A stretch of DNA of 64,000 bases. It comes from Candidatus Dormiibacterota bacterium (GTDB taxonomy: Bacteria; Chloroflexota; Dormibacteria; Aeolococcales; Bog-877). This document shows positions 1 through 64,000 of this stretch, piece by piece (position 1 is the stretch's first letter; the number at the start of each line of letters is the position of its first letter). Location of the stretch: contig DAHVMY010000004.1 in NCBI GenBank assembly GCA_027319585.1, positions 1,427-65,426 on the forward strand, written 5' to 3'. Below the pieces are notes generated by a model, which worked only from the letters and a program-made list of their open reading frames with translations, had not been told where the DNA came from and did no database searches. A program made the translations under genes and the position numbers.

Positions 1-375
1 CTCCAGCAGCGCCTCGGTGTCGCGTGCCCTCACCTTGAGGAAGAAGGAGAGGTCACCAGCGATGTCATGACACTCGTCGATCTCGGGGCGCTGCCGCAGA
101 CGCCCCGCCAGGCTGCCGCCGGTGACATCCGCCTCCACCCCCACGAAGGCGGTGACGGGCCTGCCCACCGCGCCTGCGTCCAGGGAGAGCGTCCATCCCC
201 GGATCACACCGTCGCGCTGGAGACGCCGGAGTCGCTCGTGCACCGAGGAGGCGGCCAGGCCCACCTCCCGGCCCACCTCCGCGAGAGTCGTGCGGGCATT
301 GGCCTGGAGGCACCGGAGGATTCTCGAATCCAATTCGTCTATCGACCCTTGGTCAAGTGCGCTTTCGAATTTCAT
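1..375 (-). CDS. Lrp/AsnC-family transcriptional regulator (3' end runs off the window)
   Basis: Manual translation from ATG 375: MKFESALDQGSIDELDSRILRCLQANARTTLAEVGREVGLAASSVHERLRRLQRDGVIRGW...ECHDIAGDLSFFLKV. This is an AsnC HTH plus RAM domain. Absent from the ORF track; divergent from EamA. Confidence 0.9.
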   Translation of the reverse strand, partial: MKFESALDQGSIDELDSRILRCLQANARTTLAEVGREVGLAASSVHERLRRLQRDGVIRGWTLSLDAGAVGRPVTAFVGVEADVTGGSLAGRLRQRPEIDECHDIAGDLSFFLKVRARDTEALLE

Positions 376-420
376 TCGGCCTCCTTGCGCCTTCATCCTG
401 CTCTTGCCAATATCAGAGCC

Positions 421-1428
421 ATGGAACTGCATGACTTCTGGCTGCCAACCGTCAGCCCCCGAAGAATAGTAGCCGGCCGCATCTCCGTGACCCAATTGGC
501 GGTCACGGGCTTGTTGCTAGCCGTTGCCGTCTGGGGGGTGAGCTTCGTCGTGGTCAGGGCCGCGATCTCCGCCTACCCAGTGGTCGGCTTCTTGGTCCTA
601 CGGTTCCTGATCGGAGGTGCAGCACTGATCGCACTCGCTTACATCCACCAGCCCTCGCGGCCGCGCTGGCGGATGGTTCCTTGGCGCAGCCTGCTGGGAG
701 TCGGAGTCGCCCTGACGGTTGGGTATGTGACCCAGACCATGGGACTCGACCTGGGAGCATCCCCAGGGGTAGCGGCGACCCTGACCAGCCTGGTCGTGGT
801 GCTGACCCCGGCCTGGGAGTGGTTGGTGCTGGGCCGCGCTCCGGGTGGCCGCGTCGCGGTCAGCGCAGTGCTGGCGATCGGGGGGACCCTCCTCATCTGC
901 GCGACCGCCGCCCCGGCGGCGGCCAGCGCGCACGGGATGCCCGCGGTCGGAGTCGTCTTGGAGATCATCTCGGCCGCCGCCTTCGCGCTCCAGGTGGTGC
1001 TGGTCGGGCGCCTGGGAGAGTCCCTGTCGGCCACGGCTCTGGGCGGAGCCCAGCTGCTGCTGGTGGGCATTCTGCTGCTGCCCGTCTTACCCCTCACGGG
1101 TGGGCTGCCCATGCCCGGTCCCGGAGTGATCGCGGCGGTGATCTTCTCGGCACTGGGCGCCTCCGCGTTCGGGTTCGCGGTGCAAGCCGCTGCACAGAAG
1201 CACATCTCCAATGCCGCGGCAGCGGTCATCATGGCCACCGAGCCCGGCTTCGCGCTGGTGGCGGGGGTGATGGTGGGAGAACAGCGCTTCGGGGTGCTCG
1301 CCGGCGTCGGGTTCCTCATGCTCGTGATCGGAGTGTTGGCACAGGGTGACGGGCCCTGGGGCGAACGAGTGCGCGCCGCCCTGCTCACCGCGGTGTCGGC
1401 CGGACGGCTTCGGCATCAGGAGGCCTGA
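421..1428 (+). CDS. EamA/DMT-family transporter
   Basis: About 10 hydrophobic segments with VWGxSF and RF motifs; start taken at ATG 421 because the longer ORF overlaps the Lrp gene. Confidence 0.85.
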   Translation: MELHDFWLPTVSPRRIVAGRISVTQLAVTGLLLAVAVWGVSFVVVRAAISAYPVVGFLVLRFLIGGAALIALAYIHQPSRPRWRMVPWRSLLGVGVALTVGYVTQTMGLDLGASPGVAATLTSLVVVLTPAWEWLVLGRAPGGRVAVSAVLAIGGTLLICATAAPAAASAHGMPAVGVVLEIISAAAFALQVVLVGRLGESLSATALGGAQLLLVGILLLPVLPLTGGLPMPGPGVIAAVIFSALGASAFGFAVQAAAQKHISNAAAAVIMATEPGFALVAGVMVGEQRFGVLAGVGFLMLVIGVLAQGDGPWGERVRAALLTAVSAGRLRHQEA

Positions 1429-1498
1429 CCCGGGTCGGCACGACCAGAGGGCCAGTTCGGGGGCACGCCATGTCCGCTGAAGGCGAGAAACTGACTTC

Positions 1499-2335
1499 AT
1501 GAACTCGTCTCAGCTCACGCTGATGGTGGTCCACGCCCATCCCGACGACGAGGCCACCTCCACAGGCGGGATCCTCCATCGTTATGCCGACGAAGGGATC
1601 CGGACCGTATTGGTCACCTGCACCGGAGGTGAGCTGGGAGATGGTCCGGGAGGGATCAAGCCCGATCAGGAAGGGCACGACGAGGAGGAGGTCCGGGCCA
1701 TGCGCCGAGGCGAACTCGAGCGGGCCTGCGAGGTGCTTCACGTCGGCCACCTCGAACTGCTGGGCTACCTGGACTCAGGGATGGCCGGATGGGCCCAGAA
1801 CGGGCGCCCGGGCTCGCTCTCGGGTACCCCGCTGGAGGACGAACTCACCCGGCTGCTGCCTCTCTTGGAGCGCTACCAGCCCCAGGTGCTGGTCAGCTAC
1901 GACGAGAACGGAGGCTATGGCCATCCCGACCACATCCGGGCCCACCAGCTCGCCCGCGAGGCCGCCCTCCGCTCCGGCGTACCGGCCAAGCTCTACTACA
2001 CCGCGTTTGCGAAGTCGGCGTTCAAGGACGCCCTCCGGGCCGCCAAGGCCGCCGGGCTCTCAGCCGAGCAGCTCCCGGCTTTCGACTTCGACCCCGAGAA
2101 CCCGCCATTCGGGGTGGAGGACGACGTGATCACGACCACCGTCGACGTGGCGGCCGACATTGCCGCCAAACTGGCCGCCCTCAGAGCCCATGCCAGCCAG
2201 GCCGACAACGGGTTCCTGCTGGACCTGCCGGAGGCGGTGGTGGCAGCCGTGATGGGGCGCGAGCACTTCATTCGCGCGCTCGACAAGACCGGGGCCCCAG
2301 TGCCAGAAACGGACCTCTTCGCGGGCTTGCGCTAG
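1499..2335 (+). CDS. PIG-L/LmbE-family deacetylase (MshB/Mca-like)
   Basis: HAHPDDE, GYLDSGM, YGHPDH and HASQ motifs. Confidence 0.85.
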   Translation: MNSSQLTLMVVHAHPDDEATSTGGILHRYADEGIRTVLVTCTGGELGDGPGGIKPDQEGHDEEEVRAMRRGELERACEVLHVGHLELLGYLDSGMAGWAQNGRPGSLSGTPLEDELTRLLPLLERYQPQVLVSYDENGGYGHPDHIRAHQLAREAALRSGVPAKLYYTAFAKSAFKDALRAAKAAGLSAEQLPAFDFDPENPPFGVEDDVITTTVDVAADIAAKLAALRAHASQADNGFLLDLPEAVVAAVMGREHFIRALDKTGAPVPETDLFAGLR

Positions 2336-2445
2336 CCCCGGAAGGAGCGGCTCAGCGGCAGCGGGGCATGCGGCCAGGACACTCAGCCGACTCTCCACCT
2401 CCCGCAGCAGAATGGATGACGGGCAAGCTCTGATGGGAGGAATCG

Positions 2446-3360
2446 ATGTCGCGTAGTGGAAGGCAGTTCACCCTGCGCTTCGGGGACCAGGAGGCCGTGG
2501 TCACCGAGGTGGGCGGCACGTTACGAGAGTATCGAGTGGGGGGCCGTCCGGTCGTCGACGGCTTCTCACCAGTCGAGCGGAGTCGAGACGGTCGAGGCCA
2601 GATCCTGTTGCCCTGGCCGAATCGCATCGACGGCGGCCGGTACACCTTCGCGGACGGGGAGAATCAACTGCCCATCAACGAGATCGAGCACGGCAACGCC
2701 ATCCACGGACTGGTTCGGTGGATACCCTGGACGCTACAGGAGGTCACCGGGAGCTCCGTCACGCTGGCGGCGATGATCTTCCCCCAACCGGGTTACGATC
2801 ACCTGCTCGCCAGCGTGGTGGAGTACCAGCTCAGCGAACAGGGGCTCACCGTGAAGCTGGTGGCCTCCAACCGAGGCGAGGAGGCCCTGCCGTTCGGAGT
2901 GGGGTTCCACCCCTACCTCGTTCTACCCCTCTCCCCCGTGGATGAGCTGGAGCTGGCAGTGCCCGCCACCCTGCGCCTCAGGGCCGACCGACGCGGGATC
3001 CCCGTCGGCGAACCGGTGGTGGTGGCCGGATCCGACTTCGACTTCACGACTCCCCGGCGGATCGGCCGGATCCAACTGGACGCAACCTACACCGGGCTGG
3101 TCCGCACCGCCGCAGGCAAAGCCGAGGTGCGTCTGACCGACCCGGTTTCGCGCGCCGGGGTGCGGCTATGGGCCGACCAGAGCTTGCCCTACCTCCAGCT
3201 CTTTACCGGAGACACACTGGCTGATCCTGCCGCCCGCCGTCGCAGCCTGGCGGTCGAGCCGATGAGCTGCCCTCCGGATGCGTTCCGCTCGGGGCGAGAT
3301 CTGGTGGTCCTGGTGCCCGGCGCCTCCTTCACCGCGAGCTGGGGGATTTCCGCGACGTGA
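2446..3360 (+). CDS. Aldose 1-epimerase family protein
   Basis: LLPWPNRIDGG, IHGLVRW, GFHPY and AVEPM motifs. Confidence 0.9.
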   Translation: MSRSGRQFTLRFGDQEAVVTEVGGTLREYRVGGRPVVDGFSPVERSRDGRGQILLPWPNRIDGGRYTFADGENQLPINEIEHGNAIHGLVRWIPWTLQEVTGSSVTLAAMIFPQPGYDHLLASVVEYQLSEQGLTVKLVASNRGEEALPFGVGFHPYLVLPLSPVDELELAVPATLRLRADRRGIPVGEPVVVAGSDFDFTTPRRIGRIQLDATYTGLVRTAAGKAEVRLTDPVSRAGVRLWADQSLPYLQLFTGDTLADPAARRRSLAVEPMSCPPDAFRSGRDLVVLVPGASFTASWGISAT

Positions 3361-4034
3361 CCCGAAGACTGGATGGGCAGGTCATCCTGGACCGCGAGGA
3401 TGTGGGCCGGATCGAGGCGGGCAGAGCCGTGCTCTTCGATGTGGATGGTGTGCTACTGGATTCCATGCCGGTGTATCGCAGGGTATGGGCCAGGTGGGCC
3501 CGCGCCTGCGGCCTGGATCCCGACGCGGTCTGGGCGGTCACCCCGGGCCGCAGACCAGCCGACGTCATCGAAGTGCTCGCACCCCAGCTGGATCTGGTGG
3601 ACGAGATCGGCCGGCTGACGACCCTGCTGGACGGTGAACTGGAGCACCTTCCCGCCATGCCGGGGGCGGCGGACCTCCTCACATCCCTGCCACCCTTCAG
3701 GTGGGCCCTGGTCACCTCCAACACCAAGGAGGTGGTACTGGCCTGCTTTCGCCGGCTGCTCCTGCCCACCCCGTTGCTGGTGGTCGACGGAGATGCCGTG
3801 GAGCGAGGGAAGCCCCACCCGGAGGGCTTCCTGAGGGCGGCCTCGGGACTCGGAGTGGCGCCGGGCGATTGCCTGGTTGTGGAGGACGCGGCCGCAGGAG
3901 TTCTGGCCGCCCGGGCTGCGGGGATGACCGTGCTCGGGATTGCCTCCACCGAGCCCGAGGAGAACCTCGCCGCAGCGGACTCGGTCTTCGTGTCGCTCCG
4001 GGAGGCTGCCCCCGCCATCCGGGATTGGGTCTAG
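3357..4034 (+). CDS. HAD-superfamily phosphatase
   Basis: LFDVDGVLLDS, LVTS, GKPHPE and VVEDA motifs; 4-bp overlap with the upstream gene. Confidence 0.9.
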   Translation: MTRRLDGQVILDREDVGRIEAGRAVLFDVDGVLLDSMPVYRRVWARWARACGLDPDAVWAVTPGRRPADVIEVLAPQLDLVDEIGRLTTLLDGELEHLPAMPGAADLLTSLPPFRWALVTSNTKEVVLACFRRLLLPTPLLVVDGDAVERGKPHPEGFLRAASGLGVAPGDCLVVEDAAAGVLAARAAGMTVLGIASTEPEENLAAADSVFVSLREAAPAIRDWV

Positions 4035-4136
4035 CAGCGACCTTCAGACGGGCGACTCAGCCGCGGCGCCGTCCGCAAAGCCCACGCGGTAGGGCCGGGT
4101 CACCGGCGCTGGCGGCCGTGGCAGCGGGCGGTCTAC

Positions 4137-5462
4137 CTACCGCGGGCTGGTCAGGAACTGAGCCAGAGCGCGCACCATCCACAGGACGTCCTGGGAGCCG
4201 CAGAGCTCCCGGGCCGAATGCATGGCGAGCTGGGAGAATCCAACGTCGACTGTCGCAACTCCCAGGCGGGCGGAAAGGGCCGGCCCGATCGTGCTGCCAC
4301 AGGGGCGGTCGGACCGCGCCAAAAACGTCTGCACCGGCACTCCGGCCGCCTGGCAGCAGGCCGAAAAGCGAGCTGCGCCCGAAGCATCGGTGGCATACCG
4401 CTGTCCGGCGTTGACCTTGATCGCTGGCCCCTGGTTCAAGTGGACCAGATGGCCGGGCTCGTAGTGGTCCAGGTAGTTCGGGTTCACCGCGTGCGTCATG
4501 TCCGCCGAGACCAATGTGCTCTGGGACATGCTGCGCAGGAATTCCTCTCGGTTCCATCCCCACGCCAGGCAGATCCGCTCCAGAGTGGCCGGCAGGAACT
4601 CCCCGTCCGCTCCGGTCGAGCTGGTGCTGCCGACCTCTTCGTGGTCGAACAGGCAGACCACGGCCGGCAAGCTGAGACTCCCCGACCCGGCCCCGACCTG
4701 AGCCAGCGCTCGACAGGCCGCGTAGCTACTGCCGAGGTTGTCCAGCCGCGGCGCGCTCACGAATTCATCGCTGGCGCCGGCCAGCCGCCCCCCGGCCAGG
4801 TCGTGCGCCATCAGATCCCAGGTTGCGATCGACGCTGATTCGACTCCGAGGTGGTCGGCCAGGAGATCCTGGAAGCCGGGCAGGCCCTCCCCCGCCAACC
4901 CCATGATGGGCACCAGTTGCGTCTGCGGGTTCAGCCGCAGCCCATCGCTGCTCACCTGCCGATCGAGATGGGGCGCGAGCTGGGGGATCCGGAGCACGGG
5001 CCGGTCGATCCGCAGCAGCCGCAGCTCGACTTCGTCTCCGGCTCGAACGGCCACCCGACCGGAGATCCCCAGGTCGCGATCCAGCCATGAGTTCATCAGG
5101 AGGCCGCCGTACGGATCCACGGCGAGCTGGCGGTAGCCCGCCCGGTCCAGCTCCGGTCGCGGGCGGATGCGCAGGTTGGGGCTGTCGGTGTGGGCTCCGA
5201 CGATCCGCATTGCCGAACCGGGCACGGCCCCCTCCGGAAGGGCCCAGGCGATCAGCGTGCCGCCGCGGACCACGAGATGCCGGCCACCAGCGGGCCACGG
5301 ATCCGCCTCCTCGACTCGAGTGAAGCCAGCGCCCTCCAGCATCGCGGCAGCGCTGGCGCAGGCGTGGTAGGGCGAGGGGGCCGAATCGATGAAGTCGAGC
5401 AGGCCGAGCGCCTCGGCGGTGAATTCGCTGGGCGGGTGCCCTCCAGGCTGCATCGAGTCCAT
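4137..5462 (-). CDS. M18-family aminopeptidase
   Basis: SPSPYHA, GAHTDSP, RLDNL, FDHEEVGS, SADMTHA and MHSARE motifs; start approximate. Confidence 0.9.
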   Translation of the reverse strand: MDSMQPGGHPPSEFTAEALGLLDFIDSAPSPYHACASAAAMLEGAGFTRVEEADPWPAGGRHLVVRGGTLIAWALPEGAVPGSAMRIVGAHTDSPNLRIRPRPELDRAGYRQLAVDPYGGLLMNSWLDRDLGISGRVAVRAGDEVELRLLRIDRPVLRIPQLAPHLDRQVSSDGLRLNPQTQLVPIMGLAGEGLPGFQDLLADHLGVESASIATWDLMAHDLAGGRLAGASDEFVSAPRLDNLGSSYAACRALAQVGAGSGSLSLPAVVCLFDHEEVGSTSSTGADGEFLPATLERICLAWGWNREEFLRSMSQSTLVSADMTHAVNPNYLDHYEPGHLVHLNQGPAIKVNAGQRYATDASGAARFSACCQAAGVPVQTFLARSDRPCGSTIGPALSARLGVATVDVGFSQLAMHSARELCGSQDVLWMVRALAQFLTSPR

Positions 5463-5667
5463 GAAAGCAGATTGGGGCCCCCAAGCGCCCCTCACCCTCA
5501 CTGCGGTAGGCTGACCTTGGTGGACCTGCGGGGGAGTGGGATGTGAACGAGCTCCGAGTTCGGGCGATCGGCCACCGGCTCAGTTCCCACCCCTGACCGC
5601 CCTCCGCCATCTGGGGTTGGACCGCCACGGGCCGCCGCCGGCGGCGTTGGGCACAAGTGAGGTGGGT

Positions 5668-6882
5668 ATGGCCAAGATCAGGGTCGTCAATCCGGTGGTG
5701 GAACTCGATGGGGACGAGATGACTCGGATCATCTGGCAGCTGATCAAGGATCAGCTGATCCTGCCCCATCTGGAGCTGACTTTGGATTACTACGACCTGG
5801 GCATCGAGCACCGCGATGCCACCAACGACCAGGTGACCATAGACGCCGCCCACGCCATCAAGCGACATGGGGTTGGCGTCAAGTGCGCCACCATCACCCC
5901 CGACGAGGCCAGGGTCAAGGAGTTCGGGCTGAAGCAGATGTGGCGTTCCCCCAACGGCACGATCCGCAACATCCTGGGGGGCGTGATCTTTCGAGAGCCG
6001 ATCGTGATCCGCAACATCCCGCGGCTGGTGCCAAGCTGGACCAAGCCAATCGTGATCGGCCGCCACGCCCATGGCGACCAGTACCGCGCCACCGACTTCC
6101 GGGTTCCGGGGCCGGGGAAGGTGACCATCACCTACACCCCGGTAGACGGTGGGGAGCCGATGGAATTTTCCGTCGCCGACTTCGAAGGTGGGGGCGTGGC
6201 GATGGCGATGTACAACTACGATGACTCGATCCGCGACTTCGCCCGAGCGTCGCTGAGCTATGGGCTCAAGCGCGGGTTCCCGGTCTACCTCTCCACCAAG
6301 AACACGATCCTCAAGGTCTACGACGGTCGCTTCAAGGACCTCTTCCAGGAGGTCTTCGATCAGGAGTTCAAGGCTCAGTTCGAAGCTGCCGGACTCACCT
6401 ACGAACACCGCCTCATCGACGATATGGTGGCTGCCGCCATCAAGTGGGAGGGGGGGTATGTGTGGGCCTGCAAGAACTACGACGGAGACGTGCAGTCGGA
6501 CACGATCGCCCAGGGGTTCGGATCCCTGGGCCTGATGACCAGTGTCCTGCTGACCCCGGACGGCCGCACCATGGAGGCCGAGGCGGCGCACGGCACCGTG
6601 ACTCGCCACTACCGCCTCCATCAGCAGGGACTGCCCACCTCGACCAATCCCATCGCCTCGATCTTCGCCTGGACCAGAGCCCTGGCCCATCGCGGAGAGC
6701 TGGACGGCACCCCCGACGTGGTGCACTTCGCCGAGGCCCTGGAGGCGGCGTGCGTGGCCACCGTCGAGTCGGGGCGGATGACCAAGGACTTGGCTCTGCT
6801 CATCGGCCCGGACGCCGCCTGGCTCACCACCGAAGAGTTCTTGGGAGCGGTCGCAGAGGAGCTGTCCGCTCGGCTCGCCTGA
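5668..6882 (+). CDS. icd: NADP-dependent isocitrate dehydrogenase
   Basis: [43 protein letters not shown] and [10 protein letters not shown] motifs. Confidence 0.97.
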
Positions 6883-6981
6883 CCCCGGACTCGGGCGACG
6901 CGTCGGCGTGACGCGGGGTCGCCACGAACTGGCACCGGGCCAGCTGTCGGTGCGGGAGTCCGCCCGCCCGATCGCCGGCCG

Positions 6982-7053
6982 TCGGGGCGGCAGGATTCGA
7001 ACCTGCGACCTCCACTTCCCAAAAGTGGCGTGCTACCCCTGCACCACGCCCCG
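6982..7053 (-). tRNA. tRNA-Pro(TGG)
   Basis: Reverse complement CGGGGCG...CCACT-TTTGGGA-AGTGG...GTTCGAATCC...CGCCCCGA forms a cloverleaf; CCA is not encoded; a TATGAT -10-like hexamer lies upstream. Confidence 0.95.
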
Positions 7054-7127
7054 TTCGGCCAGCGCCATCGGCCGCACCATCATATTGATCTCGCCAGCAG
7101 TGGCCTGGCAGGGGCCGCGCCTCAGCC

Positions 7128-7760
7128 TCAGTCGGACCTGACGGTCAGCGAGCGCACCAGCTCCTGAGCCGCCCGGCCGCGATGGCTGAGGCTGGCCTTC
7201 TCTCCCTCCGCCAGCTCCGCCATCGTCCGGTCATGGCCTTCCGGCACGAAGATCGGATCGTAGCCGAAGCCGCCCCGCCCCCGGGGCGAGCCGAGCAGGG
7301 TGCCCCGGACCACCCCCTCCACGAAGAGCGGGTCACGCGAGCGCAAAGGGTCGAGATACGCCAGCACGCAGCGAAAGGTGGCCCCGCGCTGCCCGACCGG
7401 CAGGCGCGCCACCTTGGCGGCCAGGGCCTCAAGCAGCTGCTCTGAAGTGAACCCGTCTCCCATCCACCGGGCGGTCTGCACGCCGGGCCAGCCATCGAAG
7501 GCGTCGAGCTCGAGGCCGCTGTCATCCGCCAGCGCGGGAAGGCCGGTCGCCGTGTGCACGGCCACGGCCTTGATCACCGCGTTCTCACGGTAGCTAGCTC
7601 CACTCTCGTCCCAGGCCACGTCTCGGCCGCCCGGACACTCGTCAACGCTGACCAGCCGCCACGGAAGCTCGGTCAGGAGGCGGCGCAGTTCGGCGAGCTT
7701 GCCCTGATTGCGGCTGGCCAGGGCCACCAGGCGGTTCGGCGCCATGACTTTGACGACCAA
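7128..7760 (-). CDS. rdgB: RdgB/HAM1 non-canonical purine NTP pyrophosphatase
   Basis: ASRNQGK, ENAVIKA, ALADDSGL, GFGYDPIF and SHRGRA motifs; follows rph. Confidence 0.93.
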   Translation of the reverse strand: MVVKVMAPNRLVALASRNQGKLAELRRLLTELPWRLVSVDECPGGRDVAWDESGASYRENAVIKAVAVHTATGLPALADDSGLELDAFDGWPGVQTARWMGDGFTSEQLLEALAAKVARLPVGQRGATFRCVLAYLDPLRSRDPLFVEGVVRGTLLGSPRGRGGFGYDPIFVPEGHDRTMAELAEGEKASLSHRGRAAQELVRSLTVRSD

Positions 7761-7763
7761 CGG

Positions 7764-8489
7764 TCAGGCGGGATGCACTTGCAGCGCCGCCGCCTGAGCT
7801 GCCAGCACCTGGCGGATGCCCGCCTCCGCCAGGGTCAGGATCGGATCCAGCTGACGGCGGGGAAGTGCAGACCCCTCCGCGGTGCCCTGGACCTCGACGA
7901 TCTCGAGCTGGTCTGTCATGACCAGGTTCAGGTCCACCGCAGCACGGCTGTCCTCACCGTAGTCCAGGTCAACCAGCGGGATCCCATCGACCAGCCCCGC
8001 GCTGATCGCCGCGACCTGGCGCACCAGTGGATCAGACTTCACCATGCCCGCTGCCTGCAACCGGCGGCAGGCCAGCGCCAGGGCCACGAAGCCACCGGAG
8101 ATGGAGGCCGTGCGGGTACCACCATCAGCGCGCAGCACGTCGCAGTCCACGATCACGGTGCGCTCACCCAGACGACGCATGTCCACGGCGGCGCGCAGGC
8201 TGCGGGCCACCAGGCGCTGGATCTCCTGAGACCGCCCATCCACGCGGCCGCCCCGCTCCCTGGGGCTGCGCTCCTGGGTGGCCCGGGGCAGCATGCCGTA
8301 CTCGGCCGTCACCCAGCCCAGACGGGTGCCCCGCCGATGCGGGGGGACACGCTCCTCGATGGTGGCGGTGCACAGCACCCGGGTCCCGCCGACGGCGATG
8401 GTGACCGCCCCCTCTGCCCAACTATCGATCTCGGGCAAAATGCTCAGCGGACGAATCGCAGCGGGCTCGCGCCCGTCCCCGCGGGCCAT
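7764..8489 (-). CDS. rph: Ribonuclease PH
   Basis: GWVTAEYGMLPRAT, RSQEIQRL, DCDVLRADGGTRTASISG and VEVQGTAE motifs; ATG overlaps the tatC stop. Confidence 0.96.
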   Translation of the reverse strand: MARGDGREPAAIRPLSILPEIDSWAEGAVTIAVGGTRVLCTATIEERVPPHRRGTRLGWVTAEYGMLPRATQERSPRERGGRVDGRSQEIQRLVARSLRAAVDMRRLGERTVIVDCDVLRADGGTRTASISGGFVALALACRRLQAAGMVKSDPLVRQVAAISAGLVDGIPLVDLDYGEDSRAAVDLNLVMTDQLEIVEVQGTAEGSALPRRQLDPILTLAEAGIRQVLAAQAAALQVHPA

Positions 8490-9271
8490 CAGCGGTGGAG
8501 CACGTGGCGGATGAACAGGATGCTTCCCTCGTAGAACAGAATCAGGGCGATGGACAGGAACGTGGGAGTGAAGGGGTCCGCCCCGGGGGTCACGATCAAG
8601 GCCACGAACACTATCACGAAGATCGCGACCTTCCGCCAGCGCCGGAGCTGCTCGCTGCTGAGGATGCCGACCGCCCCCAGCAGGCAGAGGGCTACGGGCA
8701 TCTCGAATGTGACCCCGAACACCAACACCACCAGGGCCAGGAACGAGAGGTAGGCGCCGAGATCGGGCAGGTAGACCGCGTTGCTCCCCAAGAAGGTGGC
8801 CAAAAAGGCCAGGCCGATGGGAATCACGAAATAGGCGAACAGGCCCCCGAGGGCGAAGAAGAACAGGGTGCCGAACACGAACGGAAAGGCCAACCGGCGC
8901 TCGTTGGCGCGCAGCCCAGGGGCGATGAAGCGCCAGATCTGCCAGACCACGACCGGCAGGGCCAGGACCGCGCCCGCCACCGCCGCCACCTCGAATGGGA
9001 TCGCCAAGCCCTGAATGGGGCTGGTGACCACCACCTTCTGCCCGAATGGTGAGTGGGTGCGCGCCAGCGCCAGATGCAAGGGTCGCTCCAGGATTGCGAT
9101 CAGTCGCTGGTTGAACAGGAAGGCGATCACCGTGGTGGCCGCCCACGCGACCAGGATGACGATGATCGCGCGCCGCAGCTCCTCGAGGTGCTCGACCAGA
9201 GTTAGCTCGCGGTCGGCGGCAGCCGGGCCCGGACGGCGCGCGGCCGGCCAGCCTATGCGGCGGGCGGCCAT
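8489..9271 (-). CDS. tatC: Twin-arginine translocase subunit TatC
   Basis: LVEHLEELRR, FIAPGL, FGVTFEMP and TPGADP motifs; six TM segments. Confidence 0.95.
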   Translation of the reverse strand: MAARRIGWPAARRPGPAAADRELTLVEHLEELRRAIIVILVAWAATTVIAFLFNQRLIAILERPLHLALARTHSPFGQKVVVTSPIQGLAIPFEVAAVAGAVLALPVVVWQIWRFIAPGLRANERRLAFPFVFGTLFFFALGGLFAYFVIPIGLAFLATFLGSNAVYLPDLGAYLSFLALVVLVFGVTFEMPVALCLLGAVGILSSEQLRRWRKVAIFVIVFVALIVTPGADPFTPTFLSIALILFYEGSILFIRHVLHR

Positions 9272-9293
9272 GACGGGCCGAGGAACGGGCGGA

Positions 9294-9563
9294 TCAGCCC
9301 GCCGACTCGGACGAACCCGGCTCTGGGCCGGGGTCAGCCGCCGGGCTGGCGGAGCCCTGGGCGGCGGGTCCAGCCGGCTGAGCCTGAGCGGGGCTCAGAG
9401 TGGTGACCGAGCTGGGGTCATGGGTCGCCGACTGGGTCGCGGACCGGAACTCATTGATCGCCTTGCCCAGTGACTGCCCCAGCTCTGGAAGTCGCTTGGG
9501 GCCGAACACGACCAAAGCGATCAAGAGCAGGATGATGATGTAAACCCAGTGGTCACTGAACAT
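9294..9563 (-). CDS. tatA: Twin-arginine translocase subunit TatA
   Basis: TM helix followed by FGPKRLPELGQSLGKAINEF; TGCTATACT extended -10-like element at 9602-9610. Confidence 0.93.
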   Translation of the reverse strand: MFSDHWVYIIILLLIALVVFGPKRLPELGQSLGKAINEFRSATQSATHDPSSVTTLSPAQAQPAGPAAQGSASPAADPGPEPGSSESAG

Positions 9564-9660
9564 GGCACCCGCCTCTTGGGGAAATTTGCGAAACCGGCCG
9601 GAGTATAGCACCGGCCAAGGCGCCCCCCGCCGGTCCGATCAGGCGGCTGACCGCAGCCTG

Positions 9661-10935
9661 TCAGTCTCGGGCGGCGGCGGTGGCATCGTCCAAGGCGCTC
9701 CTGAAAGCATCCACCAAAAGGTCGATCGCCACCTCGTCGTGCGCCAGCGACAGGAAGCTGGACTCGAACTGGGATGGCGGCCAGAAGACGCCACGGTCGA
9801 GCAACCCCCGGTGCACGCGCGCGAACATCCCCAGGTCCGAGCGGGCCGCGCTGGCAAAGTCCACCACCGGGTCGGCGCTGAAGAAGTAGGTCAGCATGGA
9901 GCCGACACGGTTGACCTGCAACGGAAGGCCGCGCTCGGACCCCGCGCGGCGGAGCCCCGCCTCCAGCCGGGCCCCCAACTCCTCGAGCCTCAGGTAGGGC
10001 CGATCGTCGCTGAGCTGCTCGAGGGCGGCCAGGCCGGCGGCGACCGCCACCGGGCCACCGCTCAGGGTGCCGGCCTGATACACCGGGCCGACCGGAGCCA
10101 GCTGGCGCATCAGCTCCGCTCTACCCCCGAACGCGCCGACCGGCAGGCCCCCGCCGATGACCTTGCCCATGCAGGTGAGGTCGGGCACCACCCCATACAG
10201 AGACTGAGCCCCGCCCCGAGCCAGGCGGAAGCCGGTCATCACCTCGTCGATGATCAGGAGAGCGCCGTGCCGCGCCGTGGCCTTGGACAGGGCCGGCAGG
10301 AACTCCGGGTGGGGTGGGACCACCCCCATGTTTCCGGCCACCGGCTCGACGATCACGGCTGCGATCCGCTCCCCCAGCCGGGCGAAGGTGTCCTCCGCCG
10401 CGCGCGCGTCGTTGTATGGGAGGACCATGGTGTCAGCGACCGTCCGCTCGGGGACCCCCGGGGATCCGGGGATGGCCAGGGTTGCCACCCCCGAGCCGGA
10501 CTCCGCCAGCAGCGCGTCACTGTGCCCGTGGTAACAACCTGCGAACTTCACGATCAGGCTCCGCCCGGTCGCGCCCCGAGCGAGCCGGATCGCACTCATG
10601 GTGGCCTCGGTACCACTGTTCACCAGACGCAGCATCTCCACCGAGGGCATGTACTCGCGGATCCTCTCGGCCAGCTCCACCTCAAGCATGGTCGGCCCGC
10701 CCATGGCCTCCCCCAGGGCCAGCTGCCGCTCGATGGCGCCGACCACGGCCGGGTGCAGATGGCCCAGGATCAGTGGCCCATACGCCAGCACCATGTCGAG
10801 GTAGCGGTTGCCGTCCAGGTCGTACAGGTACGCCCCTTGGGCGCGGGCGAAGAACGGCGGGTCGCCCCCCACCGAACGGAAGGAGCGAACCGGGCTGTTG
10901 ACCCCCCCGGGAAGCACGCGGGCCGCCCTCTCCAT
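9661..10935 (-). CDS. hemL: Glutamate-1-semialdehyde 2,1-aminomutase
   Basis: PGGVNSPVRSF, VNSGTEATM, GCYHGH, DEVMTGFR and MGKVIGGGLP motifs; start approximate. Confidence 0.96.
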   Translation of the reverse strand: MERAARVLPGGVNSPVRSFRSVGGDPPFFARAQGAYLYDLDGNRYLDMVLAYGPLILGHLHPAVVGAIERQLALGEAMGGPTMLEVELAERIREYMPSVEMLRLVNSGTEATMSAIRLARGATGRSLIVKFAGCYHGHSDALLAESGSGVATLAIPGSPGVPERTVADTMVLPYNDARAAEDTFARLGERIAAVIVEPVAGNMGVVPPHPEFLPALSKATARHGALLIIDEVMTGFRLARGGAQSLYGVVPDLTCMGKVIGGGLPVGAFGGRAELMRQLAPVGPVYQAGTLSGGPVAVAAGLAALEQLSDDRPYLRLEELGARLEAGLRRAGSERGLPLQVNRVGSMLTYFFSADPVVDFASAARSDLGMFARVHRGLLDRGVFWPPSQFESSFLSLAHDEVAIDLLVDAFRSALDDATAAARD

Positions 10936-10982
10936 GGCTCTCGCCGAGGCCGCCCGCGGCGACCCGCTGGAGCCGGCAGCGG

Positions 10983-11669
10983 TCAGGGGATCTGCTCCCT
11001 GACCACGATCTCCATCGGATCCCCCTTCTTGACCTTCTGGGCGACGTCGAGCCCGGAGATCACCTGCCCGAACAGGTTGTAGTCGGGTGGAAGGGTGAAC
11101 TTGGAGAGGGTGATGAAGAACTGGCTGCCGTTGGTGTTGGGCCCCGCGTTGGCCATGGCCACAGCTCCCGGCTGGTAGGCCCCGCCGGAGTAGAGGGGGC
11201 TCACCACCTTCTCGCTCTTGAACTGGAAGCCGGGGCCGCCACTGAGGTTGTCGGTGGGGCTGCCCCCCTGGATGACCGGCCCCCCCGGCGAGGTCGAGGG
11301 GTCGCGCGCGAACCGCAGCCCGTCGAAGAAGTGGTTGCGCGCCAGGGTCACGAAGGTGTTGACGGTGATCGGGGCCCAACCCGGGACCAGGCAGACCACG
11401 ATCTTGCCCTGGGGGACGGTGATGGTGGCTTCGTAGAGACGCTGCTCGTCGATCGTCATCGGCGGGACCCGATCGTAGTGATGCCGGTTCTTGGGCTCGT
11501 CGAGCGGACCCAGGGGGGCCCCGAAACTTGCGTTGTCACACATGGACTTGGACACAGGCCGAATCTCCCTTTGGGCGCCGACATTGACGAAGAAGGCGGC
11601 GACTCCGACCAGCAGGACCGCCGCCACCGCGACTCCGATTCCACCCCAGCGGGTGAGCTGGGCGCTCAT
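10983..11669 (-). CDS. Membrane-anchored cyclophilin-type peptidyl-prolyl isomerase
   Basis: N-terminal TM segment; APITVNTF, VIQGGSP, AMANAGPNTNGSQFFI and YNLFGQV motifs; ATGA overlap with hemB. Confidence 0.9.
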   Translation of the reverse strand: MSAQLTRWGGIGVAVAAVLLVGVAAFFVNVGAQREIRPVSKSMCDNASFGAPLGPLDEPKNRHHYDRVPPMTIDEQRLYEATITVPQGKIVVCLVPGWAPITVNTFVTLARNHFFDGLRFARDPSTSPGGPVIQGGSPTDNLSGGPGFQFKSEKVVSPLYSGGAYQPGAVAMANAGPNTNGSQFFITLSKFTLPPDYNLFGQVISGLDVAQKVKKGDPMEIVVREQIP

Positions 11670-12655
11670 CCGAACTCCTCCTTCAGCCAATTGCAGATGT
11701 CGAGGGCAAAGTAGGTCAGTATGAAGTCAGCGCCGGCGCGGCGCATCCCCAGGTGGGACTCGAGCACCGCGGCGCGCAGGTCGAAGGCGCCGGCGCGCGC
11801 CGCCGCCACCATCATGGCGTACTCGCCGCTCACGCTGTAGCAGCCGATGGGAAGCTCAAATCGGTCACGGGCCTCGCGGACGATGTCGAGGTACGCGAGC
11901 GCCGGCTTGACCATGAGCATGTCCGCGCCCTCCAGCAGGTCCAGCTCGAGCTCGCGCATCGCCTCCCGGCGGTTGGGCGGGTCCATCTGATAACCGCGGC
12001 GATCCCCGAACTGGGGGGCGCAGTCGGCGGCGTCCCGGAAGGGGCCGTAGAAGCACGACGCGAACTTGGCCGAGTAGGCAAGGATGGCGGTGTCGGCCCT
12101 TCCCGCCTCGTCGAGGGCGGCCCGGATCGCCTCCACCTGGCCATCCATCATGCCCGAGGGGGCAATCACGTCCGCCCCCGCCTCCGCCTGGCTCACCGCG
12201 ATCCGGCCATAGAGCTCGATGGTCGAGTCGTTGTCCACCTCACCCCGTTGGTTCAGGAGCCCGCAGTGGCCATGGTCGGTGTACTCGTCCAGGCAGTCGT
12301 CCGCCAGCAGCAGCAGCCGGTCACCGACCTCGCCGCGCAGGCGACGAAGCGCCTGCTGGACGATGCCCTGCTCGTCCCAGGCGGAACTCCCGCGGGCGTC
12401 CTTGCGAGCCGGGACCCCGAACAGGATCAATCCACCCACGCCCAGCTCGGCCGCGCGCTCCGCCTGCTGCGCCAGGCTGTCCAGGGTCTCCTGGGAGACC
12501 CCGGGCATGGTCTTGATCGGAGCCGGCTCGGACAGGCCTTCGGCGACAAAGCAGGGCAGGATCAGGTCGCCGGGTTGCAGGTTCACCTCCCGGACCAGCC
12601 GGCGCAGCGAGGAGGTGCGGCGCAGGCGCCGCGGGCGGTCTTCGGGATAGCTCAT
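11666..12655 (-). CDS. hemB: Porphobilinogen synthase (Zn-dependent type)
   Basis: DDCLDEYTDHGHCG, APSGMMDG, MVKPALAYLD and GADFILTY motifs. Confidence 0.97.
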   Translation of the reverse strand: MSYPEDRPRRLRRTSSLRRLVREVNLQPGDLILPCFVAEGLSEPAPIKTMPGVSQETLDSLAQQAERAAELGVGGLILFGVPARKDARGSSAWDEQGIVQQALRRLRGEVGDRLLLLADDCLDEYTDHGHCGLLNQRGEVDNDSTIELYGRIAVSQAEAGADVIAPSGMMDGQVEAIRAALDEAGRADTAILAYSAKFASCFYGPFRDAADCAPQFGDRRGYQMDPPNRREAMRELELDLLEGADMLMVKPALAYLDIVREARDRFELPIGCYSVSGEYAMMVAAARAGAFDLRAAVLESHLGMRRAGADFILTYFALDICNWLKEEFG

Positions 12656-13434
12656 GGCTGCCCCTCATTCTCGGGCAATGCGGCATACCAGGATCGCAGG
12701 GCGTCGACCAGCCCGGGAAGGCTGTGAGTCTGAGCCACCACCTGGGGCGCCATCCCATGGCGGCGCGCCTCCTCCGCCGTGACCGGCCCGAGTGCCGCCA
12801 ACACGCACTCCGGCGCCGGTCGCAGCGGACCCGCCAGGGCCGCGAAGCAGCGCACGGTGCTGCCGCTGGTGAAGGTCACGCAGTCGATCCCCCGGCCCCG
12901 GAGCAGCTCGGTCAGCGCCTCCTGAGAGGCCCACTCCGGGACCATCTCGTAGAGTTCCGCCACCTCCACCAGGGCGCCCATCTGCTCAAGAAGGCGCGGG
13001 AGCACATCCCTGGCTCCCCGGGCGCGGGGGATCAGGATGCGCCGGCCCGAGACCCCCGCCTGCGAGATTCGCTCCACCAGAGACTCCGCGATGAACCCGG
13101 CCGGCAATGTCTCCACCGCCAAGCCGGCTCGCTCCAGAGCCGCGGCGGTCCCGGGGCCGATGGCGTAGACCCGTGGTCCGGCCGGCGCCGCGGCGCCCCC
13201 GCCCCACAGACAGTCCACGGCATTGGCGCTGGTGAAGACCAGATCGTCGAATTCCTCGGCGCCGATACGCGCCAGCAGCGCCTCCCGGGTGGCGGCGTCC
13301 ATGAGATCCTGGCGGCGGATCACCGGAACCCCGATTGGCGACGCCCCTTCGGCCGAAAGCATCTCGCCGAGTACCGGAGCCTGGCCGGCGGCGCGGGTCA
13401 CCAGGACGCGCCGGCCCTCCAGGGGAGAGCTCAC
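12652..13434 (-). CDS. hemD: Uroporphyrinogen-III synthase
   Basis: VLVTRA, VFTSANAV, AIGPGT and FTSGSTV motifs; position in the hem operon. Confidence 0.92.
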   Translation of the reverse strand: MSSPLEGRRVLVTRAAGQAPVLGEMLSAEGASPIGVPVIRRQDLMDAATREALLARIGAEEFDDLVFTSANAVDCLWGGGAAAPAGPRVYAIGPGTAAALERAGLAVETLPAGFIAESLVERISQAGVSGRRILIPRARGARDVLPRLLEQMGALVEVAELYEMVPEWASQEALTELLRGRGIDCVTFTSGSTVRCFAALAGPLRPAPECVLAALGPVTAEEARRHGMAPQVVAQTHSLPGLVDALRSWYAALPENEGQP

Positions 13435-14318
13435 GCGGGCTGGGCCAGGGCGTGAGCGATCCCACGCGCCGCCTCCCTCAGGGCGTCGGGGGCAGCGACC
13501 AGAGACCGGCGCAGCAGGTCGTGACCGGTTCCGGTGGCAGACCAGGCCACAGTGAGGCGATAGCTGCCATCACCGGACGCCTCCGCCAAAACCCCCAGGG
13601 GAAGCCGGCAGCCACCGCCCATCTGCAGCAGCGCCTCCCGCTCCGCCTCCACGCAGAGGCGGGTGTCGCGGTGGTCGATGTGGGCCACCAGCTCCGCCAA
13701 GGCACCGCCGCGAGGGACCTGGACCGCAATCGCGCCCTGGGCCGGCGCCGGAGTGCACTCGGTGCGCGGGTCCAACGGCTGTCCTTCACGCCCCCGGCCC
13801 AGTCTGAGCAGGCCCGCCTGGGCCACCACGATCGCCTCCAGCTCCGCATCTCCCATCCGTCGTATCCGGGTGTCCACGTTGCCGCGCACCGGGGTGGGGA
13901 TCAGGTCAGGCCGCAGGGCCACGAGCTGCGCCCCCCGCCGGGGCGACGAGGTGCCGATGCGCGAACCCGCGGGCAGCTCGGTCCAGGAGCAACCCGAACG
14001 CGTGACGATGCAGTCGCGCGGGTCCTCCCGCTTTAGGTACGCGCCCACCTCGAGCTCAGGGGACATCGTGGTCGGCAGGTCCTTGGCGCTGTGCACGGCC
14101 GCATCCACCTCACCTTGCAGCAGCGCTCGCTCCAGCCGCGACGAGAACCAGCCCTGGCCGGGCAGGTCGGGGACCGCCTGGTCCGGGTTGAGATCACCGT
14201 CGGAGTCGATCACGCAGAGTTCGATCTCCAGCCCCGGCGCCAGAGCCCGCAGCTGCTGCAGCGCCAACCTCGCCTGCGCCAACGCCAGGGCGCTACCTCT
14301 GGTGGCGAGCCGCCTCAA
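13431..14318 (-). CDS. hemC: Hydroxymethylbilane synthase
   Basis: TRGSALALAQ, AVHSAKDLP, GTSSPRR, RGNVDTR and GGCRLP motifs. Confidence 0.96.
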   Translation of the reverse strand: MRRLATRGSALALAQARLALQQLRALAPGLEIELCVIDSDGDLNPDQAVPDLPGQGWFSSRLERALLQGEVDAAVHSAKDLPTTMSPELEVGAYLKREDPRDCIVTRSGCSWTELPAGSRIGTSSPRRGAQLVALRPDLIPTPVRGNVDTRIRRMGDAELEAIVVAQAGLLRLGRGREGQPLDPRTECTPAPAQGAIAVQVPRGGALAELVAHIDHRDTRLCVEAEREALLQMGGGCRLPLGVLAEASGDGSYRLTVAWSATGTGHDLLRRSLVAAPDALREAARGIAHALAQPA

Positions 14319-15586
14319 ACGTCCTCCCGGGCGCCATCCACCGTGAGCCCGAACGCCTCCTGCACAACCCGGCGACGGTCCTCGTCGTCACCGTGCTGGC
14401 GCAGGAAGGAGATCGGCTGGTGCATCAACTTGGCGGCCAGCGCCTGGGTGAGGTGCTCCAGCTGCGCCCGCTCAGCCTCGTTGAGGCTCCGCATCCGGGA
14501 GATCGCCCGCCGCAGCTCCCCCTGGCGCACCTCCTCAGCCCGATCCACCAGCGCCGCGATCACTGGGCCGGCTCCGCGACCCCGGAGCTCCGCCACCAGG
14601 GCGGAGACGGCGGTGTCGACCGCCTGCTCCGCCCGGGGCCGGTGCCCCTCGCGGAAGCCGAGATTTCGGCTGATCACGTCGCCCAGATGGTCGATATCCA
14701 GCAGCTCCACTCCCGGAACGGATGCCGCCTCTGGTTCCACGTCCCGGGGCACCGCCAGATCCAGGATCAGCAGCTCGCTGGCACTCCCCTGCGTGGCCCT
14801 GATGGCGGCAACCTCAGCGGCGCGCACCACCCGCTCCTCGCTGGTGGTGCTGCAGATGAGCACCCGGAAGCGCGGCGCCATCTCCACCAGCTGGGATTTC
14901 TCGATCAACTCGCCGCCGACCGCAGCAGCGAGGGCGCTCGCCCGCGGCCCCCGCCGGACCACCAGCACCGGGGACGCGCCCCGGCCGAGCAGCGAACGGG
15001 CCGCTGCCCCACCCACGCTGCCCCCACCCAGGATCGCGACCCCGACGCCGTGGAGCGAACCCAGGCGCGCCTCCGCGAGCTCAGCGGCGACCTGACCAAA
15101 CCCCACCGCCTGGCGGGAGATGCCGGTGGTGCTTCGCACCAGCTTGGCGGTCTCCACGGCCCGCCGCATGATGAGATCCAGGTCACCGTCGAGGGTCCCC
15201 GCCTCCTGGGCCAGGCGATGGGCCCGCTTGAACTGCGCGAGCACCTGCGCCTCGCCGAGGATCATGCTGTCCAAGCCGCTGGCCACCCGGAAAAGATGGC
15301 GGAGGCCGGCCTCCCCGGAATGGCTGAAAATCAGGTCGGCAAACTCCGGTCCCTTCGCGAGGTAGTGGTAAAAGCGGGACGTCGCCATCTGGGAACTGCG
15401 GTCGTCCGCAACCGAAAGATAGAACTCGGTGCGGTTGCAGGTGCTGAGGCACGCGGCTCCGCTCAACCCCGCGTGAGCTACGATGGCCCGGAGCGCGTCG
15501 ACCACCTGACGCTCGTCCAGGTGCAGCTGCTCACGGACCGGTAACGGGGCCAGATGATGGCTGATACCGGTGGCGAGGAATGGCAA
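14315..15586 (-). CDS. hemA: Glutamyl-tRNA reductase
   Basis: STCNRTE, SGLDSMILGEAQV and DLAVPRDVE motifs; TTG start with TATACT 10 nt upstream. Confidence 0.95.
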   Translation of the reverse strand: MPFLATGISHHLAPLPVREQLHLDERQVVDALRAIVAHAGLSGAACLSTCNRTEFYLSVADDRSSQMATSRFYHYLAKGPEFADLIFSHSGEAGLRHLFRVASGLDSMILGEAQVLAQFKRAHRLAQEAGTLDGDLDLIMRRAVETAKLVRSTTGISRQAVGFGQVAAELAEARLGSLHGVGVAILGGGSVGGAAARSLLGRGASPVLVVRRGPRASALAAAVGGELIEKSQLVEMAPRFRVLICSTTSEERVVRAAEVAAIRATQGSASELLILDLAVPRDVEPEAASVPGVELLDIDHLGDVISRNLGFREGHRPRAEQAVDTAVSALVAELRGRGAGPVIAALVDRAEEVRQGELRRAISRMRSLNEAERAQLEHLTQALAAKLMHQPISFLRQHGDDEDRRRVVQEAFGLTVDGAREDV

Positions 15587-15854
15587 TCTGAACTTGAGTA
15601 TATCCGCCCCGGTCGCGGGCTCCAGCCCGCAAGGTCGGGCTCAGAGGTTAGGATTGGAGCTCGTGCAGTCCCCCAGCCAAGAGCGCGCCCACATTGAGGA
15701 TGCGGAGCCGGTTTCCCCCCAGGCCCGGGCCGAGTCCAGAGGGCGGGTGCGGTGGGGACGCGAGCGCGGCCCCGGCGCCCCCGGGGACGGCTTCCTGGCC
15801 CGGCTCGGGCCGCTGACGCCAGAGCTGGCGTCTTATCACAACTCACTCTCTTTG

Positions 15855-16634
15855 GTGGATGGGCGGGACGGCGGGCTGGAGGAGTTCAGACCCGCGCGAC
15901 TGCCACTGGAGACACCGCTGGAGAGCCTGACCTTTGTGGCCCTGGACTGCGAGACGACCGGCCACTTCCCCGACCGCATGGTCGAACTGGGAGCGGTCAG
16001 GTACCAGCTCCCCATCTCCGACCGGCCGCCGGCGCCCCGGCTGCTGCTGGAGACTCTGGTCCACACCACCGACCACATCAACCCCTATGCCCGGCGGGTC
16101 CACGGCATCACCCGTTCGATGCTGACCGGGGCCCCATCCCAGCATCGGGTCGCGCTCACCTTCCGGGACTTCTCCAAGGGGGCGATCCTGGTGGAGCACA
16201 GCGCCGACAGCTTCGACACCCGGCTCGTCTCCAAGGCCATGGACAGGCCGCTGCCGCACTACCACCTGGACACCTCGCGGATGGCCGGTTTTCTCTTCCA
16301 GCTGAGAGACACGATCGGGCTGGAGCGCCTGTGCGAGCGCCTGGGGGTGACCCACCGCCAGCCCCATTTCGCGCTGGCCGACGCCGAGGCCACCGCCGAC
16401 TGCTTCTGTCGCCTGGTCGAGCTGGGGCAGCAGGAGCACGGCTGGAGGACGCTGGGTGACCTGGTGGCGGTGGGGATGCCTCCGAGTCCGAGGCCCCAGG
16501 TGAGCCCAGGTCACAAGGATGGCCTTCCGCAGACCCCGAGCACCGCCCGGCGGAGGCGCCACCGGGCGGGACGGCGTCACCGCTCGCCGGCGGCCCATGA
16601 GGCTCCCCCGGGGGTGCCAGCTCCTCCGGCCTGA
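15855..16634 (+). CDS. DEDDh 3'-5' exonuclease (DnaQ-like)
   Basis: ALDCETTG, EHSADSFD, LDT and HFALADAEAT motifs; start uncertain (GTG 15855 chosen); Arg-rich tail. Confidence 0.85.
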   Translation: MDGRDGGLEEFRPARLPLETPLESLTFVALDCETTGHFPDRMVELGAVRYQLPISDRPPAPRLLLETLVHTTDHINPYARRVHGITRSMLTGAPSQHRVALTFRDFSKGAILVEHSADSFDTRLVSKAMDRPLPHYHLDTSRMAGFLFQLRDTIGLERLCERLGVTHRQPHFALADAEATADCFCRLVELGQQEHGWRTLGDLVAVGMPPSPRPQVSPGHKDGLPQTPSTARRRRHRAGRRHRSPAAHEAPPGVPAPPA

Positions 16635-16657
16635 AACCCCCTGAGGGCCGGCCGATG

Positions 16658-17743
16658 TCAGGCTGGCTCGCCGGCCAGCCGCCTGGCCTGGTCCTCCTGC
16701 CGCAGCGGGGAGATCAGCAACTCCAGCTCGCCATCCATGACCCGCTGGAGTTGGTAGACCTTGAGGTCGATGCGATGATCGGTCACCCGGTTCTCCGGAT
16801 AGTTGTAGGTGCGAACCTTCTCACTGCGGTCGCCCCGACCCACCATGGAACGCCTGGTCTCCTGGAGGGCCTGGTCGCGCTCCGCCCGCATCCGATCGTA
16901 GAGCCGGGAGCGCAGCACCCGCATCGCCTTGGCCCGATTCTTGTGCTGGGACTTCTCGTCCTGACACGTCACCACCAGCCCGGTCGGTAGATGGGTGATC
17001 CGGACCGCCGAGTCGGTGGTGTTCACGCTCTGTCCGCCGGGTCCGGTGGACCGGTAGACGTCGACCTTGATGTCCTCATCCTTGATCTCGACGTCGACGT
17101 CCTCAACCTCGGGCAGCACCACCACGCTGGCGGCGGAAGTGTGAATGCGCCCCTGCGACTCGGTGCGCGGCACCCGCTGGACCCGGTGCACGCCTGACTC
17201 AAACTTGAGCTGGCCGTAGGCCCCTCTCCCATGGACCTCGAGGACCACCTCCTTGAAGCCTCCGGAGTCGGTCGGGGAGCCGTCGAGCAGCTCGACGTGC
17301 CAATGCTGCCGCTCGGCGAAGTGAAGGTACATCCGCATCAAATCGGCCGCAAACAGTGCCGCCTCCTCGCCACCCGTGCCGGCGCGGATCTCGATTACGG
17401 CGTCGCGGTCCTCATCCGGGTCGCGGGGGAGGAGGAGGAGCTGAAGCTCGTGCAAGAGGCGTGTCTGGCGCTCGTGCTCCCGGCGCGCCTCCTGCTCCAG
17501 ATACGCGCGCATGTCCGAGTCCACCTCGGAGCTGGCCAGGCTGGCGGCTTCGGCATAGGCACGGTCCGCCGCCTCCGCCGCCGAGAGCAGGTCCACCACC
17601 GGGCGCAGCTGCGCCTGCTCGCGACTGAGCGCCTCCAGCCGCCCAGGGTCGAACGCCAGGCTGGGGTCCTCCAACTCCGAGGAGATCGCCCGGTAGCGTT
17701 CCTGCACGTGCCCCAGACGCTCCTGCAGGGCTGCGGGAATCAA
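16658..17743 (-). CDS. prfA: Peptide chain release factor 1
   Basis: GPGGQ motif, PxT anticodon motif (VPRTES), [14 protein letters not shown] and RTYNYP. Confidence 0.97.
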
Positions 17744-17789
17744 ACGATTGGGCCGGGCCCGTCACCCTGGCCCGGCGGCCGCCCAGCGC

Positions 17790-17999
17790 CTACTGCTGAG
17801 CCCGCTGAGCACGGCGACGGAAACGCTCCACCTGCCCACCGGTGTCCACGATCCGCTGCTGACCGGTGAAGAAGGGATGGCAGACACTGCACACCTCCGT
17901 GCGGATGGTCTGCTGGGTCGATCCGGTGGTGAAGGTGTTGCCGCAAGAGCAGGTGACCACGGCGTCGTGGAAGTACTCGGGGTGAATGGCAGCTTTCAT
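17790..17999 (-). CDS. rpmE: 50S ribosomal protein L31 (Zn-binding type A)
   Basis: [22 protein letters not shown] and GQVERF motifs. Confidence 0.97.
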
Positions 18000-18058
18000 G
18001 ATCTGATCTCAGTCTACCAGAGCCCGAAAGGTATCTCGCCGGCACCCGCTTCCCAAGC

Positions 18059-18230
18059 GTGCGCGGTCGCAGCGACTGATCGGATGGGCGCCATGGCATG
18101 GCCCAGAGAACCATCCCAATGGAGCGTCGACGGGCGCAACTGGTAATCTCTCGCGTTCACGCTCCCGGTCGGATCCAAGGCGTTGCTGACCTGGGACCGT
18201 GCTCTCTTGGTGGCTCAAAGAGTCGCGCAC
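18059..18230 (-). ncRNA. Candidate structured ncRNA (long rod with central bubble; 6S/Ms1-like architecture)
   Basis: Nested complementary arms 18059-18065/18224-18230, 18096-18106/18191-18202 and 18121-18127/18159-18165 fill the intergenic gap; no convincing ORF; strand tentative. Confidence 0.35.
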
Positions 18231-18240
18231 CCACGGCCGC

Positions 18241-21221
<2,981 letters not shown>

Positions 21222-21235
21222 CTAACACTTCGGGC

Positions 21236-21832
21236 TCAGCGGCGCGGCTCCAGAATCACGACCCGGGTTTCCTCGGCACTGCCAGATGACCCTGAGAGGG
21301 TGACCTTGGCCTGCGGGACCACCTGGGTCAGCCCCATCTCCCGCACGAAGGCGGCCAGCTCGCCGGGCGCAGCGTCGAGGGCGGACTGATATCCGGTCGG
21401 GATCATCACCGCGGGTTGGACCTGGGCGATCAGCTGCGCCACCACCTGGGCGCGCGCGGGAGTGCCGCCCCGAAGGCCCACACCCATGACATCGATGAAC
21501 CCCAGCTGCTCCACGGCCTCGTCCGAGAGGGTGACGTCCAGGTCGCCCAGACTGCAGACGGTGACCTCCTCGAGCTCGGCAACGAAGATCGTGACGCTCC
21601 CGAGCTGAAGGCCGCGGACGCTGATGCCCCGGAGCTCGTACTCACCCGGCCGAACCACCACCTGAGGGCCCGAGTCCGGGCGCAGGAGGTTCTCCTCGGC
21701 GGGTCCCCCCACCACCAGGTCGGCGCCGGTGCGCGCCACGGTCTGGAGATACTGCTCACCCGGACCCAGCAGCACCTTGGCCTCCCGGCCCCTCAGCAAG
21801 AGGCTGTCATCGCCCAACCAGGTTATTTCCAA
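21236..21832 (-). CDS. Metallo-beta-lactamase-fold-like protein with degenerate metal ligands
   Basis: MEITWLG, PGEYE.RG, LGDL and QPAVMIP resemble small MBL-fold proteins, but no His-rich metal motif is present. Confidence 0.6.
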   Translation of the reverse strand: MEITWLGDDSLLLRGREAKVLLGPGEQYLQTVARTGADLVVGGPAEENLLRPDSGPQVVVRPGEYELRGISVRGLQLGSVTIFVAELEEVTVCSLGDLDVTLSDEAVEQLGFIDVMGVGLRGGTPARAQVVAQLIAQVQPAVMIPTGYQSALDAAPGELAAFVREMGLTQVVPQAKVTLSGSSGSAEETRVVILEPRR

Positions 21833-21898
21833 GCGCCTACCTCCCAGGGAGCCAATCCAACGCGCACCTTCCGGGTTGGCCCGCCCGGAGCGTTGGAC

Positions 21899-23035
21899 TC
21901 ATGCCGAAGGAACTGTAAGGGATAGCTGCTTGGTGGCCCCCGCCTGGTAGACGCTTAGCGTGAGGCGAGCTGCCGCCCCGAACGACTGGAGCTGGTCAGA
22001 GAGGTCCGGGAACGCCGGGTCGGCCAATCCCCGCAGGGAGCTGCCGTTGATGGCGGTCACCACCTCCCCCACCTTCAAGCCCGCCTGATAGGCGGCCGAG
22101 CCCGGACTGACCGCCAGGACCTCGGCTCCCGAAGGGAGCCCGGCGGCGGCCGCCGCCGCCGGATCCAACCAGGCGGTCACCAGACCGAGCGGGACCGGAG
22201 GAGTCCCGGTGGTCGAGACCGCGTTCACCAGGGTCGCCGCATCCACCGCGTCGAGTGCGAAGCCGAACGCCCCGGTGTCGGCTCCCACCTCCCTCGGCGC
22301 CATCCGCTGCCCGGTCTGGATCCCGATCACCTGCCCCGAGCCGTTGACCAGCGGGCCGCCCGAACTACCCGGTGGCTCGGGAGCGTCGGTGCGCAGGAGG
22401 CCATCGATGAGCGAGGTCCCGGAAGGCACGGCTGGGTCCGGCACCGAGGCGGTGACGCCGACTTGACTCACAGTGCCGATCTCCGCCGCCGTCGTGCCAC
22501 CGAATGGGACCGAGATGGCAATTGCGGGAGCACCCAGCTGGACCGAGGACGCGAACGAGAGTGGCTTGGGCAGGGAGGTGGACTCGACCTGGAGCACCAC
22601 CACACCCGTCGACGGGTCCGCCGTCGCTATCGCGGCGGAAAGTACCTGGCCGTCGGCCAGGATCACCTCCACTCCCGAGGCGCCGGCCACCGCCCCCTCG
22701 CTGGTCACGATCAGGCCGCCCGAGCTGGCGACGAATCCGTTGGAGGTGTCGGAAGCCGTCGGCGCGGCTGCGCTCGACGGCTCGCGCACCACGTCGACGA
22801 CCGAGGATGCCACCGCTGCCACCACCGAGCTCAGCGGCACCGTCGAGGTCCCGCCGCCACCGCTCGGCGAGCGCACGGTGACCGTCGCCGGCGCGGTGGC
22901 GTCCAGGTGGCGGGAGAGCAGGTAACCACCCGCCCCGCCCACCACGACCCCCACCACCGCTGCGGTCACGGCCACGGCGGCCAGCCGCAGGGCGACAGGG
23001 CGGTTGGTGGGGCTGGATCCCGGAGAATCGATCAC
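21899..23035 (-). CDS. HtrA/S1C-like membrane protein with PDZ domain, probably inactive
   Basis: N-terminal TM segment, TDAPEPPGSSGGPLVN, C-terminal PDZ (GLKVGEVVTAING); catalytic His and Asp are missing. Confidence 0.8.
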   Translation of the reverse strand: MIDSPGSSPTNRPVALRLAAVAVTAAVVGVVVGGAGGYLLSRHLDATAPATVTVRSPSGGGGTSTVPLSSVVAAVASSVVDVVREPSSAAAPTASDTSNGFVASSGGLIVTSEGAVAGASGVEVILADGQVLSAAIATADPSTGVVVLQVESTSLPKPLSFASSVQLGAPAIAISVPFGGTTAAEIGTVSQVGVTASVPDPAVPSGTSLIDGLLRTDAPEPPGSSGGPLVNGSGQVIGIQTGQRMAPREVGADTGAFGFALDAVDAATLVNAVSTTGTPPVPLGLVTAWLDPAAAAAAGLPSGAEVLAVSPGSAAYQAGLKVGEVVTAINGSSLRGLADPAFPDLSDQLQSFGAAARLTLSVYQAGATKQLSLTVPSA

Positions 23036-23481
23036 GTGGGGTACCAGGTGAGCACGAGTTGATCTGTGGGGGCGAATCCGGCCTTTCGGTAGACGGCGAC
23101 CGCGGCCGGGTTGTCGGCCCTGGTCCAGACGCAGGCGAAGGTCACCTGGCGGGATCTGAAGAGAGTGGTCGCCTCGGCAACCAGGCGTTCACCAAGGCCT
23201 TGGCCACGCGCCTCCGGGACCACGTAGAGCTCCGCCACCTCCCCCTCCAGCCCAGTGCCGGGGTCGAAGATCACACACCAGCAGAACCCCAGCAGGCGCC
23301 CCCGATCCCGAGCTGCGAAGACGTGGTTCTCACCGCGAAACGACTCCCTGGTCGGGGGGAGCCAGGCATCCAGTGCGGCCCTCGACGGTTTGTCCTCCTG
23401 GGGATGGTCGGACTCCAAGAGGTCGAGCAAGAGCGGCCGAACCGAGTCCAGTTCCAGCGGGGCCAAGCGGACGATCTCCAC
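23032..23481 (-). CDS. GNAT-family acetyltransferase
   Basis: LYVVPEARGQGLG and AVAVYRKAGF motifs; TAGGAT 6 nt before the GTG start. Confidence 0.9.
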   Translation of the reverse strand: MEIVRLAPLELDSVRPLLLDLLESDHPQEDKPSRAALDAWLPPTRESFRGENHVFAARDRGRLLGFCWCVIFDPGTGLEGEVAELYVVPEARGQGLGERLVAEATTLFRSRQVTFACVWTRADNPAAVAVYRKAGFAPTDQLVLTWYPT

Positions 23482-23507
23482 CAGATCATCCTAAGCTGCC
23501 CCCAACC

Positions 23508-24950
23508 TCAGAGCGGCTGGCCCTCGCCGGCTTCAAAGTAATCCGGGGCAGGCTCGGTGCGAGCAACCCCGGTCGTGAGCGCCGCCCGGGCCACGGCGCG
23601 GGCCACGGCCATGTGCACACGAGGATCCAGTGAGTCCGGCACCACCTCGCCGTCCCTCGCCTGGGCCGCGATGGCCAGGGCGGCCGCCACATACATCTCG
23701 GTGTTGAACTGGCGGGCGCGGGTGTCGAGCGCCCCCCGGTAGAGGCCCGGGAACCCCAATAGGTTGTTCACGACCGCGCCATCCACGGCGAGGGCGGCCC
23801 CCGCCGCCATCGCCCGCGCCGGTTCGATCTCAGGGATGGGGTTGGAGATGGCGAAGATGATCTGGCCCGGTCGAATCTGCTCCGGGCGCAGCAGGCCCGG
23901 CTGGGCGGTCGCCGCGATGACCACGTCACACCGGCCCAGGAGCTCATCCAGCTCCACCGCTCTTCCCCCGGCCTGACGCAGCCGCTCCAGCGAGTCGGGG
24001 GTCCGGCCGGTTCCCAGAACCTCCTTCCCCTGGTGGTGCATGAGCAGCTGCGCGATCGCCGACCCCGCCGCCCCCAGCCCCACCACACCGGCGGTGAGAT
24101 CCTGCAACCGATGACCGGTCATGGCCGCGGCCCGCAGCACCGCCGCCAGGACCACGGTCGCGGTCCCGTGCTGGTCGTCGTGCATCACCGGGATATCCAC
24201 GCGGCCCTGGAGAGCGGGCGTGATCTCGAAGCAGTGGGGGGCCGCGAAGTCCTCCAGCTGGATCGCACCAAAGGTGGCGCTGATGCGCACCAGGGCATCC
24301 ACGATCTCGCTCGGCGGACCGGGCTCGATCAGCAAGGGATACGCCGAGATGCCGACCATCTGGGCCATCAGTGCGCACTTGCCCTCGATCACGGGCATCC
24401 CGGCGACCGGCCCTATGTTGCCCAACCCCAGCACCGCAGTCCCGTCCGTCACCACCGCCACCGAATTGGCGATCCCGGTGTAGTGGTCCGCCACTGTCGG
24501 GTCACCCTCGATCAGGCGGCAGACCTCCGCGACCCCGGGGGTGTAGACGTGGCGCAGGTCGGCGACCGAGCGCACCGGGTATCTGGGTTTGATCTCGAGC
24601 TTGCCCCCGAGGTGGACGCGCAGGACCTCGTCCCGGACATCGAGCAGTTGGGTCTCGGGAATCTCCCGGATCGCGGCCAGCACCTGCTCCAGCATCTCCA
24701 GATCGGTGGTGCTCACATCCATGTCCCGAACCACGTTGCGCGATCCCCGTTCCACCGTTCGGATGTCGCCGAGGTTGCCGCCGGCTCTCCCGATCGCGGT
24801 CGCCACCTCGCCGAGGACCCCGGGATGGTTCTCATTGCGCAGGCGCAGGGTGCGCACTATCCGGTAGTGCGATCCCGAGGATGATGCCTGCCCGCCCTCG
24901 GTGGGGAACGCGGAATGGGTGACTTCCCCCGTCACCAGGTCGGCTGCCAT
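23508..24950 (-). CDS. NAD(P)-dependent malic enzyme with N-terminal ACT domain
   Basis: NHPGVLGEV (ACT), VYTPGVA, VVTDGTAVLGLGNIG, QLEDF, HDDQHGTA, GLGAAG and NNLLGFPG motifs. Confidence 0.92.
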   Translation of the reverse strand: MAADLVTGEVTHSAFPTEGGQASSSGSHYRIVRTLRLRNENHPGVLGEVATAIGRAGGNLGDIRTVERGSRNVVRDMDVSTTDLEMLEQVLAAIREIPETQLLDVRDEVLRVHLGGKLEIKPRYPVRSVADLRHVYTPGVAEVCRLIEGDPTVADHYTGIANSVAVVTDGTAVLGLGNIGPVAGMPVIEGKCALMAQMVGISAYPLLIEPGPPSEIVDALVRISATFGAIQLEDFAAPHCFEITPALQGRVDIPVMHDDQHGTATVVLAAVLRAAAMTGHRLQDLTAGVVGLGAAGSAIAQLLMHHQGKEVLGTGRTPDSLERLRQAGGRAVELDELLGRCDVVIAATAQPGLLRPEQIRPGQIIFAISNPIPEIEPARAMAAGAALAVDGAVVNNLLGFPGLYRGALDTRARQFNTEMYVAAALAIAAQARDGEVVPDSLDPRVHMAVARAVARAALTTGVARTEPAPDYFEAGEGQPL

Positions 24951-25084
24951 TGTGCCTTGAGCCCCCATCTGGCGTTAGTTGCTTGCTTGGGTACCACCCT
25001 TGGACGGTACCGCCTCAGATGGTACTGGCGCGCCACGGGGCCCGGCCAAGAGGCTGGGGGCGGCCCGAAGCCGCCCCAGCCTTG

Positions 25085-25936
25085 TCACCTCTCGATCGGA
25101 GCCCGGACCAGACTGCCCCACTCGGTCCAGGAGCCGTCGTAGTTGCGCACCCTCGGATACCCGAGCAGCTCGGACAGGACGAACCAGGTGTGTGCGGAGC
25201 GCTCCCCGATCCGGCAGTAGGCCACGATCTCGCGGTCTGGGGTGATTCCCTCAGCCGTGTACAGGGCGCGCAGCCGGTCGGCGTCCAGGAAGGTCTCCTG
25301 GTCGGGGTCCACAGCTCGGCTCCAGGGGATGTTCTTGGCTCCCGGGATGTGGCCGCCACGCTGGGCCCCCTCGCCGGGCAGGTTGTCGGGAGCCAACTTC
25401 GCCCCCGAGTACTCCTCCGGGGACCGCACGTCCACCAGGCCGACCTGCGAGCGGCCCAGGAACTCCGAGAGGATCTGGTCGCGGTAGGCGCGGATCTCCT
25501 CGCGCTGACCGGGCACCGGGTAACCCTCTCCGGGCTGCGGGGTAGCGGGCTCGGTAACCAGTGGCCGACCGTCCAACTCCCACTTCCGCCGGCCCCCGTT
25601 CAGAAGCTGCACCAGATCGTGGCCGTAGTACCTGAAGTACCAGTAGGCGTAGGCCGCGAACCAGTTCTTGTTCCCGCCGTAGAGGACGACCCGGGTGTGG
25701 GGGCCGATTCCCAAGCGATCCATCAGCGCCGCGAAGGCCTCGGGGCCGATGAAGTCCCGGGCTACCGGGTCCTGAAGGTCGTTCTTCCAGTGCAGACCTA
25801 CCGAGCCCGGGATGTGTCCCCTCTGATAGGCCTCGGTATCCTCGTCCACGTCGAGAACCCGCAGGTCGGGGTCATGGAGATGCTCCGCCAACCAGGCGGT
25901 GCTGACCAGGGCGTCAGGCTTGGAATATTGAGGCAT
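25085..25936 (-). CDS. Tandem-domain sulfurtransferase (rhodanese; CysA/SseA-like)
   Basis: GHIPG (twice), LVDVRSPEEY, YCRIGERS and NYDGSWTEWG motifs. Confidence 0.94.
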   Translation of the reverse strand: MPQYSKPDALVSTAWLAEHLHDPDLRVLDVDEDTEAYQRGHIPGSVGLHWKNDLQDPVARDFIGPEAFAALMDRLGIGPHTRVVLYGGNKNWFAAYAYWYFRYYGHDLVQLLNGGRRKWELDGRPLVTEPATPQPGEGYPVPGQREEIRAYRDQILSEFLGRSQVGLVDVRSPEEYSGAKLAPDNLPGEGAQRGGHIPGAKNIPWSRAVDPDQETFLDADRLRALYTAEGITPDREIVAYCRIGERSAHTWFVLSELLGYPRVRNYDGSWTEWGSLVRAPIER

Positions 25937-25943
25937 GGATGTG

Positions 25944-26117
25944 CTCCGGTGAAAACGGCTGACGAAGTCCGGACCGGCCGCGGCACGAGTCCGGCGAGCG
26001 AATGGACGGCGGCGGGCCTGCCGGTCGGCTAGGGGCGCTCCAATGCGCCGACCGGCAGCGCGGTACATCGCCGCCGACCCCCAGTCGAGCCGCTATCCAA
26101 TCTGAGGCTCACCGGAA
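25944..26117 (-). promoter_or_regulatory. Structured 5' leader of the sulfurtransferase (candidate cis-regulatory RNA)
   Basis: Perfect 12-bp stem 26018-26029/26047-26058; 8-bp long-range helix 26109-26116/25945-25952 covering the GGAG RBS. Confidence 0.5.
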
Positions 26118-26131
26118 GATGATACCGCGTT

Positions 26132-26162
26132 ACCATACATCCCTTCTAATTTGTATGGTCAA
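26132..26162 (-). promoter_or_regulatory. Promoter with palindromic operator ACCATACA-N12-TGTATGGT
   Basis: TTGACC-N19-TATGGT on the minus strand, overlaid by a perfect 8-bp inverted repeat. Confidence 0.6.
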
Positions 26163-27745
26163 GCGGCCAGGACCTTGGTCACTGCTTCGGCCAGCTGACG
26201 CGACTGCAACTGTCCCAGGATCAAGGACGAGATCTCCCCGTCTGGATCGATGAAGACCGCCACGGGCAAGCCGGGGAGGCCGTACTCCTGAATGATCTGG
26301 CCGCTGCGGTCCAGCAGGCTGGGCAAGCGGATGCCCAGCTGGTGGAGGAAATGCGACGCGGTCGTCGCCGATTGCTGGTCGTTGACGAGCAGGACCCGCA
26401 GGCCGCGGCCCTCGTACTTGCGCGCGGCGGCCGCGACCAGGCCCATGTCGGCCTTGCAATTCGTGCACCAGCTCGCCCAGAAGTCCAGCATCACCGGGTG
26501 CCCGCGCAGCTTGGAGAGGGTGACCGTCGCGCCCGAAGTTGACGGCAGGGTGAAGTTCGGCGCCGGGTGCCCCGGCACTGCCTGCGAGGTCTTGGGGAAG
26601 GCGTTCACGGCGCGCTGCTGCTGGAGCAGCGGCGTGATCGCCTGGTAGACCGTCCGCGGGGTCCAGGAGCCTCCCGTCCGAAGCTCCGTACGTCCCTGCG
26701 AGTCCAGGTAGCGGTAGATCGTGGTCGGAACGGCGGTCGGGCTCAGCGTCGGCTGCGACTGCATCACCGTCACCACGTACCCCTGGGGGTCGATCACCTC
26801 CAGCACCGAGGCGTGGATGAGGTTGAACGGCTCCTTCTTGCCGGTGAACAAATCGGTCGGCGCTGGCCCACCCCACGGCAGCGCCTGCACGGGCGGCACT
26901 CCGAGCTCTGACCAGAAGGAATCCACCGCCTCCGTCGAGCCGGTCAGCAATGGCCAGGGGAGCGAGAAGTAGCGCTGGTACTTGCGCAGGATGGCAGGGG
27001 TGTCGTCGGCCGGATCCTGGGTCGCCTCCAGAATCTGCACCTGGGCCGCCAGCCCATGCTGCACCAGCATCGCGTGGAGCTGCAGCAGGGCAGCTGCGAC
27101 CAAGGGACAGGTCTCCTGACACTCGGTCAGAAAGCTGGCCAGGACCACCACCTTGCCCCGGTACTGGCTGAGCGTGACCGGTTTCCCCTGTTGGTTCACA
27201 AAGGTGGTGGCGGGCAGCCTCTGGATCTGCCTGGACGCCAGGGCGAGTCCGAAGGTGACCTGGCTGTTGCCGCCATATACGGCCACCTTGCCAAGCCCGT
27301 GCGTTCCCAGTTGGAACGTGAACAGCACCGGTGTGGTCTGGCCGCTGGCGATCCGAAAGCCCACGTTGCGCTCCACCTGCCGGCGTCCGCCGGCGGTGGC
27401 CAGGTCGAAGCGGATCTGACTGTAGCTGCCGGGGGCGACGCTGGTCTGCAGGATGGTCGCGGTGTTGGGCGCCAGGTAGGAGCCGGGCAGCCTGAGGTCC
27501 ACCTCAGGAAAATCGAGGGCGCTCCAGCTGCCTCCGGTCGCCGCTCCCTCGAGCTGCACCCCCACGATCGGGACGGACACGGCCGTCGGCGGATGGGGAG
27601 CTGGCTTGGTGACGCTGGCCAGCAGCAGGAGGCGGCCAGGAGAGGGGTTGGAGTGGGTGCTGAGAGCGAACGCGACCGCGGCCACGAGGACGGCGGCGGT
27701 CGCGATCGCGCCCACGACTCGGAGCCGGGGTCCCCTGACCCTCAT
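26159..27745 (-). CDS. Membrane-anchored SCO-family / TlpA-like thioredoxin fusion protein
   Basis: TM anchor, beta-rich domain, SCO domain (TECQETCP, IHAS) and TlpA domain (DFWASWCTNC, GLP). Confidence 0.85.
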   Translation of the reverse strand: MRVRGPRLRVVGAIATAAVLVAAVAFALSTHSNPSPGRLLLLASVTKPAPHPPTAVSVPIVGVQLEGAATGGSWSALDFPEVDLRLPGSYLAPNTATILQTSVAPGSYSQIRFDLATAGGRRQVERNVGFRIASGQTTPVLFTFQLGTHGLGKVAVYGGNSQVTFGLALASRQIQRLPATTFVNQQGKPVTLSQYRGKVVVLASFLTECQETCPLVAAALLQLHAMLVQHGLAAQVQILEATQDPADDTPAILRKYQRYFSLPWPLLTGSTEAVDSFWSELGVPPVQALPWGGPAPTDLFTGKKEPFNLIHASVLEVIDPQGYVVTVMQSQPTLSPTAVPTTIYRYLDSQGRTELRTGGSWTPRTVYQAITPLLQQQRAVNAFPKTSQAVPGHPAPNFTLPSTSGATVTLSKLRGHPVMLDFWASWCTNCKADMGLVAAAARKYEGRGLRVLLVNDQQSATTASHFLHQLGIRLPSLLDRSGQIIQEYGLPGLPVAVFIDPDGEISSLILGQLQSRQLAEAVTKVLAA

Positions 27746-27781
27746 GTCATCGCCCCGGCCGCCCGCACCATCGGTGTCTGG

Positions 27782-28138
27782 TCAGCCCCGCTTCCACTCC
27801 GCGTGCTTGCGAAACAGCCCGCCCTCGCCGAGGTGGAACCAGCGCTCCTCCTGGTATGCCGGCAACTGCTCCACGCCGGCGGGATCCAGATCCGTGTGCA
27901 CCGCGCTCAGGGTGATCTTGGTGACGTGGTCCGCGGTCACCTCGGCGATCCGGCCGCCGTTGGCCAGCTTGACCGCGAGGCCGTGGAAGATGTCCTCGGC
28001 CTCATCCCCGAGCAGAGATTCGGTGGTGCCGAAGCTCTGGCCCTGGCTGTCGAGAATCGGCGCGTGGTAGGGGGTCCTGATCCAGGCCACCTGCTGCTCA
28101 TCGGGGCCGACGGGCAGCTGCTCTGCGGAATCGTCCAT
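27782..28138 (-). CDS. Hypothetical protein (PRC-barrel-like)
   Basis: Acidic 118-aa ORF with RBS-like GAGGAGG upstream; ILDSQGQSFGT...FHGLAV pattern. Confidence 0.6.
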   Translation of the reverse strand: MDDSAEQLPVGPDEQQVAWIRTPYHAPILDSQGQSFGTTESLLGDEAEDIFHGLAVKLANGGRIAEVTADHVTKITLSAVHTDLDPAGVEQLPAYQEERWFHLGEGGLFRKHAEWKRG

Positions 28139-28228
28139 CTCAGCTTGGCCTCCTCATGTTGGGCTCAGATTCCGATGCTACGGCAGGGGCCGCCCGGAAG
28201 CCCGATCAGTGTTGCCTGCCGGGCTGGC

Positions 28229-29293
28229 TCAGGAGGCGCTGGCGGGCAGGCTCGCCAAGACCACCGAGATCGTGATCCTGGTGCCGTCGGGCTCCTTGAC
28301 GCCGAGGCGCACGGTCTGGCCCGGGCTCAGGTTGGCCAGGGCATCCGTCAGGTCCTGGACAGACGGGGTGGCCTTGCCATCGATCGAGGTGATGACGTCA
28401 TGGACCTTCAGCCCGGCCCGGCTGACAGCGGCCCGGGTGATCTTCACCACCAGGACCCCGGCCGGCTCGCCCTGGCTGTTGGTCACCTGCTCGACATCGA
28501 TTCCGATGAACGCACGGCCTGAGTTGACCACCTTGCCGTACTTGACGATCTGCCCAGCGATGTTGGTGACCACGTTGCTGGGGATCGCGAACCCGATTCC
28601 CGGCGCCTGGCTGCTGCCGAGCTGGGGGTCCAGAGCAGCCAGGGTGGGAATGCCGACAACCTGTCCCTCCAGGTCCACCAGCGCTCCCCCGCTGTTGCCC
28701 GGGTTGATCGGAGCGCTGGTCTGGATCACGTCGGGGAGGGTGACCCCGTTGGGCTCACTGACGGTGCGCCCAACCGCAGACACGATCCCTTCCGTGGCCG
28801 AGCTCTGGAAGCCGAGGGGGTTGCCGATGGCCATCACGATATCCCCGACCTGCAGCTGCGAGGAGTCCGCGAACGTGGCGGGACGGAGGCCGCTGGCGCT
28901 GATGTGGATCACCGCCAGATCGTCGCCGGGGAAGTTGTTGACCAGGGTCCCCTGATAGTTGCGCCCATTCGACAGGGTGACCGTGAAGCTCTTGAAGCCA
29001 TCGGCCACGTGGTTGTTGGTGACGATGTCGCCCTGGGAATTGAAGATGATCCCGGAGCCGAGGTCCTGCGAGGTGGAGATCTGAACCACCGAGGGGCTGA
29101 CATCCTTGTAGAGCTCCACGTAGTCGGCTTGGAGGGCCGCCAGCGCGCCCGAGAGCCCAGCGTCGGAGGCGGTGGGGCTCGGAATCTTGGCCACCTTGGG
29201 TGCCGACCCACCGGCCGTGGCACCGGCGCACCCCGCCAGCACCAGGGCCAGCAATGGCGCCGCTCCCGCCACCATCCTCCACCGTAGAGCCAT
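28229..29293 (-). CDS. HtrA/S1C serine protease lipoprotein with PDZ domain
   Basis: Lipobox LAGC; intact triad TNNHV / DLAV / GNSGG; PDZ domain. Confidence 0.93.
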   Translation of the reverse strand: MALRWRMVAGAAPLLALVLAGCAGATAGGSAPKVAKIPSPTASDAGLSGALAALQADYVELYKDVSPSVVQISTSQDLGSGIIFNSQGDIVTNNHVADGFKSFTVTLSNGRNYQGTLVNNFPGDDLAVIHISASGLRPATFADSSQLQVGDIVMAIGNPLGFQSSATEGIVSAVGRTVSEPNGVTLPDVIQTSAPINPGNSGGALVDLEGQVVGIPTLAALDPQLGSSQAPGIGFAIPSNVVTNIAGQIVKYGKVVNSGRAFIGIDVEQVTNSQGEPAGVLVVKITRAAVSRAGLKVHDVITSIDGKATPSVQDLTDALANLSPGQTVRLGVKEPDGTRITISVVLASLPASAS

Positions 29294-29441
29294 GTCTGAG
29301 ACCGAGCCTCCCGTTCCTGCAGCGCGCCTGGTTCCCGCTCGACGCGGGAACTCCCAGCCTTGCCACTAACGGTACCCCAACCAGATCAGAGGAGGCTGAG
29401 GGGGATCTGAGAGGCGGCTTACGGGCGGAGTTCCCCGGCAA

Positions 29442-30203
29442 TCAGGCAGGTCTGCCTCCGTTGGCGTACAGCACCTGGCCGCTCACGTAGGCCGCATCCT
29501 CCGAGCACAAGAACGCGATGACCGCCGCGATGTCAGAGGGGGTCCCGAGCCGGCCCAACGGGATCCGCTCCCGGGCCTGGCGGTGAAACTCCTCCAGACT
29601 CATGTGCAGGCGTTCGGCGACGGCTCTGGTCATGGCGGTGTCCACAAAGCCCGGCGCGACCGAGTTGACGTTGATGTTGAAGGGGCCGAGCTCCAGCGCC
29701 AGGGTCCTGGTCAGCCCCTGAATCCCCGCCTTGGCGGTCGCGTAGTTGGCCTGCCCGCGGTTGCCCAGCGCAGAGGTCGAGGACAGGAAGACCATCTTGC
29801 CCCGACGCTGCTTCACCATGGTGCGGGACGCCGCCCGGGCGCACAGGAAGGCCCCGCGGCAGTGGACCTGGAGCACCTGGTCCCAATCCTCCAGGGGCAT
29901 CTTGTGAAGGAGGTTGTCCCGGGTCAGGCCGGCGTTGCTCACCAGGATGTCCACCCTCCCGAAGGTGTCGACCGTGCTCTGGAAGAGCGCCTCGACGCTA
30001 GCCTCGTCCTGCACGTCACAGGTGACCGGCAGCGTCCTTGGGCCGTGCTCTGCCAACCTCACCGCGACCCTGTGGGCGGCGTCCTCCACCAGATCAGCCA
30101 CGACCACGCTCGCCCCTTCCGCCACCAACCGCTCGCAGGTGGCCTCCCCGATCCCCTGTCCCCCTCCGGTGACCACCGCGACCTGCCCTTCGAACCGCTC
30201 CAT
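29442..30203 (-). CDS. SDR oxidoreductase (FabG-like)
   Basis: TGGGQGIG, SNAG, YATAK and NSVAPG motifs. Confidence 0.92.
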   Translation of the reverse strand: MERFEGQVAVVTGGGQGIGEATCERLVAEGASVVVADLVEDAAHRVAVRLAEHGPRTLPVTCDVQDEASVEALFQSTVDTFGRVDILVSNAGLTRDNLLHKMPLEDWDQVLQVHCRGAFLCARAASRTMVKQRRGKMVFLSSTSALGNRGQANYATAKAGIQGLTRTLALELGPFNINVNSVAPGFVDTAMTRAVAERLHMSLEEFHRQARERIPLGRLGTPSDIAAVIAFLCSEDAAYVSGQVLYANGGRPA

Positions 30204-30329
30204 GCACTCACTCCTCCATGACTGAGACCAACATCAGATCCCACTCTGACAGCCCGGAGTCGCCTCGGGTCAACTTGCACACGCCCCGAGCTCCACGGGG
30301 CATCGGCCCACCAGTCGCGGGGGCGCTGG

Positions 30330-30665
30330 TCAGCTGCGGAGCCGCGCCCTCCGGGGGCCACCGCGGTCGATGCGGTGGAGCGCCGCCGCCACCAGGACCA
30401 CCAGCAGGATCACCACCAGGCCCGGCAGAACCGCCCTGGACAGCAGCCCCAAGATCGCGATCGCGAAGACCACGAGGATGCCCAGGCGGAGCAGGCCATG
30501 CCCCAGCAGCACCGCCCAGACGACCACCCCGATCGGGGGCAGCACGAGAAGGAACAGGCCGGTCAGCAATCGCTCCCGGAACGGCACGCCGCGCTGGAGG
30601 ATGGTGTCGAACACGGCGTAGATCCACACCACCAGGAAGATCAAGAAGGTGATGGAGAAGGGCAT
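30330..30665 (-). CDS. Small membrane protein
   Basis: Four hydrophobic segments; the N-terminus (WIYAVFD...LPPIG) resembles PLDc_N-type domains. Confidence 0.65.
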   Translation of the reverse strand: MPFSITFLIFLVVWIYAVFDTILQRGVPFRERLLTGLFLLVLPPIGVVVWAVLLGHGLLRLGILVVFAIAILGLLSRAVLPGLVVILLVVLVAAALHRIDRGGPRRARLRS

Positions 30666-30800
30666 CGCATCCGCAGTCTACGCCGAACGGCCGCTGGGTG
30701 GACCAGCGTTCGTCGCGACCTCGTTGCCGAATGTCCACCTCACCCGAAGGAGCCTTTGGTAACCTTGCTCGCCGTGGGCAAGCTCTACGATCTGTCTGGG

Positions 30801-31214
30801 ATGAGCCTGGGGCCGGCGGATGAACTGGTCCGCGAGCACGCACAGCGCGTGGTCCTGTTCGGGTTCGTCGGCCTGGTGGGTGCTGCCACCACCATCTTCG
30901 GGACCGCCCTCCTCTACCACCACCTCTTTCTGCTGCCGCTCTGGCTGGCATCGGGCATCGCGATTCAGACCGCGATCGCGGTCACCTTCACCCTCAACTC
31001 CCTGCTCACCTGGCGGGATCGTCAGACCGACAACATCCGGCGGCGGGCCGTGACCTTCGAGGCGGTCTCCCTGGTGGGGCTGGCGATCCAGGAGGCCGCC
31101 CTCCTGATCGGGACGGACAAGCTCCACCTCTTCTACCTGCTGGCGCTGACGATCGGCATCGGCCTGGCCGCGATCTGGAACTACCTGGTGAACAACAAGG
31201 TCACCTTCGGCTGA
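30801..31214 (+). CDS. GtrA-family membrane protein
   Basis: FGFVGLVG, FTLNSLLTW and WNYLVNNKVTF motifs; four TM segments. Confidence 0.88.
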   Translation: MSLGPADELVREHAQRVVLFGFVGLVGAATTIFGTALLYHHLFLLPLWLASGIAIQTAIAVTFTLNSLLTWRDRQTDNIRRRAVTFEAVSLVGLAIQEAALLIGTDKLHLFYLLALTIGIGLAAIWNYLVNNKVTFG

Positions 31215-31521
31215 GGCCGCTGCGCAATTCGCACCAGCAGGCCGTCCGGACGGGATTCGGCCCGGGTCTCCAGGCTGGTCCGGCCCGACCGCTCGGTCGC
31301 AGGGACGGACCCGCACGGGACGTCACCGGCGCTTTGGGGCTCACGAACCGCCGGGCCGTCCCTCGTTGCACAGCCGGGCGGCCCGCCAGTGCGACCGACG
31401 TGGACCCACCGGGTGGCGGGGCGCGACCGGCCAATGAACTCTCACGGCGTGCGGGCCGTGGCAGCCTGGAACCACCCCCAGCCGGGCCCCGCGGCGGCCG
31501 GGCTGAGGGTGGCTTGGACTG

Positions 31522-32091
31522 CTACTCGTTGGTGAGGGTGAGGAACCCGGAGATCGTGGCGAAGTAGACCCCGGTGCAACTGCCGCCGGATTCACCGGTG
31601 CCATAGTGGGTGAGGTATGCATCGGCCGTGCCAATGGCTAAGCCGAGCGCATCATTGCTGAGCGTGAGGGAAGCGTCCACCTTGTAGGTCTGCGTGCACC
31701 CGAACAATGACATCGTCGGCTTACCGTCGTACGAGATTGAGCCAGTCATCCCACTTCCGCTCACCACGGTCCCGGACACCATGTACAGAGCAAAGGATCC
31801 GCCGACAATATCCGTCGAGCTGCTCGGCTGCGTCGGAAGCCCCTCATGCTCCACCGTGGCGCTCCAGAAGCCGGAGTCGCTCGAATCTTTCGCGCTGAAA
31901 TAGCCGGCGAAATATGCGGTCTGGCAAGGTGTGCCTGCGGTGTTCGTCGTGCAGGTGCTAGCCGGAAGCGCGTCCTCGAACCCCGACAGGGAACCGCGCA
32001 CGTTGTTCGCCGCCAGCACGGGAGCCGCGGTCACCGCCAGCGCCGCGGCGACGATCAACATCAACCGTGTCGTCCGCCCCAATCCCCGCAT
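31522..32091 (-). CDS. Hypothetical secreted protein
   Basis: Signal peptide (...APVLA-A); Ser/Thr/Gly-rich with four Cys; less GC-extreme sequence than the flanks. Confidence 0.7.
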   Translation of the reverse strand: MRGLGRTTRLMLIVAAALAVTAAPVLAANNVRGSLSGFEDALPASTCTTNTAGTPCQTAYFAGYFSAKDSSDSGFWSATVEHEGLPTQPSSSTDIVGGSFALYMVSGTVVSGSGMTGSISYDGKPTMSLFGCTQTYKVDASLTLSNDALGLAIGTADAYLTHYGTGESGGSCTGVYFATISGFLTLTNE

Positions 32092-32267
32092 CCTGGATCC
32101 CTCCCTTGGTCGCAAACGCTCTGGGAGCGCTGGGGCGGTCGGGAGAACGGAGTGGAGCGGAGGCGGCCGTCGAAAGCGCCCCGATCGCGGAATACTACAC
32201 CGCCTCAGCAGTCTTGTGGGGCATTCGGTCAGCCGCAGCCCAGCCGGGATCGGCCGCCGACGCCGCT

Positions 32268-33506
32268 CTATCCGGTGGCCGAGACCTTGAGCGCGCTGGG
32301 GTCGGCCGCGGGGATCTCCCAGCTGTGCCCCAGCAGCGCCAGGCCTACCTCGAAGCGCCGCCCCCCCTGCACCCTGAAGGCCTGGGGGCGGTCGACCTCG
32401 GCGTACTGGCGCCCGCTGGTGATGTCCTCGATCTCCACCTTCAGCCCGTACACCCCGTCCAGGAAGGGCACCTGGGGAATGGTGAGGGTGGCCGTGCCCT
32501 CCGGCGGAAGATCCAGCCGCCCGAGCTCGGCGTCATCCGTCCTGGTGCTGAGCAGAATGTCCTGACCTGCCGGATAGAAGGAGGCCCGGAAACGGACCCC
32601 CCGCAGAGGGCCGGGAGCCTCGTAGGCGATCCGGATGGAAAGCTCCTCCCCGGTCCTGATCGAGTTGAAGTCGCCGTCACTGCCGCTGACCTCGACCCCA
32701 GCGATCCGCACTCCCATCCAACCCGGCCCCGACCCCCCCAGGTCGGCGGATATCGACCTCAGAAGTTCGGTCTCGTGGCGGTTGACCTCGCCGATGTAGG
32801 CATCGACCACCTCGCCGGTCCGCCCGGCCGCCCGCTGGACGCCGTGGTCGATCCACAGGCACCGGTCACAGAGCTTGCGCACGGTCTCAGCGGCGTGGGA
32901 GACGAAGATCAGGGTGCGCCCCTCCCGCCGCATTCCCTCGATGTGGTCCATGCAGCGGCGCTGGAACGACTCATCCCCGACCGCCAGCACCTCGTCGATG
33001 AGCAAGACGTCGGGATCCATGTGGATCGCGATCGAAAAGCCCAGCCTCGTGTACATCCCCGAGCTGTAGTTGCGCACCGGGTTGTCGATGAACTGCTCCA
33101 GCTCGGCGAATCCCACGATCTCGTCGATGACCGAGTTGATGTACCGTCGAGGCAGCCCCAGGATCGCCCCGTTCAGGTAGATGTTCTCCCGCCCACTGTA
33201 GTCGGGATGGAAACCGGCCCCAACCTCCAGCAGGGACGCCATCCTCCCCCGGACGGAGACCTTGCCGCGGTCCGGCACCAGGATGCCGGCGATGCACTTG
33301 AGCAGGGTGGACTTGCCAGAGCCGTTGGCTCCGATGATTCCAAAGGTCTCGCCCTCGGGCACATCGAAGCTGATGTCGTTGACGGCCCAGAACTCCTCGT
33401 AGCGAGAGCGGCGCCGATCCACCAGGACCTCCTTCAAGGTCTCGCTGCGCTGGTGGTAGATGCGGAAGCGCTTGGCCAGGTTCTCGACCCGGATCACCGG
33501 CTCCAT
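32268..33506 (-). CDS. Wzt-type polysaccharide ABC transporter ATPase with C-terminal accessory domain
   Basis: GANGSGKST, YSSGM and LIDEVLAVGD motifs; beta-rich C-terminal extension. Confidence 0.92.
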   Translation of the reverse strand: MEPVIRVENLAKRFRIYHQRSETLKEVLVDRRRSRYEEFWAVNDISFDVPEGETFGIIGANGSGKSTLLKCIAGILVPDRGKVSVRGRMASLLEVGAGFHPDYSGRENIYLNGAILGLPRRYINSVIDEIVGFAELEQFIDNPVRNYSSGMYTRLGFSIAIHMDPDVLLIDEVLAVGDESFQRRCMDHIEGMRREGRTLIFVSHAAETVRKLCDRCLWIDHGVQRAAGRTGEVVDAYIGEVNRHETELLRSISADLGGSGPGWMGVRIAGVEVSGSDGDFNSIRTGEELSIRIAYEAPGPLRGVRFRASFYPAGQDILLSTRTDDAELGRLDLPPEGTATLTIPQVPFLDGVYGLKVEIEDITSGRQYAEVDRPQAFRVQGGRRFEVGLALLGHSWEIPAADPSALKVSATG

Positions 33507-34369
33507 CAGATCTCCTCGGCGAAGCGGCGGCGCAGGCGCCTGAAGACCCGCATCCCGAGCCAGATCAGGCCAGCGGCGAGCACGGTGCAGTAGATCAGGC
33601 CGTGCCAGTGCTGCGGCCAGCGGTTGAACACGAACACGTCCTGGAAGGAGAGCACGATCCAGGTCATCGGGTTGGCGTAGACGACGATGTGGGCCAGCAG
33701 GCCGACCGTGCCGTGGCGGAAGAAGCCCTCATAGCGGGTGAACGGCCAGATCACCGGGGTCAAATAGAACCAGATCATGGTGGCCAGGTTGATGAGGTAC
33801 TGCAGGTCTCGGAAGTAGACGCTGCCGGCCGCCAGCATCAGCCCCAACCCGAGGCAGAGACCGAAGGTGACCACCACCAGGGGGGGGATGGCCAGCAGGG
33901 GAAGTCCCACCGGGGCCTTGGCCAGGATCATGAAGGGCACCAGCAGAACCAGGCTGATCAGGAAGTTCACCAGCGCCGCGATCACCGACGACACCGTCAG
34001 CAGCATCCAGGGGAACGCCACCTTGCGGACGACCCCCGAGTTGGCGATGATGCTGCTGGCGGCCATCACCAGCGCCTGGGAGAAGAACGTCCAGGCGAGC
34101 AGCCCCGAGAGGATGAATACCGCGTAGGACTTGCCGCTCGGTCCCTTGATCCCGATGATGTCGCCGAACACCACGGCGTACACCAGCATGAAGACCAAAG
34201 GGTTGATCAAGGTCCACCCAATCCCCAGCACCGAGCCGTGGTAGCGCGCCCTGACGTCGCGGCGAACCAGCTCCGAGAGCAGCTCCAGGCGCCGCGCGAT
34301 AGGACCTGACTGCGGGGCCCTGGGGCGGGAGGCGGAGCCCGGCCCGCTCAGGGCTTGAGTGCTGGCCAC
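33506..34369 (-). CDS. Wzm-type ABC-2 permease
   Basis: ARYHGSVLGIGWTLINPL, FRDLQYL and YLTPVIW motifs. Confidence 0.92.
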   Translation of the reverse strand: MASTQALSGPGSASRPRAPQSGPIARRLELLSELVRRDVRARYHGSVLGIGWTLINPLVFMLVYAVVFGDIIGIKGPSGKSYAVFILSGLLAWTFFSQALVMAASSIIANSGVVRKVAFPWMLLTVSSVIAALVNFLISLVLLVPFMILAKAPVGLPLLAIPPLVVVTFGLCLGLGLMLAAGSVYFRDLQYLINLATMIWFYLTPVIWPFTRYEGFFRHGTVGLLAHIVVYANPMTWIVLSFQDVFVFNRWPQHWHGLIYCTVLAAGLIWLGMRVFRRLRRRFAEEI

Positions 34370-34397
34370 GGGATTCGAGTCTAGCAGGGGCCCGAAT

Positions 34398-34775
34398 TCA
34401 GCCCGCGACCTTCCAGATCGGGGCGCGCCCCTTGAGCTCGTCGATCACGTAGGTGCAGGCGTCGAGCGCCTGGTGCCGATGGGCGGCCCCTACCACCACC
34501 GCCACCGAGGCGACGCCGCGGTCGACCCTGCCGGTGCGGTGCTGGACCGAGACCTCCCTGACCCCCTCTCGGCCCAGCGCCTCGGCCGAGATCGCCCGGA
34601 GCTCACTGATGGCCATCTCGGCGTAGGCCTCATAGGTGAGATGGGAGACGGAGCGGCCCTGGTCGGGGTCGCGCACGACCCCCACGAAGGTCGCGATCCC
34701 GCCAATCCCGGTCAAGTCCAGCTCGGCCTGCATGGCGGCGACGTCGATCTCGGCCTCACTGACCACCACCCTCAC
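34398..34775 (-). CDS. moaE: Molybdopterin synthase catalytic subunit
   Basis: FVGVVRD, YEAYAEMA, HRTG, AHR and LKGRAPIWK motifs; GTGA overlap with moaD. Confidence 0.9.
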   Translation of the reverse strand: MRVVVSEAEIDVAAMQAELDLTGIGGIATFVGVVRDPDQGRSVSHLTYEAYAEMAISELRAISAEALGREGVREVSVQHRTGRVDRGVASVAVVVGAAHRHQALDACTYVIDELKGRAPIWKVAG

Positions 34776-35041
34776 GGGCACGGGCTGCCTCCCGAAACCG
34801 GAGGGATGAAGGCGAGCTCGTCGCCAGCCGATACCGCGTCCTGCCAGCCGACATAGCTCCGGTTCAGCGCCGGGCGGACGGTCGCCTGTTGGGAGCTGAG
34901 TTGCGGATGCCGGCGGCACAGCACCTCCCAACACTGCTGCACGGAGGCGCCCTCTAAGGGAAGCTCGACCTCGGTCACCGCGCAGCCGGCGAGTTGGCGC
35001 ATGGTCGCGAACAGCAGCACTCTGACCACCGGATGGCTCAC
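34772..35041 (-). CDS. moaD: Molybdopterin synthase sulfur carrier with residues after the GG motif
   Basis: VRVLLFA...ALN...GDELAFIPPVSGG followed by SPCP-stop; start approximate. Confidence 0.85.
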   Translation of the reverse strand: MSHPVVRVLLFATMRQLAGCAVTEVELPLEGASVQQCWEVLCRRHPQLSSQQATVRPALNRSYVGWQDAVSAGDELAFIPPVSGGSPCP

Positions 35042-35105
35042 GCCGGACGGTCCTCGGTCGAGAGTCCGGAGCACCTCTCCATGCCAAGATGGTAGGCGAG
35101 ATCGG

Positions 35106-35897
35106 TCAACGCCGGAAGATGTCCCTGGCTGCCGGGCGCAGCAGCGCCTGGGCGGGGAGCTCGGGACCGCTCCAGGTGAACCCGCGGACCACCGCGAGGG
35201 GCACTGCGTCCAGCTTGCCCATCACCAGTTCGCCGATCCCGGCGATCTCGTCGGCGGTCCCGATGGTGGAGGCGTGCAGAAGGTACCCTCGCTCATCGAG
35301 CAACCCGCGATGGTCACTAAGAGTGGGAATCCCGGCCGCTCCAATCGCCACATTGACAGCCCCCTCCCGAAAGGGACGGCCGAAGGTGTCGGTCACGATC
35401 ACCCCCAGCGGGCCACCGCCCGCCAACTCCAGCCAGGCGGACCGCAGCGAGGCGGCGGCGCGGTCCGGATCCCGAGGCAGGCAGGTGACCTCGGAGCCCC
35501 CGCCGACGTTGCTTCGATCGACGCCGGCGTTGGCGCAGATGAACCCGTGGACGGTCTCGGTCACCAGCACTCCCGGCTCCGCCCGGATCACGGTTCGGCT
35601 CTCCCGCAGGATGACCTCGGTCAGGCGCGGGTCCTGTCCCACCCGTTCCGCGAGCGCGACCGCCACATCGCCAGGTTCCACCTCGTCCAGGCACACCAGG
35701 CGCCCCTCCGCCTTGGAGATCACCTTGTGGGTGACCAAGACCACGTCCCAGGGCTCGAGCCCGCCAGCCGCGCGCAGCGCGCGCTCCCCCAGGAGGGCCA
35801 GGTCCTGGCCCGGCCGCACCTCCCCGATCCCCTCGATCCCCCAGCAGGTCAGCCGCCGGCCCGCGACCAGCGGCCGGCTGGGCTCAGACTCCGCCAT
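35106..35897 (-). CDS. cofE: Coenzyme F420-0:L-glutamate ligase
   Basis: PGQDL, THKVISKAEGR, ANAGVDRSN, DTFGRPFREG and LVMGK motifs; no nitroreductase domain. Confidence 0.93.
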   Translation of the reverse strand: MAESEPSRPLVAGRRLTCWGIEGIGEVRPGQDLALLGERALRAAGGLEPWDVVLVTHKVISKAEGRLVCLDEVEPGDVAVALAERVGQDPRLTEVILRESRTVIRAEPGVLVTETVHGFICANAGVDRSNVGGGSEVTCLPRDPDRAAASLRSAWLELAGGGPLGVIVTDTFGRPFREGAVNVAIGAAGIPTLSDHRGLLDERGYLLHASTIGTADEIAGIGELVMGKLDAVPLAVVRGFTWSGPELPAQALLRPAARDIFRR

Positions 35898-36564
35898 CGC
35901 CTCCAACCCGCGACGGCTGTTCCCCCGAGAGCGCGAGCGCCCAACTCACCAGCGGGTGGGGGTTCCCGACCCCGGTCGAGTCAAGGTCCTCCGGACGGTC
36001 GAGATCCCAGCAGAAGCCTGGGCGCACCTCCACTGTGAGCTTCAGCCCCAGCCGGCTGGCGACACACTCATGGCGGTGCCGGGATCCGGGGCCGAAGGCG
36101 TAGGGAAGGAGGCGGCCGGGGGCGACCACCACCCCGTTGGTGCCGGACCCCTCGCGGTCCGGATAGATGATCATGGAGCCAGGGTCGAGGCTGCGCGCCC
36201 TCGCCAGCAGGACTCGGAGGTCGCCATCCTCGACTGCCGGCAGATCGGCCGCCACGGTCGCCACCACTCGCGCACCCCGCTCCAGGGCCCAGCAGGCGCC
36301 GGAGCGAACCGCCGCCGTCTGGCCGGCCCCCGGGTCCGCAATCTGGGCGACCCGTAAGCGCTCACACAGCGGCGAGAGCTGGGACTCTGAGGACACGACC
36401 ACCATCGCCCCTCTTGGCCAGACTCGGGCCGCCAGGCTGACGACCCGCCGCGCCAGGGCGAGGCTGACCAGCTGCCTCCCCGAGTCCGGGAGGGTTGTGG
36501 CGAGCCGCTGCTTGCTGCCGGAGCTGGGCTTGACCGGCACCACCAGAAACGGGGTGACTGGCAT
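35884..36564 (-). CDS. cofC: CofC/FbiD guanylyltransferase
   Basis: VVPVK...KQRL, ADLP, GSGTN, FGPGS..RH and DLDRPEDL motifs. Confidence 0.88.
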   Translation of the reverse strand: MPVTPFLVVPVKPSSGSKQRLATTLPDSGRQLVSLALARRVVSLAARVWPRGAMVVVSSESQLSPLCERLRVAQIADPGAGQTAAVRSGACWALERGARVVATVAADLPAVEDGDLRVLLARARSLDPGSMIIYPDREGSGTNGVVVAPGRLLPYAFGPGSRHRHECVASRLGLKLTVEVRPGFCWDLDRPEDLDSTGVGNPHPLVSWALALSGEQPSRVGGDGGV

Positions 36565-36568
36565 TGGC

Positions 36569-37567
36569 TCAACCCGTGGCAGAGGTCAGCTGAGATCGCG
36601 CCGCCGCCAGTACGAAGTTGGCCAGCCGCCGGCGAGCGGCCTCGCTGACCATCATGGTGTCGCAGATCTGGGGTGCGACGCCGCGCGCCCGGAGGTCATC
36701 GGCCAGCCCGGAGTCGACCGTGTCCACAACCAGGATGTCGAGGAGGCCGTGATAGTAGTCCGCTATCCCCACGGGCGACGCCGCCAGCCCCACGGCCTGC
36801 ATCATCTCGACCGCCGGACCCTTGATGGCGCGACCGCCGACGATCGGGCTCACGGCGAGCACCAAAGGAGCCTTCGCCACGGCCTCGCGGACCCCCGGCA
36901 CCGCCAGGATCGGGCCGATGGAGATGACGGGGTTGCTGGGAGCCAGGATCACAACCTCCGCCCCCTCGATGGCCTCCAGGACGCCCGGAGCCGGCCGGGC
37001 GCGGCCCACTCCCCGGTACTCCACCGCTGAGATGCGGGGCTCGCAGGCGTCGCGCACCAGGTATTCCTGAATGTGGAGGTCACGGCCATCGCAGGTGTGA
37101 ATGCGGGTGACGACTTCGTCATCGGTCATCGGGAGCAGGCGCAGGGGCAGGCCCAGTCTCGCACCCAGCGCTTCTGTCACCGAGGAGAGGGGGAGGCCGT
37201 CCCGCAACCGGGCGGTGCGGAAGATGTGCGTGCCCAGATCCCGATCACCGAGCTGGAACCAGCTCTCCTCGCCCAGCCGCCGCAGCTGGTCGAGTGCCTG
37301 CCAACTCTCGTCGCGGATTCCCCAGCCCCTCGCCTCATCACCCATGCCGCAGAGCGTGTAGGTGACCGAGTCCAGATCGGGGCTGACGTGCAGCCCGTGG
37401 ACCAAGAAGTCGTCCCCGGTGTTACCGACGACAGCGAGATCGGCGAACGGCTGCGCTGCCACCAACCCGGAGAGGAACCGGGCGGCGCCAACTCCCCCGG
37501 CTAGAACGGTGACCCTGAGCGGCCGCCCGGTCACAGGCTCTCGGCCCGCCGCGACCACTTGGTTCAT
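36569..37567 (-). CDS. cofD: CofD/FbiA phosphotransferase
   Basis: LAGGVGAARFL, NTGDD, SPDLDSV, WFQLGDRDLGTH, PSNPVISIGP and SPIVGG motifs. Confidence 0.95.
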   Translation of the reverse strand: MNQVVAAGREPVTGRPLRVTVLAGGVGAARFLSGLVAAQPFADLAVVGNTGDDFLVHGLHVSPDLDSVTYTLCGMGDEARGWGIRDESWQALDQLRRLGEESWFQLGDRDLGTHIFRTARLRDGLPLSSVTEALGARLGLPLRLLPMTDDEVVTRIHTCDGRDLHIQEYLVRDACEPRISAVEYRGVGRARPAPGVLEAIEGAEVVILAPSNPVISIGPILAVPGVREAVAKAPLVLAVSPIVGGRAIKGPAVEMMQAVGLAASPVGIADYYHGLLDILVVDTVDSGLADDLRARGVAPQICDTMMVSEAARRRLANFVLAAARSQLTSATG

Positions 37568-37732
37568 CCAATGCTCAAAGGGAGGGGTCTAGTCGAGCCC
37601 CGCCCCCAGCCGCACTGCGGGCACCAGCCGACGGGCGCCCGCCTTCATGCGCCGGCCCGGGGTGGCCGCCCGCCAGCAGTCGGCGCGACCAGCCCGGGGA
37701 CGGGGTCCTCGGCCTCCCGGAGTCCGCCCAAT

Positions 37733-38095
37733 TCAGACGGCGCTGCAGGCCTTGGCCGCTCCCGCCCCGTCGCCAGAGTCGAAGGACTGGCCACAGGAGC
37801 AGGTCTTGACGGCCTGGGGGTTGTGCACCGTGAACCCCCCTCCCATCAGGCTGTCGACGTAGTCGATCTCCGCACCCTCGAGGTAGGTCGCGCTGTAGGG
37901 GTCCACGAACACCCGGATCCCCTCCTGCTCGGTGACCTCGTCGTCACTGGCGGGCGCATCGTCGAAGCCCATGCCGTAGCTGAACCCGGAGCACCCGCCG
38001 GGCGTCACGTACACCCGGAGGCCCATCTCCTGGTTCTCCTGCTGCTCCAGAAGCTGCTTCAACTGGCTGATGGCCTGCTCGGAAACGGTGATCAT
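37733..38095 (-). CDS. A-type Fe-S carrier (ErpA/IscA-like)
   Basis: GGCSGFSY and CSCGQSF motifs. Confidence 0.93.
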   Translation of the reverse strand: MITVSEQAISQLKQLLEQQENQEMGLRVYVTPGGCSGFSYGMGFDDAPASDDEVTEQEGIRVFVDPYSATYLEGAEIDYVDSLMGGGFTVHNPQAVKTCSCGQSFDSGDGAGAAKACSAV

Positions 38096-38174
38096 GCTGA
38101 AATTTCCCTGAACCTGCTCGGAAGCTGCCAGCTGCTGCTGGTCAATTCGAGTTTACCGCAGTCACGGGTCGCCG

Positions 38175-38774
38175 TCACCAATAGCGCTCCTCGCGCCAGG
38201 GGTCGGCGCTGTTGTTGTAGCCATTGCGCTCCCAGAAGCCGAGCTCGTCCTCGGCGCGAAACTCCACACCCTCCACCCACTTGGCGCTCTTCCAGAAGTA
38301 CTTGCGGGGCAGCAGCGCCCGCAGTGGATACCCATGCTCGGGCGAGAGCGGCAGCCCGTCGTGCCGATATGCGAGCAGGGCATCCTCGGCCGAGGCGACC
38401 TCCAAAGGCACGGAGGTCGTGAAGCCGCCAAAGCAGTGAAACTCGACGAACCGCGCCTCGGGGCGCACGTGGGCCAGCCTCGCGATCTCAGCCAGCGGAA
38501 CCCCCAGGAAGCGGTTGTCGAACCGGCTCCATGTCGTCACGCAGTGGATGTCGCAGAGGACCTCCCTGGCGGGCAGGGCCAGGAGCTGGTCGAACGTGAG
38601 CACCGTGTCCTGCTCCACCGCTCCGAAGATCCTCAGGCGCCAGCGGCCCATGTCATAGGTGGGCACGCGGCCGTAGTGCAGCACCGGCCACTTCTCGGTC
38701 AGCACCTGCCCGGGTGGCAAGCGGGTGGGGTTGGCCTCGACGCGGGGATCGAGCTGGCGGCGACCGATCTTCAT
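38175..38774 (-). CDS. Sulfite-oxidase-like molybdopterin oxidoreductase
   Basis: LPPGQ, HCVTTWS, HGYPLR and WKSAKWV motifs; TAGGAT 7 nt before the ATG. Confidence 0.9.
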   Translation of the reverse strand: MKIGRRQLDPRVEANPTRLPPGQVLTEKWPVLHYGRVPTYDMGRWRLRIFGAVEQDTVLTFDQLLALPAREVLCDIHCVTTWSRFDNRFLGVPLAEIARLAHVRPEARFVEFHCFGGFTTSVPLEVASAEDALLAYRHDGLPLSPEHGYPLRALLPRKYFWKSAKWVEGVEFRAEDELGFWERNGYNNSADPWREERYW

Positions 38775-38837
38775 ACCTTGGATCCTAAAAGAAATGGCTT
38801 ACGCCGGGCACCGCCAGTGGCCCCAGGCCAAGCGGCC

Positions 38838-39200
38838 TCAGGTCCCTTCGCGACAGACGCAGAACTCGTTGCCCTCGGGATCTCGCATCACCTGCCAGGC
38901 CCACCGCTGCGGATCCTCCTCGAAGAAAGGTGGTCCCACCGGCCGGGCCCCCAGGGCCCGCAGGCGGGCGACCAGGCGCTCGGGCTGGACGGTGAAGAGG
39001 TCGAGATGCAGCCGATTCTTCCCCGACTTCGGCTCGGGCACGCGTTGCAGAAAGACGCCCAGGGATCCGGGCGGGCCCACCAGGTCGAGGTACGGCTCCC
39101 CATCTCCGGCGGTAGCCGAGTAACCGAGAGCGGCCAGCCAGAAGGGGGCCAGAGCCGCCGGATCCAGGCAGTCGATTCCAACCTCGACCCGGGGCCGCAC
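38838..39200 (-). CDS. VOC/glyoxalase-family protein
   Basis: LAPFW..ALGY, KNRLHLDL and MRDPEGNEFCV motifs. Confidence 0.9.
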   Translation of the reverse strand: MRPRVEVGIDCLDPAALAPFWLAALGYSATAGDGEPYLDLVGPPGSLGVFLQRVPEPKSGKNRLHLDLFTVQPERLVARLRALGARPVGPPFFEEDPQRWAWQVMRDPEGNEFCVCREGT

Positions 39201-39231
39201 CGATCCGCCCACAACGGGCGCAACGGTCGGC

Positions 39232-40017
39232 TCAGACCTTGGCAAACCGCGGCACCCAGCATCCCCTGTGGTCACGCTCGAAATCCTGGAACACCCCCGA
39301 CGCCTCCTCCACCATGATCTCCCCCACCCGCCCGAAGATGAGCCTGAGCTCCTCCTCAGCGCCGACTGCGGTCCGCATCTGGACCACGTGCCTCAGGGTG
39401 CGCAGGTTCATGGTCATGACGATGTCAGTGCTCACCCCGATCGGGGCCAGCCGGCGGAGCGCGGAGGTGGCCTCCTTCTTGATGTGAAAGGGGACCCCGT
39501 CCTCGTCCAGGCCCAACGCTTTGGCGGCCGACAGCTGGAACTCCTCGAGTCGCTCCACCAGCTCCAGAACCTGCTGGCGCACGGGCTCAAGCGCGGGGGG
39601 AACTCGAAAGCCGATGTCCACCAGGCGGACATACCGCAGGCTCTCCTGACTGTAGGCAGCACCGGCACGATGGCGCACGATCTCGTGGGTGGCGACCCGG
39701 CTCACGTTGTGGAGCGCGAAGGTGTAGTTGGCATGCTCGAGCACGCTGCCGTGGGCACTCTTGAGGATGTTCTCCAGATAGGCGCGTGGGTCCTGGCGCA
39801 CCCTGGTCACGTTGGGGTTCAGCCCCGGCTCCCAACTCCTGTAACAGGTGCGCCCCGCGAACTCCACCAGCAGCTCCCCGCCACTCCCGGCCGGATCCTG
39901 GACGCGCCGTTCCAGCCAGCTCGCACCACCCACCCGCTCCAGGTAGGACCGCATAGCGTCCAGGTCGACCGCCGGACGCGCGATGAGGTAGACCTCGGGC
40001 GCCGTCTCTCGGGGCAA
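39232..40017 (-). CDS. thyX: FAD-dependent thymidylate synthase
   Basis: HGSVLEH, THEIVRHR..AYSQESLRY and MNLRTLRH motifs. Confidence 0.92.
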   Translation of the reverse strand: MPRETAPEVYLIARPAVDLDAMRSYLERVGGASWLERRVQDPAGSGGELLVEFAGRTCYRSWEPGLNPNVTRVRQDPRAYLENILKSAHGSVLEHANYTFALHNVSRVATHEIVRHRAGAAYSQESLRYVRLVDIGFRVPPALEPVRQQVLELVERLEEFQLSAAKALGLDEDGVPFHIKKEATSALRRLAPIGVSTDIVMTMNLRTLRHVVQMRTAVGAEEELRLIFGRVGEIMVEEASGVFQDFERDHRGCWVPRFAKV

Positions 40018-40070
40018 CTAGCTTGCCGCCGCGGTCCCCGGGAGCAGGGCCCGGGCAGGGCTAGGCGCCA

Positions 40071-40826
40071 TCAGCCGAGGGCCTCCAGCATCTCGTCGAT
40101 CTGCGCCCGGACGCAGGTGAAGCTGGGCACATCGCGCAGGGTGTAGGAGGACGCCTCAGTGTCCCGGAGCGCCTGCACACAGTCCAGGAAGTCAGCGGCC
40201 GAGTCGGTCTCGAAGGCTACCACGAACTCCTGGTCATCCAGGCCGAAGGAATAGGTGGTGTTGATCTTCACGCTGGGGTACTCGTGCCCCACCCGGATGT
40301 GCTCCTGCATCATGCGCTGACGCTCCTCGGCGCTGAGCGCCCACCAGGCGCGGGTCTTGACGAAGGGGTAGACGAACAGGTAGCGGCTCTTGCCAGGAGC
40401 CAGGACCAGCCGGTCGGTGGTGCCGCCCTGGTTGGGGTGCTCGGTGTCGACGTAGATGGAGCGCTTGGTCATGGCGGTGTAGCTGTGCGAGCACTGAAGG
40501 TATCCCGCCAGCGCCGATCGATTGATGTCGGTGAACAGGGCCTGCAGCCGCTCGGCCTCCTCGCTCACCGCCCAGATCATCATGTCGCTGTCGCCCCTGG
40601 TCCCCACCAGGGTGAAGGTTCGCATCAGGATGCGGCGGCTGTGCTCCTCTAGCACCGTGGCCAGCTCGCGACGATGCTCGGCCCGGGTGTCCGCCGACAG
40701 GCGGCGCCACTCCGGCTGCACCTTGTAGAAGGCGAATCTGACCAGCTGTCGCGGGGCCGGCTTGGTCGCGTCCCGGACCAGCACCGGCCCCACCACCGTT
40801 CGCGTCGCAGTCGGGGTCTGGCTCAC
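40071..40826 (-). CDS. Chlorite dismutase-family protein (coproheme decarboxylase ChdC/HemQ-like)
   Basis: YPFVK, EH proximal His and TYSFGLDDQEF motifs; tandem ferredoxin-like fold. Confidence 0.85.
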   Translation of the reverse strand: MSQTPTATRTVVGPVLVRDATKPAPRQLVRFAFYKVQPEWRRLSADTRAEHRRELATVLEEHSRRILMRTFTLVGTRGDSDMMIWAVSEEAERLQALFTDINRSALAGYLQCSHSYTAMTKRSIYVDTEHPNQGGTTDRLVLAPGKSRYLFVYPFVKTRAWWALSAEERQRMMQEHIRVGHEYPSVKINTTYSFGLDDQEFVVAFETDSAADFLDCVQALRDTEASSYTLRDVPSFTCVRAQIDEMLEALG

Positions 40827-41038
40827 CCCCTGTGCACCTCGAAGTTGGCCAGGCGCGGTCCCGGGCTGGAGATGACCACGGTGTGCCCGCAGCGTGGACA
40901 GACATGCACGGCCCCCGAGCGGGTCACCACCCGACCCCCCTCCAGCTGCACCTGACACTCCGGGCCATCGACGCGCCTCCATGTGAGATCTGTCGCCCCA
41001 CAATGATCGCAGGTGTCCGGAGGCGGGTTGTTAAGCAT
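40823..41038 (-). CDS. Small zinc-ribbon protein
   Basis: 71 aa with CDHC and CPRC; overlaps both neighbours (8 bp and 4 bp). Confidence 0.7.
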   Translation of the reverse strand: MLNNPPPDTCDHCGATDLTWRRVDGPECQVQLEGGRVVTRSGAVHVCPRCGHTVVISSPGPRLANFEVHRG

Positions 41039-42224
41039 CGGGCCGCCCCGACTCGCAGAAGGACAGGGCCGCCCGAGCCATGACCTCCACCCCCACCGGG
41101 AGGCAGGCTTCGTCCAGGTCGAAAGCCGGATGGTGATGTGGCGCGGTGATTCCCGCCTCGGCATTGCCGGCCCCGAGCAGAAAGTAGCAACCCGGTACCG
41201 CCCGTAGGAACAGCGATACGTCGTCGCCGACCGTGACCGGCTCTGGATCGATCAGGACCACCCCAGGGCTGGCGGAGACCGCCGCCCTCACCAGCTGGGC
41301 CATCCGGGCGTCGCTCACGACCGGCGGGCACCCGGGCCCGCGCTCGGTTCGGGCGCTCGCGCCGAAACTGGCGGCGATCCCCTGGGCCACCTCAGAGATC
41401 CGGCGGAGCAGCCGATCCCGGTCCTCGACCATGAAGGCGCGCACCGTCCCGGTCAAGGTGACCGTATCCGGAATCACGTTGAAGACGACTCCACCCTCGA
41501 TCTTGCCCACCGTCACCACGGCCGCCTGAAACGGCGAGGTCTCCCGTGAGACCAGGGTCTGCAGTGCCAGCACCACCATGCTGGCGATGGGGATGGGGTC
41601 CAGCGCCTGGTGCGGCAGGGCGCCGTGGCCGCCCCGACCCTCGATGACCACCCTGAACTCATCCGCGGAGGCGAAGATGGCACCCTCCCGCACCCCGACC
41701 GTGCCGGCCGGAAGCCCGCTCCATACGTGCAGCCCGAGCGCCCCCTCCATCTCCGGGTTAGACATCGCCCCTTGGTCGATCATCTCCTGGGCTCCGCCCG
41801 CGGTCTCCTCGGCGGGCTGGAAGGCGAACCGGATCGTCCCGGCAAGCGCAGAGCGCATCCCGGTGAGCAGCTCAGCCACCCCCAGAGCGACCGCCACATG
41901 GGCGTCGTGGCCGCACGCGTGCATCGCCCCGTCCACCAACGATCGGTAGGGCCGGTCGGCGCCACGCTCGAGGAGGGGTAGGGCATCGATGTCCGCCCTC
42001 AGCAGAAGCCGATGACCACCCGGACGTGCACCGTCCAGATCCGCAACCACCGCGCGGCCCTCGACCAGCCGCTTAGGGGTCAGCCCGAGGGTTCGCAGGC
42101 GCTGGGCGATGAAGTCGGCGGTGCCCCGCTCGTGACCGGAGAGCTCCGGATGCTGATGCAGGTGCCGGCGATCCGCGACCAGGCTAGGGCGCAGCCCCTG
42201 GACCGCCTCGTGGATATCAGTCAT
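41031..42224 (-). CDS. M20D amidohydrolase
   Basis: HQHPELSG, RADIDALP, MHACGHDAH, FQPAEE and HHHPAF motifs. Confidence 0.93.
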   Translation of the reverse strand: MTDIHEAVQGLRPSLVADRRHLHQHPELSGHERGTADFIAQRLRTLGLTPKRLVEGRAVVADLDGARPGGHRLLLRADIDALPLLERGADRPYRSLVDGAMHACGHDAHVAVALGVAELLTGMRSALAGTIRFAFQPAEETAGGAQEMIDQGAMSNPEMEGALGLHVWSGLPAGTVGVREGAIFASADEFRVVIEGRGGHGALPHQALDPIPIASMVVLALQTLVSRETSPFQAAVVTVGKIEGGVVFNVIPDTVTLTGTVRAFMVEDRDRLLRRISEVAQGIAASFGASARTERGPGCPPVVSDARMAQLVRAAVSASPGVVLIDPEPVTVGDDVSLFLRAVPGCYFLLGAGNAEAGITAPHHHPAFDLDEACLPVGVEVMARAALSFCESGRPDA

Positions 42225-42573
42225 GCGTACTCCTCGTCGATCTGGCAGGATCTTCCGCCCGGGCGAGCAGCCCCTCCAGGACCACCGGCAGAGCGCTGTT
42301 GGCAACCACCCGGTCGGCCCCCGCGGCCCGGGCTCGCCTCCCCAAGTCTCGCATCAGAACATGGGGGCCAAAGGCGACGATCAGCGGGGGCGGGGTCACC
42401 TGCGAGAGCCCGCGCATCGTCTGCAATCGGGACTCCTGGTCCCGGTTCAGGTCAACCAGCACCAGCTGCAAGCCGCTGAGGTCGGCACCGTGGGCGATCG
42501 ATCGCAGGCTGAGACCATGGTGGCCCAGGATGGCGGAAAGCCGCGACGTGACCATCAGATCCGCCCCCACCAT
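42217..42573 (-). CDS. Degenerate response-regulator receiver-like protein
   Basis: LVLVDL, IVAFGPHV and AAGADRV patterns; start uncertain. Confidence 0.55.
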   Translation of the reverse strand: MVGADLMVTSRLSAILGHHGLSLRSIAHGADLSGLQLVLVDLNRDQESRLQTMRGLSQVTPPPLIVAFGPHVLMRDLGRRARAAGADRVVANSALPVVLEGLLARAEDPARSTRSTHD

Positions 42574-43017
42574 CCCCACCGGTGCTGACCGTCGGAGTGG
42601 GTCATCGCGGCCGATTCCCGATGGCGATCCCTCACTGGTCACTCCGCTAGGGTACGCGTGACGCTGGCCCGACCCGATGGCGGCCCGGGCATCGACCACC
42701 CCCGCGCCCGGCTGCCGTCTCCAGTCGGGCCCTGACCGAGTAGGCAAGTGTTCTCGAGCGAAGCGCCGCCTTCCTGCTCGGACCCGATCGGCCTCTTCGC
42801 GGTGGAGCGGGCAACCCGGATGACGGAAGCGCTCTGATGAGCCCGGGCCCGAGGCGATGCCGCGCCGGCCGTCGGTGATCAGCGAGGCTTGGCGGCCGCC
42901 CGGCTCCGCCAGGCCTCTCGTGGCCCATGCGGCTTCCTGCAAGCAGGTGACCCTTGTGGAACGTGCCTCCCGCCCTCCGAGCCTCAGGAGGACGGTCGAG
43001 GAACCCTCGGACCGGAC

Positions 43018-43701
43018 TCAGGACTCGACAACAACCGGACTTCCCGGCGCGATCCGCCCCGGAACCACAACTTCGGCGTAGACCCCCATCATGGCCTGCC
43101 TGGTCTCCACCAGATGGCGGAGCAGTCCCGGCCACCCAGCGTACGTATCCGGGTCTCGGGTCGTGACCACGCAGCGGGCACATTCCGAGAGCACGCGCAC
43201 GACCGCCGCGCCGATGTGAAGGTGCGCGCCCAGCCATTCTCGTTCCGCATCGACCTGACCGGGGTCGGCAGCGATGAACAGGTTGGCCCGAAACCTCCTG
43301 GGATCCACGTGTCGGTTCACGGCCGCGGCGACGCCGATCACGCTCGGCAGCAGCACCAGGTGGAGAGGTGAGTCATCGAACGCCCCTCCGACCACCTCCG
43401 CCAGCTCGAGGGGACGCTGACACACCTCCCGCAGCCGGTTGGCGACGGCGGGGTGGCGCCAGGGAGTGGGCGGCAGGTCGGGGCCGGTGACCACCGCGCC
43501 GTCGGCGGCGCACACCGCGCGGAACCTCAGGAGCCCCGGCAGCCCACGCGCGCTCACGGGGTGGTCAGGGCGACGGCTCTGACGATCGAAGGCGGCGATC
43601 CCGCGATCGCCCGTCAGCCCGCGAACCCCAAGGTTGGCCGACCGCAGCTGCTCTCCGGCCATCGACTTGACGGGATACCGCCAGATCTCCGCGATCTCCA
43701 T
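43018..43701 (-). CDS. MOSC-domain protein
   Basis: IWRYPVKSMAGE, GDRG, RRFRANL and CARCVVT motifs. Confidence 0.92.
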   Translation of the reverse strand: MEIAEIWRYPVKSMAGEQLRSANLGVRGLTGDRGIAAFDRQSRRPDHPVSARGLPGLLRFRAVCAADGAVVTGPDLPPTPWRHPAVANRLREVCQRPLELAEVVGGAFDDSPLHLVLLPSVIGVAAAVNRHVDPRRFRANLFIAADPGQVDAEREWLGAHLHIGAAVVRVLSECARCVVTTRDPDTYAGWPGLLRHLVETRQAMMGVYAEVVVPGRIAPGSPVVVES

Positions 43702-43755
43702 GTCCGACCGATTCTACTGGAGGGCTCTCGGCCAGAATGCACCTACAATCAAGGG

Positions 43756-44151
43756 ATGCAACCGCCGCTGCTGGCCACCCGCGACGCCCTGGAGGAGATC
43801 CGTGCTTGGAAGGCTCGGGTCCAGCAGCCCGACGCGGTTTTCCGCGTCGACGTGCGGCTGGGGGGGTGCCGGGGCTTCAAGCTCTTCTTCGATCTGGAGG
43901 AGGCGGCGGCCACCGATGACGTGGTCACTGAGGTGGAGGGCGTACGCATCGTCGTCCAAGAAGACGGACTCCCGCTGGTCGCGGGGTCGATCCTTGACTT
44001 CGAGGACAGCTACCGCGGGCGAGGCTTCCGGCTGGCGAATCCCAGGGCGCGCAACGCCTGCGGCTGCGGCACCTCCTTCATGGCTGACTACCCCGGACAG
44101 GCCGAACCAGAGTCGGAATTGGTGGTGGCGGAGGCTCCCACTCCTCACTGA
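43756..44151 (+). CDS. Second A-type Fe-S carrier (HesB/IscA family)
   Basis: GGCRGF and NACGCGTSF motifs; TACAAT 6 nt before the ATG. Confidence 0.88.
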   Translation: MQPPLLATRDALEEIRAWKARVQQPDAVFRVDVRLGGCRGFKLFFDLEEAAATDDVVTEVEGVRIVVQEDGLPLVAGSILDFEDSYRGRGFRLANPRARNACGCGTSFMADYPGQAEPESELVVAEAPTPH

Positions 44152-44167
44152 CCCTGCCGCGCCCCGG

Positions 44168-44380
44168 TCAGTGACGACGGCAGCGGATGGGGATCGTCCG
44201 CAAGATCCGACCGCGCAACTCGCCACCGGCCACCGGGGTCAGGAGTAGGGCCAGCACGATCCCGACCAGGATTCCCCGGCGGAAGCCGCGCAGATAGCGT
44301 CGCACCGGCCGGACGATCTCTTCGTCGACCGCGGTCAGGAACGCCCCTATCCGCTCCTCGGGAGAGCCCGTCCGACTCAT
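44168..44380 (-). CDS. Small YtxH-like membrane protein
   Basis: GFRRGILVGIVLALLLTPVAGGELR; ATGA overlap with the upstream gene. Confidence 0.6.
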   Translation of the reverse strand: MSRTGSPEERIGAFLTAVDEEIVRPVRRYLRGFRRGILVGIVLALLLTPVAGGELRGRILRTIPIRCRRH

Positions 44381-44694
44381 GCGCCGCCGCCGTTGCGACT
44401 CGCCTGCGTCGGCAGACCCGCACCGCTCTCTGCCAGCCGGTGCCGGGCGGTGTGCACCACGGGCTGGACCATCCTGCCTGCCGAGTCGGCCGCATCCGCC
44501 ACCACCCGGAGCGCGGGCTGAACTGTTCGCCATCCCGAGGCGACGCCGTTCGCCACGCGCTCGGCGCGGTGGCGACTCCTGTGGTAGGTGGTCTCGATCG
44601 CCATCCGGGTGTCCCGGCCCGGGCGCGGCGCGATCAGGACCCCGATCACCGCGCCGGCCATGACTCCATGTGAGAATCCCTTCAAATATCCCAT
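44377..44694 (-). CDS. YtxH-domain protein
   Basis: GAVIGVLIAPRPGRDTR motif. Confidence 0.75.
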   Translation of the reverse strand: MGYLKGFSHGVMAGAVIGVLIAPRPGRDTRMAIETTYHRSRHRAERVANGVASGWRTVQPALRVVADAADSAGRMVQPVVHTARHRLAESGAGLPTQASRNGGGA

Positions 44695-44865
44695 CGCTGC
44701 CTCCGAGCTTGGCTGGTCACGGACCTAATCAAAGCACGCCGCGGCCCCTCCGAGGGGATCCGGCTTGGAAGGTGCGCCAGAAAGCCCGCCACCCCGCCAA
44801 CGTGAACCCCCGGGCGCCGACCCTGGGCTGACGGGGACGCCCTGCCCGGAGGGGCCCCGCGAGAT

Positions 44866-45636
44866 TCAGTAGAGAGCTGCGGCCAGCCGGCTCCGGCCCT
44901 CCACCACCGCGGGGTGGTCGGGACCTAGCTGCTCGAAGCAGTAAAGGCAGATTCGCCGCAACCGGTCACGCGCATCACCGGAGTGGGAGGCGACCATGGT
45001 CGTCGCGCGGGCAGCAGCCTCGTCCCAGCGCTCGGCGGCCAGCTGCGCGAGCAGATCGGTGTCGCTCGGATCGTGACTCTGCTGCTGGCACAGCTCGGCC
45101 CAGGCCGCGAGCCCGTCACAGGTGCGGTCCTGAGGTGCCTGGCCGGCCACCTCGAGGGCCTCGGCACAATTCCCGTTCCGGATCAACAGCAGGGTCAGCG
45201 CCCGCCTGGCCGGCAGGTGGGACGGATCGAGGCTCAGCGCCTCCCGCAGCGAGGCTTCATCGCCCAGCTCAACCAGCCGGTCCGCCGGCGAGGGCAGGAG
45301 CCCACTCAAAAACGACCTCACCATGGTGGCGGGCTGAGCCCCAACGAACTCCGCCACGACCTCGCCGCCCCGAAACGCCTTAACGGCCGGGATGCCGCGA
45401 ACCTGATAGCGCTGCGCCAGTTCCTGGTTGGCGTCGACGTCGAGGGTGCGGAGCAGGACCGCCCCTTCCATGGAGTCCACCGCGGCCTCCAGCACCGGGC
45501 CGAGCTGCCGACATGGTCCGCACCAGCTGGCCCAGAAGTCGACCACCACCGGGACCTCCCGGGAGCGCTCGATCACCTCTTGGGCGAAGGTCGACGAGTC
45601 GACCGCCATCCTTACCGCCGGGGCTGTGGGGCTCAT
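44866..45636 (-). CDS. Thioredoxin-TPR protein (YbbN/CnoX-like)
   Basis: DFWASWCGPC, VRGIPAV, helical C-terminus ending R.RLAAALY. Confidence 0.9.
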   Translation of the reverse strand: MSPTAPAVRMAVDSSTFAQEVIERSREVPVVVDFWASWCGPCRQLGPVLEAAVDSMEGAVLLRTLDVDANQELAQRYQVRGIPAVKAFRGGEVVAEFVGAQPATMVRSFLSGLLPSPADRLVELGDEASLREALSLDPSHLPARRALTLLLIRNGNCAEALEVAGQAPQDRTCDGLAAWAELCQQQSHDPSDTDLLAQLAAERWDEAAARATTMVASHSGDARDRLRRICLYCFEQLGPDHPAVVEGRSRLAAALY

Positions 45637-45639
45637 GGC

Positions 45640-45897
45640 TCAGGGGATCGGCCGGCGGCGGTCGTCGGTCTCGACCACACCGGTCCCATGGGTGCACACA
45701 CGATCGGCCCAGCCCAGATAGTTCTGCACGATCCTCACTGCCGAGGGAACCATCGACCGCCGCCGAGCCTCGGCGGTGTCAGCATGCACCGACAGCGCCG
45801 CATGGACGGCGGCGACGTGACGGAGGAACTCGTCGTGGGTGATCCGCGCCTCCCCAAGTGGGGCCCACAGGTCGGGAGGGAAGCCCAGCGCGCGCAT
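45640..45897 (-). CDS. Hypothetical protein
   Basis: ORF just upstream of the YbbN-like gene; start uncertain and could lie further upstream. Confidence 0.35.
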   Translation of the reverse strand: MRALGFPPDLWAPLGEARITHDEFLRHVAAVHAALSVHADTAEARRRSMVPSAVRIVQNYLGWADRVCTHGTGVVETDDRRRPIP

Positions 45898-46064
45898 CGC
45901 GCGCTGGGCGTCTCTCACATCGAATAGACAGGTCTTCCGTCGCCCGTCATGCAAGAACCCGCACTGCCAGGGGTCGTAAAGCGAATTACGAGCCGGCGGG
46001 AGGTCAGGATGAAGGCGCCGAAAGGGGCGCTGGACCGGCGGCTTGCCGACGGCCTGCGCCACCA

Positions 46065-46262
46065 TCAGGCTGCGCGAACGCGCCCCGCCCGAGGCCCCCT
46101 GGTGCTTGGCTCAATCTCAAACTCGACCTGAGCGCCGCGGGTCAGCTGCTCGAAGGCACCGCCCTCCACGCTGGAACGGTGGAAGAAGTACTCCACGCCA
46201 TCCTCAGCGGCTAGAAACCCGAACCCGCGCTCATTGACTGACTTGATTGTTCCGATCGGCAT
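46065..46262 (-). CDS. Cold-shock domain protein
   Basis: RNP1 RGFGFL and RNP2 YFFHRS motifs; 65 aa. Confidence 0.93.
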   Translation of the reverse strand: MPIGTIKSVNERGFGFLAAEDGVEYFFHRSSVEGGAFEQLTRGAQVEFEIEPSTRGPRAGRVRAA

Positions 46263-46292
46263 CTACCATCTCCCGTGCCGCTACGCGGCCAT

Positions 46293-46327
46293 CCTCGCGA
46301 GCCAAATCGATCGACCGGCTCGCGAGG
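46293..46327 (-). promoter_or_regulatory. 11-bp hairpin in the cold-shock gene 5' UTR
   Basis: CCTCGCGAGCC/GGCTCGCGAGG stem between a TGCTAAAGT -10-like element and the RBS. Confidence 0.5.
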
Positions 46328-46471
46328 GAAGCGGCGTCGAACGGCCCCGCAAAATTGGCGCGAGGCAACTCGAACTTTAGCACAACCGCCGATCGCGACG
46401 GCCCGCGCCCGATCGCCATTCCCCGATCTGGATCCCTGAATCGCGAAGGCAGAGCGGCCCCCTGGGAGCCG

Positions 46472-46654
46472 TCAGGGGCGGCGGTCGTCGGCCGCGAGCC
46501 AGGCGAGTCCGAAAGCGATCAGGGCCAATGCCATAGCCACCCCCTGTACCCATAGGTGGTTGCCTCCCTCGGTCCAGGAGAGCCCCAGGCCAATGAGGAA
46601 GAAGGCCGCCGCTGCGGCCGCCAGGTACAGTCGGGGGAGATGGGCCAAGCGCAC
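46472..46654 (-). CDS. Small two-TM membrane protein
   Basis: 60 aa with two hydrophobic segments. Confidence 0.55.
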   Translation of the reverse strand: MRLAHLPRLYLAAAAAAFFLIGLGLSWTEGGNHLWVQGVAMALALIAFGLAWLAADDRRP

Positions 46655-47377
46655 GACGGCACTCAGTTAACCACGCCCAAGACCAGCCGCGGGCGTTGGC
46701 TGGTGGCGGCGGTGGCGTTGCTCGCGACCTGCCTCTACGCCATCACCTGGATCGCCACGCCGGATACCCGCGACCTGACCACGCGTATATCCCGGCTCGA
46801 CGCCGCCCACCACACCCGGCCGCTCCGGCCCGGGGAGGTGCCTCGGTACCTCGCGGATGCGCTGGTCGCCACCGAGGACTCCAGCTTCTACCAGGACCAC
46901 GGCGTGAACGTCGAGGGGCTGCTCAGGTCCGCGGGCTACGACCTCCTTCATCTCTGCGAGTGTCAGGGGGGATCAACGATCACCGAGGAGCTGGCGGACG
47001 ACATCTACATGGGCGGCACCGACCACTCCGTCTGGGGCCGGTGGTGGGACATCATCCTGGCCCTGAAGATCGAGGACCACCTGACCAAGACTCAGGTGCT
47101 GGACGCATTCCTGTCCGAGGTCTACCTGGGTGATGGAGCCGTCGGCGCGCTGCAGGCCAGCCGGGTCTACTTCCATCGACCGTTGTCGACCATCACCCTC
47201 GCTCAGGCGGCGTTGCTGGCGGGCCTGCCCCAGTCCCCGAGTCTGCTCAACCCGCTCCGCCACCCCGCCGCGGCCCGAGCCCGGCGTGAGGATGTCCTGG
47301 AGCTGATGCAGCAGGACGGGTACATCACCGCATCCCAGGCTCGGGCCGCCGAGCGCCAGCCCCTGCTGCCGCCCTGA
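46640..47377 (+). CDS. Monofunctional peptidoglycan transglycosylase-domain protein (GT51)
   Basis: TM segment, ATEDSSFYQDHG, GGSTIT, EVYLG and LAGLPQSPS motifs; start uncertain. Confidence 0.85.
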   Translation: MGQAHDGTQLTTPKTSRGRWLVAAVALLATCLYAITWIATPDTRDLTTRISRLDAAHHTRPLRPGEVPRYLADALVATEDSSFYQDHGVNVEGLLRSAGYDLLHLCECQGGSTITEELADDIYMGGTDHSVWGRWWDIILALKIEDHLTKTQVLDAFLSEVYLGDGAVGALQASRVYFHRPLSTITLAQAALLAGLPQSPSLLNPLRHPAAARARREDVLELMQQDGYITASQARAAERQPLLPP

Positions 47378-47397
47378 CCCTGCCCCACCTCATTGGG

Positions 47398-48399
47398 TCA
47401 GGCGGGATGGTCTGGGGGACGCTCCAGGAATCGCCAGGCATCCGCCAAGATCTGGTCCAGCCCCGGCTTGAGAGGATGCCACCCCAGCTCGTGCTCGATC
47501 CTGCCGCTCGAGGCGACCAGCACCGCGGGGTCCCCGGGCCGCCGCGGTGCGACCCGGATGGGGATGGGGCGGCCCGTCACCCGCCGGGCGGCCTCGACCA
47601 CCTGCAGGACGGAGAAGCCCGCACCGTTGCCGAGGTTGTAGATCCGGTGGTCACCTCCGTGGTCCGGAGCCGGTCGGGCGATCGACTCCAAGGCCAGCAG
47701 GTGAGCGCGGGCCAGGTCCTCGACGTGAACATAGTCGCGGATGCAGGTGCCATCCGGCGTCGGATAGTCATCCCCGAACAGGACCAGTTCAGGCGCGAAT
47801 CCGGACGCCACCCGCAGTAGGTTCGGGACCAGATGGGTCTCGGGTGAGTGCCTCTCCGTGGCCCCCGCCACGGCGCCGGCGACGTTGAAATAGCGCAGGC
47901 TGACGGCCAAGAGGCCATGGGCCACCGCCTCATCCCCGATCATCATGTCGACGGCCAGCTTCGACCTCCCGTACGGGCTGGTCGGGGCGACTCGCGCCGA
48001 CTCCGTGATCGGAACCGACTCCGGCTCGCCGTAGGTGGCGGCTGTTGAGGAGAAGACCAGACGCCGAACGCCAGCTGCCCTCATGGCGTCCAGGAGGGTC
48101 CTGGTTCCGCAAACGTTGGTCGACCAATACACCTCGGGCACCGCGACGGACTCCCCGACCAATGACCGGGCCGCGAAATGCATCACAGCACCAATGCCGC
48201 GCCGGAGCGCAGCCGTGAGCGCATCGCCGTCGGCAATGTCGGCCTCGATGAAGTCAACGGTGGCCGGGACCGCGTCCCGATGACCCGTGGCGAGGCTGTC
48301 GAGGACGACGGGCTCGTGGCCTGCCTCCATCAGGGCCCGGGTCACCACACTTCCGATGTACCCCGCGCCCCCCAAGACCAGGACCTTCAATGTGATCAC
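47398..48399 (-). CDS. galE: UDP-glucose 4-epimerase
   Basis: GGAGYIGS, FSSTAATYG, YGRSK, LRYFNVAG and GTCIRDYVHV motifs. Confidence 0.95.
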   Translation of the reverse strand: MITLKVLVLGGAGYIGSVVTRALMEAGHEPVVLDSLATGHRDAVPATVDFIEADIADGDALTAALRRGIGAVMHFAARSLVGESVAVPEVYWSTNVCGTRTLLDAMRAAGVRRLVFSSTAATYGEPESVPITESARVAPTSPYGRSKLAVDMMIGDEAVAHGLLAVSLRYFNVAGAVAGATERHSPETHLVPNLLRVASGFAPELVLFGDDYPTPDGTCIRDYVHVEDLARAHLLALESIARPAPDHGGDHRIYNLGNGAGFSVLQVVEAARRVTGRPIPIRVAPRRPGDPAVLVASSGRIEHELGWHPLKPGLDQILADAWRFLERPPDHPA

Positions 48400-48625
48400 C
48401 TCCGCTTCCGGGCGGCCTCCGCCGCCGCAGCCGGCGGGGTGGCTTCGTGACTGCAGCGAGCATCGTAAGGGGCGCGAGTTCGCCGCTCCTCGCCCACCCC
48501 CTCGGCCCCCCCGTCGGGCTGAGCCGACCCGACGACCTGAAGGACAGCCCTACCGACTAGACTGGCACACTGTCCTGCGACCGTACCCCTGGCTCGGTCT
48601 CACAGGGGCTCCGGAGGAGATCCGG

Positions 48626-48701
48626 GCCGAGGTAGCTCAGTTGGTAGAGCACGGGTCTGAAAAACCCGGTGTCGGCGGTTCGATCCCGCCCCTCGGCACC
48701 A
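48626..48701 (+). tRNA. tRNA-Phe(GAA)
   Basis: GCCGAGG...CGGGT-CTGAAAA-ACCCG...GTTCGATCC...CCTCGGC-ACCA; 76 nt with encoded CCA. Confidence 0.97.
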
Positions 48702-48748
48702 GTTTTTGATCTCAAAGCGCCCCCCAGACACCGACACCGGCCTGGCGT

Positions 48749-48771
48749 TTGATCCAACCGTTGATCCAACC
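48749..48771 (+). repeat. Tandem TTGATCCAACC repeat (putative integrase arm-type sites)
   Basis: 11-mers at 48749-48759 and 48761-48771, bracketed by CCTGGCGT/ACGCCAGG inverted arms. Confidence 0.5.
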
Positions 48772-48812
48772 CGGGTGGACGCCAGGAGACGTGCGTGGAC
48801 GGTGAGAGCCCC

Positions 48813-49075
48813 TCACCCCTCGGCCAGAGCCGCCTCGATCGCCCCGATCGCGGTTCGCTGCATGGTCTCGGTGGCGTGGGAGTAGGTGTCGAGGGTGGTC
48901 CCGACGGTCGCGTGCCCCAGCATCTCGGACGCGATCTTGGGATGGACACCCGTGCCGAGCGTCACGGTGGCAGCGGTATGTCTCAGATCGTGGAACCTTA
49001 TGGACGGCAGCCCGGCCTGAACCAGCAGGGGATGGAACGAGCGGCGCAGCATGTTCCCTGGATCCAGGGGCTCGG
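48813..49075 (-). pseudogene. Tyrosine integrase C-terminal remnant
   Basis: RFHDLRHTAAT, MLGHATVGTTLDTYSH catalytic motifs; the N-terminal two-thirds is missing. Confidence 0.9.
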
Positions 49076-49077
49076 CC

Positions 49078-49440
49078 AAGGCGAAACTCCTGGTCGTCAC
49101 GAATTGCGCGACGTCCTATGTGGTACAAGACGCCCTCGCCGCCGATGCCGACCGCGGGGTGGCGGTCGACGTTCTTCTCAATCCTCTGGGCTATGGTGCC
49201 AAGGGCGCGGCCTCCTGGCTATCGAACCGTCGAGTTCATGTCCGCTGGGCCCCGGACTCCCCCTACCTCCACGCCAAAGTGATCCTCTCCGCCACCGAAG
49301 GACTTGGCGGGAGTGCCAACCTCAGCTACCACGGGCTGAGCATCAACCGAGAGATGGACGCCATGGCGCCCGCGTCGCTGCTTCCCGCCGCATGGGCCTG
49401 GGGTACTGCCCTCTGGGCCAAGGGGACGCCGGCGGGCTGA
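49078..49440 (+). pseudogene. PLD-like (HKD) nuclease/phospholipase domain, 5'-truncated
   Basis: YLHAKVIL...GGSANLS..G...NRE motif; the 5' end abuts the integrase remnant. Confidence 0.7.
49358..49440 (+). repeat. Direct repeat copy 1 (3' end of PLD-like gene)
   Basis: About 89% identical to 50092-50175 by manual alignment (9 differences in 84 positions). Confidence 0.9.
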
Positions 49441-49451
49441 ACGGCCTGCGC

Positions 49452-49841
49452 CTAGACCTCTACGACCCGCAGAGCAGGAGCGAGGCGGCGCACGTCGGCC
49501 GCGTCCGAGGTTACGACGACATCACCGCGTGCCGTGGCGACCAGTGCGACCTGCCCATCAACCACATCGTACGAGCCCGTCGCCGCCAGTAGCCGGCCGA
49601 CACCGAGAGCTGCCTCGCGATCCAGCGCGGGAACTTGGACGCGACGGTCCCCGATGAGTGCCCCGATCCGGGCCTGACGTGCCCCTCCGCGCCAGGTCTG
49701 GGCGAGCACCCCAGAGGGGATAGCCACCCCTCCTCCGCCCAGCGCCTCGCGCAAGAGCAACGCAACCTCCCGGCGTCCCCGCTCCAGGGCAAGGAGAGCT
49801 CCGCTGTCCAAGGTCAGTCCTCGAGGACGGCCTTGGCCCAC
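49452..49841 (-). CDS. VapC-like PIN-domain toxin
   Basis: TLDSGAL, AQTWRG, DVVDG and VVTSD acidic PIN residues; start uncertain. Confidence 0.85.
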   Translation of the reverse strand: MGQGRPRGLTLDSGALLALERGRREVALLLREALGGGGVAIPSGVLAQTWRGGARQARIGALIGDRRVQVPALDREAALGVGRLLAATGSYDVVDGQVALVATARGDVVVTSDAADVRRLAPALRVVEV

Positions 49842-50044
49842 GCCCGCTCGCTCTCCGTGGCCTCGCCGCCAGTCTCGGCCAGGATCGCATCCACGATGTC
49901 GTCGATGCGATCGTGCTGAGCGCGCTCGGCTACCACTTCGCTGACATAGGAGCTCAGGTTGGCGGCCCTTCCGGCTGCCACTTCGGCTCGTGCTTGGCGA
50001 AGCACGTCCTCAGGCATCGTGATCGTGACCTTCTGCGTTGCCAT
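49814..50044 (-). CDS. RHH-type antitoxin (VapB-like)
   Basis: KVTITMPEDVL...NLSSYVSEVV; overlaps the toxin; TAGGAT 6 nt before the ATG. Confidence 0.85.
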   Translation of the reverse strand: MATQKVTITMPEDVLRQARAEVAAGRAANLSSYVSEVVAERAQHDRIDDIVDAILAETGGEATESERAWAKAVLED

Positions 50045-50091
50045 ACATTTATCCTACCAGGAATCCAGTTCTGGACCGCCCCGCACGCTGC

Positions 50092-50175
50092 ACGCCATGG
50101 TGCCCGCCGCCCTGCTGCCGGCCGCATGGGCGTGGGGGTACTGCCCTCTGGGCCACGGGGACGCCGGCGGGCTGA
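50092..50175 (+). repeat. Direct repeat copy 2 (isolated, frameshifted PLD-like 3' end)
   Basis: Same peptide pattern (AMVPAALLPAAWAWG) with a 1-nt insertion, ending at the equivalent TGA. Confidence 0.9.
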
Positions 50176-50202
50176 GGGGCCAGGAAACTCAGCGGGCCGG
50201 GA

Positions 50203-50838
50203 TCAGCGCTTGAGGCTTCCGGGACCGCGCGGCCCAGTGTGCCTGCCTCGGAAGTTCGGTCCCATCGCCTCTGGCGGCTCTGGCTTATCCACCCCGAGGG
50301 ACTCCCGCTCTGCCGGGAACATCTCTTCGACCAAGAAGCGCGTCTTGGGCAACAGGAGTTCTGGTGGGTACAGACGCTCCACGACCGCGAGGACCTCGTC
50401 TCTCGTCTTGAGATCGAGCAACGTGGCGAGGTGGGCGATGTCTCCCCGGTCCTGCTCGGGCCGCGCAGCCAGCAGCTTCATCCCCAGCAGGAACTCTGGG
50501 GAGGCGGCGGTGACTCGTAGGCCTGGCACGTCAAGCACCTTGTTCGCGCCTGGGTCAGCGCCCGGCACAAAACCCCTGGCCGCGTCGTTGAGCCAGCCAT
50601 GCGGCAGCCGAAGGTCATCGCCGACGATCTGGGCAGCCTTGTAGATCTCGTCAGTCGGTGCGAAGACGGCGTCGATGTCGCGGGTCATCCGATCGGCGTC
50701 ATAAGCAAGGACCATCGCCGCTCCCCCGACCAAGTAAACATCGCCAACCAGCCCTGCCGTGACCAGTTGTGCGCCTAACCGGGTCAAAGCCTCGATTGCT
50801 TGATCCCGGGTTAGGAACCCCGCCCCGCTCGCTGTCAT
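50203..50838 (-). CDS. Nucleotidyltransferase (DUF6036-like), putative toxin
   Basis: LVGGAAM...RMTRDIDA Pol-beta-like motif, GWLND, MKLLAAR..DRGD; ATGA overlap with the HTH gene. Confidence 0.8.
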   Translation of the reverse strand: MTASGAGFLTRDQAIEALTRLGAQLVTAGLVGDVYLVGGAAMVLAYDADRMTRDIDAVFAPTDEIYKAAQIVGDDLRLPHGWLNDAARGFVPGADPGANKVLDVPGLRVTAASPEFLLGMKLLAARPEQDRGDIAHLATLLDLKTRDEVLAVVERLYPPELLLPKTRFLVEEMFPAERESLGVDKPEPPEAMGPNFRGRHTGPRGPGSLKR

Positions 50839-51401
50839 CGCCGCTCCAGTCCCGCAGCTGTTACGAAGATTCCCCGCTTGGCAAAGGACCGAGGACTCTC
50901 GCGCAGGCTCGTGGGGATCCACGCTGGGGCGCCGGCGACGAACCACCAGGGCCGGGCCACGCGATCGGGATCCTGGGCCCAACCTGGGGCCGGGAGACCC
51001 CGCTGGAGGGTCAGGTGTTCCGCCAAGGCGGCCATGAGGGCATCCGTGGCGCTGTCACCGGTTGGGGCTGGCGCGTCAGCCACCACGAGAGCGGTATCGG
51101 CCGGGGTGCCCAGCGCTTCGTCGTCCAGCACCTCCCCCACCAGGCGCCAGGCCGCCGTGCTCCCGTCGGAGCGGCGCACCTCCGCCATAACGGGAGCCAG
51201 GGCTGTCAAGGAAGCCCAGCGGCGCCCTGCGGGCAGGCACGCCTCCACGAGCCGGTTGAACGTCCCCACATTGGGGACCAGCGCCCCAGACTCATACCGG
51301 CTCAAGGTCGCTGACGAAGTCCCCGCGCGGCGCGCGACCTCGCGCTGTGAGAAGCCGGCGCGTGCCCGTACAAATCGGAGCCGAGAGCTTGCGTCCATCA
51401 T
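50835..51401 (-). CDS. XRE-family HTH protein with C-terminal domain, putative antitoxin
   Basis: SQREVARRAGTSSATLSRYESG; C-terminal P.W...PWW...SP.SF..RGIF pattern. Confidence 0.8.
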   Translation of the reverse strand: MMDASSRLRFVRARAGFSQREVARRAGTSSATLSRYESGALVPNVGTFNRLVEACLPAGRRWASLTALAPVMAEVRRSDGSTAAWRLVGEVLDDEALGTPADTALVVADAPAPTGDSATDALMAALAEHLTLQRGLPAPGWAQDPDRVARPWWFVAGAPAWIPTSLRESPRSFAKRGIFVTAAGLERR

Positions 51402-51422
51402 GCTATCGAGAATGATAGCATG
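51399..51422. promoter_or_regulatory. Palindromic operator CATGCTATC-N6-GATAGCATG
   Basis: Perfect 9-bp inverted repeat covering a TATCAT -10-like hexamer and the HTH start codon. Confidence 0.75.
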
Positions 51423-51523
51423 CCCGAAACTCGTCCGATACCACTCAGCGGATCGGGTGCGCCCCTATGCAATCCCGAGCTGAGCTTTAAATCGCCCACT
51501 CCCAACCGCAGAGGGGTGCTCCA

Positions 51524-51745
51524 ATGAACCGTCGCGAACTGGCCAAGACCTTGCAAGCCCAACTGCTCTACGATGGCGACCCCAACGATCCCGTCTTCTC
51601 GAGCTTCAACTTCGCCGATGAGACGCTCCAGCTGATCTTCGGACTGATCAAGCAGAAGCTTGAGGCCGGGGAGGATGTGGCCGTCCGTGGATTCGGCCAG
51701 TGGAGGGTCCGAGAGACTCCGGGCGGAATGAGGCGCAACCCCACC
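51524..51745 (+). pseudogene. HU/IHF-like DNA-binding protein, 3'-truncated
   Basis: MNRREL...GEDVAVRGFGQWRVRE...RRNP, then similarity stops; RBS-like GAGGGG upstream. Confidence 0.7.
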
Positions 51746-51986
51746 CACGAGGGTCTTCCCGGCCGACGCCCGCGCCTCGGCCGCCAGCCCGGTCAGCGCC
51801 AAGGTATCCAACACCAAGGTTTGGCAGGAGCGACGCAGGGCTCCGCCACAGCACGGGCGAGGCCAAGGATCGGTCAGGCCGCCCAAGCGGTCAAGATGGA
51901 GCCAACGATGCCGGACTCTTGATGATCGCGGCGTGACAGCGCCTTGATCGGCCCGGCCGATCGAGCGGGCATGGAGGACGCCGAGG

Positions 51987-54581
51987 ATGGCAGTTGTAAG
52001 GCTGGTGGTCAATGGGAAGCCCCACGATCTGAGCATCGCGCCGGATGTGCCCCTGCTACGGGCCTTGCGGGAGCGCCTCAACCTCAAGGGCCCGAAGTAC
52101 GGGTGTGGGGAGGGAGCGTGCGGCGCCTGCGCCGTCCTGCTCGACGGCGAGACACATCTGGCTTGCTCCACCACCGTCGCGGAGGTCGGGCCACGGACGA
52201 TCACGACAATCGAGGGGCTCGCACCGCCCGGGCAACTGCACCCGGTACAGGCTGCGTTCCTCGCCGAGGGCGCGCTGCAGTGCGGGTTCTGCACCCCAGG
52301 AATGGTCGTCGCCGCGGCTGGGCTTTTGAGGGTCAACCCCGACCCCGACGAGCTCGACATCCGCACCGCGCTCAACGGGCACCTCTGCCGTTGCGGCGCC
52401 TACTCCAGGATCGTGAGAGCGGTATCTCGAGCGGCCCGGACCCGAGGCAGCGTGCAGCCCACGCCACCTGCTGGGCCCCAACCGCCGCGGGTCCAGCTGG
52501 GCACGCGACGCCCTTGGGAGCGCATCGCTGCGCTGGATCGCCCGTACTTCGACGTGCTCTCGGATGGCTTGGTGGCGGTCCTGCCAGGCGCGCCGCCGAG
52601 CGCGGGACAGCATTGGCCCGATGGAGGGGCCTTCGTGCACGTGGGCAGTACCGGGGTGGTGACGGCGTTTATCGGCAAGGTGGACGGCGGGCAGGACAAT
52701 CGGACCGCGCTCGCCCAGCTCGTGGCCGAGGAACTGCGGGTGCCCCCAGACCGAGTCGTGATGGTGATGGGTGACACAGGCGTATCCCCATTCGACCCGG
52801 GCACCTTCGGGAGCCGATCCATGCCCGACGCCGGCCACCACCTTCGCCTCGCCTCGGTGGCGGCGCGACGCGGCCTGCTGGAGCTGGCCCGCGACCGCCT
52901 GGGGGTCCCCGAAGAGCAGCCACTGCAGGCTGCCGAGGGCGTGGCGCGGACCACCGACGGCACCCGGACTATGAGCTATGCAGACTTGGTCGAAGGAGTT
53001 CGCGTGGTGCGCGAGGCGAGCCGCCGCGAGGAGCTCACCCCGCCCCGGGAGTGGACCTGCGCCGGGAGGGCTGCCGCGCGGGCGACGTCGCCGGCCGCGG
53101 TGACCGGTATCAAGGTCTACCCGTCCGATCTGGTGGTGGACGGGATGCTCGCAGGCAAGACTCTCGCCCGCCCGTACCATGGGGCACGCTTGGAGTCCTT
53201 GGACCTGACTTTGGCAGAGCAGGTCGAGGGGGCCACTCTCATCCGCGAAGGGGATCTGGTTGGAGCGGTCGGCGACGACCCTGCGACGGTCGCGCGAGCG
53301 ATAGCCCTAATACAAGCGACGTGGAGCCCCGCCCCCGACGTGAGCAGCGCCACCATCGCCGACTACCTCCGCCAGCACCCAGTGCAGACGCAGGGTTGGG
53401 GTGGGTCGTTCCTCGCAGAAGGCGGCGACGTCGCAGCGGCTGTCCGGTCGGGACACCGGTCCCTCCACGCCACCTACACCGTCCCCTACATCGCCCATGT
53501 CCCCATGGAGCCACGTAGTGCCGTCGCTCGCTGGGTGGGCGACGCGGTCACGATCTGGACCGGAACGCAGCGGCCATTCGCGGTGCGACGCGAGGTGGCC
53601 GACGCCATGGGCATCGACGAGGAGGCAGTCGAGGTGATCGTCCCCGACTTCGGCGGGGGGTTTGGCGGCAAACACACCGGCGAGGCAGCCATCGCCGCTG
53701 CCACCCTGGCCCGCCGTGCGGGGCGTCCGGTGCGAGTCGCCTGGAGTCGAGCGGAGGAGTTTACCCAGGGCTACTTGCGCCCGGCAGCGGTTATCGATGT
53801 GACCAGTGCCACAAGTTCGGACGGCAGCATTTCGGCGTGGGACTTCGTCAACGTCAACTCCGGCCCGCACGCGATCCAGCCCCCCTACGCGATTCCCAAC
53901 TGGAGGCTGCACTTTCAGCCAGCCGCCTCGCCGCTCCGGCAGGGGTCCTATCGGGCGCTGGCGGCGACCGCGAACAACTTCGCTCGGGAGTCGCACATTG
54001 ACGAGCTCGCCGCCCTCACCGGGGAGGATCCGTTGCAGTTCCGCCTGCGGCAGCTGACCGACTGGCGGCTGGCGGACGTGCTGCGGCAAGTTGCAAGCCG
54101 GGCCGGGTGGGATCACCGCCACAGCGGTGATGGCCGCGGCTTCGGACTGGCGGTGGGACTGGAGAAGGATGGCCGCATCGCCGCCTGCGTCGAGGTGCGC
54201 GTGCACCGCGACCAGCGCCTGGAGGTTCTTCGGGTGATCACCGGCTTTGACTGCGGCGCGATCGTGAGCCCCGACAACCTCGCCAACCAGGTGGAAGGGG
54301 CTGCGATCATGGGGCTGGGTGGAGCCCTGTTCGAGGCCGTGGAGTTCGCGGGTGGCAAGGTCACCAACGCGTCCCTGCGGCAGTACCGGGTCCCCCGCTT
54401 CCTGGACGTTCCCCCAATTGAGGTGATCCTGGTGGATCGACCCGAGCTGGAACCGGCTGGCGGCGGGGAGACGCCGATCATGGCGATCGCGCCCGCCCTG
54501 GCCAACGCCATATTTGCCGCGACGTGTCGCCGCCTGCGAGCACTTCCCTTGGCACCCAAGGGGCTGCTCGCCGAAGCGTGA
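51987..54581 (+). CDS. Fused 2Fe-2S / molybdopterin-binding oxidoreductase (xanthine dehydrogenase / isoquinoline oxidoreductase family)
   Basis: CGEGACGAC, QCGFCTPG and CRCGAY; MoCo domains with HVPMEP, GGGFGGK, NQVEG and GGETP. Confidence 0.92.
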   Translation: MAVVRLVVNGKPHDLSIAPDVPLLRALRERLNLKGPKYGCGEGACGACAVLLDGETHLACSTTVAEVGPRTITTIEGLAPPGQLHPVQAAFLAEGALQCGFCTPGMVVAAAGLLRVNPDPDELDIRTALNGHLCRCGAYSRIVRAVSRAARTRGSVQPTPPAGPQPPRVQLGTRRPWERIAALDRPYFDVLSDGLVAVLPGAPPSAGQHWPDGGAFVHVGSTGVVTAFIGKVDGGQDNRTALAQLVAEELRVPPDRVVMVMGDTGVSPFDPGTFGSRSMPDAGHHLRLASVAARRGLLELARDRLGVPEEQPLQAAEGVARTTDGTRTMSYADLVEGVRVVREASRREELTPPREWTCAGRAAARATSPAAVTGIKVYPSDLVVDGMLAGKTLARPYHGARLESLDLTLAEQVEGATLIREGDLVGAVGDDPATVARAIALIQATWSPAPDVSSATIADYLRQHPVQTQGWGGSFLAEGGDVAAAVRSGHRSLHATYTVPYIAHVPMEPRSAVARWVGDAVTIWTGTQRPFAVRREVADAMGIDEEAVEVIVPDFGGGFGGKHTGEAAIAAATLARRAGRPVRVAWSRAEEFTQGYLRPAAVIDVTSATSSDGSISAWDFVNVNSGPHAIQPPYAIPNWRLHFQPAASPLRQGSYRALAATANNFARESHIDELAALTGEDPLQFRLRQLTDWRLADVLRQVASRAGWDHRHSGDGRGFGLAVGLEKDGRIAACVEVRVHRDQRLEVLRVITGFDCGAIVSPDNLANQVEGAAIMGLGGALFEAVEFAGGKVTNASLRQYRVPRFLDVPPIEVILVDRPELEPAGGGETPIMAIAPALANAIFAATCRRLRALPLAPKGLLAEA

Positions 54582-54954
54582 CCCCAAACTCATCCACCGT
54601 CGCCGCCTGAACTCGCCTGCCCCGAATCTCCGGGATGTGCGCGCTCGCTGACCACCCCGGGTGAGTCGGCAAGGCGTGTGCTGGGTCGCGGGCCACACCC
54701 GCCGGGCCTTCGCACAGCGACTAGTCTCCCATGGCCCTGGCGGGCCGCCCGCTGGCGGGTGAAAATAGGGCTGCCATCCGGCGACATCGAGCTCTCCTTG
54801 GTGCCATGAGCCCGGCGACTAGTCGGATTGCGGGAGCCGAAGGCACCCCTGACTGTTGCTTTGAGCACGAGCCTTAGATCTCGCTTGTCGGTTGGGCGTG
54901 GCGCAAGCCGGAGGAGGGCTCGTGGAGACGCAGATCGCGCGCGACCGACGGCCG

Positions 54955-55713
54955 CTACTCGTAAAAAATCGGCGAATGGCGCAGCGTGCGCCACTGCTCA
55001 GGGTCGTGTCCGTAGATGACCCTGGCCCTCAGGTCGCGTGCCCGATCAACCAGCTCTCGGGCACTCCGGCTGGCCAGCTCGGGATCGGCGTGGGCGGTCC
55101 AGCGGTCGTAACGCAGATTGTCCTCTTCGTAAATCGCGTCACCACACAGGATCACCGCCTGGCCACCGTCCAGGTGGACCACCACCGACTGGTGCCCCGG
55201 CGCATGCCCCGGGGTGGGGAACACCGAGACCCCATCTCCGAGGTCGGCCTCACCGTCCAGCAGGCTGTAATCCAGTCCGTCAAGACGCCAGTACTGATTG
55301 GGGAACGAAGGATTGTCCAGGGCGCTGTGGTAGTGCTCGCGTTGAACGTGAAAGGTGGCGTTGGTGAAGGCGTCGTTGTTGCCGGCATGGTCAAAATGAA
55401 AGTGCGTGTTGATCACATCGGTGATGTCGGTGCTGCGCAGCCCCAACTGGGCCAGGCGATAGTCGACGGTGTCCTCCAGACGCATCACCGGGCGCAGTTC
55501 CCGGGCAAAGGCGGTGCCCCGCCACGTCCGGTCCGGGTCCTCGATGTGGCTGCGATGGATCCCCGTGTCGACCAGCATCCGCCTCCCAGAGTCGGTGGTC
55601 AGCAGGTAGCCGATGATCGGGATGTGGATGCGCAGCCCGTCGTCGGTGCCCGGGGTGAGCACGCTCTTGTCACAGCACGCCTCGCCCAAGCCGAGCGCGT
55701 AGAGTCGCTTCAA
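54955..55713 (-). CDS. N-acyl-homoserine lactonase-family metallo-hydrolase
   Basis: LVDTG, THFHFDHAG, TPGHAPGHQS, GDA and YGHD motifs. Confidence 0.88.
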   Translation of the reverse strand: MKRLYALGLGEACCDKSVLTPGTDDGLRIHIPIIGYLLTTDSGRRMLVDTGIHRSHIEDPDRTWRGTAFARELRPVMRLEDTVDYRLAQLGLRSTDITDVINTHFHFDHAGNNDAFTNATFHVQREHYHSALDNPSFPNQYWRLDGLDYSLLDGEADLGDGVSVFPTPGHAPGHQSVVVHLDGGQAVILCGDAIYEEDNLRYDRWTAHADPELASRSARELVDRARDLRARVIYGHDPEQWRTLRHSPIFYE

Positions 55714-55802
55714 GCTCTCACCTCGAAGCGATCTTAGTGGCCGGCGGCCGGGATGCGCCAGAGCACCGTCCCAGCCACAGACCCGTGCGCCACAATGGGG
55801 CG

Positions 55803-56615
55803 ATGGACCAGCGGGTCGGATATCAGGGGGAACCCGGGGCCAACTCCGACGAGGCGGCGCGCCAGCTCTTCCCCGGCGCCGACACCGTGGGTCTGCCGAC
55901 CTTCGCCGCGGTCTTCACAGCTGTGGCCAGGGGGGATTTGCAGTTTGCGGTCCTGCCCGTGGAGAACAGCCGCGCGGGGGTCGTGCAGGAGGTTAGCGAT
56001 CAGCTCTGGGCCCACCCGGAGCTGACTGTGGTCAGCGAACGAGTGGCTCCCATCCGTCACCATCTGCTCGCCGCCGACCACCAGCCGGTGGAGCGGGCCC
56101 TTTCCCACCCCCAGGCCCTGGCCCAGTGTGCGAACTGGTTAAGCGCCCACGGGATAGCGGGCATCCCGCATCCGGACACGGCTGGCGCGGCCCGCCAGGT
56201 GGCCCAGAGCAGGGTGGACGGGGAGGGAGCGATCGCATCACTCACCGCCGCCCGACTGTACGGGCTGGTGGTGGTGGCGGAGGACATCGCCGACGAGCCG
56301 TCCAACCAGACCCGTTTCGTGGTGGTCACCGCCCGCGCCGCTACCGGAGGGCCGATTCCTGGGAGGGCCAAGGTGTCAATGGGCCTGATCGCCCCCCATC
56401 GCCCCGGGGGGCTGGTCCGGGTGCTGGAGGTCTTCGCTGACCTGGAGCTGAACCTGACCCGGTTGGATGCCCGCCCCATACCGGACCTGCCCTTTCACTA
56501 CCGCTTCTACCTGGATGCCGAGCTCGAGCAGGCGGGCCAGGTGGACCTGCTGCTGCCCCGGTTGGCCTCCGTCAGCCAGGAGCTTCGGCTCTTCGGGATC
56601 TATCCCCTAACCTGA
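55803..56615 (+). CDS. pheA: Prephenate dehydratase
   Basis: [29 protein letters not shown] and C-terminal ACT domain; CACAAT 6 nt before the ATG. Confidence 0.92.
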
Positions 56616-58324
56616 GCGGGCGAGAGCTCCTCGGCGAGGACCGCGCCGCGGGCGGAACTCCCGACCAGCTGGGCGTATCTGGCGAAGACCCCGCGCCGCT
56701 TCGGCACTTCCGGGGCGCGCCAGAGCCGACGTCGGCGCTCCCACTCCGCCTCCGGAACAGCGGCGGATACGGTCCGAGCGTCGACATCGATGGTGATCTG
56801 ATCGCCATCGCGCACCAGCGCGATCGGCCCCCCCACGGCGGCCTCGGGAGCGATGTGACCGATCATCAGCCCATGGGTTGCGCCCGAGAAGCGGCCGTCG
56901 GTCAGCAGGGCCACGCTGTCCCCGAGGCCCTGGCCAACCAGCGCCCCGGTCACGCCCAGCATCTCGCGCATGCCCGGGCCGCCGCGCGGACCCTCGTAGC
57001 GGATCACCACCACGTCGCCGGGGACGATTGACCTGGCGGACACCGCCGCCATCGCCGCCTCCTCGGAGTCGAAGACCCGCGCGGGCCCGGTGTGCTGGCG
57101 CCAGGTGTGCCCCGCCACCTTGACCACCGAGCCCTCCGGGGCGAGCTGCCCGTGGAGAATGGCCATGCCTCCGCTTGCGCTGAGCGCCTCCCCGACCCGC
57201 CGAACCACGTCCTGGCCATCGGTCTCGGGCCAGGTGTCGGCAGCGGCGGCCGCCTGGTCTTCCAGGCTGGAGCCGGTGCAGGTCTGGGCCGAGCCCGCCA
57301 CCGAGCCGTGCTCCAGCAACCGGCGCACCAGCAGCGCCACACCGCCGGCACGTGTCAGGTCGACGGCGTTGTAGCGGCCGCCGGGACGGAGGTCGGCCAG
57401 CCAGGGGGTGCGTTGACTCACGGCGTCGAAATCGTCGATCTGCAGCGGGATTCCGGCCTCGGTCGCGATTGCCAGCAGATGCAGCACCGCATTGGTCGAG
57501 CCCCCACTTGCCATCACCCCCGCGATCGCGTTCAGGAACGACTCCCGCGAGAGGTAGGTGCTGGGCCGCCGACCCCTGGCGACCATCTCCACCACCAAGC
57601 GGCCCACCTCGGCGGCGGCTTCGGGCTTGCCGGGATCGGTCGCTGGGATGCCCCCCAGCTGAAGTGGCGAAATGCCCAGCAGTTCGATGGCCATGGCCAT
57701 GGTGTTGGCGGTGAACTGGCCCCCGCAGGCGCCGGCCCCGGGGCAGGCGACGTCCTCCAACTGCCGGAGCTCGTCATCGCTGATGCGCCCGGCCTCGGCG
57801 GCCCCGATCGCCTCAAACACGTCGATCACCGTCACGTCCCGGCCCCGGAAGCGGCCGGGCTGAATGGAGCCGCCGTAGAGCAGGCAGCCGGGGAGGTCCA
57901 GCCGACACAGGGCCATGGCCGCGCCGGGGATGGTCTTGTCGCAGCCGACCAGCGCCACCACGCCATCCAGAAGATGGCCCCGGCAGACGAGCTCGATCGA
58001 GTCGGCGATGACCTCCCGGCTGATCAAGGACGCCTTCATGCCCTGGGTGCCCATGGCCACCCCGTCGGAGACCGCGATGGTGTTGAACTCCATCGGCGTG
58101 CCGCCGGCTTCCCGGATCCCGCGCTTGACGTGCTCCGCCAGCCGCCGCAGACCGAGGTTGCACGGCATGGTCTCGATCCAGGTGTTGGCGACCCCGATCA
58201 GGGGGCGGGACAGGTCGGAGTCCGTATAGCCGGCTCCCTTGAGCATCGCCCGAGCGGCAGCCCGCTCGCGGCCGACCACCAGGGCGCGACTCGGAAGCGC
58301 GTTCGCCTGCGTGGCTGGCTTCAT
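56600..58324 (-). CDS. ilvD: Dihydroxy-acid dehydratase
   Basis: [30 protein letters not shown] and DGRFSG motifs. Confidence 0.96.
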
Positions 58325-58448
58325 CTTGATTCGTCCTCAAACTGAACTTGAGCTGCCCGGGTGGCGGCCCTGCCGATGGCGTGAAACCATAGCAAGCCGC
58401 CCCGCGCCGCTGCGAGGCCCCGCGGCGGGCACGCCTTGGCACCCAAGC

Positions 58449-58477
58449 TTGACAGCGCTGCCAGGGGCTGGTATACC
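58449..58477 (+). promoter_or_regulatory. Sigma70-type promoter of the ilv-leu operon
   Basis: TTGACA-N17-TATACC with an extended -10 TG. Confidence 0.85.
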
Positions 58478-58508
58478 TGTCGGCAACTTGAACGCGCACC
58501 CCGCCGCC

Positions 58509-58571
58509 ATGCTGACTCGTGAGAGCTCCTTCGCTCTAGTAGGCCTAATTTCAGGAGGGCTGGTCAGCTAA
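58509..58571 (+). CDS. ilv-leu attenuator leader peptide (MLTRESSFALVGLISGGLVS)
   Basis: 20 codons with 4 Leu, 2 Val and 1 Ile, including AT-rich CTA GTA GGC CTA ATT; overlaps the antiterminator. Confidence 0.75.
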   Translation: MLTRESSFALVGLISGGLVS

Positions 58572-58596
58572 AGGCTGCGCATCCGCACTTAGCTGC

Positions 58597-58629
58597 AAGC
58601 CCCCCGGTCACCACCGGGGGGCTTTTTTT
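58597..58629 (+). terminator. Attenuator intrinsic terminator
   Basis: AAGCCCCCCGG-TCACCA-CCGGGGGGCTT followed by a T-run. Confidence 0.92.
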
Positions 58630-58685
58630 GTTTTCCGAACCCATCTCCATCGCTGTTCGACCGAGCAACCACCAGGAGGCCAATC

Positions 58686-58874
58686 ATGTCCGCACCTCGC
58701 GATATCCCCGGCACCGAAGGCCCGTCTCCGTTCGCGTTCCCGCCTGACATCGAGCTCGACGAGGCGGCGCGCAACTGGGTGCGCCACCACCACGAACACG
58801 CCCGCCCGATGCGGCAGATGGCCGCCGACGCGGCGGTGACGTCCGCCATCGGCAGGGCCTACGGTCAGGGCTGA
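58686..58874 (+). CDS. Unknown 62-aa protein, first gene after the attenuator
   Basis: AGGAGG RBS 6 nt before the ATG; GC-typical codons; HHHEH motif; stop 10 nt before ilvB. Confidence 0.7.
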   Translation: MSAPRDIPGTEGPSPFAFPPDIELDEAARNWVRHHHEHARPMRQMAADAAVTSAIGRAYGQG

Positions 58875-58884
58875 GAGTCCGGCG

Positions 58885-60615
58885 ATGAGCGCAACCGCCC
58901 TGCTTGGCTTCGAAGACCGACCCGTCGAGCCCGCCCGCGCTAGCCGCTGCGGCGCGGAGATCCTTCTGCAGGCACTGGAAGCCGAGGGGGTCGAGGTCAT
59001 CTTCGGGCTGCCGGGAGGCGCCAACCTGCCGATCTACCAGCACCTGCCCAGCTCACCGATCCGGCACATCCTGGTTCGCCACGAGCAGGGGGCGGCGCAC
59101 ATGGCCGACGGCTACGCTCGTACCAGCGGCCGGGTGGGAGTCTGTCTGGCGACCTCGGGACCCGGGGCCCTCAACCTGGTGACCGGGTTGGCGACCGCGC
59201 ACTTCGACTCCGTGCCCGTGGTGGCGATCACGGGGCAGGTCGCCACCGCCACGATCGGCACCGACGCCTTCCAGGAGTCGGACGTCATCGGCTCGACCAT
59301 GTCGGTCACCAAGCACAGCTACCAGGTGCAGGACGCGCGCGACCTCTACGCGGTGGTCCGCGAAGCCTTCCAGGTGGCGCGCACCGGCAGACCCGGGGCG
59401 GTCTTGATCGACGTGCCCAAGGACGTGCAGCAACAGGTGGTCGAGGGCGACTCGGCGGAGATCACCCGGCTTCGACCCCACCGGGAGCCTCCTCCTCCCG
59501 CCCCGGAGCTGCTCGACCGGGCGGCCCAGTGGCTGGCGGGGGCCCACCGGCCCGTGATTCTGGCGGGCAGGGGGGTAGCGATCTCCCGAGCCGAGGCGGC
59601 GCTGCTCGAGCTCGCCCAGCAGATCGACGCACCTGTGGGGACCACGCTGCTCGGCACCGGGGTCTTCCCGGCCGACCATCCCCTCGCCCTGGGGCTGGTC
59701 GGGTTCATGGGGACCGGGTACTGCAATCTGGCGGTGAGCAACTGCGATTCCCTCCTGATGGTGGGCATGCGCGCGGACGACCGGGTCACCTGCCGGCTGG
59801 ATCAGTTCGCGCCACGCGCGCGCCACATCATCCACGTGAACATCGACCCGGCCGAGCTGGGCAAGACCGTCGCCGCAGACTGCCAGATCGCCGCCGACGC
59901 AACCTGGACCATTCGCGCCCTGGCTGGGAGAGTGCCGCCGCGCCGGCACCCCCGATGGCGCGCCCAGATCCGGGCCTGGCGTGATCGCCACCCCTTGCGA
60001 TACCCGAACAACGGCAAGCTCCAGCCCCAGGAGGTCCTGGCCGCCTGCTACGCCCGCCGCCACCCGTCCGACGTCGTGGTGGCGGACGTCGGGCTGAACC
60101 AAATCTGGGCCGCCACGGCCTGGACCGGTGACCGGGCGGGCACCTTCCTCAACTCCGGTGGCGCGGGCACCATGGGCTTCGCCCTCCCGGCCGCGCTCGG
60201 GGCGCAGGCGGCCGCCCCCGACCGCAGGGTCTGGGCAATCTGCGGCGAGGGGGGCTTCGTCATGACCCTGCAGGAGCTGGCGACGGCCGTGGAGGCGCGG
60301 TTGCCGGTCAAGGTGGTGATCCTCAACAACGGCCAGCTCGGCATGGTGCGCCAGTTCCAGGACGACTTCTACGGCGGCATCCGCTCCGCGGTCGCCCATT
60401 CGGTCGTTCCCGACTTCCGGCTGTTGGCCTCCGCCTTCGGCTGCTTCAGCGCCACCGTGACCTGCAGCGGCGAGCTGGACGACGCCCTCGGCTCAGCGCT
60501 CGAACACCCGGGACCGGCGCTGGTCGAGTGCCGGATCGACCCCGAGGCCGGCGTGTACCCCATAGTCCCCTTCGGCAAAGGTCTTGCCGGTTTCGTGGAG
60601 TGCCCGGTCGGGTGA
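58885..60615 (+). CDS. ilvB: Acetolactate synthase large subunit
   Basis: FGLPGG, RHEQGA, TSGPGA, DVPKD, GTMGF and LNNGQLGMVRQ motifs. Confidence 0.95.
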   Translation: MSATALLGFEDRPVEPARASRCGAEILLQALEAEGVEVIFGLPGGANLPIYQHLPSSPIRHILVRHEQGAAHMADGYARTSGRVGVCLATSGPGALNLVTGLATAHFDSVPVVAITGQVATATIGTDAFQESDVIGSTMSVTKHSYQVQDARDLYAVVREAFQVARTGRPGAVLIDVPKDVQQQVVEGDSAEITRLRPHREPPPPAPELLDRAAQWLAGAHRPVILAGRGVAISRAEAALLELAQQIDAPVGTTLLGTGVFPADHPLALGLVGFMGTGYCNLAVSNCDSLLMVGMRADDRVTCRLDQFAPRARHIIHVNIDPAELGKTVAADCQIAADATWTIRALAGRVPPRRHPRWRAQIRAWRDRHPLRYPNNGKLQPQEVLAACYARRHPSDVVVADVGLNQIWAATAWTGDRAGTFLNSGGAGTMGFALPAALGAQAAAPDRRVWAICGEGGFVMTLQELATAVEARLPVKVVILNNGQLGMVRQFQDDFYGGIRSAVAHSVVPDFRLLASAFGCFSATVTCSGELDDALGSALEHPGPALVECRIDPEAGVYPIVPFGKGLAGFVECPVG

Positions 60616-61186
60616 CTTCATGCAATTCGGACCAGTGCCGTCCCACCTCCTTGGCGGCGAACCCCAGCCAGCCGTGGCGGCTGGTCATGGTCCAGGCCGA
60701 GGACCGCAGCGGGATCCTGCAGCGGGTCACCAACTGCCTTGCCCGCCGCGGCTTCCAGCTGTTCAGCTGCACGGTTGGCCAGGGTCCGACGGACGGCCTG
60801 CTCACTCTCTGGCTGCGGGTCGGGACCGGCCCGCAGCCAGTGGACCAGGTCACCAAGCAGCTCGCCAAGCTCATCGACGTGGTCAGCGTCGAGGACATGA
60901 CCGCGCGGGCGCCGGTGCAATGGACGACCGCGCTGGTGGAGATTCGGCGAAGTGGTGACGAGCACGACCTTGAGGCGGCGCTGAACCACCCCGGGGTCCA
61001 GGTCGTGCGCCATCTCGAGAGCTCGGTGCTGGCGGCGATCGGCGGCCCGCCGGAGCAGGTCGAGGAGATCCTGGCCCGCATTCGCCGGCTGCCGGTCATC
61101 GACTGGGTGGTGGGACGCCCGCTGGCGCTTGGGGAACACCGGGCGGTGGCGAGCGCCGCGCCGAGCAATCAAGTGATGAGTGGGAG

Positions 61187-61190
<4 letters not shown>
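60612..61190 (+). CDS. ilvN: Acetolactate synthase small regulatory subunit
   Basis: [10 protein letters not shown]...RRGF ACT domain and [11 protein letters not shown]; GTGA overlap with ilvB. Confidence 0.88.
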
Positions 61191-62253
<1,063 letters not shown>

Positions 62254-62257
<4 letters not shown>

Positions 62258-63492
62258 GCACCGACCGCGGCACCTCCGCCGGGCTCGACAACGCGTCGAG
62301 CCCGGCCATCGTGGATGTGGTCCAGTTCTTCGACACCACCCTGCGCGACGGCGAGCAGGCTCCGGGGGCGACCCTGCACCTGGAGGACAAGGTGGCGGTC
62401 GCGCATCAGCTGGCGCGGCTGCGCGTTGACGTGATAGAAGCCGGTTTCCCGGCCTCCTCGCCCGGGGACTTTGAGGCGGTCCAGCGGATCGCCAGAGAGG
62501 TGGAGGGGCCCGCGGTCACGGGTTTGGCCCGGGCCCATCGCGGGGACATACTCGCGGTCCACCAAGCGGTGCGGGACGCGCAAAGGCCGCTGATCCACGT
62601 CTTCATCGCGGTCTCGGACATCCACATCGAGAAGAAATTGGGGCTGGACCGCGCCGAGGTGCTGAGGCGGACCCACGACGCCGTGGCCTACGCCCGAGAT
62701 CTCTGTGCCGAGGTTCAGTTCTCGCCTGAGGATGCCGGCAGGGCCGACCGGGAGTTCCTGTGTCAGGTGGTCGAGACCGCGGTGGCGGCCGGCGCGTCGG
62801 TGGTCAACATCCCCGACACCACCGGTTATTGCCTGCCTGCGGAATTCGCCGAGCTGGTCACGACGGTGCGCCAGCAGGTGCGGGGCATGGAACAGGTGCT
62901 GGTCAGTGTGCACTGCCACGACGACCTGGGCCTGGCCACGGCCAACTCCCTGGCGGGGGTGGCCGCCGGCGCCCGCCGGGTGGAGGGGTGCGTCAACGGG
63001 CTGGGGGAGCGAGCGGGCAACGCGGCCTTGGAGGAGATCCTCATGGCACTCCGGGTGCGCCGGCCCGAGCTCCACCTGGCGGACAACCTGGTGGCTCAGG
63101 AGGTGGGTCCCACCAGCCGCCTGGTGTCCAAGCTGACCGGGATCCCGGTGCCTCCGAACAAGCCGGTGGTGGGCAGCAACGCCTTCGCGCACGCGTCCGG
63201 AGTCCATCAGCACGGGGTGCTCAAGGACCGCAGCACCTACGAGATCATGACCGCGGAGGAGGTGGGTGCAGGGGCGACCCAGATCGTGCTCACGGCCAGG
63301 TCCGGCCGCCATGCCCTCGTTCATCGCCTCGAACTGATCGGGCTCAGGGTGCCGGACAGCCAGATGCCCCGGGTATGGGCCCGCTTCCTGGAGGTGGCGG
63401 ACACCAGCAAGGAGGTGGGGGACGATGCTCTCTTGCGAATCGTGGGTGAGGTTGGCCACCTGAATCCGGAGTTGGGAGCGATCGCCGGGTGA
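62254..63492 (+). CDS. leuA: 2-isopropylmalate synthase, short form
   Basis: [30 protein letters not shown] and HASGVHQ motifs; ends at 412 aa. Confidence 0.9.
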
Positions 63493-64000
63493 GATCGCCC
63501 AGGCAACAGCTGCGGCTGGTGGTGCTGCCCGGGGATGGTGTTGGCCCCGAGGTCACCGCCGCCGCCCTGACGGTGCTGGAGGCGGTATCGGAGCACGCGG
63601 GAATCGAGCTGATCGTCAAGACCGAGGCGGTTGGCGGCCGCGCCATCGAGGTCTGCGGCGATCCCCTGCCCCAGACCACCCTGGCCGCGTGCCGGGCCGC
63701 CGATGCCGTCCTACTGGGCGCGGTTGGCGGACCCCGGTGGGACGGGGGAGCGGTCCGTCCCGAGGCCGGCCTGCTCGCCCTGCGGAGCGGACTCGGCGTC
63801 TTCGCGAACCTGCGCCCGGTGCGGTGCTGGCCCGGTGCCGAGGACAACAGTCCACTCCGCGAGGACATCGTCCGGGGGGCGGACATCGTGTTCATCCGCG
63901 AGCTCACCGGCGGAGCCTACTTCGGACGTCCCCATGGGATCGGCGGCCGACCTCCCCACCGGAGGGCGGTGGACACGACCGAGTACAGCGAAGGGGAGAT
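63489..64000 (+). CDS. leuB: 3-isopropylmalate dehydrogenase (runs off the window)
   Basis: LPGDGVGPEV, LLGAVGGP, FANLRP and RELTGG.YFG motifs; GTGA overlap with leuA. Confidence 0.95.
   Translation, partial: MRSPRQQLRLVVLPGDGVGPEVTAAALTVLEAVSEHAGIELIVKTEAVGGRAIEVCGDPLPQTTLAACRAADAVLLGAVGGPRWDGGAVRPEAGLLALRSGLGVFANLRPVRCWPGAEDNSPLREDIVRGADIVFIRELTGGAYFGRPHGIGGRPPHRRAVDTTEYSEGE

Follow-up and report, generated by a model that had tools for sequence, protein, structure and literature searches.

The leader in front of a rhodanese gene in this Dormibacterota genome is probably a cysteine-responsive leader-peptide attenuator in a one-codon variant, judging from a comparison of orthologous upstream regions. 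Its core would be a leaderless short open reading frame (sORF) that carries an invariant CGA-UGU-A heptamer in frame and is abutted by a covarying hairpin, here called P2. The leader was found on the minus strand of a 64,000-nt stretch of DNA (contig DAHVMY010000004.1), hereafter referred to as the window. A first-pass annotation of the window had described a highly structured leader of about 180 nt that hides the ribosome-binding site (RBS) of a sulfurtransferase, and had read it as a candidate novel riboswitch or translational switch tied to sulfur metabolism. The observation was partly confirmed and the interpretation partly supported: a structured, conserved regulatory leader tied to sulfur metabolism was borne out, and a translation-linked switch is plausible in the form of a Cys-codon leader peptide, while the riboswitch form was not supported.

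The element sits inside the 222-nt gap between the rhodanese gene and an SCO1/TlpA-like gene that ends at 26159 on the same strand (Table 1). Besides its Pfam Rhodanese match, the encoded protein was matched to PDB entry 1uar (E = 6.5e-106) and to two thiosulfate sulfurtransferases of M. tuberculosis, 3aax and 3hwi (E = 4.8e-100). In sequence, the window rhodanese is closely homologous to CysA2 of M. tuberculosis. The leader directly precedes this CysA2-like gene of sulfur metabolism. Of the 43 other genomes of this Dormibacterota family, 35, belonging to six genera, have an orthologue with at least 71% identity, and we collected 36 orthologous upstream regions from the family. A further 80 orthologous loci from more distant organisms were also compared.

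Table 1. Features of the rhodanese gene and its leader, in window coordinates
Feature	Coordinates	Strand	Remarks
Two-domain rhodanese (thiosulfate sulfurtransferase, CysA2-like), 283 aa	25085..25936	minus	ATG at 25936; Pfam Rhodanese, E = 5e-38
Shine-Dalgarno (SD) GGAG of the rhodanese gene	25944..25947	minus	read from sequence
P3 hairpin, CCGGAC 25994-25989 / GUCCGG 25974-25969	25969..25994	minus	predicted; in the untranslated spacer
Predicted enclosing helix, 3' arm CGCCGCC	26008..26014	minus	minimum-energy fold
P2 hairpin, 3' arm	26018..26029	minus	first base is the G of the sORF stop codon
Putative leaderless sORF, 27 codons	26029..26112	minus	GTG 26112-26110, stop TAG 26031-26029; unannotated
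P2 hairpin, 5' arm	26047..26058	minus	within the sORF; begins 6 nt past UGU
Heptamer CGA-UGU-A	26064..26070	minus	Arg codon 26070-26068, Cys codon 26067-26065; in frame in the sORF
Predicted enclosing helix, 5' arm GGCGGCG	26069..26075	minus	minimum-energy fold; overlaps the CGA codon
-10 box TATCAT	26119..26124	minus	TAnnAT kept at the matching place in 30/36 orthologous leaders
-35-like hexamer TTAGAA (weak)	26144..26149	minus	read from sequence; some 18-19 nt before TATCAT

The first-pass annotation had pointed to TATCAT as a possible -10 box, and conservation supports this. In 30 of the 36 leaders, spread over all six genera, a TAnnAT motif precedes an in-frame ATG or GTG by 6-10 nt, mostly 7. 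The upstream hexamer is weak in the window, and TTGGCG, TTGCCG or TTGCGG was found at the matching -35 place in relatives of the same genus. The frame opened by the start codon encodes the peptide VSLRLDSGSTGGRRRCTALPVGALERP in the window. To avoid bias towards this frame, every combination of a -10 box plus a start codon was counted in any frame, which gave 33 candidates from 32 distinct leaders. Relative to the TGT of the heptamer, 31 of these candidates fell in frame 0; the other two were both in frame 2, and frame 1 had none. Start and Cys codon lie 21, 24, 36, 45, 48, 51 or 54 nt apart, seven values that are each a multiple of three. The predicted peptides are 14-28 residues long and share only the dipeptide R-C, a pattern that suggests a regulatory leader peptide rather than a working protein or an aptamer. 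We infer that the sORF begins at the 5' end of the transcript and is thus predicted to be leaderless.

There were few exceptions. In leader L010 the start codon is out of frame and lies beside a G-run, and in L009 the -10 box has been lost and CUG stands where relatives have a GUG start; both retain CGATGT. Four copies from genus g3 belong to a short-leader paralogue type in which the element is absent. As a separate observation on the promoter region, ATGTATGG occurs in the spacer between the -35 and -10 elements (window 26131-26138, minus strand) and at the same place in L003, L004, L008 and L010. This sequence is genus-specific, provides a second ATGTA besides the copy in the sORF, and could be an operator.

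A leaderless start would be in keeping with the rest of the genome. When TAnnnT motifs were counted before the candidate starts of open reading frames with high GC3, there were 87 at a distance of 6 nt, 56 at 7 nt, 39 at 8 nt and 37 at 9 nt, whereas the background at other distances was about 15. This peak suggests that roughly 150 genes are leaderless and share the promoter spacing of the sORF. By this measure of promoter spacing, leaderless mRNAs are common in this genome.

CGATGT is invariant in all 29 distinct leaders that were aligned and accounts for the only invariant columns of the alignment; the base that follows is A in at least 90% of cases. In nearly all leaders the motif sits 100-170 nt upstream of the rhodanese start. 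Both codons are rare in confidently coding sequence of this genome: CGA is used for 7% of Arg residues and TGT for 14% of Cys residues. The genome encodes a single tRNA-Cys, with anticodon GCA, so UGU is decoded through G:U wobble. A tRNA-Arg(UCG) cognate for CGA is also present, and slow decoding thus accounts for the choice of UGU better than for the choice of CGA. Each leader has one invariant UGU, placed in the middle of the sORF 6-12 codons before the stop; a second, non-adjacent Cys codon was seen in a few leaders, and a tract of consecutive Cys codons in none.

Two other readings of the heptamer were considered and rejected. The AUG within CGAUGUA could in principle form a start-stop element or the start of an N-terminal extension. 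It is followed mostly by UAG, and by UAC or UAU in genus g1, the genus of the window; the length of the upstream open frame also varies. A T-box was set aside since neither an Rfam match nor a T-box sequence was found. With regard to the tRNA complement in general, aragorn listed 41 tRNAs in the genome that contains the window, among them one typed as SeC and one typed as Pyl, which may be mis-typed.

All helices named in the first-pass annotation were located on the minus strand, both in the sequence and in the minimum-energy fold of a 201-nt stretch, which reproduced every one of them. They include a pairing between GAGCC (26110-26106) and GGCUC (26091-26087). To assess which of these helices are conserved, pairs of the named structure were counted across 21 leaders, representing four genera, that had been aligned with MAFFT. 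P2, the inner 12-bp hairpin, has 11 corresponding pairs in this alignment; 89% of the cells are paired, and both sides have changed in seven of the 11 pairs, for example CUGCCGGUCGG/CCGACCGGCAG, CUGCCGAUCGG/CCGAUCGGCAG and CGCCCGCUGG/CCAGCGGGCG. The covariation score was 0.368 compared to 0.137 in shuffled alignments, with none of 500 shuffles reaching the observed value and slid controls scoring at most 0.09. P2 is the only covarying helix that found support; it starts 6-7 nt past UGU, and the sORF stop codon lies in its top. Relatives usually have some predicted helix that encloses P2, in differing registers. RNAalifold returned no consensus from the raw MAFFT alignments of all leaders because leader length varies.

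We propose the following sequence of events. Transcription would start about 6-7 nt past TATCAT, at or beside the G of GUG 26112, and 70S ribosomes would translate the 27-codon sORF straight from the 5' end, as the conservation of frame, start and length suggests. CGA-UGU would act as the sensor, with UGU, the rarer Cys codon, read by wobble. By established ribosome geometry, a ribosome with UGU in its A site has its mRNA entry and helicase site at the start of P2, 6-7 nt past that codon. With charged tRNA-Cys scarce, the ribosome would wait at UGU with P2 intact ahead of it and the upstream helix arm buried within it. With cysteine plentiful, it would melt P2, terminate at the stop codon in the top of the hairpin and depart, allowing the rod to refold. 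The output, which is the weakest step of the scheme, would be more CysA2-type rhodanese at low cysteine, by way of a refolding of the spacer that affects translation initiation or mRNA survival.

The closest known system is from mycobacteria. Ms5788A of M. smegmatis is a leaderless polycysteine sORF of 90 nt with nine Cys codons and a 97-nt spacer; it controls Ms5788 and the downstream cysA2 according to cysteine, and ribosomes stalled in its Cys tract prevent the tract from pairing with the SD (bioRxiv 10.1101/834739). Together with Rv0815A and other mycobacterial polycysteine sORFs, which in that study had at least two consecutive Cys codons, it makes up a 'Cys ribulon' (Canestrari et al. 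2020, Mol Microbiol 114:93; bioRxiv 10.1101/834739). Like Ms5788A, the sORF described here is, at the sequence level, a leaderless GUG/AUG frame at the 5' end of the mRNA (84 + 92 nt of sORF and spacer, compared to 90 + 97 nt). Both leaders are very stable, G+C-rich and terminator-free, and both precede a CysA2-type thiosulfate sulfurtransferase gene, which in the Ms5788A operon is the second gene. However, there is one Cys codon here and 2-9 in mycobacteria, which counts against the attenuator reading, and it lies in the middle of the sORF rather than at the 3' end. Further differences are the covarying hairpin right after the invariant CGA-UGU-A, the failure to find any conserved pairing of the Cys region with the SD, peptides that match no NCBIfam family, and a host from another phylum.

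An earlier study (Seliverstov et al. 2005, PMC1262725) predicted Cys leader peptides without terminators in Mycobacterium, Propionibacterium acnes and Bifidobacterium longum. They resemble the present case in being candidate peptides with Cys codons near the stop and in lacking an obvious terminator, and differ in that they have runs of Cys codons and their authors suggested a role for Rho (PMC1262725), whereas a single codon and no Rho were found here. A broader likeness connects the element with classical attenuators, such as E. coli trpL and hisL, the ilvB leader in the window, and leaders in Acidobacteriota. In all of these, the key codons of the sORF match the downstream pathway, and an RNA helix begins right after the sensor codon or codons. 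Unlike the classical cases, no terminator hairpin with a U-tract lies between the sORF and the rhodanese gene, while the ilvB leader of this genome and the Acidobacteriota rhodanese leaders have canonical terminators.

The ilvB attenuator occupies 58509-58633 of the window on the plus strand. Its leader peptide, MLTRESSFALVGLISGGLVS, runs from an ATG at 58509 to a TAA at 58571 and contains the rare codons CTA GTA ... CTA ATT; the terminator at 58600-58633 (plus strand) reads CCCCCCGGTC ACC ACCGGGGGG plus T7. The presence of this canonical terminator indicates that the organism does use terminator-type attenuation.

Among the more distant loci, five Acidobacteriota orthologues (L067, L072, L086, L089 and L098) have polycysteine leader peptides, for example MAIFLKRPAPCCCCRCSVCVSSGAGRLGI, located about 60-300 nt before position 1201 of each locus. 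Folding of L072, L086, L089 and L098 gave hairpins of -15 to -25 kcal/mol followed by U6-7, about 60 nt before the gene; the fold of L067 covered a different U-run and was uninformative with regard to a terminator. An Rfam search of the Acidobacteriota leaders returned no family. Leaders with Cys codons in front of CysA2-type genes, as read from these sequences, thus recur in several phyla. Homology across the phyla is without support, since these leaders are out of reach of the covariance model described next and the peptides belong to no NCBIfam family.

We built a covariance model, R1, from the heptamer plus P2 and searched it against 151 genomes of the order. It matched 23 of 43 genomes of the family under stricter filters, with one copy per matched genome, always immediately upstream of this rhodanese. 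The 107 genomes of the sister family gave one weak match, which lies in coding sequence and was judged spurious. In Acidobacteriota and Chloroflexota leaders, R1 gave no match.

One family member, G001, may show loss of the system. Its leader (L159, at the end of contig G001:C212) has CGA-CGT in place of CGA-TGT and a -10 box reading TGCGAT. The rhodanese itself (G001:C192:59-896), on a contig that begins just past the end of the leader contig, has three internal stops, one TGA and two TAG. From these sequences, sensor codon and gene appear to have decayed together. A different kind of irregularity was noted in the assembly that contains the window, where another contig (G000:C158:4195-5300) has a second rhodanese and leader, with a protein 75% identical to that of the window. 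The sORF of this copy, VRLAPLFPRHLGPAGPRCMRGSAGLGV, is identical to that of G015, a genome of genus g6, so the contig is probably mis-binned and the copy is probably not a paralogue.

The best-surviving alternative, which we nevertheless consider unlikely, is that the sORF is translated without any sensing of cysteine. Translation would then keep the leader open or protect a leaderless mRNA, and CGAUGUA would be an RNA-level signal, such as an endoribonuclease or protein-binding site, that is covered or exposed by ribosomes. Invariance at the synonymous positions of CGA-UGU and at the next A is more than peptide coding needs, and these frozen positions leave room for a possible RNA-level role. 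In the same direction, CGA has its own tRNA, the heptamer is looped in most predicted folds, being the most A/U-rich and usually unpaired spot of a leader with 70% G+C, and the searches for a read-out reported below found none that is specific to cysteine. However, the invariant bases form an exact in-frame codon pair that includes the codon for the amino acid tied to the downstream function. Mycobacterial and Acidobacteriota orthologues have Cys-rich leaders, and the Cys codon was lost in the one genome with a decayed gene. These points argue for the attenuator reading.

A metabolite riboswitch, or a protein-independent structured RNA that hides the RBS and makes leader translation irrelevant, was the interpretation of the first-pass annotation, and we now regard it as quite improbable. 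Its strongest points are that P2 is conserved and covaries and that the leader core folds better than chance. The core at 26080-26005, comprising the enclosing helix and the 12-bp hairpin, had z = -2.57, with one of 200 dinucleotide shuffles as good. In this genome, moreover, an outer 8-bp helix can join the 5' flank to the SD (UCCGGUGA at 26116-26109 with UCACCGGA at 25952-25945, minus strand). A stretch of 201 nt that includes the 5' arm of this helix, and so extends 13 nt upstream of 26112, also beat shuffles (z = -2.48; 2/200 as good). When folding began at the predicted transcription start, 26112, the advantage shrank to z = -1.34, and 17 of the 200 shuffles folded equally well. The excess of folding over chance therefore depends on where the RNA starts.

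The outer helix itself did not hold up among relatives. The best partner of the initiation region varies in place from one relative to the next and may precede the sORF, lie inside it or follow it, so the masking helix is specific to this genome and has no conserved partner position. Comparison of orthologous leaders, a check proposed at the outset, thus supported P2 and not the helix thought to hide the RBS. Its 5' arm also overlaps the conserved -10 box and start, and four of its eight bases precede the point at which transcription is predicted to begin, in line with the earlier caution that a start driven by TATCAT would fall inside this arm.

Sequence conservation of the leader is also unlike that of a riboswitch. 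A novel riboswitch was expected to show a pocket of separated, conserved, unpaired nucleotides framed by covarying helices; instead, the leaders have seven contiguous invariant bases, in frame within a conserved sORF, and a single covarying helix. The frame and start codon are conserved and sORF lengths step by three, which speaks against a riboswitch. When 25000-27000 was scanned against Rfam with cmscan, no family matched the leader even at E values up to 10, be it SAM-I/IV, SAM-II, Moco or any other; the first-pass annotation had likewise recognised no SAM-I/IV consensus.

Even less probable is that the sORF encodes a working micropeptide, for instance a one-cysteine persulfide acceptor for the rhodanese. 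A single invariant Cys beside a sulfurtransferase gene and an open reading frame kept across six genera are what this would predict. However, lengths range from 14 to 28 residues with only R-C conserved, and an NCBIfam scan of six leader peptides found no family. Although the genome is G+C-rich, the synonymous sites of R-C are fixed as rare codons, which points to the RNA or decoding level rather than to the peptide.

We then considered how a ribosome paused at UGU might affect the rhodanese gene. A pattern scan of 25500-26700 found no intrinsic terminator, and no U-tract was seen in the leader by eye. The pattern scan also failed to pick up the bulged terminators of Acidobacteriota, which folding did confirm, and its negative result therefore carries less weight. 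Without such a terminator, a Rho-dependent leader-peptide attenuator of the E. coli tnaC or Salmonella mgtL type would be a candidate, and a Rho-dependent mechanism was once proposed for mycobacterial cys leaders (PMC1262725). The spacers of genus g4 are strongly C-rich and G-poor, as such a mechanism would favour (C/G of 60/29 in one leader and 42/21 in another), but this skew is confined to that genus and absent in most genera. Moreover, none of the 44 family genomes scanned (G000-G059), 17 of which are at least 90% complete, had a Rho protein above the TIGR00767 cut-off, the best score being 46 bits against a cut-off of 509. This negative across the family makes a route through Rho unlikely, and the alternative, the least probable of all, is close to refuted.

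Masking of the RBS, as claimed in the first-pass annotation, was examined with equilibrium folding models in which a ribosome was placed at UGU (with two footprints), at the stop or at the start, or covered the whole 5' half of the sORF, alongside a control block. With or without ribosomes, SD accessibility showed no consistent change across 29 relatives. Mean accessibility, by equilibrium folding only, was 0.45 in the free leader, 0.46 with a stalled ribosome and 0.47 with the 5' half covered. A slight rise, from 0.42 to 0.52, was observed in genus g1 when the 5' half of the sORF was covered. No anti-SD sequence was found at a conserved position among the relatives.

Alternative pairings within the leader were also examined. 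For the 3' arm of P2, no alternative partner was better than shuffles, and no competing antiterminator was found. One lead for the read-out is that GCCGUCG on the 3' side of P2 can pair with a GACGGC located 51-68 nt ahead of the gene. This complementarity recurs in 10 of 15 leaders compared to 1.1 expected by chance, in two genera only. The window has an analogue of this pair, in that GACCGG in the 3' arm of P2 is complementary to CCGGUC in the 3' part of the next hairpin, P3 (25977-25972), as read from the sequence. With no terminator, no Rho and no consistent change at the SD, an output through translation or mRNA stability is, by elimination, the most likely.

A more specific version of the attenuator reading is put forward tentatively, as possible but doubtful. 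Here, CGA-UGU-A plus hairpin would form a one-codon, structure-assisted 'hungry-codon' sensor, in which the hairpin makes a single Cys codon suffice as a pause and the read-out needs neither Rho nor a terminator. The system would represent the Dormibacterota branch of a multi-phylum habit of placing Cys leaders before CysA2-type rhodaneses. If this is true, candidates for the read-out include ribosome queuing on the leaderless 5' end, protection of a cleavage site, and a relay through GCCGUCG/GACGGC, and the read-out would be an attenuation output new to description.

A wider Cys regulon was not detected in this genome, which counts against the attenuator reading. The other leaderless sORFs with Cys codons that were found lie only antisense within a gene or before uvrA, none of them ahead of a sulfur gene, and cysE-cysK has an upstream gap of just 50 nt, leaving no room for a leader.

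We know of no well-studied cultured members of the Dormibacterota, and of nothing established about gene regulation in the phylum. The leader described here indicates that leaderless mRNAs are frequent in this group and that ribosome-based amino-acid sensing very probably occurs there. It extends to another phylum the idea of cysteine leader peptides, which has been demonstrated experimentally only in mycobacteria. What is new is the combination of a single Cys codon, an invariant heptamer and an abutting hairpin, with neither Rho nor a terminator found, in an uncultured phylum. The element offers a test case for the minimum number of sensor codons, and for how a pause can be converted into expression when neither of the two textbook outputs is available. 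It also carries a warning for riboswitch hunting in G+C-rich genomes, where a conserved, covarying hairpin that looks like part of an aptamer, together with a handful of invariant bases, can instead belong to a translated leader peptide.

The same gene has another kind of leader in the sister family f2. Five of its leaders (L019, L021, L023, L025 and L026) are short and have no sORF. They share a conserved extended -10 element and 5' end, TGAGTAnnAT-GGTCGGG(A/T)TT, about 40-70 nt before the rhodanese start. The lack of an sORF in these leaders points to a different regulatory design for the same gene in the sister family.

Follow-up and report, generated by a model that had tools for sequence, protein, structure and literature searches.

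One clade of Dormibacterota has an insertion hotspot for small toxin-antitoxin (TA) and defence modules. It lies between a PLD-family gene and an HU-like gene, from the stop codon of the former to the promoter of the latter, and copies of the end of the PLD-family gene recur between the inserted modules. The window, which is the whole stretch of 64,000 nucleotides that was analysed, comes from a metagenome-assembled genome (MAG) of Candidatus Dormiibacterota, soil bacteria of the uncultured phylum Dormibacterota. Modules of the TA and abortive-infection types are highly mobile, and to our knowledge no vehicle or mechanism is known for most of them. A literature search returned no paper that joins Dormibacterota and toxin-antitoxin systems.

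The series of natural stages at this locus is unusually complete, from an empty site through single insertions, arrays, a hybrid copy at a joint, and conjugative capture to a relic. It shows that modules can dock repeatedly at the terminus of a protein gene when no integrase is linked to it. If a dedicated enzyme is at work, the site would amount to a new platform for cassettes. Host recombination on 25-95 nt of homology would instead explain "insertion with long target duplication", a question that has been standing since 2000. Repeated decaying gene ends are, moreover, a simple signature for locating defence hotspots in uncultured phyla.

The Repeat Unit at the End of the PLD-Family Gene

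Two direct copies of a unit of about 90 nt lie on the forward strand of the window. Both represent the last ~28-29 codons plus the stop codon of the PLD-family gene, and their boundaries were set by the register common to all relatives. Copy 1 (49351-49440; nhmmer 72.9 bits) is the in-frame last 29 codons plus TGA of a PLD fragment, and copy 2 (50085-50175; 58.4 bits) is a displaced, frameshifted, non-coding PLD end. A repeat search paired 49400-49446 with 50135-50181 at 94% identity and 49355-49403 with 50089-50137 at 84%. The spacings of the two pairs, 735 and 734, imply a 1-nt indel between the copies, and in their alignment copy 2 has an extra G at about 50134. The first-pass annotation had described a repeat at the PLD gene end whose copies differ at 9 of 84 positions and both end at the same TGA. 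The repeat is present and is not due to chance. The total of differences is also right, although it is made up of eight substitutions and the inserted G, an indel that had been overlooked. The common reading to the TGA is not correct, because the frameshift in copy 2 prevents a single-frame read-through.

The four synonymous changes that had been named (GCG/GCC, CTT/CTG, CCC/CCG, and GCC/GCG) are as described. The copies are separated by five synonymous and four non-synonymous differences (pS 0.22, pN 0.07), and the dN/dS comparison that had been suggested, run as pN against pS, gives a ratio of about 0.3 that rests on 9 differences. Overall, the window copies are 87% identical; their right halves, which have the lineage-specific GGGGTACTGCCC in common, differ at 3/54 positions and their left halves at 10/36. 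At synonymous sites, the left half of copy 2 belongs to another PLD allele class than copy 1. Its class (CTG CCG GCS GCR) is that of the functional gene end in G003, L064, and L109, and the class of copy 1 is found in G025, G002, and G006. These allele states, together with the variation of gene-end copies mostly at third codon positions, lend support to the earlier preference for diverged coding homologues over a fresh target-site duplication.

In the window's own 2.08-Mb assembly, the unit matches only itself and copy 2 (E 9e-26), and the next best match is 23 nt long with an E value of 0.017. A degenerate 27-nt pattern of the unit was found only in Dormibacterota records in 596 Gb of genomes, plus six metagenome contigs. 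A generic dispersed repeat, which had been raised as a check on the annotation, is ruled out by the presence of just two copies in the assembly and by the confinement of the 27-mer to one clade.

The Cassettes in the Window

Open reading frames and Pfam matches agree with the proposed gene order, in which the PLD end is followed by a vapBC-like pair, copy 2, and a nucleotidyltransferase and helix-turn-helix (HTH) pair. Cassette 1 (49452-50044, reverse strand) is bracketed by copies 1 and 2. Its antitoxin-like gene (49814-50044, reverse strand; 76 aa), with a weak DUF6364 match, comes first and overlaps a PIN-like toxin gene (49452-49841, reverse strand; 129 aa), as in VapBC organisation. The Pfam PIN match (E 0.0047, 18 bits) lies below the cut-off of 23.6 bits, so the vapBC-like assignment draws on weak Pfam matches and on gene organisation; an NCBIfam search of the pair gave no match. 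The same cassette occurs in metagenome contig L065 (88% identical), again between two copies and with the same boundaries and orientation, and with a different cassette next to it.

Cassette 2 (50203-51401, reverse strand) is supported by Pfam matches above cut-off. It consists of an HTH_31 regulator or antitoxin (50835-51401, reverse strand; 44.9 bits, cut-off 27) upstream of a DUF6036/AbiEii-like nucleotidyltransferase (50203-50841, reverse strand; DUF6036 26.8 bits with a cut-off of 23.6, AbiEii 26.6 with a cut-off of 22.5). The two genes are joined by an ATGA overlap, which is the arrangement of an AbiEii/DUF6036 and HTH pair. The pair is also located behind a remnant copy in G004:C29, and on its own it is present in 16/44 family genomes, mostly remote from any PLD copy.

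The Insertion Hotspot in Related Genomes

The comparison covered 44 family genomes and metagenome contigs. Because all the data are MAGs and metagenome contigs, errors of assembly or binning may account for some of the joins. Near-identical array sequence, as judged by spacings and scores, occurs in two bins (G004:C120 and G027:C43). Full-length PLD-family proteins in relatives are of the lipoprotein type with two HKD domains; the nuclease function given to the gene in the first-pass annotation is putative. The distal flank of the hotspot in the window comprises the promoter region and the first 74 codons of the HU-like gene (51463-51745, forward strand; Pfam Bac_DNA_binding). This gene is truncated (annotated ORF 51524-51922), and tblastn with the G003 HU protein aligns residues 1-74 only. 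The region upstream of HU aligns in all loci from about 20 nt before CCCTATRMAATCCC.

The relatives range from an empty site to an array of five modules. At the empty site (L100 and L101), the order is LexA-like gene, PLD, a 123-nt spacer, HU, and DUF498. Single cassettes are present in L064, L111, G002, and G025. In G002, a truncated PLD gene with copy 1 is followed by an AbiEii cassette, copy 2 (~82 nt), the spacer of the empty site, and HU. In L111, PLD and copy 1 are followed by an RHH-MazF cassette, the right-hand part of a copy, the native spacer, and HU. Copies 1 and 2 of G002, as well as copy 1 and the partial copy of L111, align to the single PLD end of L100, and the downstream spacer is common to these loci. 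Two-copy arrays are found in G002, G004, G027, and L065, and the largest array, in G003, has four gene-end copies and five modules. The copy nearest the PLD gene completes its ORF in frame, and the units are flanked by direct copies (window, G002-G004, G027, L065, and L109).

At least ten types of TA or defence modules recur in differing orders behind the PLD end. Each cassette is 0.65-1.7 kb long and consists of one complete TA or Abi operon with its own antitoxin or regulator and no mobility gene, and both orientations relative to the copies occur. Boundaries and orientation are the same, and neighbours differ, for the RHH-MazF cassette in at least 6 loci and for an AbrB-like/toxin cassette in 5 loci, as for the vapBC-like cassette of the window and L065. 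The lengths of gene end that are retained are about 25-45, 57, and 78-95 nt, and 115-375 nt next to left neighbours other than TA cassettes; the remnant in L035 is only the last ~25 nt of the unit. About a third of the cassette-cassette junctions are without a copy (four in G006:C55, and MazF next to AbrB-toxin in G003), which means that not every insertion took this route or that copies are often lost. In four genomes, the PLD-cassette-HU segment lies beside genes of conjugative elements (TrwC relaxase, T4CP, and VirB4).

The first-pass annotation had supposed that recombination stacked interchangeable TA cassettes behind a conserved PLD gene end, and the range of occupied sites agrees with this. 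The single invariant downstream gene that was named as a counter-observation was not found, since zero, one, or several differing cassettes follow the PLD end in relatives. The accompanying idea that related elements carry the cassettes fits the conjugative neighbours in the four genomes.

Two groups of matches were set aside. Weak model matches in G000:C66, G003:C89, G029, G063:C31, G064, and G065 have no PLD, HU, or integrase near and are regarded as chance. A partial copy in L044 falls on a spot with N's, and the near-identical L069 has the full sequence.

Decay and Recombination of the Copies

Displaced downstream copies decay as non-coding DNA. The diversity at the three codon positions is 0.146/0.123/0.328 in gene-end copies, which is a coding pattern, and 0.194/0.275/0.308 in downstream copies, which also contain indels and stops. 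Within an array, identity between copies is 70-87% and is broken into short runs, which makes the copies a poor RecA substrate.

Differences between arrays break inside the copies, which constitutes modular exchange. L109 is 95% identical to G003, with two of the cassettes missing and a hybrid of copies 2 and 4 at the joint. Copy 2 of L065 is a mosaic as well. Window copy 2, which has the same left cassette, matches its left 45 nt at 87% identity, and a G063 copy, which has the same right cassette, matches its right 45 nt at 93%. In the three mosaics that can be mapped (window copy 2, L065 copy 2, and the L109 hybrid), the switch of parent falls between unit positions of about 36 and 60. Six independent downstream copies, each with a different left cassette, have left ends at -78 to -95 from the stop, i.e., within about 16 nt of one another, and their junctions are clean. 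A second cluster of breakpoints is situated in mid-copy: behind HipA the copy begins only at unit position 34, and behind RHH-MazF it is reduced to its right-hand part. In the window and in G025, the switch comes 13 nt past the TGA.

The Decayed tRNA-Phe Island

Upstream of the array, the window contains a tRNA-Phe(GAA) gene (48626-48701, forward strand; ARAGORN, Rfam tRNA 72 bits), which is the attachment gene of a decayed island. It is followed by a C-terminal fragment of a tyrosine integrase of ~86 codons (48813-49071, reverse strand), which matches profile positions 110-170 of 172 of Pfam Phage_integrase. A full-length integrase in G007:C89 shows 94.9% nucleotide identity over 48624-49071, and the homology ends exactly at 49071. 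Intact integrases adjoin the same tRNA in G007:C89 and G025:C83. The PLD-family gene, truncated at its 5' end and reduced to its second HKD domain (49072-49440, forward strand; Pfam PLDc_2), begins right where the integrase homology ends, so that the two remnants are cleanly fused head-to-head at 49071|49072. The fragment retains the final 122 codons for a two-domain protein of 341 aa (91% amino acid identity to G003 residues 220-341), and the ATG of its ORF (49051-49440) is supplied by junction sequence. Against the similarly truncated copy in G025, it has a pN/pS of 0.14.

This fusion identifies the locus as a decayed island relic, in which one clean deletion removed everything between the island integrase and the middle of PLD. 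Fusions of integrase and PLD remnants with other breakpoints are present in L033 and L039. Metagenome contig L104 is 99.7% identical to the window and parts from it within the tRNA, at 48657, which indicates tandem accretion at the tRNA site. For the attR of the tRNA-Phe island, no second tRNA 3' end was found within the window with up to 3 mismatches allowed. For that of the tRNA-Ser elements in G025 and G006, no repeat of at least 15 nt was found. The 5' part of PLD beyond the adjacent DNA of the integrative and conjugative element (ICE) is absent from the G025, G006, and G002 contigs.

How the Arrays May Be Assembled

These observations are best read as serial insertion of the Campbell type, in which each cassette brings its own mimic of the gene end and the copies later recombine with one another; on balance we find this probable. 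Small self-contained modules (TA pairs, AbiE-type or other nucleotidyltransferases, HipBA, MNT/HEPN, and SIR2) would enter by a single crossover, for which the cassette supplies a 25-95-nt mimic of the PLD 3' end and the recipient supplies that end itself or an older copy. We infer a circular cassette intermediate and Campbell geometry for this step. Each insertion would restore a complete PLD end beside the gene and shift the previous end downstream, where it would decay as non-coding DNA, and repeated insertion would produce arrays of alternating ends and cassettes. Later recombination inside the copies may lead to the loss, gain, and re-ordering of cassettes, and the PLD-array-HU segment may end up in or beside conjugative or integrative elements and be carried between genomes. 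The window would then be a late stage, in which the tRNA-Phe island has been deleted from the integrase to mid-PLD and two addictive modules survive with two copies.

Host homologous recombination on short homology comes close to an even chance of being the stacking activity. A site-specific recombinase that acts in trans from an unlinked position is also quite conceivable, and any other activity is rather improbable. A further and rather unlikely reading makes the PLD-end copies the recombination sites of a non-integron platform for cassette capture. TA or defence circles with a linear, unstructured gene-end mimic of ~45-90 nt would be inserted, excised, and re-ordered at unit positions of about 36-60 by a recombinase encoded elsewhere or by a host pathway not yet linked to gene capture.

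A rather unlikely alternative to serial Campbell-type insertion is that an unlinked tyrosine or serine recombinase recognises a core in the PLD end. The cassettes would be minimal cis-mobilisable units with att-like copies, and would circularise on excision before reinsertion at the gene end or any of the copies. The clustered left ends with their clean junctions, the second cluster in mid-copy, and the region in which the three mosaics switch all count in favour of such an enzyme. No 10-mer of the decaying copies varies less than GGTGCCCGCC, which adjoins the left border (0.17 vs about 0.28). Tyrosine recombinases are present in 38/44 family genomes, with up to 15 matches per genome, and accretion of cis-mobilisable elements (CIMEs) at gene 3' ends is established (PMC5704250). 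Nevertheless, no recombinase is linked to any array apart from remnants of tRNA-type island integrases adjoining truncated PLD genes. These remnants (48813-49071 in the window, and those in L033 and L039) are all 5'-truncated, and their intact homologues sit beside tRNA-Phe or tRNA-Ser. The window fragment itself is ruled out as the array recombinase, as the intact integrases homologous to it come from tRNA-Phe islands and have no PLD copies. No integrase-bearing element bounded by PLD-end copies was found in the 44 family genomes. The search for a cognate integrase element that uses the PLD end as att was likewise negative in the family genomes (fragmented MAGs), in GTDB representatives, and in the unit-carrying JGI metagenome contigs, and neither a circular cassette nor a single-copy attP-like element was found. 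Downstream copies contain no conserved core, with variation even along the unit and equal in its halves (Mann-Whitney p = 0.99). RNAalifold on 17 copies gave -4.6 kcal/mol with a covariation term of +0.5 and no supported helix; there is no Rfam family, and an attC-like or otherwise structured site is rejected. The lack of a core and of structure makes the downstream copies poor evidence for a dedicated recombinase. Breakpoints elsewhere (13 nt after the TGA in the window and G025, and at ~25 nt in L035) and the several junctions without a copy also speak against it. A GGGCCT-N6-AGGCCC consensus palindrome is partly kept in individual copies, and a reading of the alignment showed no compensatory change. 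No terminator or sigma-70 promoter was found inside the copies.

It is improbable that the arrays are the leftovers of large elements, i.e., of tandem ICEs or islands with PLD-cassette-HU segments in which deletions between TA modules left PLD stumps of variable length, so that the cassettes never moved as small units. Such deletions would leave random stump lengths and remnants of HU or att. In contrast, the internal copies never exceed 95 nt and cluster around 78-95 nt, and the DNA between cassettes is free of HU fragments. The native spacer behind the displaced end in G002 and L111 has the look of insertion into an empty chromosomal site, and identical cassette boundaries recur in up to six contexts. 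The comparison of L109 with G003, similar in sequence and different in cassettes, already points against leftovers. Deletion of this kind did occur: PLD stumps of about 115, 150, 190-205, and 370-380 nt stand beside ICE genes or integrase fragments, and the fusion in the window is one such deletion, with an essential tRNA on one side and a TA module on the other. The tandem accretion seen in L104 is also in keeping with large elements, as is the known resistance of TA modules to loss from ICEs (PMC2654960).

A true long target-site duplication by staggered breaks and fill-in, with both copies derived from the recipient's PLD end and diverging later, would suit the empty and occupied geometry, which equals that described for restriction-modification (RM) units without mobility genes (PMC2853133), and the near-identity of the right halves in the window, but it is very improbable given the differences in the left halves, the other allele class of copy 2, and a pN/pS that is below expectation for one neutral copy, albeit on 9 differences only.

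Comparison with Known Systems

Addiction modules of the RM type insert with long, variable target duplications and without mobility genes (PMC2853133). This insertion is traced to Nobusato et al. 2000 in the citing text of Furuta et al. 2010 (PMC2853133). The direct repeats around RM units exceed 30 bp and are single-copy in a relative whose site is empty. In many cases they overlap a neighbouring gene at its 3' end; their length varies by event, and there is no established mechanism (PMC2853133). As in the PLD arrays, a self-contained addiction or defence module without a mobility gene lies between direct gene-end repeats. PLD cassettes are complete addiction modules of <20 kb without a mobility gene, between repeats of >30 bp that are single-copy in the empty site, which are among the features used by Furuta et al. 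2010. Their cargo, however, is type II/IV TA and abortive-infection modules rather than RM units. Insertion is serial at one site, with up to four copies and five modules, and the copies are diverged and mosaic instead of near-identical, with cassettes re-ordered between genomes.

[quoted passage not shown] They resemble the PLD arrays in lacking integration and transfer genes, in being bounded by copies of the target gene end, in stacking in tandem, and in their association with ICEs. In both, the gene-adjacent end is complete and older ends are displaced downstream. The PLD arrays differ in that no cognate integrase or ICE was found to use the PLD end as att. Their units are just 0.65-1.7 kb long with one TA or defence operon each, and the precise boundaries that recur in many orders are unlike the random decay of large elements.

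Phage 21 and e14 in icd of E. coli supply a substitute 3' end of the gene that differs mainly at synonymous sites, and the displaced host end persists as a pseudogene fragment on the far side. These are integrase-encoding prophages in a single insertion, whereas the PLD site receives many small cassettes without an integrase.

The first-pass annotation had called the locus an integron-like cargo hotspot. The hotspot is real; the integron likeness is an analogy only, as the PLD arrays lack IntI, attC-type hairpins, and a shared orientation of cassettes. Chromosomal integrons, like the PLD arrays, have many small cassettes that are mostly TA modules, a repeated site of ~60-130 nt, a fixed entry point, and variable content. 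In contrast to integrons, the PLD arrays are without intI and without the imperfect palindrome of attC. Integron cassettes are mostly promoterless and co-oriented behind a common promoter, whereas the PLD cassettes bring regulators of their own and occur in both orientations. What is repeated in the PLD arrays is a linear stretch of coding sequence, with the copies in direct orientation.

Two copies of a gene end in the window

The window contains a direct repeat of about 90 nt in two copies, which a repeat search found as two blocks, a right one at 49400-49446 and 50135-50181 (94% identity) and a left one at 49355-49403 and 50089-50137 (84% identity). The spacings of the blocks, 735 and 734, reveal a 1-nt indel between the copies. 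In the register common to all relatives, copy 1 of the unit (c1) spans 49351-49440 and copy 2 (c2) spans 50085-50175. According to ORF and domain searches, copy 1 is the real 3' end of an ORF at 49051-49440 with a PLDc_2 domain. Because of an extra G in copy 2, reading it takes two frames. Over 84 compared positions, there are 5 synonymous and 4 non-synonymous differences between the copies (pS 0.22, pN 0.07). The first-pass annotation had described two copies at a PLD-like gene end with 9 differences over 84 positions; the repeat search and alignment confirm the copies and the total, but the differences are 8 substitutions and one indel rather than substitutions throughout.

The gene order that it gave, namely PLD end, vapBC-like pair, second end and nucleotidyltransferase/HTH pair, is present. 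A PIN-like gene, whose match is under the Pfam cut-off, and a 76-aa gene lie between the copies, and behind copy 2 there is an HTH_31 gene with a DUF6036/AbiEii nucleotidyltransferase, both above Pfam cut-offs. A 22-nt palindrome with one central mismatch, ATGCTATCGAGAATGATAGCAT, is located at 51402-51422; it shares its first base with the HTH-gene start codon and extends into the upstream region. It is likely to be an operator of this pair. Across the 2.08-Mb assembly of the window, copy 2 was recovered at E 9e-26, the next-best match was 23 nt at E 0.017, and no copy of the unit beyond the two was found, so a generic dispersed repeat can be set aside.

The PLD-family gene and the distribution of its end

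The related contigs are Candidatus Dormiibacterota / Dormibacteria MAGs. With a sequence-only covariance model, the unit was matched in 16 of 44 family genomes at E <= 0.01, strongly in 10. A degenerate 27-mer from its right part occurs in nine stretches of GTDB representative genomes, all of this clade, and also matches six JGI/ENA metagenome contigs. Among 5.8 billion proteins, the PLD family forms a small group of 19 clusters at E <= 1e-20. In family genome G003, the full-length protein (341 aa) has, at its N-terminus, a hydrophobic stretch up to a lipobox-like LVAGC; it contains two PLDc_2 domains. Of named proteins, DrmC, NucT and cardiolipin synthases come closest to it, each far under its cut-off, so "nuclease" is only putative. 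The repeat-forming C-terminal tail is native to the protein and is retained in the orthologues of G020 and G062, which are about 56-75% identical to the G003 protein or gene.

A conserved block lies upstream of the PLD gene (contigs L100, 700-9800; L103, 80-3800; L029, 11600-13960) and consists of a 366-aa gene, a 158-aa gene, in places a DnaE-type polymerase, SSB and a LexA-like gene. L100 has an intact polymerase, L102 and L103 have only PHP-domain fragments of it, and G003 lacks it. The block resembles a LexA-linked polymerase cassette undergoing decay.

States of the hotspot in related genomes

The hotspot, the space between the PLD stop codon and the HU-like gene, exists in relatives in a natural series of states that makes the mechanism testable. 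The empty site (L100/L101) reads LexA-like gene, PLD, 123-nt spacer, HU-like gene and DUF498. Single insertions were found as PLD, copy, RHH-MazF and HU (L064, L066, L111), as truncated PLD, c1, AbiEii cassette, c2 and HU (G002), and as truncated PLD, c1, 247-aa gene and HU (G025). Behind c2 of G002 (about 82 nt) comes the spacer known from the empty site, and in L111, MazF is followed by the right-hand part of a copy and the empty-site spacer. This geometry is that of insertion into the gene end, with the old end and the native downstream DNA displaced.

Arrays are longer. That of G003 runs c1, VapC-Phd, c2, toxin-PHD_like, c3, RHH-PIN, c4, RHH-MazF, toxin-AbrB-like and HU. Two copies with PHD_like and RHH-MazF cassettes are present in G004:C120 and G027:C43 (genome:contig), while G036 has HipBA, a partial copy and RHH-MazF. 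L065 has a copy, a vapCB pair 88% identical to that of the window, a further copy and toxin-AbrB-like. G006:C55 contains five modules, including AbiEii and SIR2, with only the first copy present. The array of G004:C98 reads HipBA, copy, MNT-HEPN, IS, VapC-Phd and copy. Inside it (L041, 3980-5855), the expected place of the copy left of VapC-Phd is taken by a 493-aa ORF without a Pfam match and a DUF6788 gene, which probably represent an insertion sequence that wrecked a copy. With relatives empty, occupied by one cassette or carrying varied arrays, the idea of a single invariant downstream gene failed.

Cassette types have constant boundaries and a constant orientation relative to the copies at every occurrence, as in the RHH-MazF alignment. 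The HTH-nucleotidyltransferase pair of the window was also found in 16 of 44 genomes, in most cases at sites far from copies and integrases, which indicates that the modules come from a wider pool. The proposal of interchangeable TA cassettes behind a conserved PLD end, stacked by recombination, is supported in substance. The window instance itself is a relic, and the informative states, probably younger ones, are those in relatives.

Decay and recombination of the downstream copies

The downstream copies are relics. At true gene ends, diversity per codon position is 0.146/0.123/0.328, chiefly in third positions; in downstream copies, this bias is almost gone (0.194/0.275/0.308), and variation is even over their length. 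Six of them contain a frameshift, indel or stop. No consensus fold was found in the copies, and an Rfam search with the unit gave no match. Their left ends are non-random: six copies, each with its own type of cassette on the left, start within about 16 nt (-78 to -95), and a second group starts mid-unit. Longer PLD stumps (about 115-380 nt) are confined to sites with an integrase fragment or conjugative-element DNA, and no TA cassette, as left neighbour.

Exchange inside the copies can be followed in three mosaics. L109 is 95% identical to G003 over SSB-PLD-VapC/Phd and over HU-DUF498 and lacks the two cassettes that lie between c2 and c4 in G003; at the joint, there is a single copy with a c2-like left part and a right part that belongs with the RHH-MazF cassette. 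The c2 of L065 resembles window c2 on the left and the G063 copy on the right, the identity of each part equalling that of the cassette in common. At synonymous sites, the left part of window c2 agrees with the allele class found in G003, L064 and L065; the right part is nearly identical to window c1, with the lineage-specific GGGGTACTGCCC. The parent switches of all three fall at unit positions ~36-60. Breakpoints also occur elsewhere: the window and G025 share an entire copy plus 13 nt and diverge after it, and G004:C29 retains only about 25 nt of a copy between MazF and the nucleotidyltransferase cassette.

How the arrays may arise

The data show that a gene terminus is a reusable insertion site, duplicated at each of several insertions, with later exchange inside the copies. 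In the simplest geometry, a single crossover would join a homologous stretch on a circular cassette to the PLD end or to one of its older copies, and such circles could arise by recombination between the two copies flanking a cassette. Host homologous recombination is a candidate for the enzyme: the arrays have no linked recombinase, the copies have no conserved core, duplicated lengths vary and breakpoints lie at several positions. A site-specific recombinase acting in trans is also a candidate, given the clean junctions, the two clusters of left ends and the 25-nt zone inside which all three mosaics switch. A further reading, in which tandem large elements were trimmed by deletion to leave the copies behind, explains part of the data. 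It accounts for the long PLD stumps and for the fusion of truncated integrase and PLD genes in the window but fails to explain why the short copies are uniform, why the native spacer is retained and why cassette boundaries are constant. For the window pair, whose left halves belong to different allele classes, a recent duplication of recipient sequence is disfavoured; this difference supports the initial preference for diverged homologues.

The decayed island around the window locus

The window locus sits within a decayed island. Next to tRNA-Phe (48626-48701), on the minus strand, is a 3'-terminal piece (~86 codons) of a tyrosine integrase gene, with 94.9% DNA identity to a full-length integrase adjoining tRNA-Phe in G007:C89. 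Integrase homology ends at 49071 and homology to the full 341-aa G003 PLD gene begins at 49072, so that one clean deletion joined the two 5'-truncated genes head to head. On the far side of the hotspot, the HU-like gene is cut after codon 74 and is followed by a xanthine-dehydrogenase-family gene (XDH). Since the HU-like ORF (51524-51922) matches relatives over codons 1-74 only, the distal flank is truncated too; beyond codon 74, the ORF continues as unrelated Arg/Pro/Gly-rich sequence.

Metagenome contig L104, 99.7% identical to the window, has the same order of truncated integrase, truncated PLD, vapBC, copy, NTase/HTH, truncated HU and XDH. The two part at 48657, within tRNA-Phe, which points to a sister population where another element was added in tandem at that tRNA. 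Left of this point, the genes of L104 (1-2300) are different ones, a 451-aa ORF and a 76-aa ORF. From the conserved neighbourhood, the window genome is missing the DUF498 gene and the 368-aa gene. This is consistent with arrival of the segment from truncated PLD to truncated HU as island cargo, although the completeness of the MAG is only 86%.

Head-to-head fusions of integrase and PLD fragments occur in the window, G006:C212 and G003:C11 with three different breakpoint pairs. We interpret them as large deletions of element backbone that arose independently and halted at addictive cassettes. At L033 2524-3003 and L039 6397-6757, where a 5'-truncated tyrosine integrase is joined head-to-head to a 5'-truncated PLD stump, the breakpoints differ from those of the window; an IS3-like transposase gene follows the fusion in L039. 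The 5'-truncated PLD fragments of the window (49051-49440) and G025 (L030, 7469-7864) start no more than 12 nt apart and have different left neighbours; each retains a complete second HKD domain and has a new start codon. The pN/pS between them is 0.14 (pS 0.23), and both could encode single-HKD proteins that still function rather than being pseudogenes.

Mobile elements are also close in relatives. The PLD stump lies behind a TrwC relaxase in G025 and G006:C55, about 15 kb from tRNA-Ser and its integrase, and behind a T4CP/CHAP gene in G002; G003 has a VirB4-like ATPase about 9 kb upstream. The family genomes are small (about 2-3 Mb) and densely populated by integrative elements, both intact and decayed. 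The integrase fragment has homologues in 38 of 44 of these genomes, with up to 15 matches each, many of them short open frames.

Relation to known systems

Insertion with long target duplication has been described for restriction-modification units without mobility genes (PMC2853133). The repeats there are 30 to >400 bp, often overlap a gene 3' end and arise by a mechanism that is not known (PMC2853133). The empty and occupied geometry is the same as at the PLD hotspot. Stacking is like that of CIMEs and tandem accretion at a target-gene end (PMC5704250); no cognate integrase was found for the PLD-end arrays. The layout also resembles a chromosomal integron with TA cassettes. The term "integron-like" therefore holds for the layout but not beyond, as none of the three defining integron features was found at the arrays. 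A literature search returned nothing of this sort for the phylum Dormibacterota; the locus is a variant of kinds already known and new for this phylum. The region behind PLD is variable well outside the repeat-bearing clade. Distant PLD loci with larger defence cargo lie at L043 4760-11400 and L102 2814-12814. In L102, a tRNA-Thr comes first, followed by genes for an SNF2 helicase and an MmeI-like enzyme, and in G062, lower-GC DNA behind PLD encodes an AAA ATPase, a nucleotidyltransferase and a type I HsdM.

Follow-up and report, generated by a model that had tools for sequence, protein, structure and literature searches.

A probable leader-peptide attenuator upstream of the ilv-leu operon in Dormibacterota

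The intergenic region ahead of the ilv-leu operon of a Dormibacterota bacterium holds an element that is very probably a classical ribosome-mediated (leader-peptide) transcription attenuator of sORF62-ilvB-ilvN-ilvC-leuA-leuB. We studied this element within a window of 64,000 nucleotides (the whole stretch of DNA that was analysed) and compared it with 24 distinct leaders of the same family, taken from the regions upstream of ilvB in relatives of the source genome; nearly all of the regions taken contained the element. The anatomy of the element, its conservation, the coding signature of its leader frame, its choice of rare codons and the covariation of its helices were all observed directly. 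An earlier note on this DNA had proposed ilv-leu attenuation here, and every feature that it named is present in the window at the position it gave, although the leader start that it had chosen gives way to another one, as described below.

Locus, promoter and leader reading frame

The source genome is a 2.08-Mb MAG (86% complete, 69% GC) and the public genomes closest to it are titled Candidatus Dormibacterota or Dormibacteraeota. On the minus strand, ilvD (56600-58324) is divergent from the ilvB operon, and the attenuator lies within the 360 nt that separate ilvD from an ORF of 62 amino acids (sORF62; 58686-58874, plus strand, as are all features that follow). This ORF is the first cistron past the attenuator and is preceded by a Shine-Dalgarno (SD) sequence, AGGAGG, at 58674-58679. 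It is kept across the family with a motif DIELDEAGRNWV...AADAAVTxAIGxAYG, in fuller form [F/Y]PxDIELDEAGRNWV...RPLRQxAADAAVTxAIGxAYG, and gave no match in Pfam or NCBIfam. The genes that would be regulated, ilvB (58885-60615), ilvN, ilvC, leuA and leuB, span 58885-63998, with leuB running beyond the end of the window. All five are NCBIfam equivalogs (TIGR00118, TIGR00119, NF004017, NF002086 and TIGR00169, respectively), which assigns the genes 3' of the attenuator to the branched-chain amino acid (BCAA) pathway. LeuA (62254-63492) is just 412 amino acids long and aligns with positions 5-383 of an isopropylmalate synthase profile that has 516 positions; its C-terminal regulatory (leucine-feedback) domain appears to be missing. 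The leuA stop codon is overlapped by leuB.

The earlier note had described a consensus promoter, which holds in full for the -35 element and in part for the -10. The -35 hexamer TTGACA (58449-58454) is a perfect consensus and a 17-nt spacer separates it from the extended -10 element TGG TATACC (58469-58477), which matches the consensus at only four of six positions and carries C in place of the final T. The promoter was not called by a consensus scan because of this missing T, and we retained it because it is conserved among the family leaders. TTGAC[A/G/T] is present in all 24 of them and is paired with a -10 box across a 17-nt spacer in 23. [quoted passage not shown] A CA[C/T][C/T] motif stands directly 5' of the start codon in the family leaders and includes an invariant A, A58485 in the window, which is the 8th nucleotide past the -10 and lies 3 nt before the start codon. 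Transcription is predicted to begin near this nucleotide, about 8 nt past the -10.

The leader ORF (58488-58571) comprises 27 codons (TTG...AGC) followed by TAA and would encode the peptide M/L-NAHPAAMLTRESSFALVGLISGGLVS. The first 100 columns of the alignment of the family leaders are free of gaps, and in each of the 24 sequences a start codon is found exactly 27 codons ahead of the stop (TTG in 19, GTG in four and ATG in one), the stop being TAA in 13, TAG in 10 and TGA in one. Conservation of the leader ORF, which the earlier note had left to be checked, is therefore complete in both openness and length: frame 0 is open in all 24 leaders, with stops in the +1 frame of all 24 and in the +2 frame of eight. 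GC content at codon positions 1/2/3 is 0.71/0.43/0.88 over codons 2-16, compared with 0.73/0.51/0.86 in coding DNA of the genome, and becomes flat by position (0.72/0.61/0.72) in the 30 nt past the leader stop. For annotation, the attenuator adds an unannotated small ORF and accounts for the length of the ilvB leader.

This 27-codon frame from TTG 58488 replaces the 20-aa leader of the earlier note, which was read from the ATG at 58509-58511, codon 8 of the conserved frame. The ATG is the best start codon in the window and the 20-codon frame from it to TAA 58569-58571 is open, so that a shorter peptide could in principle arise from an internal, SD-less start behind a leader of about 25 nt. We consider such a start very unlikely. 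Codon 8 is no conserved start, being ATG in two, GTG in two and TTG in one of the 24 relatives (5/24 in total) and CAG in 11, CTG in six and CCG in two. It also sits in helix 1:2 (see below), and the seven codons upstream of it have a coding-type GC3 (0.85, calculated over codons 2-7). The upstream TTG, GTG or ATG is conserved in 24/24, and three of the leaders (L007, L010 and L016) have no other canonical in-frame start.

The lack of an SD sequence, which the earlier note had listed as a weakness, would be accounted for by the promoter-proximal TTG, GTG or ATG found 9-11 nt past the -10. A transcript that starts about 3 nt before the start codon would leave no room for an SD sequence, so that the leader ORF would be translated in a leaderless or nearly leaderless manner from the transcription start predicted here. 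In systems studied to date, UUG initiates leaderless translation poorly, and its presence at the start of 19 of the 24 leaders counts against the reading of the element as a leaderless attenuator. The conserved frames point to leaderless, mostly UUG-started translation in Dormibacterota.

Control codons and alternative RNA structures

Codons 17-21 of the leader ORF read CTA(Leu) GTA(Val) GGC CTA(Leu) ATT(Ile) at 58536-58550. The cluster of Leu, Val and Ile codons noticed earlier at this place is borne out by the comparison, since Leu-Val-x-Leu-Ile is nearly invariant in the 24 relatives. Codon 18 is GTA and codon 21 is ATT in every leader. Codon 17 encodes Leu in 23 of them (CTA 18, CTC 3, CTG 2) and Val (GTA) in the remaining one, codon 20 encodes Leu in 23 (CTA 15, CTT 5, CTC 2, CTG 1), and codon 19 is variable yet still specifies Leu, Val or Ile in 19. 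The control codons are some of the rarest that the genome has for these amino acids, with a usage of 1.2% (CTA, among the codons for Leu), 3.0% (GTA, among those for Val) and 6.9% (ATT, among those for Ile), and GC3 goes down to 0.32 over codons 17-22. A block that is sensed by the ribosome is expected to use rare codons and to vary at third positions in ways that keep Leu, and both were found: most of the variation in the Leu control codons falls on the third position (CTA/CTG/CTC/CTT), with one Val and one Pro as the exceptions. ARAGORN detected 41 tRNAs in the assembly including tRNA-Leu(UAG) and an unusual tRNA-Ile(UAU); tRNA-Val(UAC) and tRNA-Ile(GAU) were not found in this 86%-complete assembly and may lie in the missing 14%.

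The full leader folds with an energy of -60.4 kcal/mol (z = -2.8). Segment 1 (GCTGACT, 58511-58517) can pair with 58562-58568 to form a putative anti-antiterminator, helix 1:2, which is part of the minimum-energy fold. Its alignment columns 27-35/78-86 are 79.6% paired with four pairs changed on both sides, and column pair 33-80 is CG in 12 sequences, UA in seven and GC in one. RNAalifold, applied to the family alignment, failed to predict helix 1:2 by itself and independently gave three other structures: the terminator, a hairpin that we call Pa and a small CCU:AGG helix (58544-58546 with 58556-58558). Pa (AGAGC/GCTCT, 58522-58537) is formed by 58522-58526 with 58533-58537, lies within the ORF and ends at the first control codon. 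It is 93% paired, with pair 41-52 being AU in 12 sequences and GC in 10 and pair 42-51 GC in 12 and AU in nine. The CCU:AGG helix explains two further features of the alignment: C58544 and C58545 are invariant because they are paired in it, and the A of GGAGGG is kept because of its pairing there in the off state, even though it forms a mismatch in the antiterminator.

Segment 2 (GGAGGGCTGGTCAGCTAA, 58554-58571) holds the stop codon and has two alternative partners, segment 1 and segment 3 (TTAGCTGCAAGCCCCCC, 58589-58605), the latter being the 3' strand of the antiterminator, which overlaps the 5' arm of the terminator. In the antiterminator GGAGGGCT (58554-58561) pairs with AGCCCCCC (58598-58605) through seven of eight possible pairs and one A.C mismatch, around an inner stem of CAGCTAA (58565-58571) with TTAGCTG (58589-58595). 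The intrinsic terminator (58597-58629), placed there already by the earlier note, consists of a 12-bp stem (58597-58624; nine G-C pairs) followed by a T-tract (T7), and shuffled controls gave 0.5 terminators per region. It is conserved in the family: 93% of it is paired, and column pairs 115-142 and 116-141 covary. The off conformer as a whole (1:2, Pa and terminator) has 88.5% of its cells paired and 13 pairs changed on both sides. None of 500 shuffles was as good and slid registers reached only 32-55%, but the 24 sequences are kin and the shuffle controls thus overstate significance. The antiterminator is 80% paired across the 24 leaders, and six of its pairs have changed on both sides. A58598 (column 116) covaries both with its antiterminator partner (column 78) and with its terminator partner (column 141), the 78/116/141 triple being C-G-C in nine sequences and T-A-T in eight, and such three-way covariation is a hallmark of mutually exclusive helices. 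All three elements, the putative anti-antiterminator among them, have support from covariation, and the three-way column together with covariation in both conformers upholds the proposal that antiterminator and terminator exclude each other.

For the antiterminator, the transcript was folded as it is before the 3' arm of the terminator emerges. The 3' arm was withheld because at equilibrium, with the footprint blocked, the terminator always wins thermodynamically. An antiterminator was scored when at least 7 bases of segment 2 pair with the 5' arm of the terminator, and with the 3' arm withheld it was the minimum-energy fold in 24/24 sequences. In the window both antiterminator and terminator have an energy of -24.8 kcal/mol and so are of equal stability; over the 24 sequences the antiterminator averages -29.0, the terminator -25.9 and the 1:2 region -26.3 kcal/mol. 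When a stalled ribosome was modelled with its A site at codons 17-20 the window antiterminator persisted (-25.6 to -22.0 kcal/mol). A stall at the Ile codon covered the outer stem and reduced the antiterminator to -13.6 kcal/mol, leaving the inner stem, which still holds the foot of the terminator 5' arm, and a ribosome placed at the stop codon abolished the antiterminator (-2.9 kcal/mol). Folding of both conformers, suggested earlier as a check, thus gave two stable structures and an antiterminator that is blocked by a ribosome at the stop and not by stalls at codons 17-20. Only 3 nt lie between the end of the Ile codon and GGAGGG, and since a stall on Ile would cover the outer antiterminator stem, the model suggests that Ile sensing may be weaker than Leu or Val sensing.

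From these features we infer that the leader ORF is translated and that the element responds to BCAA supply. In the mechanism that we propose, transcription would start near A58485 and translation of the leader at UUG 58488, 3 nt later. As long as Leu-, Val- and Ile-tRNAs are charged the ribosome would reach UAA 58569-58571 and cover segment 2 (58554-58571), upon which the terminator (58597-58624) would fold and transcription would end at the U-tract. If one of these tRNAs were scarce, the ribosome would stall on the rare CUA-GUA-x-CUA-AUU codons (58536-58550) and unwind both helix 1:2 and the small CCU:AGG helix. Segment 2 would then stay free and pair with 58589-58605, at the foot of the terminator 5' arm, allowing RNA polymerase to read through into the operon. 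If there were no translation at all, helix 1:2 (58511-58517 with 58562-58568) would hold segment 2 and the terminator would form. The attenuator logic that had been proposed for ilv-leu agrees with what we find, namely a conserved ORF with rare codons, a stop codon in segment 2 and covarying 1:2, 2:3 and 3:4 helices.

Distribution of the leader and a paralogue upstream of gltB

A covariance model built from the family recognised 38 of the 44 family genomes as carriers of the element and gave weak matches only (24-40 bits) in the 300 other genomes of the phylum sample. These weak matches were left out and the leaders of distant Dormibacterota were taken by way of ilvB synteny instead. All 23 ilvB loci obtained in this way from other Dormibacterota(-like) families have a uORF of 22-32 codons with 6-9 Leu, Val or Ile residues within a 10-residue window. 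In 22 of the 23 the uORF starts 8-12 nt past a TANNNT box, and a T-run of at least four lies about 50-60 nt past its stop in 18. Judged by these features, other families of the phylum appear to have analogous, putatively leaderless BCAA-rich uORFs with terminators upstream of ilvB.

Two MAGs carry two full-score ilvB-type leaders each (113-135 bits) on separate contigs (C18 and C44 of G005; C71 and C87 of G343), which could reflect strain heterogeneity in the bins or true duplication. The family leader is also found in L032 and L033 (DATLTJ010000093 and DATKSI010000006), where IlvB is 71-74% identical to that of the window. In L039 (DATKQJ010000004) IlvB is 56% identical and a Dormibacterota-style BCAA-rich uORF with a terminator is found instead. 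The titles of these three contigs read 'Candidatus Acidiferrales bacterium' and 'Candidatus Micrarchaeaceae archaeon', and these taxonomic labels are probably wrong.

The earlier note had suggested that this lineage uses a leader peptide rather than a T-box, and our searches agree with it. The T-box covariance model (RF00230) gave no match in the region or in the whole assembly and the T-box signature GGGTGGTACCGCG is absent at the locus; the signature is instead present upstream of ilvB in L089 and L051, two loci of other lineages that the search for ilvB relatives had also brought up. Both L089 (Candidatus Limnocylindrales) and L051 (Candidatus Dormiibacterota) have a signature GGGTGGTACCGCGGG together with a terminator upstream of ilvB, and L089 has, in a position that mirrors that of sORF62, a small ORF of about 70 amino acids separating the T-box from ilvB. 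A cmscan of the region against Rfam 15 (E up to 10) brought no family near its gathering threshold and the matches were driven by the terminator, the best being PyrR (25.2 bits against a threshold of 54) and Phe_leader (19.3 bits against 55). The 15 matches listed at this E-value limit included no ilvB-named family, and Leu_leader and the other Rfam leader models, Phe_leader excepted, gave no match in the region.

A second, weaker match to the family model (30-70 bits) is present in about 20 of the family genomes. We fetched 21 copies (L141-L161, for instance L150 and L152; G002:C61:9475-9622), most of which are directly upstream of gltB, the gene for the large subunit of glutamate synthase. 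In 19 of the 21, gltB was recognised downstream by a CGVG motif or by a long ORF carrying the N-terminus of GltB. This paralogue retains the promoter, a TTG or GTG start, GGAGGG-N-GTC-AGC-TAG and the terminator, and 17 of the 21 copies have an open frame of 27 codons. It is without the Leu-Val-x-Leu-Ile block, has the C-terminus SASL[L/P]AGGPVS, a flat GC by codon position (0.66/0.63/0.69) and conserved rare codons of its own (CGA, AGG, GCA and CTA). In the source assembly, a MAG that is 86% complete, tblastn with the GltB N-terminus of a relative found no gltB. As the platform is shared but the BCAA block and the coding-type GC3 are absent from the gltB copy, neither feature of the ilvB leader is a by-product of that platform. 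Conversely CCUA and GGAGGG are common to both leaders and must be conserved for RNA-level reasons, so that part of the conservation is not BCAA-specific.

This shared part of the sequence bears on a translation-independent alternative, in which a protein or small ligand would bind single-stranded CUAGUAnnCCUAAUU...GGAGGG, thereby deciding which of antiterminator and terminator forms, and the open frame would be incidental. Such an attenuator would fit the very high nucleotide conservation (GTA, ATT, CC and GGG are invariant) and the presence of CCUA and GGAGGG in a paralogue that has no BCAA codon block. It could also draw on a look-alike ilvB leader of Streptomyces coelicolor, in which mutation of the candidate control codons left regulation unchanged (PMC1262725), a null result which means that anatomy alone is no proof of mechanism. 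The PyrR-like alignment points the same way, although at 25 bits it is weak against the 54-bit cut-off and stems mainly from the terminator, and no Rfam family reaches its threshold. We nevertheless regard a translation-independent mechanism as improbable. The start and the stop are kept while switching between synonymous signals, exactly 27 codons apart and with the frame open in 24/24, and GC3 is coding-like even in the poorly conserved N-terminal part. At the control block the rarest codons are chosen and, save for one Val and one Pro, Leu codons change at the third position only. In addition, other families have BCAA-rich uORFs of different sequence.

The strong promoter and strong terminator would also suit a gene for a trans-acting small RNA of about 145 nt, with read-through into ilvB as a side effect, and trans-acting small RNAs derived from attenuators are known, such as rnTrpL (PMC6614838). 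That this should be the main role of the unit seems to us extremely doubtful: the element is always directly upstream of ilvB (or of gltB in the case of the paralogue) in the same orientation, and any trans role would come on top of the cis function instead of taking its place. Ribosome-mediated attenuation remains our preferred reading of the ilvB leader. The two leader types lead us to speculate, with some reservation, that one modular, UUG-initiated and essentially leaderless platform was duplicated and re-coded, the copy with rare Leu, Val and Ile codons serving ilv-leu and the other serving gltB. The platform would consist of the promoter, a 27-codon ORF whose start is no more than about 3 nt from the RNA 5' end, the placement of its stop codon in segment 2 and the GGAGGG antiterminator/terminator. 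We hold this course of events to be somewhat less likely than not. If it were true, efficient 5'-terminal UUG initiation and an obligatory coupling of transcription and translation that begins with the first nucleotide would be integral to the amino-acid and nitrogen control of the phylum; the paralogue itself hints at reuse of the platform for nitrogen assimilation.

Comparison with known attenuators

The mechanism proposed here is an ordinary and known one. Its occurrence as ilv-leu attenuation in the uncultured soil phylum Dormibacterota would be new as far as we found, our literature search having returned no paper that ties Dormibacterota to attenuation. It would add a candidate phylum, known from metagenomes alone, to those that control ilvB by leader-peptide attenuation, and the fixed 27-codon ORF with its three-way covariation provides a clean comparative data set.

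The enterobacterial, trp-type leaders of ilvBN (ivbL), ilvGMEDA (ilvL) and leu (leuL) share with the Dormibacterota leader the four-segment 1:2/2:3/3:4 logic, with control codons just before segment 2 and the stop codon in or near it. The use of rare CUA codons for Leu is likewise common to leuL and the Dormibacterota leader. The enterobacterial leaders differ in having an SD-led ORF on a longer 5' UTR, whereas in Dormibacterota a single leader spans all three BCAAs and both the ilv and the leu genes. The T-box leaders of L089 and L051 occupy the same genomic position and share the terminator read-out and the class of signal, tRNA charging, but are of a kind that senses uncharged tRNA directly and without an ORF. 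The ilvB-OMG and 'ilvB' RNA motifs are again structured ilvB leaders with an in-frame BCAA-rich uORF and a terminator, and have been reinterpreted as uORF attenuators (PMC10272879). Across Actinobacteria, too, candidate leader peptides with terminators have been predicted for ilvB (PMC1262725).

By this comparison the closest known system is the ilvBNC attenuator of Corynebacterium glutamicum (IlvL; 'ilvB-II motif'), as described in Morbach et al. 2000, PMC10272879 and PMC11857589. In that system, mutations of the Val codons and of the start codon abolish control (PMC11857589 citing Morbach 2000; PMC10272879). Like the Dormibacterota element, it is found upstream of ilvBNC as one copy per genome, encodes a BCAA-rich leader peptide without a ribosome-binding site, and starts with AUG, GUG or UUG in different representatives. 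It forms three hairpins that act as anti-antiterminator, antiterminator and terminator with a U-tract, as is predicted for the Dormibacterota leader. Transcription there begins 1 nt from the start codon, compared with about 3 nt predicted for Dormibacterota. The two also differ: the C. glutamicum system belongs to the Actinomycetota and has a shorter peptide of 15-17 amino acids (MTIIRLVVVTARRLP), and we detected no similarity between the two leaders by sequence or by covariance model. The Dormibacterota leader is set apart by its fixed length of 27 codons, its mostly UUG starts and its Leu-Val-x-Leu-Ile block of rare codons, and the operon by the 62-aa ORF between the terminator and ilvB and by the inclusion of leuA and leuB. 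Attenuation by uORFs has been argued to be a common way of regulating ilvB (PMC10272879), and the Dormibacterota leader fits this view of a common solution.

Follow-up and report, generated by a model that had tools for sequence, protein, structure and literature searches.

Anatomy of the attenuated ilvB operon

The window analyzed here is a stretch of 64,000 nucleotides from a Candidatus Dormiibacterota genome (contig DAHVMY010000004.1). Near its end lies a branched-chain amino acid (BCAA) operon in the order small gene, ilvB-ilvN-ilvC-leuA'-leuB-leuC, preceded by an attenuator. The features referred to below are as follows, in window coordinates.

55737-56615: pheA, prephenate dehydratase, whose end lies 16 nt inside the convergent ilvD
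56600-58324, minus strand: ilvD, divergent from the ilvB operon
58449-58477, plus strand: likely sigma-70-type promoter upstream of the leader (sequence reading)
58509-58571, plus strand: attenuator leader peptide, 20 codons, MLTRESSFALVGLISGGLVS and stop (ORF listing and relatives)
58597-58634, plus strand: intrinsic terminator with a 12-bp GC-rich stem, 4-nt loop, and T-run (hairpin prediction)
58674-58679, plus strand: Shine-Dalgarno (SD) sequence of the small gene, AGGAGG, with a 6-nt spacer to the ATG at 58686
58686-58874, plus strand: small protein gene, 62 codons and TGA (ORF listing and comparative data)
58686-58736, plus strand: N-terminal tail of the small protein, residues 1-17, predicted to be disordered (pLDDT <60)
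58737-58871, plus strand: conserved core of the small protein, residues 18-62 (44-residue core; alignment, pN/pS, and AF2)
58785-58799, plus strand: HHHEH run, an unconserved stretch (residues 34-38) that closes helix 1 and extends into the loop (alignment)
58872-58887, plus strand: stop-to-start junction TGAgagtccggcgATG, a putative termination-reinitiation site (short gap and weak ilvB SD)
58885-60615, plus strand: ilvB, large subunit of acetohydroxyacid synthase (AHAS), the cistron after the small gene (Pfam TPP_enzyme_N/M/C)
About 60690-61190: IlvN, 166 aa, with an ACT domain (Pfam)
62254-63492: LeuA-like synthase, 412 aa, HMGL-like/HCS_D2 without LeuA_dimer, between ilvC and leuB (Pfam)

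IlvC and LeuB were identified from their translations. LeuC lies on the contig beyond the window, and its gene is cut off by the contig end. In Pfam, IlvN matched through its N-terminal ACT domain only; its C-terminal half gave no ALS_ss_C match even at E values up to 1. The intergenic stretch at 58325-58450 is common to ilvD and the ilvB operon.

The likely promoter consists of TTGACA at 58449-58454, a 17-nt spacer, and an extended -10 element, TGgTATACC, at 58469-58477. A consensus promoter scan left this site unflagged because the -10 ends in C, and the TTGACA...ctggtatacc block is retained 5' of the leader in most relatives. The leader peptide begins about 25 nt past the likely transcription start, with no visible SD. 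Its regulatory codons, CTA GTA GGC CTA ATT, are rare for a genome so rich in G+C, and they are retained, together with the motif (A/V)LV(x)LI(x)GG(L/P)(V/I)S and the stop that follows it, in at least 15 relatives. Both leader peptide and terminator are also conserved 5' of the small gene in relatives. The 5' arm of the terminator, without the 3' arm, pairs with leader segment GGAGGGCUGG, which would make a possible antiterminator, with a fold z-score that is not significant. An Rfam search of 58000-59200 returned no match near the gathering score, so this region is not a known riboswitch or T-box.

The small gene starts 52 nt past the terminator T-run and encodes a product of 62 residues, MSAPRDIPGTEGPSPFAFPPDIELDEAARNWVRHHHEHARPMRQMAADAAVTSAIGRAYGQG. 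Its TGA stop occupies 58872-58874 and the ilvB ATG begins at 58885, leaving a gap of 10 nt. The preliminary description of this locus had placed the ORF between the attenuator terminator and ilvB, with an AGGAGG ribosome-binding site and a 10-nt gap, and our reading agrees to the base. Since the small gene is the first cistron behind the attenuator, it is expected to be co-regulated with BCAA synthesis, as had been proposed. We rejected the idea that the 62-codon ORF is itself an attenuator leader peptide of the ilvL/ivbL/leuL type, as it lies 3' of the terminator and has an ordinary content of Leu, Ile, and Val.

Distribution of the small gene and selection on its product

A 62-codon open frame is uninformative on its own, because spurious, overlapping ORFs arise by the dozen in DNA of about 70% G+C. 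What marks this one as a gene is comparison with relatives. Within one Dormibacteria family, 35 of the 43 genomes sampled encode homologues (59-66 aa), every one of which is preceded by a ribosome-binding site; the homologues include the syntenic copies upstream of ilvB that the preliminary description had suggested looking for. Of 24 genomes of the family searched in six frames, 20 (from six genera) gave the gene, as against none of 16 from the sister family. In a class-wide sample of 301 genomes, it was present in 32 of the 38 within the family; elsewhere there were two borderline matches only (E ~0.001), both inside long ORFs. In four other families of the class, these searches found essentially no copy of the small gene.

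In the protein database, the small protein is represented by 11 clusters (59-64 aa), of which four are titled “hypothetical protein” from Candidatus Dormibacteria/Dormibacteraeota MAGs and another bears the label Acidimicrobiales. When 1.84 billion representatives were searched exhaustively with a profile, about eight clusters came up, a few of them additional (63-66 aa), and the rest was repeat-protein noise; no fusion of the small protein to a known domain was found among these representatives. Literature searches gave no report of the protein.

Each homologue has a GGAGG-type SD properly spaced from a start codon that gives a product of 59-66 aa. Over the core (residues 18-62), pN/pS is 0.08-0.47 in frame, compared with 0.86 to >11 in the other two plus-strand frames, and third codon positions are twice as variable as first and second positions. 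Coding conservation in relatives, on which the earlier proposal depended, is therefore both present and frame-specific. In the 17 N-terminal residues, pN approximates pS (0.43-0.81) in all pairs, and this segment is unconstrained. The G+C content by codon position is 0.73/0.56/0.87 for the small gene and 0.73/0.51/0.90 for ilvB, with similar values for ilvC and leuA. Judged by these comparisons, the small gene is real, conserved, syntenic, and under selection, and it is very probably translated.

The gene lies directly 5' of ilvB in about 17 fetched loci, with ilvD usually divergent on the other side, and coordinate lists agree for the remainder: wherever ilvB shares a contig with the small gene, the small gene is immediately upstream. 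Among 44 family genomes, 35 have both genes, two have ilvB only, one has the small gene only, and six, including a single-contig genome, have neither; these counts overstate independence because the genomes are relatives. Both genomes with ilvB only belong to genus g4, in which an open frame persists at the site with decayed sequence. The joint loss of ilvB and the small gene could be simple deletion of adjacent DNA. No ilvB orthologue was found in G155 (the single-contig genome), G009, G190, G209, G214, G304, or G011, where the fetched TPP enzymes are only about 30% identical. This suggests repeated AHAS loss, and perhaps BCAA auxotrophy, within the family.

The preliminary description also connected the small gene to the short LeuA of the operon. 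The first part of that argument stands: the 412-aa synthase has no LeuA_dimer domain, and the domain was not found anywhere in the 86%-complete genome to which the window belongs. It is present in 26 of 43 family genomes. One of these, G004 of the same genus (L060, G004:C60), carries behind the small gene the genes ilvB-ilvN-ilvC-leuB and then leuC, with a synthase frame of 554 aa between leuB and leuC that spans a LeuA_dimer match. Because relatives with full-length LeuA/CimA keep the small gene, it is not tied to the short synthase, and this second part of the argument fails. Operon layout varies within the genus: the window genome has its short synthase between ilvC and leuB and none between leuB and leuC, unlike G004, which has no gene between ilvC and leuB.

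The protein core, the junction with ilvB, and copies away from ilvB

Ten positions are invariant in 22 sequences: D21, L24, E26, N30, R43, A46, A47, D48, A49, and I55. They fall within two conserved blocks, the first reading [F/Y/L]P-x-D-[I/V]-x-L-[D/S/G/N]-E-[A/G]-[A/G]-R-N-W-V and the second R-P-x-R-x-x-A-A-D-A-A-[V/I/L]-T-[S/A]-A-I-x-x-[A/V]-Y. From the alignment of 22 sequences, AF2 predicts an extended FPxD(I/V)xL stretch, a helix at residues 26-35 (EAARNWVRHH), a loop at 36-41, and a second helix at 42-60 (MRQMAADAAVTSAIGRAYG), at moderate confidence (pLDDT 69, pTM 0.46). A shallower alignment of 11 sequences gave one long helix instead. Foldseek searches with both models found no similar solved structure in the PDB. 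The protein is acidic, with a pI of 4.2-6.2 and a net charge of -1 to -6 in 20 of 21 homologues. In the model, the Ala-rich helix face and the invariant polar residues would suit close helix-to-helix packing against a partner protein.

Pfam, NCBIfam, PADLOC, PHROGs, and PDB sequence profiles gave no usable family match for the protein and its 22 homologues, which bears out the earlier remark that this is not a canonical ilv/leu gene. Two faint matches were treated as chance: XF1762, which is sub-threshold (E 0.015), and YsdD, which was matched by one homologue below the gathering score over 17 residues. Identity as an AHAS regulatory subunit (IlvN/IlvH/IlvM) was rejected, as Pfam and NCBIfam detect no ACT domain and the operon has a separate ACT-domain IlvN. 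A type II antitoxin or defence component was likewise rejected, since the neighbours are the attenuator and ilvB and there is no PADLOC or PHROG match at E <0.1. The small protein is a family-restricted orphan with no family or fold match.

The preliminary description took the His cluster to be part of a functional, for example metal-binding, core, and here the alignment disagrees. The counterparts of HHHEH in homologues include RHHQEH, RHHPEK, HLHREH, RQHTASAA, SRQSAADP, RRRHAAEP, and RNNAA. Since this segment sits in a variable loop, is the least conserved stretch of the core, and has between zero and six His per homologue, a conserved metal site is unsupported. By sequence comparison, the His run is a lineage-specific loop decoration and not the functional core.

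At the junction with ilvB, the two ribosome-binding sites differ in predicted strength. SD-antiSD pairing for the small gene is -10.3 kcal/mol in the window and between -7 and -11.5 for 19 of the 21 homologues, compared with -3.1 kcal/mol for ilvB in the window (range -1.9 to -7.7). The weak ilvB SD is partly built from the small-gene stop, TGAG(A)GG. From stop to start, the distance is -4 to 13 nt in 19 relatives, being 5-13 nt in most and an overlap in one. A stop-to-start spacing of 10-11 nt has been reported as optimal or enriched for reinitiation past leader genes (PMC4833913). This is the anatomy of coupled cistrons, with a short or overlapping stop-to-start distance and a weak downstream SD. 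With an ilvB SD this weak and so near the stop, translational coupling appears likely, and most translation of ilvB probably comes from ribosomes that have just finished the small gene and reinitiated.

In two genera of the sister family, the same position is filled by something else. There, an unrelated ORF rich in Arg and Gly, of 73 codons in L026 (1205-1426) and 79 in L027 (2439-2678), stands between a BCAA leader with its terminator and ilvB; it has an AGGAGG, and its TGA overlaps the ilvB GTG (GTGA). A search found no conservation of this ORF, which is undetectable beyond its own genome. A faint AD..V..AI...[YF] pattern at its C-terminus, seen by eye only, was not relied on as a sign of homology. 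Two other sister genera (L028 and L029) have, in place of the attenuator, a T-box-like leader, recognized by eye from its GGGUGGUACCGCG box; the extra ORF is missing there and the ilvB SD is strong. The recurrence of a translated cistron between attenuator and ilvB therefore points towards a role in cis. Given the decayed g4 ORF and the unconserved sequence of the sister-family ORF, the cis role may be older or more general than the trans role.

A paralogue of the small gene (P0009/P0010) stands away from ilvB (L044 6655-9755; L056 4550-7711). A promoter-like site, a leader peptide (LVRLI.GGL.S), and a terminator of its own precede it. Behind it come 600-740 nt of DNA that is not conserved, an SBP_bac_5 peptide-binding gene, which has a separate ribosome-binding site, and an M24 Xaa-Pro aminopeptidase. 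The arrangement is syntenic in two lineages, between which the core has a pS of 0.49 and a pN of 0.075. Because the paralogue is under selection with no coupled gene behind it, the protein itself appears to be functional. The paralogue locus may be an amino-acid-scavenging locus under BCAA control. Other loci are weaker pointers to an ilvB-independent role. In G011 (~90% complete), where no ilvB orthologue was found, a separately promoted pheA is preceded by the attenuator, the small gene, and, between them, a degenerate Zn-ribbon ORF. In L048 and G019, the small gene sits beside truncated ilvB remnants.

The Zn-ribbon ORF is a basic CxxC...CxxC protein of 64-80 aa (pI 9-10.3) with the sequence HPHRAPARS-ECVSCHxHFLTRAGSRxLLCxxCR, encoded between terminator and small gene in 8 of 44 family genomes. 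Examples are found in L016 (G016:C47:5744-5983), L048 (1555-1749), L011, L020, and L018, and the G011 copy lacks one Cys. The ORF always overlaps the start of the small gene (GTGA/ATGA). In the search of the 44 family genomes, it was never found elsewhere, nor was it found in the window genome or its genus.

Possible function and comparison with known systems

The reading we favor, and hold to be somewhat probable overall, is that of a family-restricted gene behind an attenuator with two roles, serving in cis as a ribosome entry point for ilvB and in trans through a protein that binds another protein. Because the gene sits directly behind a Leu/Val/Ile attenuator, the small protein would be made only upon terminator read-through. 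A short supply of charged branched-chain tRNAs would cause this read-through, and with it expression of the small gene. In cis, ribosomes would load onto the read-through transcript at the strong ribosome-binding site of the small gene, and on finishing that gene would reinitiate at ilvB with its weak SD. In trans, the acidic 44-residue helix-loop-helix core, with its Ala-rich second helix and disordered tail, would bind another protein. The invariant polar residues D21, E26, N30, R43, and D48 support a function in trans, and the most probable mode of action is binding to another protein.

Coupling, protein binding, and partner identity are what we infer here from sequence: the small protein would bind its partner during BCAA shortage, and that partner is possibly AHAS (IlvB/IlvN), which is encoded directly downstream. 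AHAS is the leading candidate, though a tentative one. The idea is weakened by the paralogue, which does not adjoin ilvB, and by G011, in which no ilvB orthologue was found. A wider form of the proposal is similarly speculative. The small protein could be an attenuator-driven signal, accompanied in some lineages by the overlapping Zn-ribbon protein, that retunes either AHAS feedback or a broader starvation response, including the peptide-uptake/aminopeptidase locus of the paralogue; the module would then be mobile and independent of ilvB.

Of the alternatives, the one that survives best is that the protein is a trans regulator induced by BCAA shortage whose target is not AHAS but a regulatory factor or a translation or transcription factor, with the Zn-ribbon protein as a companion in some lineages. 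Attenuator and small gene persist away from an intact ilvB three times (the paralogue, G011, and L048/G019), and the overlap with the Zn-ribbon ORF occurs in those eight genomes and nowhere else. However, the six genomes without ilvB also have no small gene, which is a better fit to an ilvB-linked role, no Zn-ribbon gene was found in the window genome or its genus, and the loci with ilvB remnants may be transient stages of decay. We consider this reading rather unlikely.

Less likely still is a purely cis role, in which the ORF is a translated spacer that loads ribosomes for ilvB, perhaps also shielding the transcript from Rho, and the peptide has no function. Such a spacer would suit the sister family, whose slot holds a non-homologous, fast-evolving Arg/Gly-rich ORF with its GTGA overlap onto ilvB, as well as the two g4 genomes, which retain an open frame around a decayed sequence. 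The weak ilvB SD and the short gaps agree with it too, given that reinitiation past leader genes has been described (PMC4833913). A functionless peptide does not account for frame-specific purifying selection on 44 residues in six genera or for invariant polar residues, and the paralogue, which has its own attenuator and no close downstream gene, still shows the low pN relative to pS given above.

The remaining readings are all very improbable. A nascent arrest peptide of the TnaC/SecM type, stalling the ribosome to control reinitiation at ilvB, would be in line with the conserved C-terminal half, the invariant Trp-containing motif, and the stop that adjoins the ilvB start. The last two to four residues vary, though (GQG, GAD, GSD, TDW, YA, QAG), conservation spans 44 residues with helix-capping and amphipathic patterns, and the paralogue has no coupled gene to control. 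A ribbon-helix-helix (RHH)-like DNA-binding autoregulator of the operon is suggested by the predicted extended segment, helix, loop, and helix (residues 20-60), whose order would be compatible with the RHH topology and size. Against it, the 22 members have no RHH Pfam match at E up to 10, no PDB sequence-profile or Foldseek match was found, and the strand residues that would face DNA are D21 (invariant), E23, and D25, in a protein that is acidic. Least credible of all is metal binding through the HHHEH cluster, which has in its favor four His within five residues in the window genome and three to six His in six of the eight ilvB-adjacent copies from the same genus, but against it only zero to two His in other genera, a segment that is the most variable in the core and changes in length as well, and no Cys or conserved ligands besides acidic residues.

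Annotation systematically misses small proteins, and their regulatory context is seldom clear. The small gene has a defined induction signal, the BCAA attenuator, and a probable translational link to the first pathway enzyme. It also comes with a natural comparison set, in which the gene is present, decayed, replaced by a non-homologous ORF, absent behind a T-box, or copied as a stand-alone paralogue. With it, one can readily ask why operons under attenuation place a translated cistron ahead of the first enzyme, and whether cistrons of this type may evolve into working proteins. The significance would be smaller if the protein merely fine-tunes AHAS in one uncultured family.

Several known systems resemble parts of this arrangement. 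In E. coli, ilvX is a small ORF of about 16 codons between the ilvL attenuator and ilvG. It is likewise a small translated ORF between a BCAA attenuator and the first AHAS gene, but it is far shorter than the small gene, and homology is implausible. We know of no conservation or function of ilvX comparable to the 44-residue core. It has been listed among translationally repressed genes (PMC7815308). The AHAS subunits IlvN, IlvH, and IlvM are also small and co-translated with the catalytic subunit, but they are ACT-domain proteins, unlike the small protein. In Bacillus subtilis, anti-TRAP (rtpA) is a 53-aa Zn-binding protein under T-box and leader-peptide control that reports uncharged tRNA-Trp. 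The small protein may be its parallel, in that synthesis would report amino-acid or tRNA shortage and action would be by protein binding. The two have no sequence or fold relation, and anti-TRAP, as a Cys-rich Zn-binder, is closer to the Zn-ribbon ORF of the relatives.

Leader-peptide attenuators of ilvB operons have been described in Corynebacterium, as the ilvBNC uORF/ilvB-II motif (PMC10272879), and among actinobacterial leaders (PMC1262725). The window has the same device at 58509-58634, with a BCAA-rich leader and a terminator before ilvB. The small gene differs in being a second ORF of 62 codons past the terminator, with a conserved protein sequence and no enrichment of regulatory codons. 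The closest comparison is reinitiation past leader genes (Korolev et al. 2016, PMC4833913), which has the same spacing of about 10 nt, a weak downstream SD, and a strong upstream SD. Leader genes of this kind are generally thought not to encode stable proteins, whereas the small gene is under selection at the protein level. The arrangement is thus a variant of the post-leader coupling ORF, and not a new kind of system.
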